Virus record (IMG/VR): IMGVR_UViG_2671180636_000008
DNA length: 5,399 nucleotides
Strand: one strand, 5' to 3'
Origin: a virus
Taxonomy: Duplodnaviria; Heunggongvirae; Uroviricota; Caudoviricetes
The translations under genes were made by a program, and so were the position numbers. The notes beneath the pieces are model-generated. The model worked only from the letters and a program-made list of their open reading frames with translations, ran no database searches and was not told the DNA's origin. Positions 1 through 5,399 of the stretch are shown piece after piece (positions within the stretch are counted from its first letter, which is position 1; each line of letters begins with the position of its first letter).

Positions 1-1
1 A

Positions 2-229
2 ATGGGGTGCTTGATGAAAACTATCACAGTACAACTTCAGACTAATAAAGCATTTCGTTATTTTGAAAACTTGCTTGAGTTATACGAAGGATGGGGAAGT
101 ATCCACGGCAAAGATGATATCTATCTTCACTTGTCAGCCCCTAACTATTCTCTGAAGACTCCGGTTAAGCAAAGCTGGTTAAAAGACTACGGTCACCAGA
201 TGGGGCTATTAGTCTCAGACTTGAGCTAA
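2..229 (+). CDS. hypothetical protein, possibly 5'-truncated at the window edge
   Basis: Frame open from the window edge; ATG at 2-4 and in-frame ATG at 14-16; stop TAA 227-229. Same orientation as all downstream genes. No motif I recognise. The true start may lie upstream of the window. Confidence 0.5.
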   Translation: MGCLMKTITVQLQTNKAFRYFENLLELYEGWGSIHGKDDIYLHLSAPNYSLKTPVKQSWLKDYGHQMGLLVSDLS

Positions 230-273
230 AAACAGCAAAACATATCTCTCAGGCTTTACCAGACGCACCAGAA

Positions 274-344
274 ACGTTTTTAAGCCCCTAATCAGGGTAA
301 CTTAGGGAATCGCCTTAAGTGGTCTAAAAAAGGGGTTAAAACGT
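274..344 (+). promoter_or_regulatory. imperfect long-range inverted repeat / structured element in the spacer upstream of CDS 376
   Basis: ACGTTTTTAAGCCCC (274-288) is complementary to GGGGTTAAAACGT (332-344) with two 1-nt bulges (about 13 bp). The enclosed segment carries CCCTA (286-290)/TAGGG (303-307) and CCCT (285-288)/AGGG (294-297) complementarity. No T-tract follows, so it is not a canonical intrinsic terminator. Function unknown. Confidence 0.3.
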
Positions 345-375
345 CTTAGAATGCGATACAGGAAGGATTTTAAAA

Positions 376-708
376 ATGAATTACCCAATGCAAATTATGG
401 TTGACCAAGAAACCATGAATTGGTTGATTGACCTGAACAGGTCGGGCTTTAATATCTATTTCATGCATTGTTTTGAAGCGTCAACGTATATTGACAAGCA
501 TATAATCAACGAAATTAAACTTGGTGACNNNNNNNNNNNNNNNNNNNNNNNNNNNNNNNNNNNNNNNNTGGAAGTAACAGACCCATACAATAAGCGCTTT
601 ATCATTGAAGAGTGCAATCGACTTGATTTAAGCCCTGAGCAATTATTGAAGCTGAATGTATTCTTGACCTATCAGAATGAATTAAACCCTTACAGCGAGG
701 TGATGTAA
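376..708 (+). CDS. hypothetical protein (110 aa; 13 codons masked)
   Basis: ATG 376 preceded by Shine-Dalgarno-like AGGAAGGA (359-366) with a 9-nt spacer; stop TAA 706-708. The N block 530-568 is 39 nt, so the frame is preserved. No recognisable family. Confidence 0.6.
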   Translation: MNYPMQIMVDQETMNWLIDLNRSGFNIYFMHCFEASTYIDKHIINEIKLGDXXXXXXXXXXXXXXEVTDPYNKRFIIEECNRLDLSPEQLLKLNVFLTYQNELNPYSEVM

Positions 709-785
709 TGACACTCGTTATTCTCTGGATGACTTTAGGGTTATTTGTTGGTTGCTGGGTAGGTAATACGGTAAATAAGAATTGA
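708..785 (+). CDS. candidate micro-ORF: 25-aa hydrophobic single-helix peptide, translationally coupled to the upstream CDS
   Basis: ATG 708-710 overlaps the upstream stop (TAATG); GAGGTG (697-702) sits 5 nt upstream. Encodes MTLVILWMTLGLFVGCWVGNTVNKN, one hydrophobic stretch followed by a polar tail; stop TGA 783-785. Too short for the ORF track; coding status is unproven. Confidence 0.35.
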   Translation: MTLVILWMTLGLFVGCWVGNTVNKN

Positions 786-809
786 TGTTACCAATCTGTT
801 AAAAAGCTG

Positions 810-838
810 TTGACAAATAACCTTAAGCATGAGATGAT
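810..838 (+). promoter_or_regulatory. candidate sigma70-type promoter (weak -10)
   Basis: TTGACA (810-815), 17-nt spacer, GATGAT (833-838; 4 of 6 matches to TATAAT). Oriented towards CDS 1184. Consensus -35 but poor -10; speculative. Confidence 0.2.
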
Positions 839-846
839 GGTAATAG

Positions 847-863
847 GGAAGAGCAACTCTTCC
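847..863 (+). promoter_or_regulatory. short perfect hairpin (7-bp stem, 3-nt loop)
   Basis: GGAAGAG (847-853) - CAA - CTCTTCC (857-863), exact reverse complements. No following T-tract on either strand. Sits just downstream of the candidate promoter. Confidence 0.4.
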
Positions 864-917
864 TGAATTAAACTATTAATCATTCTACATCAATGATAGT
901 TATTCTGAAAGGTGCAA

Positions 918-971
918 TGCTTTTCGCTACATGACCTTTCAGGTTAGTCTGAGAGGTCATCTCGAAAAGTA
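918..971 (+). promoter_or_regulatory. long imperfect hairpin (about 21 bp paired with an internal loop); candidate RNA processing or regulatory structure
   Basis: Inner stem ATGACCTTTCAG (931-942) / CTGAGAGGTCAT (949-960): 12 bp with one G-U pair, 6-nt loop GTTAGT. Outer stem TGCTTTTCG (918-926) / CGAAAAGTA (963-971): 9 bp with one G-U pair. The two stems are separated by an asymmetric internal loop (CTAC / CT). No flanking T-tract. Confidence 0.5.
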
Positions 972-986
972 CTCTTGTTCATTCGT

Positions 987-1008
987 TTGAATCCTTTTTG
1001 AATCCTTT
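987..1008. repeat. tandem direct repeat, 2 x 11 bp (TTGAATCCTTT)
   Basis: TTGAATCCTTT at 987-997 is immediately repeated at 998-1008, exact, in non-coding DNA. Confidence 0.7.
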
Positions 1009-1108
1009 AGATGTTTTAATTTCTTCACCTTATGAATGGCCCTTTATAAGAAATTATCTAGGGCTATTCAGCTTTTAAAAAGCATACTTGGCAAACCGCC
1101 TTTTAAGT

Positions 1109-1175
1109 CTCTTCTAAGTTTAGATAGGCTGTCAGGTGTGCTTTTTAAAAACTGAAACACTTCCGCTTAGAAGAG
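1109..1175 (+). promoter_or_regulatory. 10-bp inverted repeat whose 3' arm overlaps the ribosome-binding site of CDS 1184
   Basis: CTCTTCTAAG (1109-1118) is the exact reverse complement of CTTAGAAGAG (1166-1175), with a 47-nt spacer. The 3' arm covers part of the Shine-Dalgarno GAGGA (1173-1177), which lies 6 nt before ATG 1184. Confidence 0.35.
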
Positions 1176-1183
1176 GAAAAGCA

Positions 1184-2191
1184 ATGACAAATGATATTTA
1201 CATTAATGGCAAAGTGATTGATAGCTTCAGTGACTGGTCGCCACAGACTGAACATCCAGCTATCACTATTCAGCGTAAAGAGCATGACAAGCGTATTGAG
1301 CTTGAGCAATCGCTAAAGATGTCACCAAAAACAACCATCTTTGTGTCTCCTGAGCCTCAAGAGATGCCTGATATTTGCAAGAGTGAAGCATTACTTGAGC
1401 TTGAAAAGAAATATTACCAACTGCTGAAAGAACAGCGCCTTAGATTAGATGACGCTTACAGCAAAGTTACCTTGATGCAATCAGCTATTGAGCCGTCAGA
1501 ATTTGAGATTCAGGATGAATTGTCACAGAAACCATTTGTCTATTACCAATACGAAGATAATGATGGTTTTGGTACTTTTCAAGAAAACGTCGCAGCCGTG
1601 ATTAGTAGTCTTCCTGCTGGACATCGAATTGTGAAGATGGTTAAGGCATCAAGAGGTGCTGGTCAGTTTATTTACATGACTAATAAGAGCGATGAAGAAC
1701 TCGCTGAAATTGCTAGACAGAACATNNNNNNNNNNNNNNNNNNNNNNNNNNNNNNNNNNNNNNNNNNNNNNNNNNNNNNNNNNNNNNNNNNNNNNNNNNN
1801 NNNNNNNNNNNNNNNNNNNNNNNNNNNNNNNNNNNNNNNNNNNNNNNNNNNNNNNNNNNNNNNNNNNNNNNNNNNNNNNNNNNNNNNNNNNNNNNNNNNN
1901 NNNNNNNNNNNNNNNNNNNNNNNNNNNNNNNNNNNNNNNNNNNNNNNNNNNNNNNNNNNNNNNNNNNNNNNNNNNNNNNNNNNNNNNNNNNNNNNNNNNN
2001 NNNNNNNNNNNNNNNNNNNNNNNNNNNNNNNNNNNNNNNNNNNNNNNNNNNNNNNNNNNNNNNNNNNNNNNNNNNNNNNNNNNTCTAAGCAAAAGAATAG
2101 AATCAGGAAAATAGCTAAGTGGTGTCTTGATAAATTACCAAGTGATTGTCAGATTGTTGGTGAAGATGGTAATTATTATCTGGTTAGGTAA
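1184..2191 (+). CDS. hypothetical protein (about 335 aa if continuous across masked block 1726-2083)
   Basis: ATG 1184 with GAGGA 6 nt upstream; the ORF-track start at GTG 1136 is less likely. The frame is open up to the mask, and after it only this same frame is open; stop TAA 2189-2191. The visible N-terminal 180 aa includes a helical-looking stretch (EALLELEKKYYQLLKEQRLRLDD); no family recognised. One gene versus two genes across the mask cannot be decided. Confidence 0.5.
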   Translation: MTNDIYINGKVIDSFSDWSPQTEHPAITIQRKEHDKRIELEQSLKMSPKTTIFVSPEPQEMPDICKSEALLELEKKYYQLLKEQRLRLDDAYSKVTLMQSAIEPSEFEIQDELSQKPFVYYQYEDNDGFGTFQENVAAVISSLPAGHRIVKMVKASRGAGQFIYMTNKSDEELAEIARQNXXXXXXXXXXXXXXXXXXXXXXXXXXXXXXXXXXXXXXXXXXXXXXXXXXXXXXXXXXXXXXXXXXXXXXXXXXXXXXXXXXXXXXXXXXXXXXXXXXXXXXXXXXXXXXXXXXXXXXXXSKQKNRIRKIAKWCLDKLPSDCQIVGEDGNYYLVR

Positions 2192-2231
2192 CAAGATTGG
2201 TTGGGTGAAAATCTACGGGAGAGATTATCGA

Positions 2232-4496
2232 GTGATATCGGTAGTCTTTCCCTTTTTCGTATATGAACNNNNNNNNNNNNNNNNNNNNNNNNNNNNNNNN
2301 NNNNNNNNNNNNNNNNNNNNNNNNNNNNNNNNNNNNNNNNNNNNNNNNNNNNNNNNNNNNNNNNNNNNNNNNNNNNNNNNNNNNNNNNNNNNNNNNNNNN
2401 NNNNNNNNNNNNNNNNNNNNNNNNNNNNNNNNNNNNNNNNNNNNNNNNNNNNNNNNNNNNNNNNNNNNNNNNNNNNNNNNNNNNNNNNNNNNNNNNNNNN
2501 NNNNNNNNNNNNNNNNNNNNNNNNNNNNNNNNNNNNNNNNNNNNNNNNNNNNNNNNNNAAAGCATTTCAGTTTGCCACCAGATTTAATGACACTGTTAAT
2601 CCTCCAAAACAATCAAGGCAACCACGAATTAGCGGAAACAGAGCAATCACAGCAGCGCATAGCGTGAATATGTCTAAGCTTGGTGATATTAATCCGCTGA
2701 TGGCTAAAATGTTTAAAGCACAGTATTACAGCTTAAGCGGTAAGGCTGGTAATATTGGAAGTGAAAAGTTTAACGCTGAACTTGCAAAATTAAATCAATC
2801 TCTTCGTGAAACGTTGAATAAACTCAGGTCACAGACAAAGACCGCCAGCATTAACAATACAAGCGACGCATTTAATAATCTTGCAAGCAATGCGATTAAA
2901 TTATCTGGTGCATTTTACTCTGTGATGGGTGCTCTTAACGCTTACAAGGCCATTATGAATGCAGGTCTTAAACGAGATTCCGCACAGAGAGCCGCTAAGT
3001 TTGTACTTGGTGATAAAGCATCTGAAGCTGAGGTATTTATTCGAAATTTAGCAGACAAGACAGGTCTTAATATCTCTGAAGGGCTATCAAGCTACGCTAA
3101 GTTTGCAGCAGGTGCTCAGGGTTCTATGTCACAGGAACAGACACAGGAGCTATTTGGTAATGCAACGGCTATGAGTCGCTTAATGGGGCTTTCTAACGAT
3201 GAGCTAAACGGCATTTTGAGAGCATTTGAGCAGATGGCGAGCAAGGGCAAGATTCAGGCTGAGGAATTACGTGGGCAGTTAGGTGACCGTATGGCTGGTG
3301 CATTTAAGCTATTCGCTGAAGCATTGGGTATGACTGCTACAGAGCTTGATGCAGCCATGAAAAACGGGAAGGTACTTTCCGCTGATACTCTCCCTAAAGT
3401 CGCTAAACAGATGGGCTTGATGATTGATAAAGCGGGTGGCTGGGCTGAAGTCACTAAGAGCACTCAGACAGCTTTAGGTAAGTTAGCAAACAATTGGGAT
3501 GATACGATGGTGAAAATCTTCTCAGGTTCACAGGATGAGCTAAACGGCTTCTTATCCAGCCTGAGTAACCTGCTTAGTGAAATGGGGATGAGTTCTTCTA
3601 TCGCTGGTGATGCTATCGGTGGACTTATCGACATGCTTAAAGCTGGTGTAGATGATATTCGCGTATTCAATAACACCATTGAAGGCTGGATTTTACAGAC
3701 TAAGAAGTTCTATTACAGCCTTGATGACACTAAACGAAAACTACTTGATGAAGTCGGTGATGGTTTTATCAACTTCGTCAAAGGTCTTGCTATAGCGTTA
3801 TCTGCAAAGACGCTATTCAGTGCTACTACAGGGGTTATGAACCTGACAAGAGCAATCACAACGTTAGGTACAAGAGCTAATCAGGTGGCTGGTCAGGTAG
3901 CTACTGGTAAAGGTGGTGGAAAACTGAAAGGTGTAGCTGGTGGTGTAGGTAGTGCTCTTGCAATTGGTTATGCTGATGACGGTTATGAAACAGCGTTAGC
4001 ATTAGCTTCAATGATTCCACAAATCAGAGGCGTCACTCTTGGTTTATATGCATTGAAGAAAGCACTGGATTTTATGAATCAGGAAGTAGTCAAAAACGCT
4101 AATATGCATCCGTCTGGGGTAGGTGTGGGTAGTGACTTTAATCCCGTGTATTCTGGTGACCCTAATAAACCGAATATGATTAACGAAGGATGGAGTAGAA
4201 TTTTTAGTTCAATGGGTGAATTGTTTAACAATGCCACAATGAATATTGCAAGATTCAATCATCCAGAGTTAAACAACATTAAGCAAGATTCAGCATTAAC
4301 GAGTGCAGATATTCAGGGTCTGAGGGATGAAATTAGTGCTTTGAGTAAGCGTATTCAGGAGCCAGTGAAAGTTTCACTTGGTGGTCAAGTTGTCGTTCGA
4401 CCAGATGAACCATCTTTCTTTACTTTCAATCAATCAGCTAATGACCAGTTCACGCAGGATATGCTCTTAAGTTCAAGCTATCCAGAGGAAGAATGA
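2232..4496 (+). CDS. phage tail tape measure protein (start unresolved: TTG 2127, ATG 2166, GTG 2232 or inside masked block 2269-2558)
   Basis: Frame is continuous from 2115 to stop TGA 4494-4496 if the mask hides no stop. Conserved tape-measure core at about 3244-3413 (GKIQAEELRGQLGDRMAGAFKLFAEALGMTATELDAAMKNGKVLSADTLPKVAKQM). Gly-rich segment GQVATGKGGGKLKGVAGGVGSALAIGY and a hydrophobic stretch ALALASMIPQIRGVTLGLYAL. Position in a unidirectional late-gene-like cluster. GTG 2232 is preceded by GGGAGAG (2217-2223). The first unmasked in-frame ATG (2670) has no Shine-Dalgarno. Confidence 0.8.
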   Translation: MISVVFPFFVYEXXXXXXXXXXXXXXXXXXXXXXXXXXXXXXXXXXXXXXXXXXXXXXXXXXXXXXXXXXXXXXXXXXXXXXXXXXXXXXXXXXXXXXXXXXXXXXXXXKAFQFATRFNDTVNPPKQSRQPRISGNRAITAAHSVNMSKLGDINPLMAKMFKAQYYSLSGKAGNIGSEKFNAELAKLNQSLRETLNKLRSQTKTASINNTSDAFNNLASNAIKLSGAFYSVMGALNAYKAIMNAGLKRDSAQRAAKFVLGDKASEAEVFIRNLADKTGLNISEGLSSYAKFAAGAQGSMSQEQTQELFGNATAMSRLMGLSNDELNGILRAFEQMASKGKIQAEELRGQLGDRMAGAFKLFAEALGMTATELDAAMKNGKVLSADTLPKVAKQMGLMIDKAGGWAEVTKSTQTALGKLANNWDDTMVKIFSGSQDELNGFLSSLSNLLSEMGMSSSIAGDAIGGLIDMLKAGVDDIRVFNNTIEGWILQTKKFYYSLDDTKRKLLDEVGDGFINFVKGLAIALSAKTLFSATTGVMNLTRAITTLGTRANQVAGQVATGKGGGKLKGVAGGVGSALAIGYADDGYETALALASMIPQIRGVTLGLYALKKALDFMNQEVVKNANMHPSGVGVGSDFNPVYSGDPNKPNMINEGWSRIFSSMGELFNNATMNIARFNHPELNNIKQDSALTSADIQGLRDEISALSKRIQEPVKVSLGGQVVVRPDEPSFFTFNQSANDQFTQDMLLSSSYPEEE

Positions 4497-4508
4497 TTTA
4501 ACGGTGTT

Positions 4509-4561
4509 CTACGTGAATAAAGCAAAGTTAATACCCACACCAAAAATTATTTTTCACGTAG
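4509..4561 (+). promoter_or_regulatory. 9-bp perfect inverted repeat with 35-nt spacer immediately downstream of the tape measure gene
   Basis: CTACGTGAA (4509-4517) and TTCACGTAG (4553-4561) are exact reverse complements. The spacer is AT-rich and ends in TTATTTTT. Not a canonical terminator, since the T-run precedes rather than follows the 3' arm. Confidence 0.3.
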
Positions 4562-4592
4562 CTCACGCTTAACAGAGAAAATACATATATAT

Positions 4593-5020
<428 letters not shown>

Positions 5021-5264
5021 NNNNNNNNNNNNNNNNNNNNNNNNNNNNNNNNNNNNNNNNNNNNNNNNNNNNNNNNNNNNNNNNNNNNNNNNNNNNNNNN
5101 NNNNNNNNNNNNNNNNNNNNNNNNNNNNNNNNNNNNNNNNNNNNNNNNNNNNNNNNNNNNNNNNNNNNNNNNNNNNNNNNNNNNNNNNNNNNNNNNNNNN
5201 NNNNNNNNNNNNNNNNNNNNNNNNNNNNNNNNNNNNNNNNNNNNNNNNNNNNNNNNNNNNNNGG

Positions 5265-5399
5265 AAGCTGGACTATTCAGACTTAACAGAAGCTGAAAAA
5301 ACCAACGTCACCAATGCTAATAGTAACGCTGGTCGAGTAGCTTCAAAGCTTAAAAAGTACTCAGTGTGCAAAATGGCATCTGAATCGATCGCAGTTTGG
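5265..5399 (+). CDS. partial ORF of unknown function, open to the window end
   Basis: After the mask only this frame is open (KLDYSDLTEAEKTNVTNANSNAGRVASKLKKYSVCKMASESIAVW); the other two + frames stop at 5284-5286 and 5294-5296. Its frame differs from the open frame before the mask. Start unknown (inside the mask, or ATG 5382). Confidence 0.3.

Follow-up and report, generated by a model that had tools for sequence, protein, structure and literature searches.

The window, i.e., the whole stretch of DNA analyzed (5,399 nt), carries a long spacer set between + strand genes, with the following contents.

2-229, + strand: end of one gene
376-708, + strand: 110-aa gene
708-785, + strand: 25-aa hydrophobic ORF overlapping the stop codon of the 110-aa gene
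786-1183: the spacer under study, with + strand genes on both sides
1184-2191, + strand: ORF that starts at ATG 1184, enters an N-masked stretch and reaches a stop at 2191; two-gene cassette (A, 236 aa long in the relative L025, followed by B, about 69 aa), from the annotation of relatives
2217-2262, + strand: strong hairpin resembling an intrinsic terminator (15 pairs, then a run of T) after gene B, from a terminator scan
3′ of the hairpin at 2217-2262, + strand: tape measure protein gene (PF20155, phrog_4036)
beside the tape measure gene, + strand: Dit-like gene

The locus is part of an ~11-kb island of low GC content (~38%) found in Escherichia, with a serine recombinase at each end, a small one on the left and a large one on the right. 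In the two annotated examples the island adjoins wrbA or lies in the yciI/tonB interval. About 1.4 kb of it is noncoding, and it also contains several small genes of no assigned role, including an HNH endonuclease gene; toward the right the order is spacer, gene A, gene B (about 69 aa), tape measure, and Dit-like gene. The sequence-only reading had placed the spacer inside a tightly packed phage structural cluster. That premise of a compact structural operon was wrong, because every spacer of the island is long and no more than two recognizable tail genes, those for the tape measure and Dit-like proteins, are present in this recombinase-bounded element.

A match to the island was found in 467 of 5,426 complete E. 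coli genomes, every time in the chromosome. Relatives of the protein encoded downstream of the spacer were detected in 6 IMG/VR contigs, and a 20-mer from the spacer, GAAAGGTGCAATGCTTTTCG, matched 13 viral contigs together with genomes of Escherichia albertii, Escherichia sp., and Citrobacter; one further 20-mer match, in a Eubacteriales metagenome-assembled genome (L023), was rejected as a chance terminator. The spacer, its flanks, and the next gene had no match among 50,697 phage records, nor did the exact promoter string (see below) occur in IMG/VR. A metagenome scan with this string as bait added 83 stretches, for a total of 88 distinct copies, across which modules combine in mosaic fashion. 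There is one copy per island, at a constant location. Whole-island metagenome contigs had no terminal overlaps and hence gave no sign of circular forms. Our literature search on the sequence, the island, and a Felixounavirus satellite found no description, and the island seems to be undescribed.

Parts of the island resemble Felix O1-type phages. The first ~185 residues of its Dit-like protein are about 100% identical to the product of the post-tape-measure gene of phage dune (Felixounavirus), and positions 4677-5020 of the window show 94 to 95% DNA identity to the best of 256 matching phage records, mostly of the Felixounavirus type. The tape measure proteins of the island and of Felixounavirus share only about 30% identity. 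The gene order of the island mirrors the chaperone-chaperone-TMP-gp88 block of the phage, and two short stretches in the island's large noncoding region match the left terminal noncoding region of the phage.

In the window the boundary between genes A and B falls within the N-masked run at 1726-2083. Gene A, or a distant homologue (A′), is present in 87 of the 88 distinct copies; there are two very divergent gene A alleles (23 to 28% identity), with the same leader before both, and the GC content of the cassette is like that of its neighbors. No match to gene A was obtained in Pfam, PHROG, NCBIfam, or PADLOC, and a library of 1.8 billion proteins contained only about seven full-length representatives, distant relatives being few. 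The AlphaFold model (pLDDT 80) predicts a coiled coil plus a small alpha/beta domain, for which Foldseek returned nothing below an E value of 0.001 among PDB or viral (BFVD) structures. The RefSeq label "transposase" for gene A is unsupported by any domain or structural match. Genes A and B were also considered as the Felixounavirus tape-measure chaperones and discarded, having no similarity to either chaperone.

Promoter and RNA structures of the spacer

The features recognized within and at the edge of the spacer, all on the + strand, are as follows.

798-806: A-rich tract TTAAAAAGC just 5′ of the -35 box, UP-element-like; read from the sequence, nearly invariant in relatives
810-815: -35 hexamer TTGACA, invariant in relatives
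830-838: extended -10 element, TG (830-831), A, GATGAT (833-838); promoter scan
845-846: predicted transcription start, 7 to 8 nt past the -10 hexamer; promoter geometry
846-864: 5′-terminal hairpin M1, GGGAAGAG / CUCUUCCU; RNA fold
865-905: hairpin M2; RNA fold
907-926: core GAAAGGTGCAATGCTTTTCG; comparison of 88 copies
907-913 with 919-925: hairpin P2c, 7 bp, loop GCAAU; RNAalifold
931-960: hairpin P3, 12 bp; comparison of variants
986-1007: tandem duplication of an 11-nt unit, TTTGAATCCTT twice; exact repeat
1039-1074: hairpin T2, GCCCU...AGGGC (1039-1064), plus tail; conservation in the copies
1067-1156: long hairpin LH, arms 1067-1093 and 1130-1156; inverted-repeat search
1109-1118: anti-Shine-Dalgarno sequence (anti-SD) CUCUUCUAAG in the apical region of LH; complementarity
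1166-1175: anti-SD target CUUAGAAGAG, overlapping the SD
1172-1177: SD AGAGGA, ahead of the gene A start codon at 1184-1186

The consensus -35 box TTGACA noted earlier from the sequence is indeed present at 810-815, and it is followed by a 17-bp spacer, TG, and the -10 hexamer GATGAT. The hexamers match at 10 of 12 positions in the window and at 11 of 12 in the relative L026, both with TG, and in L026 no other sigma-70 match in the 10-kb island scores better. The window promoter has the components of a sigma-70 promoter of the extended -10 type (a -35, spacing within 16 to 18 bp, a -10 with A2/T6, TG). Taken alone the window match is not significant, a promoter-type match being found in 47 of 200 shuffles of the window, and 8 promoter-like sites were found in the window versus 10.3 expected. 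The weight of the prediction lies in the invariance across relatives rather than in the window match. TTGACA is unchanged in 19 copies recovered without the promoter as bait, the TG is conserved, and the -10 hexamer is CATAAT in 76 of the 88 relatives, the weaker and rarer GATGAT of the window occurring in 10. The most likely interpretation of these data is a conserved, host-type, near-consensus sigma-70 promoter with an extended -10, not the "late promoter" that had been suggested; the A-rich tract at 798-806 would then act in the manner of an UP element.

No coding function for the spacer emerged from the comparison. Its longest ORF, with an ATG start, has 39 codons (1036-1155), more than the 30-codon maximum first given, while the underlying claim that there is no credible ORF is upheld: among the 88 copies none is conserved in place, length, or sequence, the longest ORFs (21 to 59 codons) differing in place and sequence from copy to copy, and a conserved small ORF was rejected on these grounds. 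A tRNA/tmRNA scan of the spacer found none. Rfam searches gave only spurious matches of (plant) miRNA/snoRNA families to the long hairpin, far below threshold, for the spacer at E values up to 10, and no match for the whole island at E values up to 1.

The RNA of the + strand is, in contrast to its shuffles, highly structured. Folding of positions 845-1200 yields -112.9 kcal/mol versus -73.7 ± 5.0 kcal/mol in dinucleotide shuffles (z -7.9, 0 of 100 as good), as the sequence-only reading, which had proposed this folding and a search for covariation in relatives, would lead one to expect. Both analyses point to structure specific to the + strand, with covariation in LH and P3. The "three hairpins or inverted repeats" originally seen are accommodated by five structures, at 846-864, 865-905 (inverted repeat 871-901), 931-960, 1039-1064, and 1067-1156. 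The exact tandem repeat at 986-1007 is real, although the 11-nt duplication is private to the window copy and the relatives have a single unit.

Immediately after the predicted start, M1 is a purine/pyrimidine hairpin that forms in 63 of 63 distinct 5′ segments despite changes in sequence, and M2 exists in the family as three unrelated sequence versions, all of which fold. The hairpin-forming core that follows includes the invariant GUGCAAUGCUUUUCG; its 15-nt block, GTGCAATGCTTTTCG, is identical in all 88 copies, and the only two variable positions of the core keep the pairing of P2c (A-U to G-U and G-U to A-U). P3 folds in 25 of 25 sequence variants, with stems of 10 to 13 bp. Double changes affect 6 of its 12 pairs, and 98.6% of the cells are paired versus 42 to 59% with slid partners, in an alignment that was fitted to the model. 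The outer stem GCUUUUCG/CGAAAAGU of the minimum free energy fold of the window, on the other hand, is unsupported, half of the copies having a G-to-A change that gives C-A.

Next comes a region with one or two terminator-like hairpins. T2 has GCCCU/AGGGC in all copies, with one inner pair that covaries and a loop that takes insertions of 0 to 30 nt; its five GCCCU/AGGGC pairs never vary, so that covariation speaks neither for nor against them. The tail reads UAUUCAGCUU in the window (UAUUC) and has four to seven U residues in 75 of 85 copies. A simple terminator scan missed T2, whose interior is long and interrupted. Between P3 and T2 there is an optional module, which in 59 of the 88 copies carries a clean terminator-like hairpin, T1 (GCCCUAA...UUAGGGC followed by a U run); T1 is absent from the window copy. 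The terminator-like hairpin after gene B has its counterpart in L026 at 21623-21660. With its weak -10 (GATGAT) and interrupted T2 U tract, the window copy may be partly decayed.

The 27-bp stem of LH has a single mismatch and three G-U pairs, and the hairpin occurs in four sequence versions in the family. Thirteen of the 27 pairs show changes on both sides and 94.8% of the cells are paired, against 34 to 54% in slide controls; none of 500 shuffles reached the covariation score. The recurring AT palindrome-like motifs that had been pointed out, GCTTTTAAAAAGC (1071-1083) and GCTTTTTAAAAAC (1140-1152), both exist, but as opposite arms of this one 27-bp hairpin, which leaves the associated idea of an operator without its palindromes.

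In the apical region of LH, CUCUUCUAAG is exactly complementary to CUUAGAAGAG at the SD of gene A. Loop-to-SD duplexes of -13 to -23 kcal/mol were predicted in 66 of 67 distinct loop/SD combinations; the sole exception (L094, -10.3) has a different gene after the leader. The family contains two distinct complementary pairs, UCUUCUAAG/CUUAGAAGA and UUCACCUCU/AGAGGUGAA, the latter in LH versions three and four at shifted positions. The second pair in other LH versions means that loop-SD complementarity has been kept although both partners changed. Pyrimidine-rich loops pair readily with purine-rich SD sequences, and shuffles separate the UUCACCUCU class only weakly from chance (z -1.5 to -3.0). 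This complementarity lends support to the "regulatory hub" of the sequence-only reading, at least as a predicted control role over the downstream gene.

Several asymmetries between the strands bear on the level at which selection acts. Mean folding energies are -16.0 kcal/mol (+ strand) versus -10.5 kcal/mol (- strand) for the P3 variants and -35.4 versus -25.3 for the LH region, and the - strand fold of the region at 845-1200 has a z score of -4.8. LH cells include 86 G-U versus 31 A-C, the latter being G-U on the - strand. A covariance model of P2c plus P3 found exactly one strong match per locus, on the gene strand (68 to 94 bits), with weak - strand mirrors, and no second copy of the element in 0.8 Mb. 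The G-U excess, the folding energies, and the strand asymmetry of the covariance model favor selection on a + strand RNA over a DNA site.

A leader that may gate the A-B cassette, and alternatives

We consider, with moderate confidence, that the locus is a self-contained transcription unit in which a leader of ~340 nt gates the two-gene cassette by leaky termination and masking of the ribosome site. The unit would extend from about 810 to 2262, the 15-pair terminator after gene B making it self-contained from promoter to terminator, with the spacer (786-1183) as its control region. The comparison of copies provides the foundations at the sequence level, namely, a conserved promoter, covarying + strand RNA structure, loop-SD complementarity, terminator-like anatomy, and no conserved ORF; what we infer is where transcription starts, how efficiently it terminates, that the default is off, and what the trigger is.

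A strong, constitutive sigma-70 promoter would start the RNA at about 845, and the first ~220 nt would fold into the hairpin row M1, M2, P2c, and P3. Most transcripts would probably stop at T1/T2 and pile up, in the window copy, as a small RNA of ~220 nt. Read-through RNA would carry LH, whose apical loop would pair with the SD region of gene A, with translational silence as the default. Expression of A and B would thus need both read-through and unmasking. The latter might come about by an RNase III cut of the long stem or through some factor that acts on the invariant hairpin. RNase III typically cuts duplexes of this sort, A/U rich and nearly perfect over 27 bp, and a cut would part the anti-SD from the SD in the style of the lambda N leader. 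P2c, situated between promoter and terminators, is where an antitermination signal might be expected. The leader-gate model has no account of the 15-nt core, which is the most conserved part.

A rival main product is a stand-alone, trans-acting sRNA that extends from the promoter to T1/T2 and uses the core as a seed for host or helper-phage mRNAs, LH being merely the 5′ UTR of gene A. We regard this as unlikely. The architecture would fit, with a strong promoter, a 5′ hairpin, a 15-nt block without variation in any of the 88 copies, and a U-tailed terminator. Phage dune (Felixounavirus) has a perfect 14-nt complement of the core at 41929-41942, sense strand, and a rough estimate of the chance expectation for that block is about 0.001 to 0.003. 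This site is, however, within a small coding gene and shows synonymous drift in other Ounavirinae (of the 14 positions, 13 match in ASO1B and 12 do so in Mooglevirus), shuffled cores do equally well once G-U pairs are allowed, and half of the core is paired within P2c. Except for one chance 9-mer, core complements of at least 9 nt are absent from the rest of the island. The dune site is consequently an unproven candidate target. The sRNA reading is, besides, compatible with the cis model, and of the small noncoding RNA raised by the sequence-only reading a discrete RNA ending at the terminator-like hairpin appears plausible.

Alternatively, P2c and P3 together could form a promoter-proximal signal for processive antitermination, either factor dependent as in lambda nut or RNA only as in HK022 put, such that only polymerases from this promoter pass T1/T2 and read-through from the upstream operon is halted. 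The order of elements is suitable (promoter, two adjacent stem-loops of about 55 nt at 907-960, one or two terminators, genes), one hairpin being invariant in sequence and the other kept in shape only, and the two terminators in 59 of the 88 copies would otherwise leave the cassette nearly silent. Set against this, no boxA-like sequence is present on the + strand at 845-1066, the P2c loop GCAAU is unlike the GNRA-like boxB pentaloop, and no N-like or Q-like protein was recognized in the island, which makes such a signal quite improbable in our estimation.

We give very little credence to a translated leader ORF whose translation would remodel P3 and the downstream fold after the fashion of peptide-dependent attenuation. 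An AUG at 917-919 does follow an SD-like AAGG by 4 to 5 nt inside the invariant core, encoding MLFAT in the window with the UGA stop (932-934) within the base of P3, but a 2-nt indel (CGCTAC versus CGTC) shifts the frame so that the peptide has 5 aa in some copies and at least 23 in others, SD and AUG are buried in P2c, and a G911A variant weakens the SD while keeping the base pair. Equally hard to credit is a role at the DNA level, in which the spacer would be an origin of replication, a site of packaging or recombination, or an array of operators, the hairpins being incidental. Inverted repeats are numerous in this AT-rich region, about 0.5 kb upstream there is an HNH endonuclease gene, and the island shows other signs of phage dependence, but the compensatory G-U pairs would be A-C mismatches on the opposite strand, there are no conserved iterons (the sole tandem repeat being private to the window copy), and the short phage-terminus matches are located elsewhere in the island, outside the spacer.

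Possible link to Felix O1-type phages

The 94-95% identical gene, the short phage-terminus matches, and the serine recombinases at both ends raise the idea that the island is a satellite or decoy of virulent Felix O1-type phages and its leader an infection-responsive switch that frees the cassette on arrival of the helper. We consider this reading speculative and rather improbable. If it were true, the cassette, which is associated with the tape measure gene, would be kept silent behind a constitutively firing promoter by a put-like RNA-only mechanism or by antitermination or processing set off by the phage. Felixounaviruses are virulent and serve in phage typing and biocontrol, and knowing what opens the lock would offer a direct route to the island's effect on them. 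Should the leader-gate model hold, the leader would represent a new structured RNA family of about 340 nt, outside Rfam and carried by about 9% of the complete E. coli genomes, with two locks on one constitutive promoter, i.e., a leaky terminator and an anti-SD in the loop of a 27-bp hairpin. It would also be the regulatory center of a seemingly undescribed island, which may itself be a more interesting object than the leader.

Comparison with known systems

The element shares traits with several known systems. Like phage morons, the cassette lies among tail genes and is equipped with a sigma-70 promoter and a terminator of its own; unlike them, it is fixed in essentially all island copies rather than sporadic, matches its surroundings in composition, and is preceded by a 340-nt regulatory leader. 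Type III toxin-antitoxin systems (ToxIN) have the same order of promoter, noncoding RNA, leaky terminator, and protein gene. This class was rejected, the conserved tandem array of RNA repeats of ~36 nt each that would be expected being represented only by the private 11-nt duplication, and gene A differs from a ToxIN toxin in having no nuclease/toxin signature and no PADLOC match. The resemblance to HK022 put lies in two adjacent stem-loops that precede terminators, with no dedicated antiterminator protein evident.

Another parallel is the lambda PL-nutL-N leader, reportedly described by Kameyama and colleagues in 1991 and by Wilson and colleagues in 1997. Both have a strong early-type promoter followed by promoter-proximal stem-loops, and in both a long double-stranded hairpin immediately precedes the ribosome-binding site of the first gene, the lambda one being repressive until cut by RNase III. 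In contrast to lambda nut, no boxA (CGCUCUUUA-like, + strand, 845-1066) is present here, and the P2c loop GCAAU is no boxB. The spacer also differs in having a terminator within the leader, ahead of the gene, and in that the apparent repression would be exerted by an anti-SD embedded in a loop, whereas in lambda it is exerted by a protein at nut.

The remaining comparison is with P1/P7 c4, P4 CI, and N15 CA, the C4 antisense RNA family, which we take to be Rfam RF01695. The leader departs from these RNAs in having no Rfam match (E values up to 10 for the window and up to 1 for the island) and no cloverleaf or RNase P-type fold, and the downstream gene is no recognizable antirepressor. The likenesses concern the principle of action. 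In these systems, as predicted here, the regulatory RNA comes from the target's own constitutive promoter, its loops either cause termination or base-pair at the ribosome-binding region downstream, and specificities change through matched changes of loop and target. As in the C4/CI type, a leader loop is complementary to the downstream ribosome-binding region on the same predicted transcript. Overall, the sequence evidence portrays a regulatory RNA region that is real, conserved, and undescribed, a device of familiar type with its parts arranged in a new way.

The island and its boundaries

The window forms part of an approximately 11-kb island of about 38% GC that is bounded by a small serine recombinase at one end and a large serine recombinase at the other. 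It was found in 467 of 5,426 complete E. coli genomes, inserted either at wrbA or in the yciI-tonB interval, and its spans in the two annotated copies lie within L025 6700-19700 and L026 15300-29000. A literature search returned no description of this approximately 11-kb island. In many genomes, gene A, the gene immediately downstream of the leader (window 1184-2191; L025 12604-13314), bears the RefSeq label "transposase," an assignment for which no profile library or fold search gave any support. Parts of the window's coding regions are masked by four runs of N (529-568, 1726-2083, 2269-2558, and 5021-5262), which conceal, among others, the junction of genes A and B and the beginning of the tape measure coding sequence.

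Further elements around the leader

Besides the promoter and leader, the following elements were recognized.

Elements outside the promoter and structured leader
Window 708-785: 25-aa hydrophobic ORF, MTLVILWMTLGLFVGCWVGNTVNKN, overlapping the stop codon of the gene before it (ATGTAATG)
Window 2217-2262: strong hairpin of 15 pairs followed by a T run, resembling an intrinsic terminator
Window 4509-4561 and 4592-4635: two hairpins in spacer 4497-4652
L026 18229-18294: promoter pair, TTAACA-18-TATAAT (- strand) and TTGACA-17-TAGGAT (+ strand)

The 3' end of the hydrophobic ORF adjoins the A-tract of the promoter, and the ORF is kept in relatives, where a second, divergent allele also exists. The L026 pair comprises back-to-back, outward-facing, near-consensus promoters situated between a - strand 62-aa gene and the main + strand operon of the island, an arrangement that resembles a switch region.

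Further downstream, the terminator-like hairpin lies directly 3' of gene B, just ahead of the tape measure gene, and has a counterpart in L026 at 21623-21660. The spacer 5' of the Dit-like gene (4497-4652) is likewise strongly structured (z, -4.1), and part of it, 4505-4577, reappears in relatives in the gap that separates gene B from the tape measure gene.

Short matches to phage dune outside the tail genes

Several short stretches match phage dune, a Felixounavirus (Felix O1-type, Ounavirinae; MN850636). Two of them, L026 16672-16698 and 17127-17168, correspond to phage positions 420-446 and 674-717 (27 nt with 96% identity and 45 nt with 87%); both sit in the island's 1.4-kb non-coding region and, on the phage side, in the non-coding left genome end, and they might be mimics of a packaging or terminal signal. 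Phage dune also carries, on its sense strand at 41929-41942, a perfect 14-nt complement of the leader's invariant core, GTGCAATGCTTTTC (window 920-933), located within an unannotated 69-aa ORF homologous to Felix01p174; in more distant Ounavirinae this complement changes at synonymous sites. Lastly, intergenic positions 80619-80681 of the phage carry a - strand promoter with an A-tract and -35 like those of the island promoter (GTTAAAAAAGTTGTTGACAAA), adjoined by a 20-nt stretch identical at 19 of 20 positions to the apical sequence of the leader's long hairpin in the related copy L001, TTAAGTCATCTTCTAAGTAT. This last likeness may be due to chance because the composition is AT-rich.

The Dit-like gene and its Felixounavirus counterpart

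The window copy of the Dit-like gene (4653-5399; L026 24012-24797) lacks 74 nt at 4800/4801 relative to the related copies L002 and L006 and to the phage gene. PHROG profile positions 52-75 are absent, and the frame is shifted past the gap, with a stop at 4803-4805; this copy looks like a pseudogene. The first ~185 residues of the island's Dit-like protein are approximately 100% identical to the product of the phage dune gene 3' of the tape measure gene (MN850636 58936-59736), and the overall protein identity is 76%. At the DNA level, window 4677-5020 shows 94 to 95% identity to the best of 256 matching phage records, mostly of Felixounavirus type. In contrast, the adjoining island tape measure protein shares only ~30% identity with its phage counterpart. 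These findings suggest recent exchange with virulent Felixounavirus-type phages, or dependence on them.

Follow-up and report, generated by a model that had tools for sequence, protein, structure and literature searches.

The island and its leader

The window (the whole stretch of DNA analyzed here, 5,399 nt from the virus IMGVR_UViG_2671180636_000008) carries a structured non-coding spacer followed by an operon with tail genes. Its features, other than the hairpin that concerns us most, are:

708-785, + strand: small hydrophobic ORF of 25 aa, at the upstream edge of the spacer; it ends 24 nt before the -35 and shows amino-acid conservation in relatives
810-838, + strand: σ70-type promoter, TTGACA (810-815), 17 nt, GATGAT (833-838) preceded by TG; 10/12 match
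846-864, + strand: 5'-terminal stem-loop of the predicted transcript, GGGAAGAG-CAA-CUCUUCC; -9.9 kcal/mol, z = -3.2
1033-1082, + strand: terminator-like hairpin, UGAAUGGCCCU...AGGGCUAUUCA (1033-1070), then GCUUUUAAAAAG; -19.3 kcal/mol, z = -4.1
1067-1156, + strand: long near-perfect hairpin of ~38 bp, just upstream of the ribosome-binding site; -39.4 kcal/mol, z = -8.1
1184-2191, + strand: first operon gene, 335 aa, with a good Shine-Dalgarno (SD) sequence; in most relatives two proteins of ~236 aa and ~69 aa
2127-4496, + strand: tape measure protein (TMP) gene (Pfam TMP_3, PHROG 4036, TIGR02675); the true start is probably downstream of 2127

The product of the first operon gene has no match in Pfam, PHROG, NCBIfam or PADLOC and is unrelated to the FelixO1 chaperone; PGAP labels the gene a 'transposase', which Pfam, NCBIfam and PHROGs do not support. 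The TMP is 37 % identical to that of FelixO1, and the two have the C-terminal LLSSSYPEEE in common. The Dit-like protein is 68 % identical to FelixO1 ORF68, and its gene alone, of all the DNA in the window, matches known phages at nucleotide level (~94 %, in more than 200 FelixO1-like genomes). In FelixO1 the chaperones, TMP and ORF68 are adjacent in that order, so the operon that follows the spacer is a counterpart to part of that phage's tail module.

The spacer is present in 451 of 5426 complete E. coli genomes (about 8 %), always in the chromosome. Three annotated examples contain the same island of ~10-11 kb at three sites (ymdF|wrbA, yciI|tonB and inside a DUF72 gene). It starts with a Dam-like methyltransferase, a DnaD-N/HTH protein and three or four small proteins, continues after the spacer with the ~236-aa and ~69-aa proteins, the tape measure and the Dit-like 'baseplate' protein, and is closed by a large serine recombinase on the other strand. 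None of the three examples contains capsid, terminase or tube genes. The sole PADLOC match in the island is an 'orphan methyltransferase', beyond which PADLOC recognizes no known defence system. The island has the appearance of a satellite or an interference element directed at FelixO1-type phages. It is apparently an undescribed, FelixO1-related island; a literature search turned up no paper about the island, FelixO1 satellites or the block sequence discussed below.

The non-coding spacer is 398 nt long, from the 25-aa ORF (708-785) to the 335-aa ORF (AUG at 1184). The -10 of its promoter reads CATAAT in most relatives, and directly upstream of the promoter is an A-rich, UP-like stretch, TTAAAAAGC; this UP/-35 block resembles the FelixO1 promoter P41 (PMC3185647). 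Transcription is predicted to start at about 845, and the resulting leader RNA, up to the AUG, folds at -112.9 kcal/mol (z = -7.9). Its 5' stem-loop occurs in relatives in compensatory versions (GAGAGA/UCUCUC, GGGAGAG/CUCUCUC and GGAGAG/CUCUCC) and is followed by a weak hairpin before the two-tier element is reached. Further downstream, the terminator-like hairpin of the window itself has a weak U-tract, and the apex of the long hairpin (1109-1118) is an exact complement of 1166-1175, a stretch that overlaps the SD. The long hairpin also draws weak miRNA-like matches in the Rfam scan. Rfam 15, searched with E up to 1, returned three weak, unrelated matches in the window, none overlapping 900-990, and a tRNA/tmRNA scan of the window returned none.

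Relatives of this leader were reached by several routes. Neither BLAST searches with the spacer, near or distant, nor tblastn with the flanking proteins matched any GenBank phage, and the exact hairpin sequence has no match in IMG/VR, where the relatives differ at a few positions. Four IMG/VR loci were instead found via the downstream protein, and their spacers have in common the promoter, the 5' hairpin, a 20-nt identical block (GAAAGGTGCAATGCTTTTCG) and the hairpin. Fishing with the block gave 13 loci from viruses and 4 genuine ones from genomes (Escherichia albertii, Escherichia sp. and Citrobacter); a further candidate, L021 from a Eubacteriales MAG, was a chance 20-mer match with a terminator-like hairpin and was left out. 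The final sample comprises about 117 loci with 79 unique hairpin regions and 51 unique cores.

Across this sample the leader is a mosaic. The distance from promoter to core varies between ~70 and 130 nt as stem-loop modules and a (GATG)n repeat come and go. In the stretch from hairpin to first ORF, canonical intrinsic terminators (one or two) occur in at least 86 of 99 unique variants, a lower bound, as the scan was strict and missed bulged versions. These terminators begin about 25-30 nt past the hairpin (e.g., GCCCUAAUCAUGAGUUAGGGCGUUUUCUUU), and the promoter scan predicted no σ70-like promoter downstream of them. In 104 of the 105 loci with enough sequence, the block has an SD-preceded ORF of ~235 aa 213-372 nt downstream in the same orientation, and this ORF is drawn from at least two gene families, which indicates that the module is tied to the start of the operon and not to a particular gene. 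The minimum free energy fold also suggested long-range pairing of the post-hairpin segment with the ribosome-binding site; we rejected this, given that flank types assort independently of first-gene types. The core is the sole constant feature of this otherwise mosaic leader.

The inner stem is a selected RNA structure

The hairpin has two tiers:

918-971, + strand: complete two-tier hairpin, with outer stem 918-926/963-971, internal loop 927-930/961-962 and the inner hairpin
931-960, + strand: inner (upper) hairpin, the covarying core, with 12 bp and a 6-nt loop

Reading of the sequence and a repeat finder place the inner arms at 931-942 (ATGACCTTTCAG) and 949-960 (CTGAGAGGTCAT), which form 12 pairs with a single wobble, U938·G953, around the loop GTTAGT. 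The outer arms, 918-926 (TGCTTTTCG) and 963-971 (CGAAAAGTA), form 9 pairs, one of them a second G·U (G919·U970) that had gone unmentioned in the sequence-only reading of this DNA, and the internal loop between the tiers is asymmetric, with 4 nt (927-930, CTAC) facing 2 nt (961-962, CT). RNAfold on 900-990 returns exactly this two-tier structure at -30.7 kcal/mol (z = -4.5), with none of 200 shuffles as good; 916-973 by itself folds at -27.1 kcal/mol (z = -6.5) and the inner hairpin by itself at -17.9 kcal/mol (z = -4.6). The sequence 3' of the hairpin, CTCTTGTTCATTCG, is without a T-tract. There is likewise no U-tract immediately after 971 (CUCUUGUUCAUUCG), and the terminator scan made no call at the hairpin on either strand.

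The sequence-only reading was thus right that a 12-bp inner stem is extended by a 9-bp outer one, as sequence, repeat finder and RNAfold agree, and right that a hairpin lacking a T-tract is not an intrinsic terminator. What it had picked out is a genuine imperfect RNA hairpin in a non-coding spacer of phage-type DNA.

For comparison among relatives we built a covariance model (R1) from 18 diverse cores and used it to align the variants; a MAFFT alignment was dropped, the upper stem being misaligned there. The model finds exactly one + strand copy per locus or island, at 68-92 bits, and scores 17-35 bits on the - strand. Over the 51 distinct sequences the inner helix is 98 % paired. Both sides have changed in 5 of its 12 pairs and one side in 4 more; one level of the stem, for example, is U·G, C-G or A-U, and another A-U or U-A. 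None of 500 shuffles reached the covariation score of the inner helix, and in a control where the partner was slid by 1-3 columns pairing fell to 39-50 %. An independent count gave 27 different inner hairpins, every one with 9-13 contiguous pairs, and loops that vary freely (GUUAGU, UAUAACC and CCCACA among them). The inner hairpin is therefore a selected RNA structure. It is also a structure of one strand: read on the + strand, 86 cells of the inner helix are G·U, and their counterparts on the opposite strand would be A·C; because such wobble pairs are valid only on the + strand, the structure must reside in + strand RNA, which matches the direction of the promoter. The sequence-only reading had looked to homologous spacers for conserved pairing, and for the inner stem that is what they hold; the structure stands accordingly, though the assignment to an enzyme does not follow from it.

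The outer tier presents a different record. Seven of its 9 pairs never vary and are hence uninformative, and none of the 9 has changed on both sides. At C925-G964, 26 of the 51 variants have C·A instead, and 20 leave the terminal pair open. Folding energies make the outer tier plausible in the window; without covariation support it is unproven, and the comparative data support the inner tier only.

An invariant block and two competing pairings

Overlapping the foot of the hairpin are two further features of the core:

912-926, + strand: invariant 15-nt block GTGCAATGCTTTTCG, identical in all true homologues
906-926, + strand: alternative 8-bp mini-hairpin, U906-U913/G919-G926, with the pentaloop GCAAU at 914-918; -5.6 kcal/mol

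About 117 loci carry the block GTGCAATGCTTTTCG without any change, the 5' arm of the outer stem included. This is not a product of how the loci were gathered. A promoter-only pattern was used to fish loci, giving a sample unbiased with respect to the block, and every true homologue so obtained carries GTGCAATGCTTTTCG unchanged; conversely, the promoter is present in every block-anchored locus. The block is also invariant in the four loci reached through the downstream protein. An invariant block beside a covarying hairpin argues for a specific RNA interaction.

The constant core can be written as UGAAAGGU-GCAAU-GCUUUUCG, followed by a hairpin of 10-13 bp. Its pentaloop is the GNRA tetraloop sequence GCAA with one U added. 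The strand CUUUUCG is common to the mini-hairpin, in which it pairs with the upstream partner UGAAAGGU, and to the outer stem, so that the two are mutually exclusive. The mini-hairpin is well kept: its seven inner pairs are 100 % paired in the 51 variants, and the only changes observed, three from A-U to G·U and three from G·U to A-U, leave the partners paired. It is also the first of the two to emerge in the order of transcription. Under constrained folding of the 51 variants, the outer-stem conformer is better by more than 1 kcal/mol in 25, the two lie within 1 kcal/mol of each other in 20, and in 6 the mini-hairpin comes out ahead, by as much as 5.3 kcal/mol; in 26 variants, then, the outer stem is no more stable than the mini-hairpin, or less stable. 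In L014 and L030 the lower stem is down to about 5 weak pairs, and it is there that the mini-hairpin is ahead by 5.3 kcal/mol.

These results bear on the claim of about 21 bp of duplex. The RNA does fold so in the window, but the outer tier has no covariation behind it and a mini-hairpin in front of it. We regard the 21-bp duplex as one of two plausible states, which the comparative data do not establish.

Proposed read-through control and its rivals

The element is probably a regulatory RNA. We hypothesize, with a probability of roughly one in three, that it is a cis-acting regulatory leader element governing terminator read-through. The hairpin would be the structured half of a conserved cis-acting RNA and the invariant 15-nt block its other half. 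Transcription from the σ70 promoter would pass through the mosaic of stem-loops and the constant core and then meet one or two intrinsic terminators, and the core would be the site that controls read-through of these terminators, hence expression of the tape-measure/Dit operon. It may do so as a processive-antitermination-type or gate element that engages RNA polymerase or a factor of the host, the helper or the island, as nut and put do, and the two mutually exclusive pairings of CUUUUCG could give it two states.

The argument starts from position. With no σ70-like promoter predicted behind the terminators, an operon driven from the leader promoter would need some means of read-through, and nothing ahead of the terminators is universally conserved except the core. 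The layout of strong promoter, conserved RNA element, terminators and structural operon follows the logic of λ nut, HK022 put, λ PR'/Q and the P4 PLE leader. The structure, its conservation, its strand, its place relative to promoter, terminators and operon, and the competing conformers are shown; an active promoter, functional terminators and an effect of the core on read-through are inferred. It could also be that an unrecognized helper-specific promoter past the terminators drives the operon, in which case the promoter-to-terminator unit would be a separate small RNA. A T4-type late promoter (TATAAATA) downstream of the terminators was considered in this connection and rejected, as FelixO1 has only three, none at late genes.

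Each of the known systems resembles the core in part. Like a λ-type nut site, the boxA and boxB of N/Nus-dependent antitermination, it has a linear conserved block beside a hairpin, a σ70 promoter upstream and terminators downstream, and the GCAAU pentaloop that tops the predicted 8-bp mini-hairpin (906-926) is GNRA-like, as in boxB. Unlike nut, its main hairpin has 10-13 bp and a free loop instead of the 5 bp of boxB, and no N-like protein was found. The rrn boxA consensus is UGCUCUUUA; a boxA-like UGCUUUUCG in the core agrees with it at 6 of 9 positions and with the λ nutR boxA, CGCTCTTA, at 5 of 8. A single-stranded boxA (CGCUCUUA or UGCUCUUUA) was not found 5' of the hairpin, UGCUUUUCG being paired in both predicted conformers. 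Model R1 had no match at nutL or nutR of λ (its best score there, 16 bits with E = 0.29, lies elsewhere), nothing significant in HK022 (15.5 bits, E = 0.39) and no match in FelixO1.

The put RNA of HK022 is a cis antiterminator that needs no other factor and works through the zinc-binding domain of RNA polymerase β'. With it the core has in common a size of ~65-70 nt and, in the mini-hairpin conformer only, two adjacent stem-loops (PMC9378689). It also has in common with put a variable distance from a σ70 promoter, a place before intrinsic terminators and residence in an E. coli mobile element (PMC9378689). The two differ in that there is no homology between them and that stem I is short here, without the bulges and triplex of put.

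The leader of P4 (PLE leader and CI RNA, C4 antisense, Rfam RF01695) likewise belongs to an E. coli satellite-type element, with a constitutive-looking promoter and a structured leader that ends at terminators before an operon, and the mutually complementary boxes GAAAGG, CUUUUCG and CGAAAAG of our core are reminiscent of seqA, seqB and seqC. These boxes differ from those of P4 in being only 6-8 nt, adjacent and engaged in local hairpins, and there is no Rfam match. A P4-like seqA/seqC complementarity was rejected: no complement of the block of at least 10 nt is conserved in the island, and RF01695 gives no match. The λ PR'-6S RNA-tR' arrangement, the late-gene gate of Q antitermination, offers a similar strong promoter and short terminated leader transcript with structural genes after it. 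However, Q acts via a promoter DNA site and needs no conserved RNA structure, whereas the conserved element here is RNA at a variable distance from the promoter, and a search for Q homologues gave none. More generally, none of the island proteins was recognized as N-like, Q-like or otherwise resembling an antiterminator. FelixO1 has many internal terminators, it is unexplained how transcription passes them, and the phage has no polymerase or σ modifier of its own (PMC3185647). An antitermination activity provided by the helper is thus conceivable.

If the core does control read-through, it is a new RNA motif with 51 distinct variants, strong covariation, an invariant partner block and no Rfam family, and it would control the structural-gene operon of a compact island in about 8 % of complete E. 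coli genomes, whose TMP and Dit-like protein share 37-68 % identity with their counterparts in virulent FelixO1-type phages. It would be a non-homologous addition to the few cis-acting, transcription-gating leader RNAs (nut, put and the P4 leader) and would offer a handle on how the island senses a lytic helper. The motif also touches the puzzle of how transcription in FelixO1 passes through its many intrinsic terminators. If it were only an RNase III site or a stability hairpin, it would be an ordinary feature of phage RNA.

The sequence-only reading had likened the hairpin to the RNase III sites of T7. According to this explanation, the ~21-bp coaxial helix is cut by RNase III of the host in or near the internal loop, which separates the leader or upstream message and alters stability or translation downstream. 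The geometry in the window (12-bp upper stem, 4x2 loop, 9-bp lower stem, -27.1 kcal/mol) resembles that of T7 R1.1-type sites, and for the window this part of the likeness stands. Like T7 R1.1 and the RNase III site of the λ N leader, it is an imperfect hairpin of ~20 bp with an asymmetric internal loop and no U-tract, located in non-coding RNA of a phage-type element. The upper stem is kept at 9-13 bp despite complete turnover of its sequence, which suits a ruler-type enzyme, and with no terminator between the upstream genes and the spacer, transcripts could read in from upstream. The likeness breaks down in the lower stem, which shows no covariation and, unlike the T7 and λ sites, is mismatched in half of the variants (by the C·A at C925-G964 in 26 of 51, while the terminal pair is open in 20 of 51) and gives way to the mini-hairpin in L014 and L030. 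RNase III has little sequence specificity. It would not require an invariant flanking block, and the strict invariance of 15 nt is not accounted for. The setting between genes that the sequence-only reading had given is correct as regards a non-coding spacer, but the hairpin lies in a 5' leader, after a σ70 promoter and before intrinsic terminators, which is again unlike the T7 and λ sites. In addition, the longer duplex at 1067-1156 would be a better substrate, making that ~38-bp hairpin, as judged from its predicted fold, the better RNase III candidate of the two, and cleavage does not solve the problem of the terminators. We therefore consider an RNase III site unlikely.

Another explanation, also rather unlikely in our view, takes the unit of ~190-280 nt from promoter to terminator as a trans-acting sRNA, with the block, part-exposed in the GCAAU loop, as a seed for a host or helper mRNA and the hairpin as scaffold. 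The layout of promoter, structured body, A/U-rich stretch and intrinsic terminator agrees with this, and a short block that is partly single-stranded and conserved to this degree is typical for a seed. There is even an exact 14-nt complement of the block in the FelixO1 ORF94 mRNA (60067-60080), at p = 0.004 by shuffling of the block. However, a gapped test gives weak significance (p = 0.03 and 0.23), and three other 14-mers of the spacer also match FelixO1. Of 13 FelixO1-like genomes, only 6 have the phage site without mismatch, and 84 % of the neighbouring windows equal or exceed its conservation. No copy of the module lies anywhere but at the operon start, and the island conserves no complement of the block of 10 nt or more within itself. 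The idea of an antisense to FelixO1 is thus a low-probability lead only.

The element may have no partner at all and be a generic structural one, that is, a hairpin that stabilizes or folds the mRNA, or an RNA polymerase pause hairpin, kept for its stability. The leader as a chain of interchangeable stem-loop modules and the freely varying loops of the inner hairpin would suit such a role. We think it distinctly improbable: unlike the other modules, hairpin and block are present in every locus, and the invariance of the block at the nucleotide level argues for a specific interaction.

A more elaborate version of read-through control is a long shot, and we offer it as such. The core would be a two-state RNA switch, between mini-hairpin and outer stem, in a satellite-like island that parasitizes or interferes with virulent FelixO1-like phages, in effect an RNA-based sensor of the helper that gates the hijacking of its tail. 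Once the helper infects, a phage factor or transcript would flip or occupy the core, read-through would follow, and the island's tape measure and Dit-like protein would be made. The exact complement in the ORF94 mRNA can be set beside this version.

Very unlikely is a link to translation, in which GAAAGG (907-912) is an SD and the AUG at 917-919 starts a mini-ORF (MLFAT*), the conformers alternately mask SD and start, and the ribosome melts the hairpin. The SD-like GAAAGG does lie 4 nt before an AUG inside the invariant block, and the mini-hairpin pairs the SD while the outer stem pairs the AUG and codons 2-3. Yet the mini-ORF is not conserved in length (5, 9 or about 23 codons, depending on the variant), synonymous positions in the block never vary, so that there is no coding pattern, and the SD-AUG spacing is short.

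Finally, a DNA-level palindrome (an operator, recombination or packaging site) or an RNA structure of the opposite strand, suggested by the inverted repeat in the DNA, is effectively refuted because the wobble pairs are strand-asymmetric, the 86 G·U cells of the + strand being A·C mismatches in DNA or in - strand RNA; moreover, protein-binding palindromes conserve their sequence whereas these arms change together, the region has no similarity to FelixO1 DNA, the recombinase gene is more than 4 kb off, and the covariance model clearly prefers the + strand.

A compact island carrying a tape measure gene

The whole window lies within a compact island of ~10-11 kb, copies of which occupy 5164-15200, 10106-20136 and 10501-20071 of the relatives L023, L145 and L146, respectively. 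The order of its genes is a Dam-like methyltransferase, a DnaD-N/HTH protein, small ORFs, the leader, two small genes, the tape measure protein (TMP), a Dit-like protein and a large serine recombinase, and no capsid or terminase genes are found in the island. It is present in 451 of the 5426 complete E. coli genomes, where it uses at least three integration sites, and a literature search found no publication on it.

At the nucleotide level, known phages match the window in 4632-5399 only. The matching stretch (4677-5020) is ~94 % identical to over 200 genomes of FelixO1-like phages (Felixounavirus), and its counterpart in these phages is ORF68, the Dit-like gene that follows the tape measure gene. 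In the window this Dit-like gene is broken up into short ORFs (4632-4805 and 4853-4996) and a masked run of N (5021-5263) disrupts it as well. Most likely, the island is a satellite or an element that interferes with tails, aimed at FelixO1-like phages.

Unannotated DNA of 1.0-1.6 kb separates the methyltransferase gene from the host flank at the island's left end (3729-5163 in L023, 9112-10105 in L145 and 8895-10500 in L146), and could hold an att site, an origin of replication or further non-coding RNAs.

Short sequences shared with FelixO1

Short stretches of the promoter and leader also recur in the virulent phage FelixO1, the putative helper:

798-818, UP/-35 block GTTAAAAAGCTGTTGACAAA of the island promoter: the same at 20 of 21 positions as P41 (genome 21502-21522), the promoter of the FelixO1 morphogenesis gene unit; also matches a second intergenic site (57901-57916).
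912-925, most of the invariant block of the leader: an exact 14-nt match within ORF94 (genome 60067-60080; 10067-10080 of the segment L148), antisense to the gene.
1070-1083, palindrome AGCTTTTAAAAAGC: also at FelixO1 63644-63657, an example of the TTTTAAAAG-type palindromes common to the island leader and FelixO1 intergenic regions.

Given the strand of the ORF94 match, the island RNA would find its complement in the phage mRNA. Statistical support for this 14-nt match is borderline, and its phage site varies among FelixO1-like genomes.

Hairpins and mosaicism of the leader

Directly 5' of the ribosome binding site of the first operon gene lies a near-perfect hairpin of ~38 bp (1067-1156; -39.4 kcal/mol, z = -8.1), at which weak miRNA-like Rfam matches occur. 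It is a long-duplex RNase III candidate, and a more canonical one than the two-tier hairpin at 918-971, for which the sequence-only reading had suggested RNase III processing. At its apex, CTCTTCTAAG (1109-1118) is perfectly complementary over 10 nt to CTTAGAAGAG (1166-1175), which overlaps the Shine-Dalgarno sequence of ORF 1184-2191. A shifted version of this complementarity is kept in relatives (CTTCTAAGTG / CACTTAGAGG), and the pairing is a possible anti-Shine-Dalgarno switch.

Between promoter and core (the invariant block plus the 918-971 hairpin), the leaders of relatives such as L010, L017 and L020 are mosaic, with entire stem-loop modules present or missing:

GGATAG...CTATCC, variable stem-loop module.
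ATGTTC...GAACAT, variable stem-loop module.

A (GATG)n microsatellite comprises 2 to 5 units, depending on the relative, and recombination breakpoints lie within ~100 nt on either side of the invariant block.

Small genes around the leader

In the window, the first operon gene consists of one 335-aa ORF (1184-2191), and most relatives have a 236-aa and a 69-aa ORF in its place (L023 9400-10338). PGAP labels the 236-aa protein a transposase in some genomes, an assignment supported by no family library. Between the end of this gene and the likely true TMP start, inside the longest TMP reading frame, lies a terminator-like hairpin (2217-2252) of 15 pairs followed by TTTTTCGTAT.

On the other side of the leader, ORF 708-785 overlaps the stop codon of a 110-aa ORF and ends 24 nt 5' of the promoter. 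Its strongly hydrophobic 25-aa product (MTLVILWMTLGLFVGCWVGNTVNKN) is conserved in relatives and could be a small membrane peptide, perhaps toxin- or holin-like.

Follow-up and report, generated by a model that had tools for sequence, protein, structure and literature searches.

The element described here lies in the window, the whole stretch of 5,399 nucleotides that was analysed, and belongs to a widespread, phage-like serine-recombinase island of 12-15 kb with tape measure and baseplate genes. Of 5426 complete E. coli genomes, 465 (~9%) contain the island, which is likewise present in Citrobacter, Kluyvera, Salmonella and E. albertii. Carriers include NZ_CP148463 Z1323CEC0007, APEC O18 and E. 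albertii strains. A literature search returned no paper with these sequences or on this island. The tape measure and baseplate genes carry a CTACGTGAA-N35-TTCACGTAG element.

Gene X and its leader

Gene X (Table 1) encodes a protein of 236 aa in the homologues that are unmasked. The RefSeq label 'transposase' for this protein is unsupported by domain and fold searches. Protein X has no match in Pfam, NCBIfam or PHROG and no homologue in GenBank phages, and its AlphaFold2 model, rich in long helices and coiled-coil-like, has no fold match in PDB or BFVD. Roughly 2500-3100 clusters of protein X exist. Phage and plasmid DNA searches, and IMG/VR scans with the proteins of loci L063 and L092, yielded nothing. 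Together with small genes ending at 2191, gene X forms a short operon that is closed by a terminator-like hairpin.

The promoter in front of the leader matches the sigma-70 type, and its motif, TTGACA-N16/17-(C/G/T)A(T/G)(A/C)AT, is kept in all leader classes. A promoter scan of the + strand, from the upstream genes to ATG 1184, showed no other promoter-like site. The leader presumably starts near 845, and the upstream arm of the inverted repeat discussed below should be part of the mRNA, because no other promoter-like site falls in 839-1183.

In related loci the leader is modular and 318-490 nt long, with the hairpin element as its last module. The leader module is not tied to protein X but recombines independently of it: two different N-termini of protein X are found behind class C leaders. 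The stem-loop at the 5' end occurs in variants such as AGAGAG/CTCTCT (locus L003) and GGGAGAG/CTCTCTC (L007), and a near-invariant GTGCAATGCTT precedes the mid-leader hairpin. The leaders also carry terminator-like hairpins. The G+C-rich hairpin is followed in most homologues by TTTTT(T), which gives it the look of an intrinsic terminator; in the window this U-run is interrupted (TATTCAGCTTTT). Its counterpart in L063 was called a terminator by the scanner, and a second hairpin of the same kind was called in L007 and L101. As a result of these upstream hairpins, few transcripts may reach the hairpin module.

Table 1. Features of the leader and operon of gene X, in the numbering of the window
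Feature	Position	Strand	Basis or remark
Sigma-70-type promoter: TTGACA, 17 nt, GATGAT, TG-extended	810-838	+	promoter scan, 10/12 matches
5'-end stem-loop, GGGAAGAG CAA CTCTTCCT	846-864	+	predicted fold; changes on both arms in homologues
Mid-leader irregular hairpin, base GCTTTTCG/CGAAAAGT	918-971	+	predicted fold; arm changes across classes
G+C-rich hairpin, GGCCCT (1038-1043)/AGGGCT (1060-1065)	1033-1070	+	predicted fold; 5' of the long hairpin
Long conserved hairpin	1067-1156	+	arms 1067-1093/1130-1156, 36-nt apical loop 1094-1129
Anti-SD segment, TCTCTTCTAAGT	1108-1119	+	in the apical loop; contains the upstream arm of the sequence-only reading
Linker from hairpin base to SD arm, 8 nt	1157-1164	+	length and sequence vary among homologues
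SD arm, GCTTAGAAGAGG, with Shine-Dalgarno GAGGA	1165-1177	+	contains the downstream arm of the sequence-only reading
Gene X (protein X), visible part	1184-1725	+	remainder masked by N
Terminator-like hairpin and T-run	2217-2252	+	15 pairs (scan); kept in loci L009 and L010

An inverted repeat over the Shine-Dalgarno sequence

The sequence-only reading had pointed to an inverted repeat in front of gene X (its gene 1184), and rereading of the sequence and a repeat search bear this out: CTCTTCTAAG (1109-1118) and CTTAGAAGAG (1166-1175) show 100% complementarity and lie 47 nt apart. The overlap that it had claimed with the Shine-Dalgarno (SD) sequence is present as well, GAGGA at 1173-1177 being separated by a 6-nt spacer (1178-1183) from the ATG at 1184-1186. 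Terminal G-U pairs (U1108-G1176 and U1119-G1165) lengthen the helix to 12 contiguous pairs (1108-1119/1165-1176), and this 12-bp helix covers the GAGG of the SD. The CTTAG part of the SD arm is dispensable for SD function, yet it is kept in nearly all type-1 leaders.

By itself a 10-bp repeat is unremarkable, since 41% of dinucleotide-shuffled windows contain at least one exact 10-bp inverted repeat with a gap of 3-100 nt (0.63 expected per shuffled window). A repeat that touches the 18 nt before the start codon of gene X was found in 0.6% of local shuffles. The decisive support for the repeat is comparative, and comes from the sequences of related loci that are described below.

Several additional elements were considered and dropped. 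The segment 915-925 is complementary to the start-codon region, where the SD-ATG spacer is not conserved. The only candidate for an anti-anti-SD copy in the leader is the 5' stem-loop, which shares GAAGAG/CTCTTC and is lost in class C. No second target sites for the anti-SD loop were found in the readable part of the window; an exact CTTAGAAGAG at 2235 in L009, located in a stretch free of ORFs, was put down to chance. Translational coupling, one of the modes of control that had been suggested, finds no support: the only ORF that crosses the structure (1036-1155, 39 aa) is not conserved, and its ATG is absent from most leaders of class A and from every other class.

The upstream arm is displayed in the loop of a long hairpin

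What the sequence-only reading had overlooked is the location of its upstream arm, within the apical loop of a 27-bp hairpin. This hairpin dominates every predicted (MFE) fold and consists of 23 Watson-Crick pairs, three G-U pairs and one C-A mismatch, the lower half of the stem being A/U-rich. It was found in every homologous leader examined (~110 loci, of which 70-81 are distinct after de-duplication), with stems of 20-32 pairs that form near-continuous duplexes in all classes. When 27 sequences from five classes were aligned structure-blind with MAFFT, 12 of the 27 pairs were changed on both sides and 92.5% of the cells paired; for the whole structure the figure is 90.1%, against 40-52% when the partners are slid. 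RNAalifold yields a 16-pair core, nine pairs of which are compensatory, and leaves the apical loop unpaired.

The mean fold energy amounts to -34.1 kcal/mol for the + strand against -22.7 kcal/mol for the - strand, the + strand fold is the more stable one in 66 of 67 leaders, and G-U pairs number 322 (+) against 63 (-). Since both fold energies and G-U pairs are strand-asymmetric, the element is a + strand RNA structure, and a structure on the - strand or at the DNA level was rejected. The possibility that the long hairpin is an intrinsic terminator was rejected: it has no U-run (AACACTTCC follows directly after 1156), its lower stem is A/U-rich and not G+C-rich, and it was not called by the terminator scan. 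Rfam gave no relevant match, neither in the window (E <= 10) nor in six homologous loci (E <= 1), which represent classes B, C, D and E, and the weak miRNA matches in the window merely reflect the long hairpin. A tRNA/tmRNA scan of the window found none.

The 27 pairs in the window exceed the near-continuous duplex of at least ~20 bp that serves as the length criterion for RNase III substrates. Based on this analogy, the hairpin might be a processing site whose cleavage detaches the anti-SD loop and thereby activates translation or alters the stability of the gene X mRNA, the pairing between loop and SD being a mere lock before processing. Near-continuous duplexes of 20-30 bp, as seen in all classes, go far beyond what is needed to present a loop, and it is base pairing rather than sequence that is conserved. 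However, the conserved G-U pairs and the upper-stem mismatch could equally prevent cleavage. We regard processing as an unlikely main role, and one that is compatible with the explanation favoured below rather than exclusive of it. RNase III-dependent leaders are those of lambda N, the T7 early mRNAs and E. coli adhE. These share with the element a long duplex directly upstream of the ribosome-binding site (RBS), with structure-dependent accessibility, but the RBS there usually lies in or adjoins the duplex, whereas here it would be paired to the loop of the duplex.

Complementarity of loop and SD region across leader classes

The comparison covered ~110 related loci from Escherichia, Citrobacter, Kluyvera and Salmonella, and the complementarity of loop and SD region is kept across the leader classes, as 10-13 contiguous bp with an arm-to-arm spacing of ~38-55 nt. 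In classes A, B, D and E a loop with (C)TCTTCTAAG(TGT) is matched by a flank with (ACA)CTTAGA(A)G(A)GG. In class C, which comprises the E. albertii clade together with Citrobacter and Kluyvera, both arms are fully swapped: the loop reads (A)TTCACCTC(GTG) and the flank (TGT)GAGGTGAA(T). Cognate loop-by-flank duplexes are predicted at -13 to -20 kcal/mol, compared to -3 to -12 kcal/mol when class C is combined with the other classes, and the shuffled-loop control for these duplexes gave p = 0.0005-0.02.

Smaller changes follow the same pattern. U1108 is replaced by C in at least ten class A leaders, which turns a U-G into a C-G pair, and in the Salmonella/Citrobacter loci L101-L103 a loop A is replaced by G, turning A-U into G-U; pairing is kept in both cases. 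Wobble-type changes are tolerated only in the sense of the + strand RNA. In class A both arms are nearly invariant and the neighbouring loop and linker positions vary, and the GUGU/ACAC extension of the helix is restricted to classes B, D and E. The helix is broken in two metagenomic leaders, by a C-A mismatch in L026 and by a 1-nt deletion in L054. In the MAFFT alignment class C and two class D rows are out of register for the loop-SD helix, so that the 85% of paired cells obtained there is an underestimate; the helix was scored by per-sequence duplex searches instead of by MAFFT columns.

One could object that the pairing is irrelevant, with the arms conserved for SD function, as a protein site in the loop, or at the DNA level as a cruciform or recombinase site; another departure would be that the pairing exists and activates, as in the IncI-alpha/IncB plasmids. 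The arms are of low complexity (pyrimidine-rich vs purine-rich), so that chance complementarity is likelier: with 200 shuffled loops the longest helix reaches 11.8 bp on average, the observed median being 12. Moreover, only two fundamentally different types of anti-SD/SD sequence exist, and the full swap therefore counts as one evolutionary event. On the other side, the arms of class C are still complementary although the swap gave them entirely different sequences, the restriction of wobble-type changes to the RNA sense speaks against a DNA-level role, and the variable arm spacing argues against a dimeric DNA-binding site.

The activating variant has a precedent in the upstream hairpin of repZ/repA (PK-repBA, RF01089), the loop of which pairs at the RBS of the downstream gene, just as is predicted here; in these plasmids the same loop is also targeted by an antisense RNA. 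In the plasmids, however, the activating pseudoknot is located next to the SD, whereas in the leaders studied here it is GAGG or GAGGTGA itself that the 3' arm covers. As the SD itself is covered, initiation is expected to be blocked rather than helped. The PK-repBA model does not match at the element, and its sole match in the window (282-412) scores 17.4 bits, far below the gathering score of 45. Taken as a group, these objections seem improbable to us. The loop-SD pairing is well supported by the comparison of sequences, which also supports the proposal of translational control of gene X through pairing of its SD region with the upstream segment.

Energetics and topology

As a nested helix the pairing is costly. 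Forcing it in the window gives -27.5 instead of -43.3 kcal/mol, a difference of +15.8 kcal/mol, and destroys the 27-bp hairpin; the penalty lies between +14 and +16 kcal/mol for classes A and B, and between +4 and +7 kcal/mol for classes C, D and E. Given this cost, the loop-SD helix is only possible as a loop-to-flank (pseudoknot-like) or an intermolecular contact. The SD-occluding helix of the sequence-only reading thus stands as a pairing, through its conservation and covariation, but not as a free-standing stem-loop, which would exclude the covarying hairpin. Opening the anti-SD segment takes 1.9 kcal/mol in the window and, for most classes, 0.4-3.8 kcal/mol; net of opening costs, the loop-flank duplex is worth between -6 kcal/mol (the window) and -12 kcal/mol. 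When this duplex is absent, most classes have an unpaired SD.

Taken literally, the sequence-only reading describes a simple 10-bp stem-loop (1109-1118/1166-1175) that acts as a conformational switch or thermosensor. Its complementarity is exact, and the A/U-rich lower half of the long stem could melt to allow it. Yet it competes with the covarying hairpin at the energetic cost given above, and the long hairpin is transcribed first. A thermosensor is unlikely because the helix is contiguous over 10-13 bp and strong, the bare arm-to-arm duplex amounting to -11 to -18 kcal/mol, whereas known RNA thermometers such as ROSE and FourU rely on a short, weak and mismatched SD helix; neither was matched in the Rfam scans of the window and the six loci. 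This model appears to us highly improbable.

A pseudoknot in cis is feasible, if strained: by geometric estimate, a linker of 8-10 nt and 8-10 nt of loop (3' of the anti-SD) have to span a stem of 22-27 bp. Loops that pair with an SD-containing 3' flank, as predicted here, are also used by the preQ1-II and SAM-II riboswitches and by the operators of r-protein S15 and T4 gene 32. Their pseudoknots are of the compact H-type, have short stems and contain a pocket for a ligand or protein, whereas stem 1 of the present element would have 22-30 bp, its loops are long and variable outside the anti-SD, and no Rfam match was found.

A model for the control of gene X

On balance, the sequences favour a model in which the anti-SD hairpin loop represses translation of gene X through loop-to-flank pairing in cis. 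We infer that the loop-SD helix forms in vivo, in cis, and represses translation, as well as the means of its release. The mRNA of gene X would start at the promoter in Table 1, giving a leader of ~340 nt, and the last module of this leader, the long hairpin, would display an anti-SD of 10-12 nt in an otherwise unstructured loop. The long hairpin would be transcribed and folded before the SD emerges. Its loop could then pair with the SD region, 8 nt past the hairpin base, in a long-range, pseudoknot-like helix that would hide GAGG from the 30S subunit and keep translation of X low. Hairpin and upstream terminator-like hairpins would together silence the X operon until the hairpin is removed or opened, candidate means of release being a cut by RNase III in the stem, which has at least 20 bp, or a phage or island factor.

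The same pairing could also operate in trans. The CI RNA of satellite P4, which is related to c4, is a same-transcript regulator with a loop complementary to an RBS. In the immI operon of P1/P7 (c4-icd-ant) the c4 regulator lies upstream of its target on the same transcript and its loop occludes the RBS, with specificity differing by matched changes in loop and target (PMC5320573). The element resembles c4 and CI in several respects: it is encoded on the same strand and transcript, directly upstream of its target; its loop is complementary to the RBS (1108-1119 vs 1165-1176) in all classes; specificity variants exist with matched changes in loop and target; and it is carried by a mobile element of enterobacteria that is temperate or of satellite type. 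By analogy, the hairpin might be cut out as a stable RNA of ~90 nt that binds the SD of X elsewhere, be it on its own later transcripts or on those of an incoming related island, and would thereby serve as an immunity factor, with the two anti-SD/SD types as heteroimmune groups.

Besides the shared layout and the two matched specificity types, a trans-acting RNA would be free of the steric strain of the cis pseudoknot. Stable antisense RNAs typically have a long, stable and covarying stem such as this one, the leader module recombines independently of protein X, and the consensus promoter looks constitutive. Against this, there is no sequence or structure homology to c4 (the RF01695 covariance model matched neither the window, searched at E <= 10, nor the six homologous loci, searched at E <= 1), and one 22-30-bp hairpin with a single recognition loop replaces the three stems and the loops a' and b' of c4. 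Nor is an RNase P substrate evident: no CCA or acceptor-like end is conserved, ACCA following the hairpin only in class B, and the element may act purely in cis. A second target site is lacking in the readable window. We therefore consider action in trans as a same-strand antisense RNA a possible but rather unlikely alternative to repression in cis.

The more specific proposal that the hairpin is an immunity RNA that silences gene X in trans, an independently arisen functional analogue of P1 c4 and P4 CI, is doubtful. Were it to hold, the island could represent an undescribed family of satellite-like elements of enterobacteria, with a serine recombinase, tape measure and baseplate genes and no capsid genes. 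The RNA could be processed from a constitutively made, terminator-studded leader, X could be the switch of the island, and the matched loop/SD types UCUUCUAAG and UUCACCUC could define heteroimmune groups.

Implications

Occlusion of the SD by RNA pairing is a well-known principle, and the element looks like a form of it that has not been catalogued; for this reason its value lies in a new, testable example and not in a new concept. If the loop-SD pairing works as we infer, the leader of gene X is an uncatalogued structured leader that is backed by covariation, and it appears to gate the sole short operon with a consensus sigma-70 promoter that is seen in this part of the island. If true, it would add a second architecture to the few same-transcript regulators that display an anti-SD in a loop (c4 and CI). 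The finding offers a handle on what this uncharacterised island does and on what switches it on.

The long hairpin around the 5' arm of the inverted repeat

The sequence-only reading held that a 10-bp inverted repeat would hide the ribosome-binding site of gene X (start codon ATG 1184) unless an alternative structure forms, suggesting translational control by coupling, a thermosensor-like element or a riboregulator. The exact 10-nt complementarity reaching the Shine-Dalgarno (SD) element is correct, as confirmed by sequence reading and by a repeat finder (entry I11: 10 nt, 100% complementary, 47 nt between the arms). One G-U pair at each end, U1108-G1176 and U1119-G1165, extends the helix to 12 contiguous pairs, which span the GAGG of the SD. 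Taken alone the repeat is only mildly unusual: a dinucleotide-shuffled window contains on average 0.63 exact 10-bp inverted repeats whose gap is 3-100 nt, and in 0.6% of local shuffles one touches the 18 nt before ATG 1184.

The 5' arm falls within a larger inverted repeat (1067-1093/1130-1156; see the table). All folds of the region contain this long hairpin and none contains the 10-bp helix; the fold energy is -44.4 kcal/mol (z = -3.8) for 1050-1200 and -114.5 kcal/mol (z = -6.8) for the whole leader (840-1210). When the nested helix is forced the long hairpin is lost, at a cost of +15.8 kcal/mol in the window and +14 to +16 kcal/mol in leader classes A and B, which speaks against a plain stem-loop. 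Since the nested form destroys the hairpin, the 10-12-bp helix can only form between the apical loop and the sequence 8 nt past the hairpin base (pseudoknot-like), or between two molecules.

Features of the leader of gene X and of the downstream genes
Feature	Position	Sequence or composition	Remark
Promoter-like site	810-838	TTGACA-17-GATGAT, TG-extended	10/12 matches (scan)
5' stem-loop	846-864		first leader module
Conserved hairpin	918-971		second leader module
G+C-rich hairpins		GCCCT...AGGGC + U-runs	third module, one or two per leader; terminators according to the scanner in L063, L007 and L101
Long hairpin	1067-1093/1130-1156	27-nt arms, 36 nt between	last module, 5' strand starts within U-run; repeat finder, entry I1
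5' arm	1109-1118	CTCTTCTAAG	sequence read
3' arm	1166-1175	CTTAGAAGAG	sequence read
SD of gene X	1173-1177	GAGGA	6-nt spacer, then ATG at 1184
Tape measure gene	2127-4496		PF20155; PHROG 4036, E = 6e-73
Terminator-like hairpin	2217-2252		closes short operon
Shared upstream element	4509-4575		L009 7480-7560, 10935-11000; L010 15800-15870, 19285-19350
'Baseplate' gene	starts 4653		PHROG 3721

With protein X as the query, about 110 loci were collected from IMG/VR, GTDB genomes, metagenomes, RefSeq E. coli, and Citrobacter, Kluyvera, Salmonella and E. albertii assemblies. The ~120 nt upstream of the start codon could be divided into five sequence classes (A-E), all of which have the long hairpin. 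In a structure-blind MAFFT alignment (A3) of 27 representatives, 12 of the 27 hairpin pairs were altered on both sides and 92.5% of the hairpin cells were paired. For the whole structure 90.1% of cells were paired, against 40-52% with the partners slid by 1-3 columns, and none of 500 shuffles reached the observed covariation score. RNAalifold independently returned a 16-pair core with nine compensatory pairs and left the apical loop unpaired. The + strand fold was the more stable one in 66 of the 67 distinct leaders (mean -34.1 vs -22.7 kcal/mol for the - strand), with 322 G-U pairs against 63. The hairpin structure belongs to the + strand RNA, and a role at the DNA level or on the - strand is rejected on the grounds of this strand asymmetry. 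Judged by the comparative sequence evidence, the feature is a real, conserved RNA element. It matches no Rfam family, and a literature search returned no matching paper text or sequence string.

Pairing of the loop with the SD region

In classes A, B, D and E the loop carries the segment (C)TCTTCTAAG(TGT) and the SD region reads (ACA)CTTAGA(A)G(A)GG; the SD variants CTTAGAAGAGG, CTTAGAGG, CTTAGAAGG and CTTAGAAGGG occur, and 9-13 contiguous pairs are retained in all. In class C, which comprises an E. albertii clade (L063, L106-L109) and Citrobacter/Kluyvera loci (L092, L098), both segments are wholly different, (A)TTCACCTC(GTG) in the loop and (TGT)GAGGTGAA(T) at the SD, and they are still complementary over 8-11 pairs. 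Cognate loop-by-flank duplexes reach -13 to -20 kcal/mol, class C loops with the flanks of other classes -3 to -7 kcal/mol, and the loops of other classes with class C flanks -4 to -12 kcal/mol; loops shuffled in base order served as the control (p = 0.0005-0.02).

Smaller changes also agree with a maintained pairing. U1108 is replaced by C in at least ten class A leaders (U-G becomes C-G), a loop A by G in L101-L103 (A-U becomes G-U), and an extension of the helix, GUGU/ACAC, is found in classes B, D and E only. Within class A both arms are almost invariant, and the linker and the loop positions flanking the anti-SD (the loop segment complementary to the SD region) vary freely. Two metagenomic leaders have a weakened helix, L026 by a C-A mismatch and L054 by a 1-nt deletion. 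All of this evidence carries a caveat: just two fundamentally different arm sequences exist, which makes the complete arm swap a single event, and the arms are of low complexity. The loop-SD pairing has good comparative support and we consider it quite probable. The core of the earlier proposal, sequestration of the ribosome-binding site, is backed by covariation, but the architecture differs from the one proposed, the anti-SD being a segment of the apical loop of the long, conserved hairpin.

Leaders with the class C anti-SD TTCACCTC precede two forms of protein X, with the N-termini MENPIYVNG... and MIRNEHEKE... (L092, L098 vs L063, L106-L109); this means that leader module and gene recombined independently of each other.

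Opening the anti-SD segment in the loop costs 1.9 kcal/mol in the window and 0.4-3.8 kcal/mol in most classes, and in most classes the SD region would otherwise stay unpaired. Net of these opening costs, and with the pseudoknot penalty not included, the loop-flank duplex amounts to -6 (window) to -12 kcal/mol. By our own estimate, a stem of 27 bp (~76 Å) has to be bridged by the 8-nt linker together with the 10 loop nucleotides that lie 3' of the anti-SD. These 18 nt should reach only when extended, so that a contact in cis is possible but strained; any breathing of the A/U-rich lower stem would relieve the strain. It does not arise for a contact in trans, and the contact may act within one molecule or between molecules.

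In the best-supported reading the apical loop would serve as an anti-SD and hold down translation of X, the pairing being repressive because it covers GAGG or GAGGTGA. The stem, at least 20 bp long, may be an RNase III site through which the lock is undone. Translational coupling was rejected, since the uORF at 1036-1155 is not conserved among the homologues. A thermosensor is unlikely, the helix being too stable and contiguous, as is repZ-type activation, because the arm covers the SD itself.

By analogy, the closest functional parallels to the element would be the c4 RNA of P1/P7 and the P4 CI RNA. The latter is a same-transcript regulator directly upstream of its target, with loops occluding the ribosome-binding site. 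The c4 RNA is encoded just upstream of its target in the same transcript and its loops occlude the ribosome-binding site (PMC5320573); in the specificity variants of P1/P7 the loop and target changes are matched (PMC5320573). The element is not a c4-family member: RF01695 found no match in the window (E <= 10) or in six homologous loci (E <= 1), and we see one hairpin with one loop and no evident RNase P features, whereas the c4 family has three stems and two loops. There is also a resemblance to SD-sequestering pseudoknots, but the stem is far longer here, and a conserved pocket and a model match are lacking.

Leader and promoter

The site at 810-838 is the sole + strand promoter-like site ahead of gene X, so the 5' arm should be part of the mRNA. 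The site is kept in all leader classes. The homologous leaders are 318-490 nt long and modular, and they differ by whole modules being present or absent (the first terminator-like hairpin, 30-60-nt inserts). In the window there is a single GCCCT...AGGGC-type hairpin (1033-1070), with an interrupted U-run, and an exact tandem duplication of TTTGAATCCTT (986-1007), which is single-copy in the aligned homologues.

Three further complementarities were observed. The repeat 735-748/813-826 (14 nt, 93% complementary) has one arm in ORF 709-786, which is small (25 aa) and hydrophobic, and the other in the promoter's -35 and spacer; it is probably due to chance, the complementarity looking lower by eye in homologues. 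Within the conserved GTGCAATGCTT motif, CAATGCTTTTC (915-925) is complementary at 10 of 11 positions to GAAAAGCAATG (1176-1186, start codon included), probably a coincidence since homologues show no conservation of the spacer between SD and ATG. Finally, the 5' stem-loop (GGAAGAG/CTCTTCC) shares GAAGAG/CTCTTC words with the SD and anti-SD arms (1165-1176, 1108-1119), which makes alternative pairings possible in classes A and B; class C lacks this resemblance.

The island and gene X

The window belongs to a phage-like island of Escherichia type. Of 5426 complete E. coli genomes, 465 have a match to region 700-1725 (80-95% identity), chromosomal in every case; among GenBank phages and PLSDB plasmids there is none. 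The complete-genome comparison places the island segment at up to three sites per E. coli genome, and the metagenomic contig OOBX01000469.1 has two copies ~11 kb apart with identical leaders (L055/L054). In annotated genomes the island measures ~12-15 kb, with a large serine recombinase at its boundary; the insertion site is yecE in L010, and in L009 the island adjoins ymdF and rutG. Over these two genomes it encodes small ORFs, an HNH gene, gene X, one or two small genes, the tape measure and the baseplate gene; an AP2/ERF-type regulator is annotated only in L010.

Protein X, 236 aa long where unmasked, matches no Pfam, NCBIfam or PHROG model and has no relative among GenBank phages. Long helices dominate its AlphaFold2 model (pLDDT 79), for which solved and predicted structures gave no significant fold match. 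The RefSeq name 'transposase' is backed by no family model, structure or GenBank phage protein. At 1184-2191, the ORF that crosses the masked stretch is really two or three genes, X and then small ORFs ending at 2191 (cf. L009 6473-7183).

The baseplate-like gene (4653-5020) has a 74-nt deletion after codon 49 relative to L009, which shifts the frame to a stop at 4803-4805 and makes it a pseudogene in this window. Ahead of it CAAAGGCTTGG (4591-4601) pairs exactly with CTAAGCCTTTG (4625-4635) in a hairpin of 10 bp or more, and CCTTTG (4630-4635) is also complementary to the CAAAGG of the SD AAAGGAG before ATG 4653. In this three-part arrangement (4591-4652), kept in L009 and L010, the SD would be exposed when the upstream hairpin forms and hidden when the downstream pairing does. 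The tape measure and baseplate genes have an upstream element in common (CTACGTGAA, ~35 nt, TT(T)CACGTAG, then CTCACGCTTAA), probably an operator or promoter that these structural genes share; gene X has nothing resembling it upstream.

The leader of gene X appears to present a known regulatory principle, sequestration of the ribosome-binding site, in a new form, with the anti-SD carried by the long hairpin's loop, and it does so in an island that is uncharacterised yet common.
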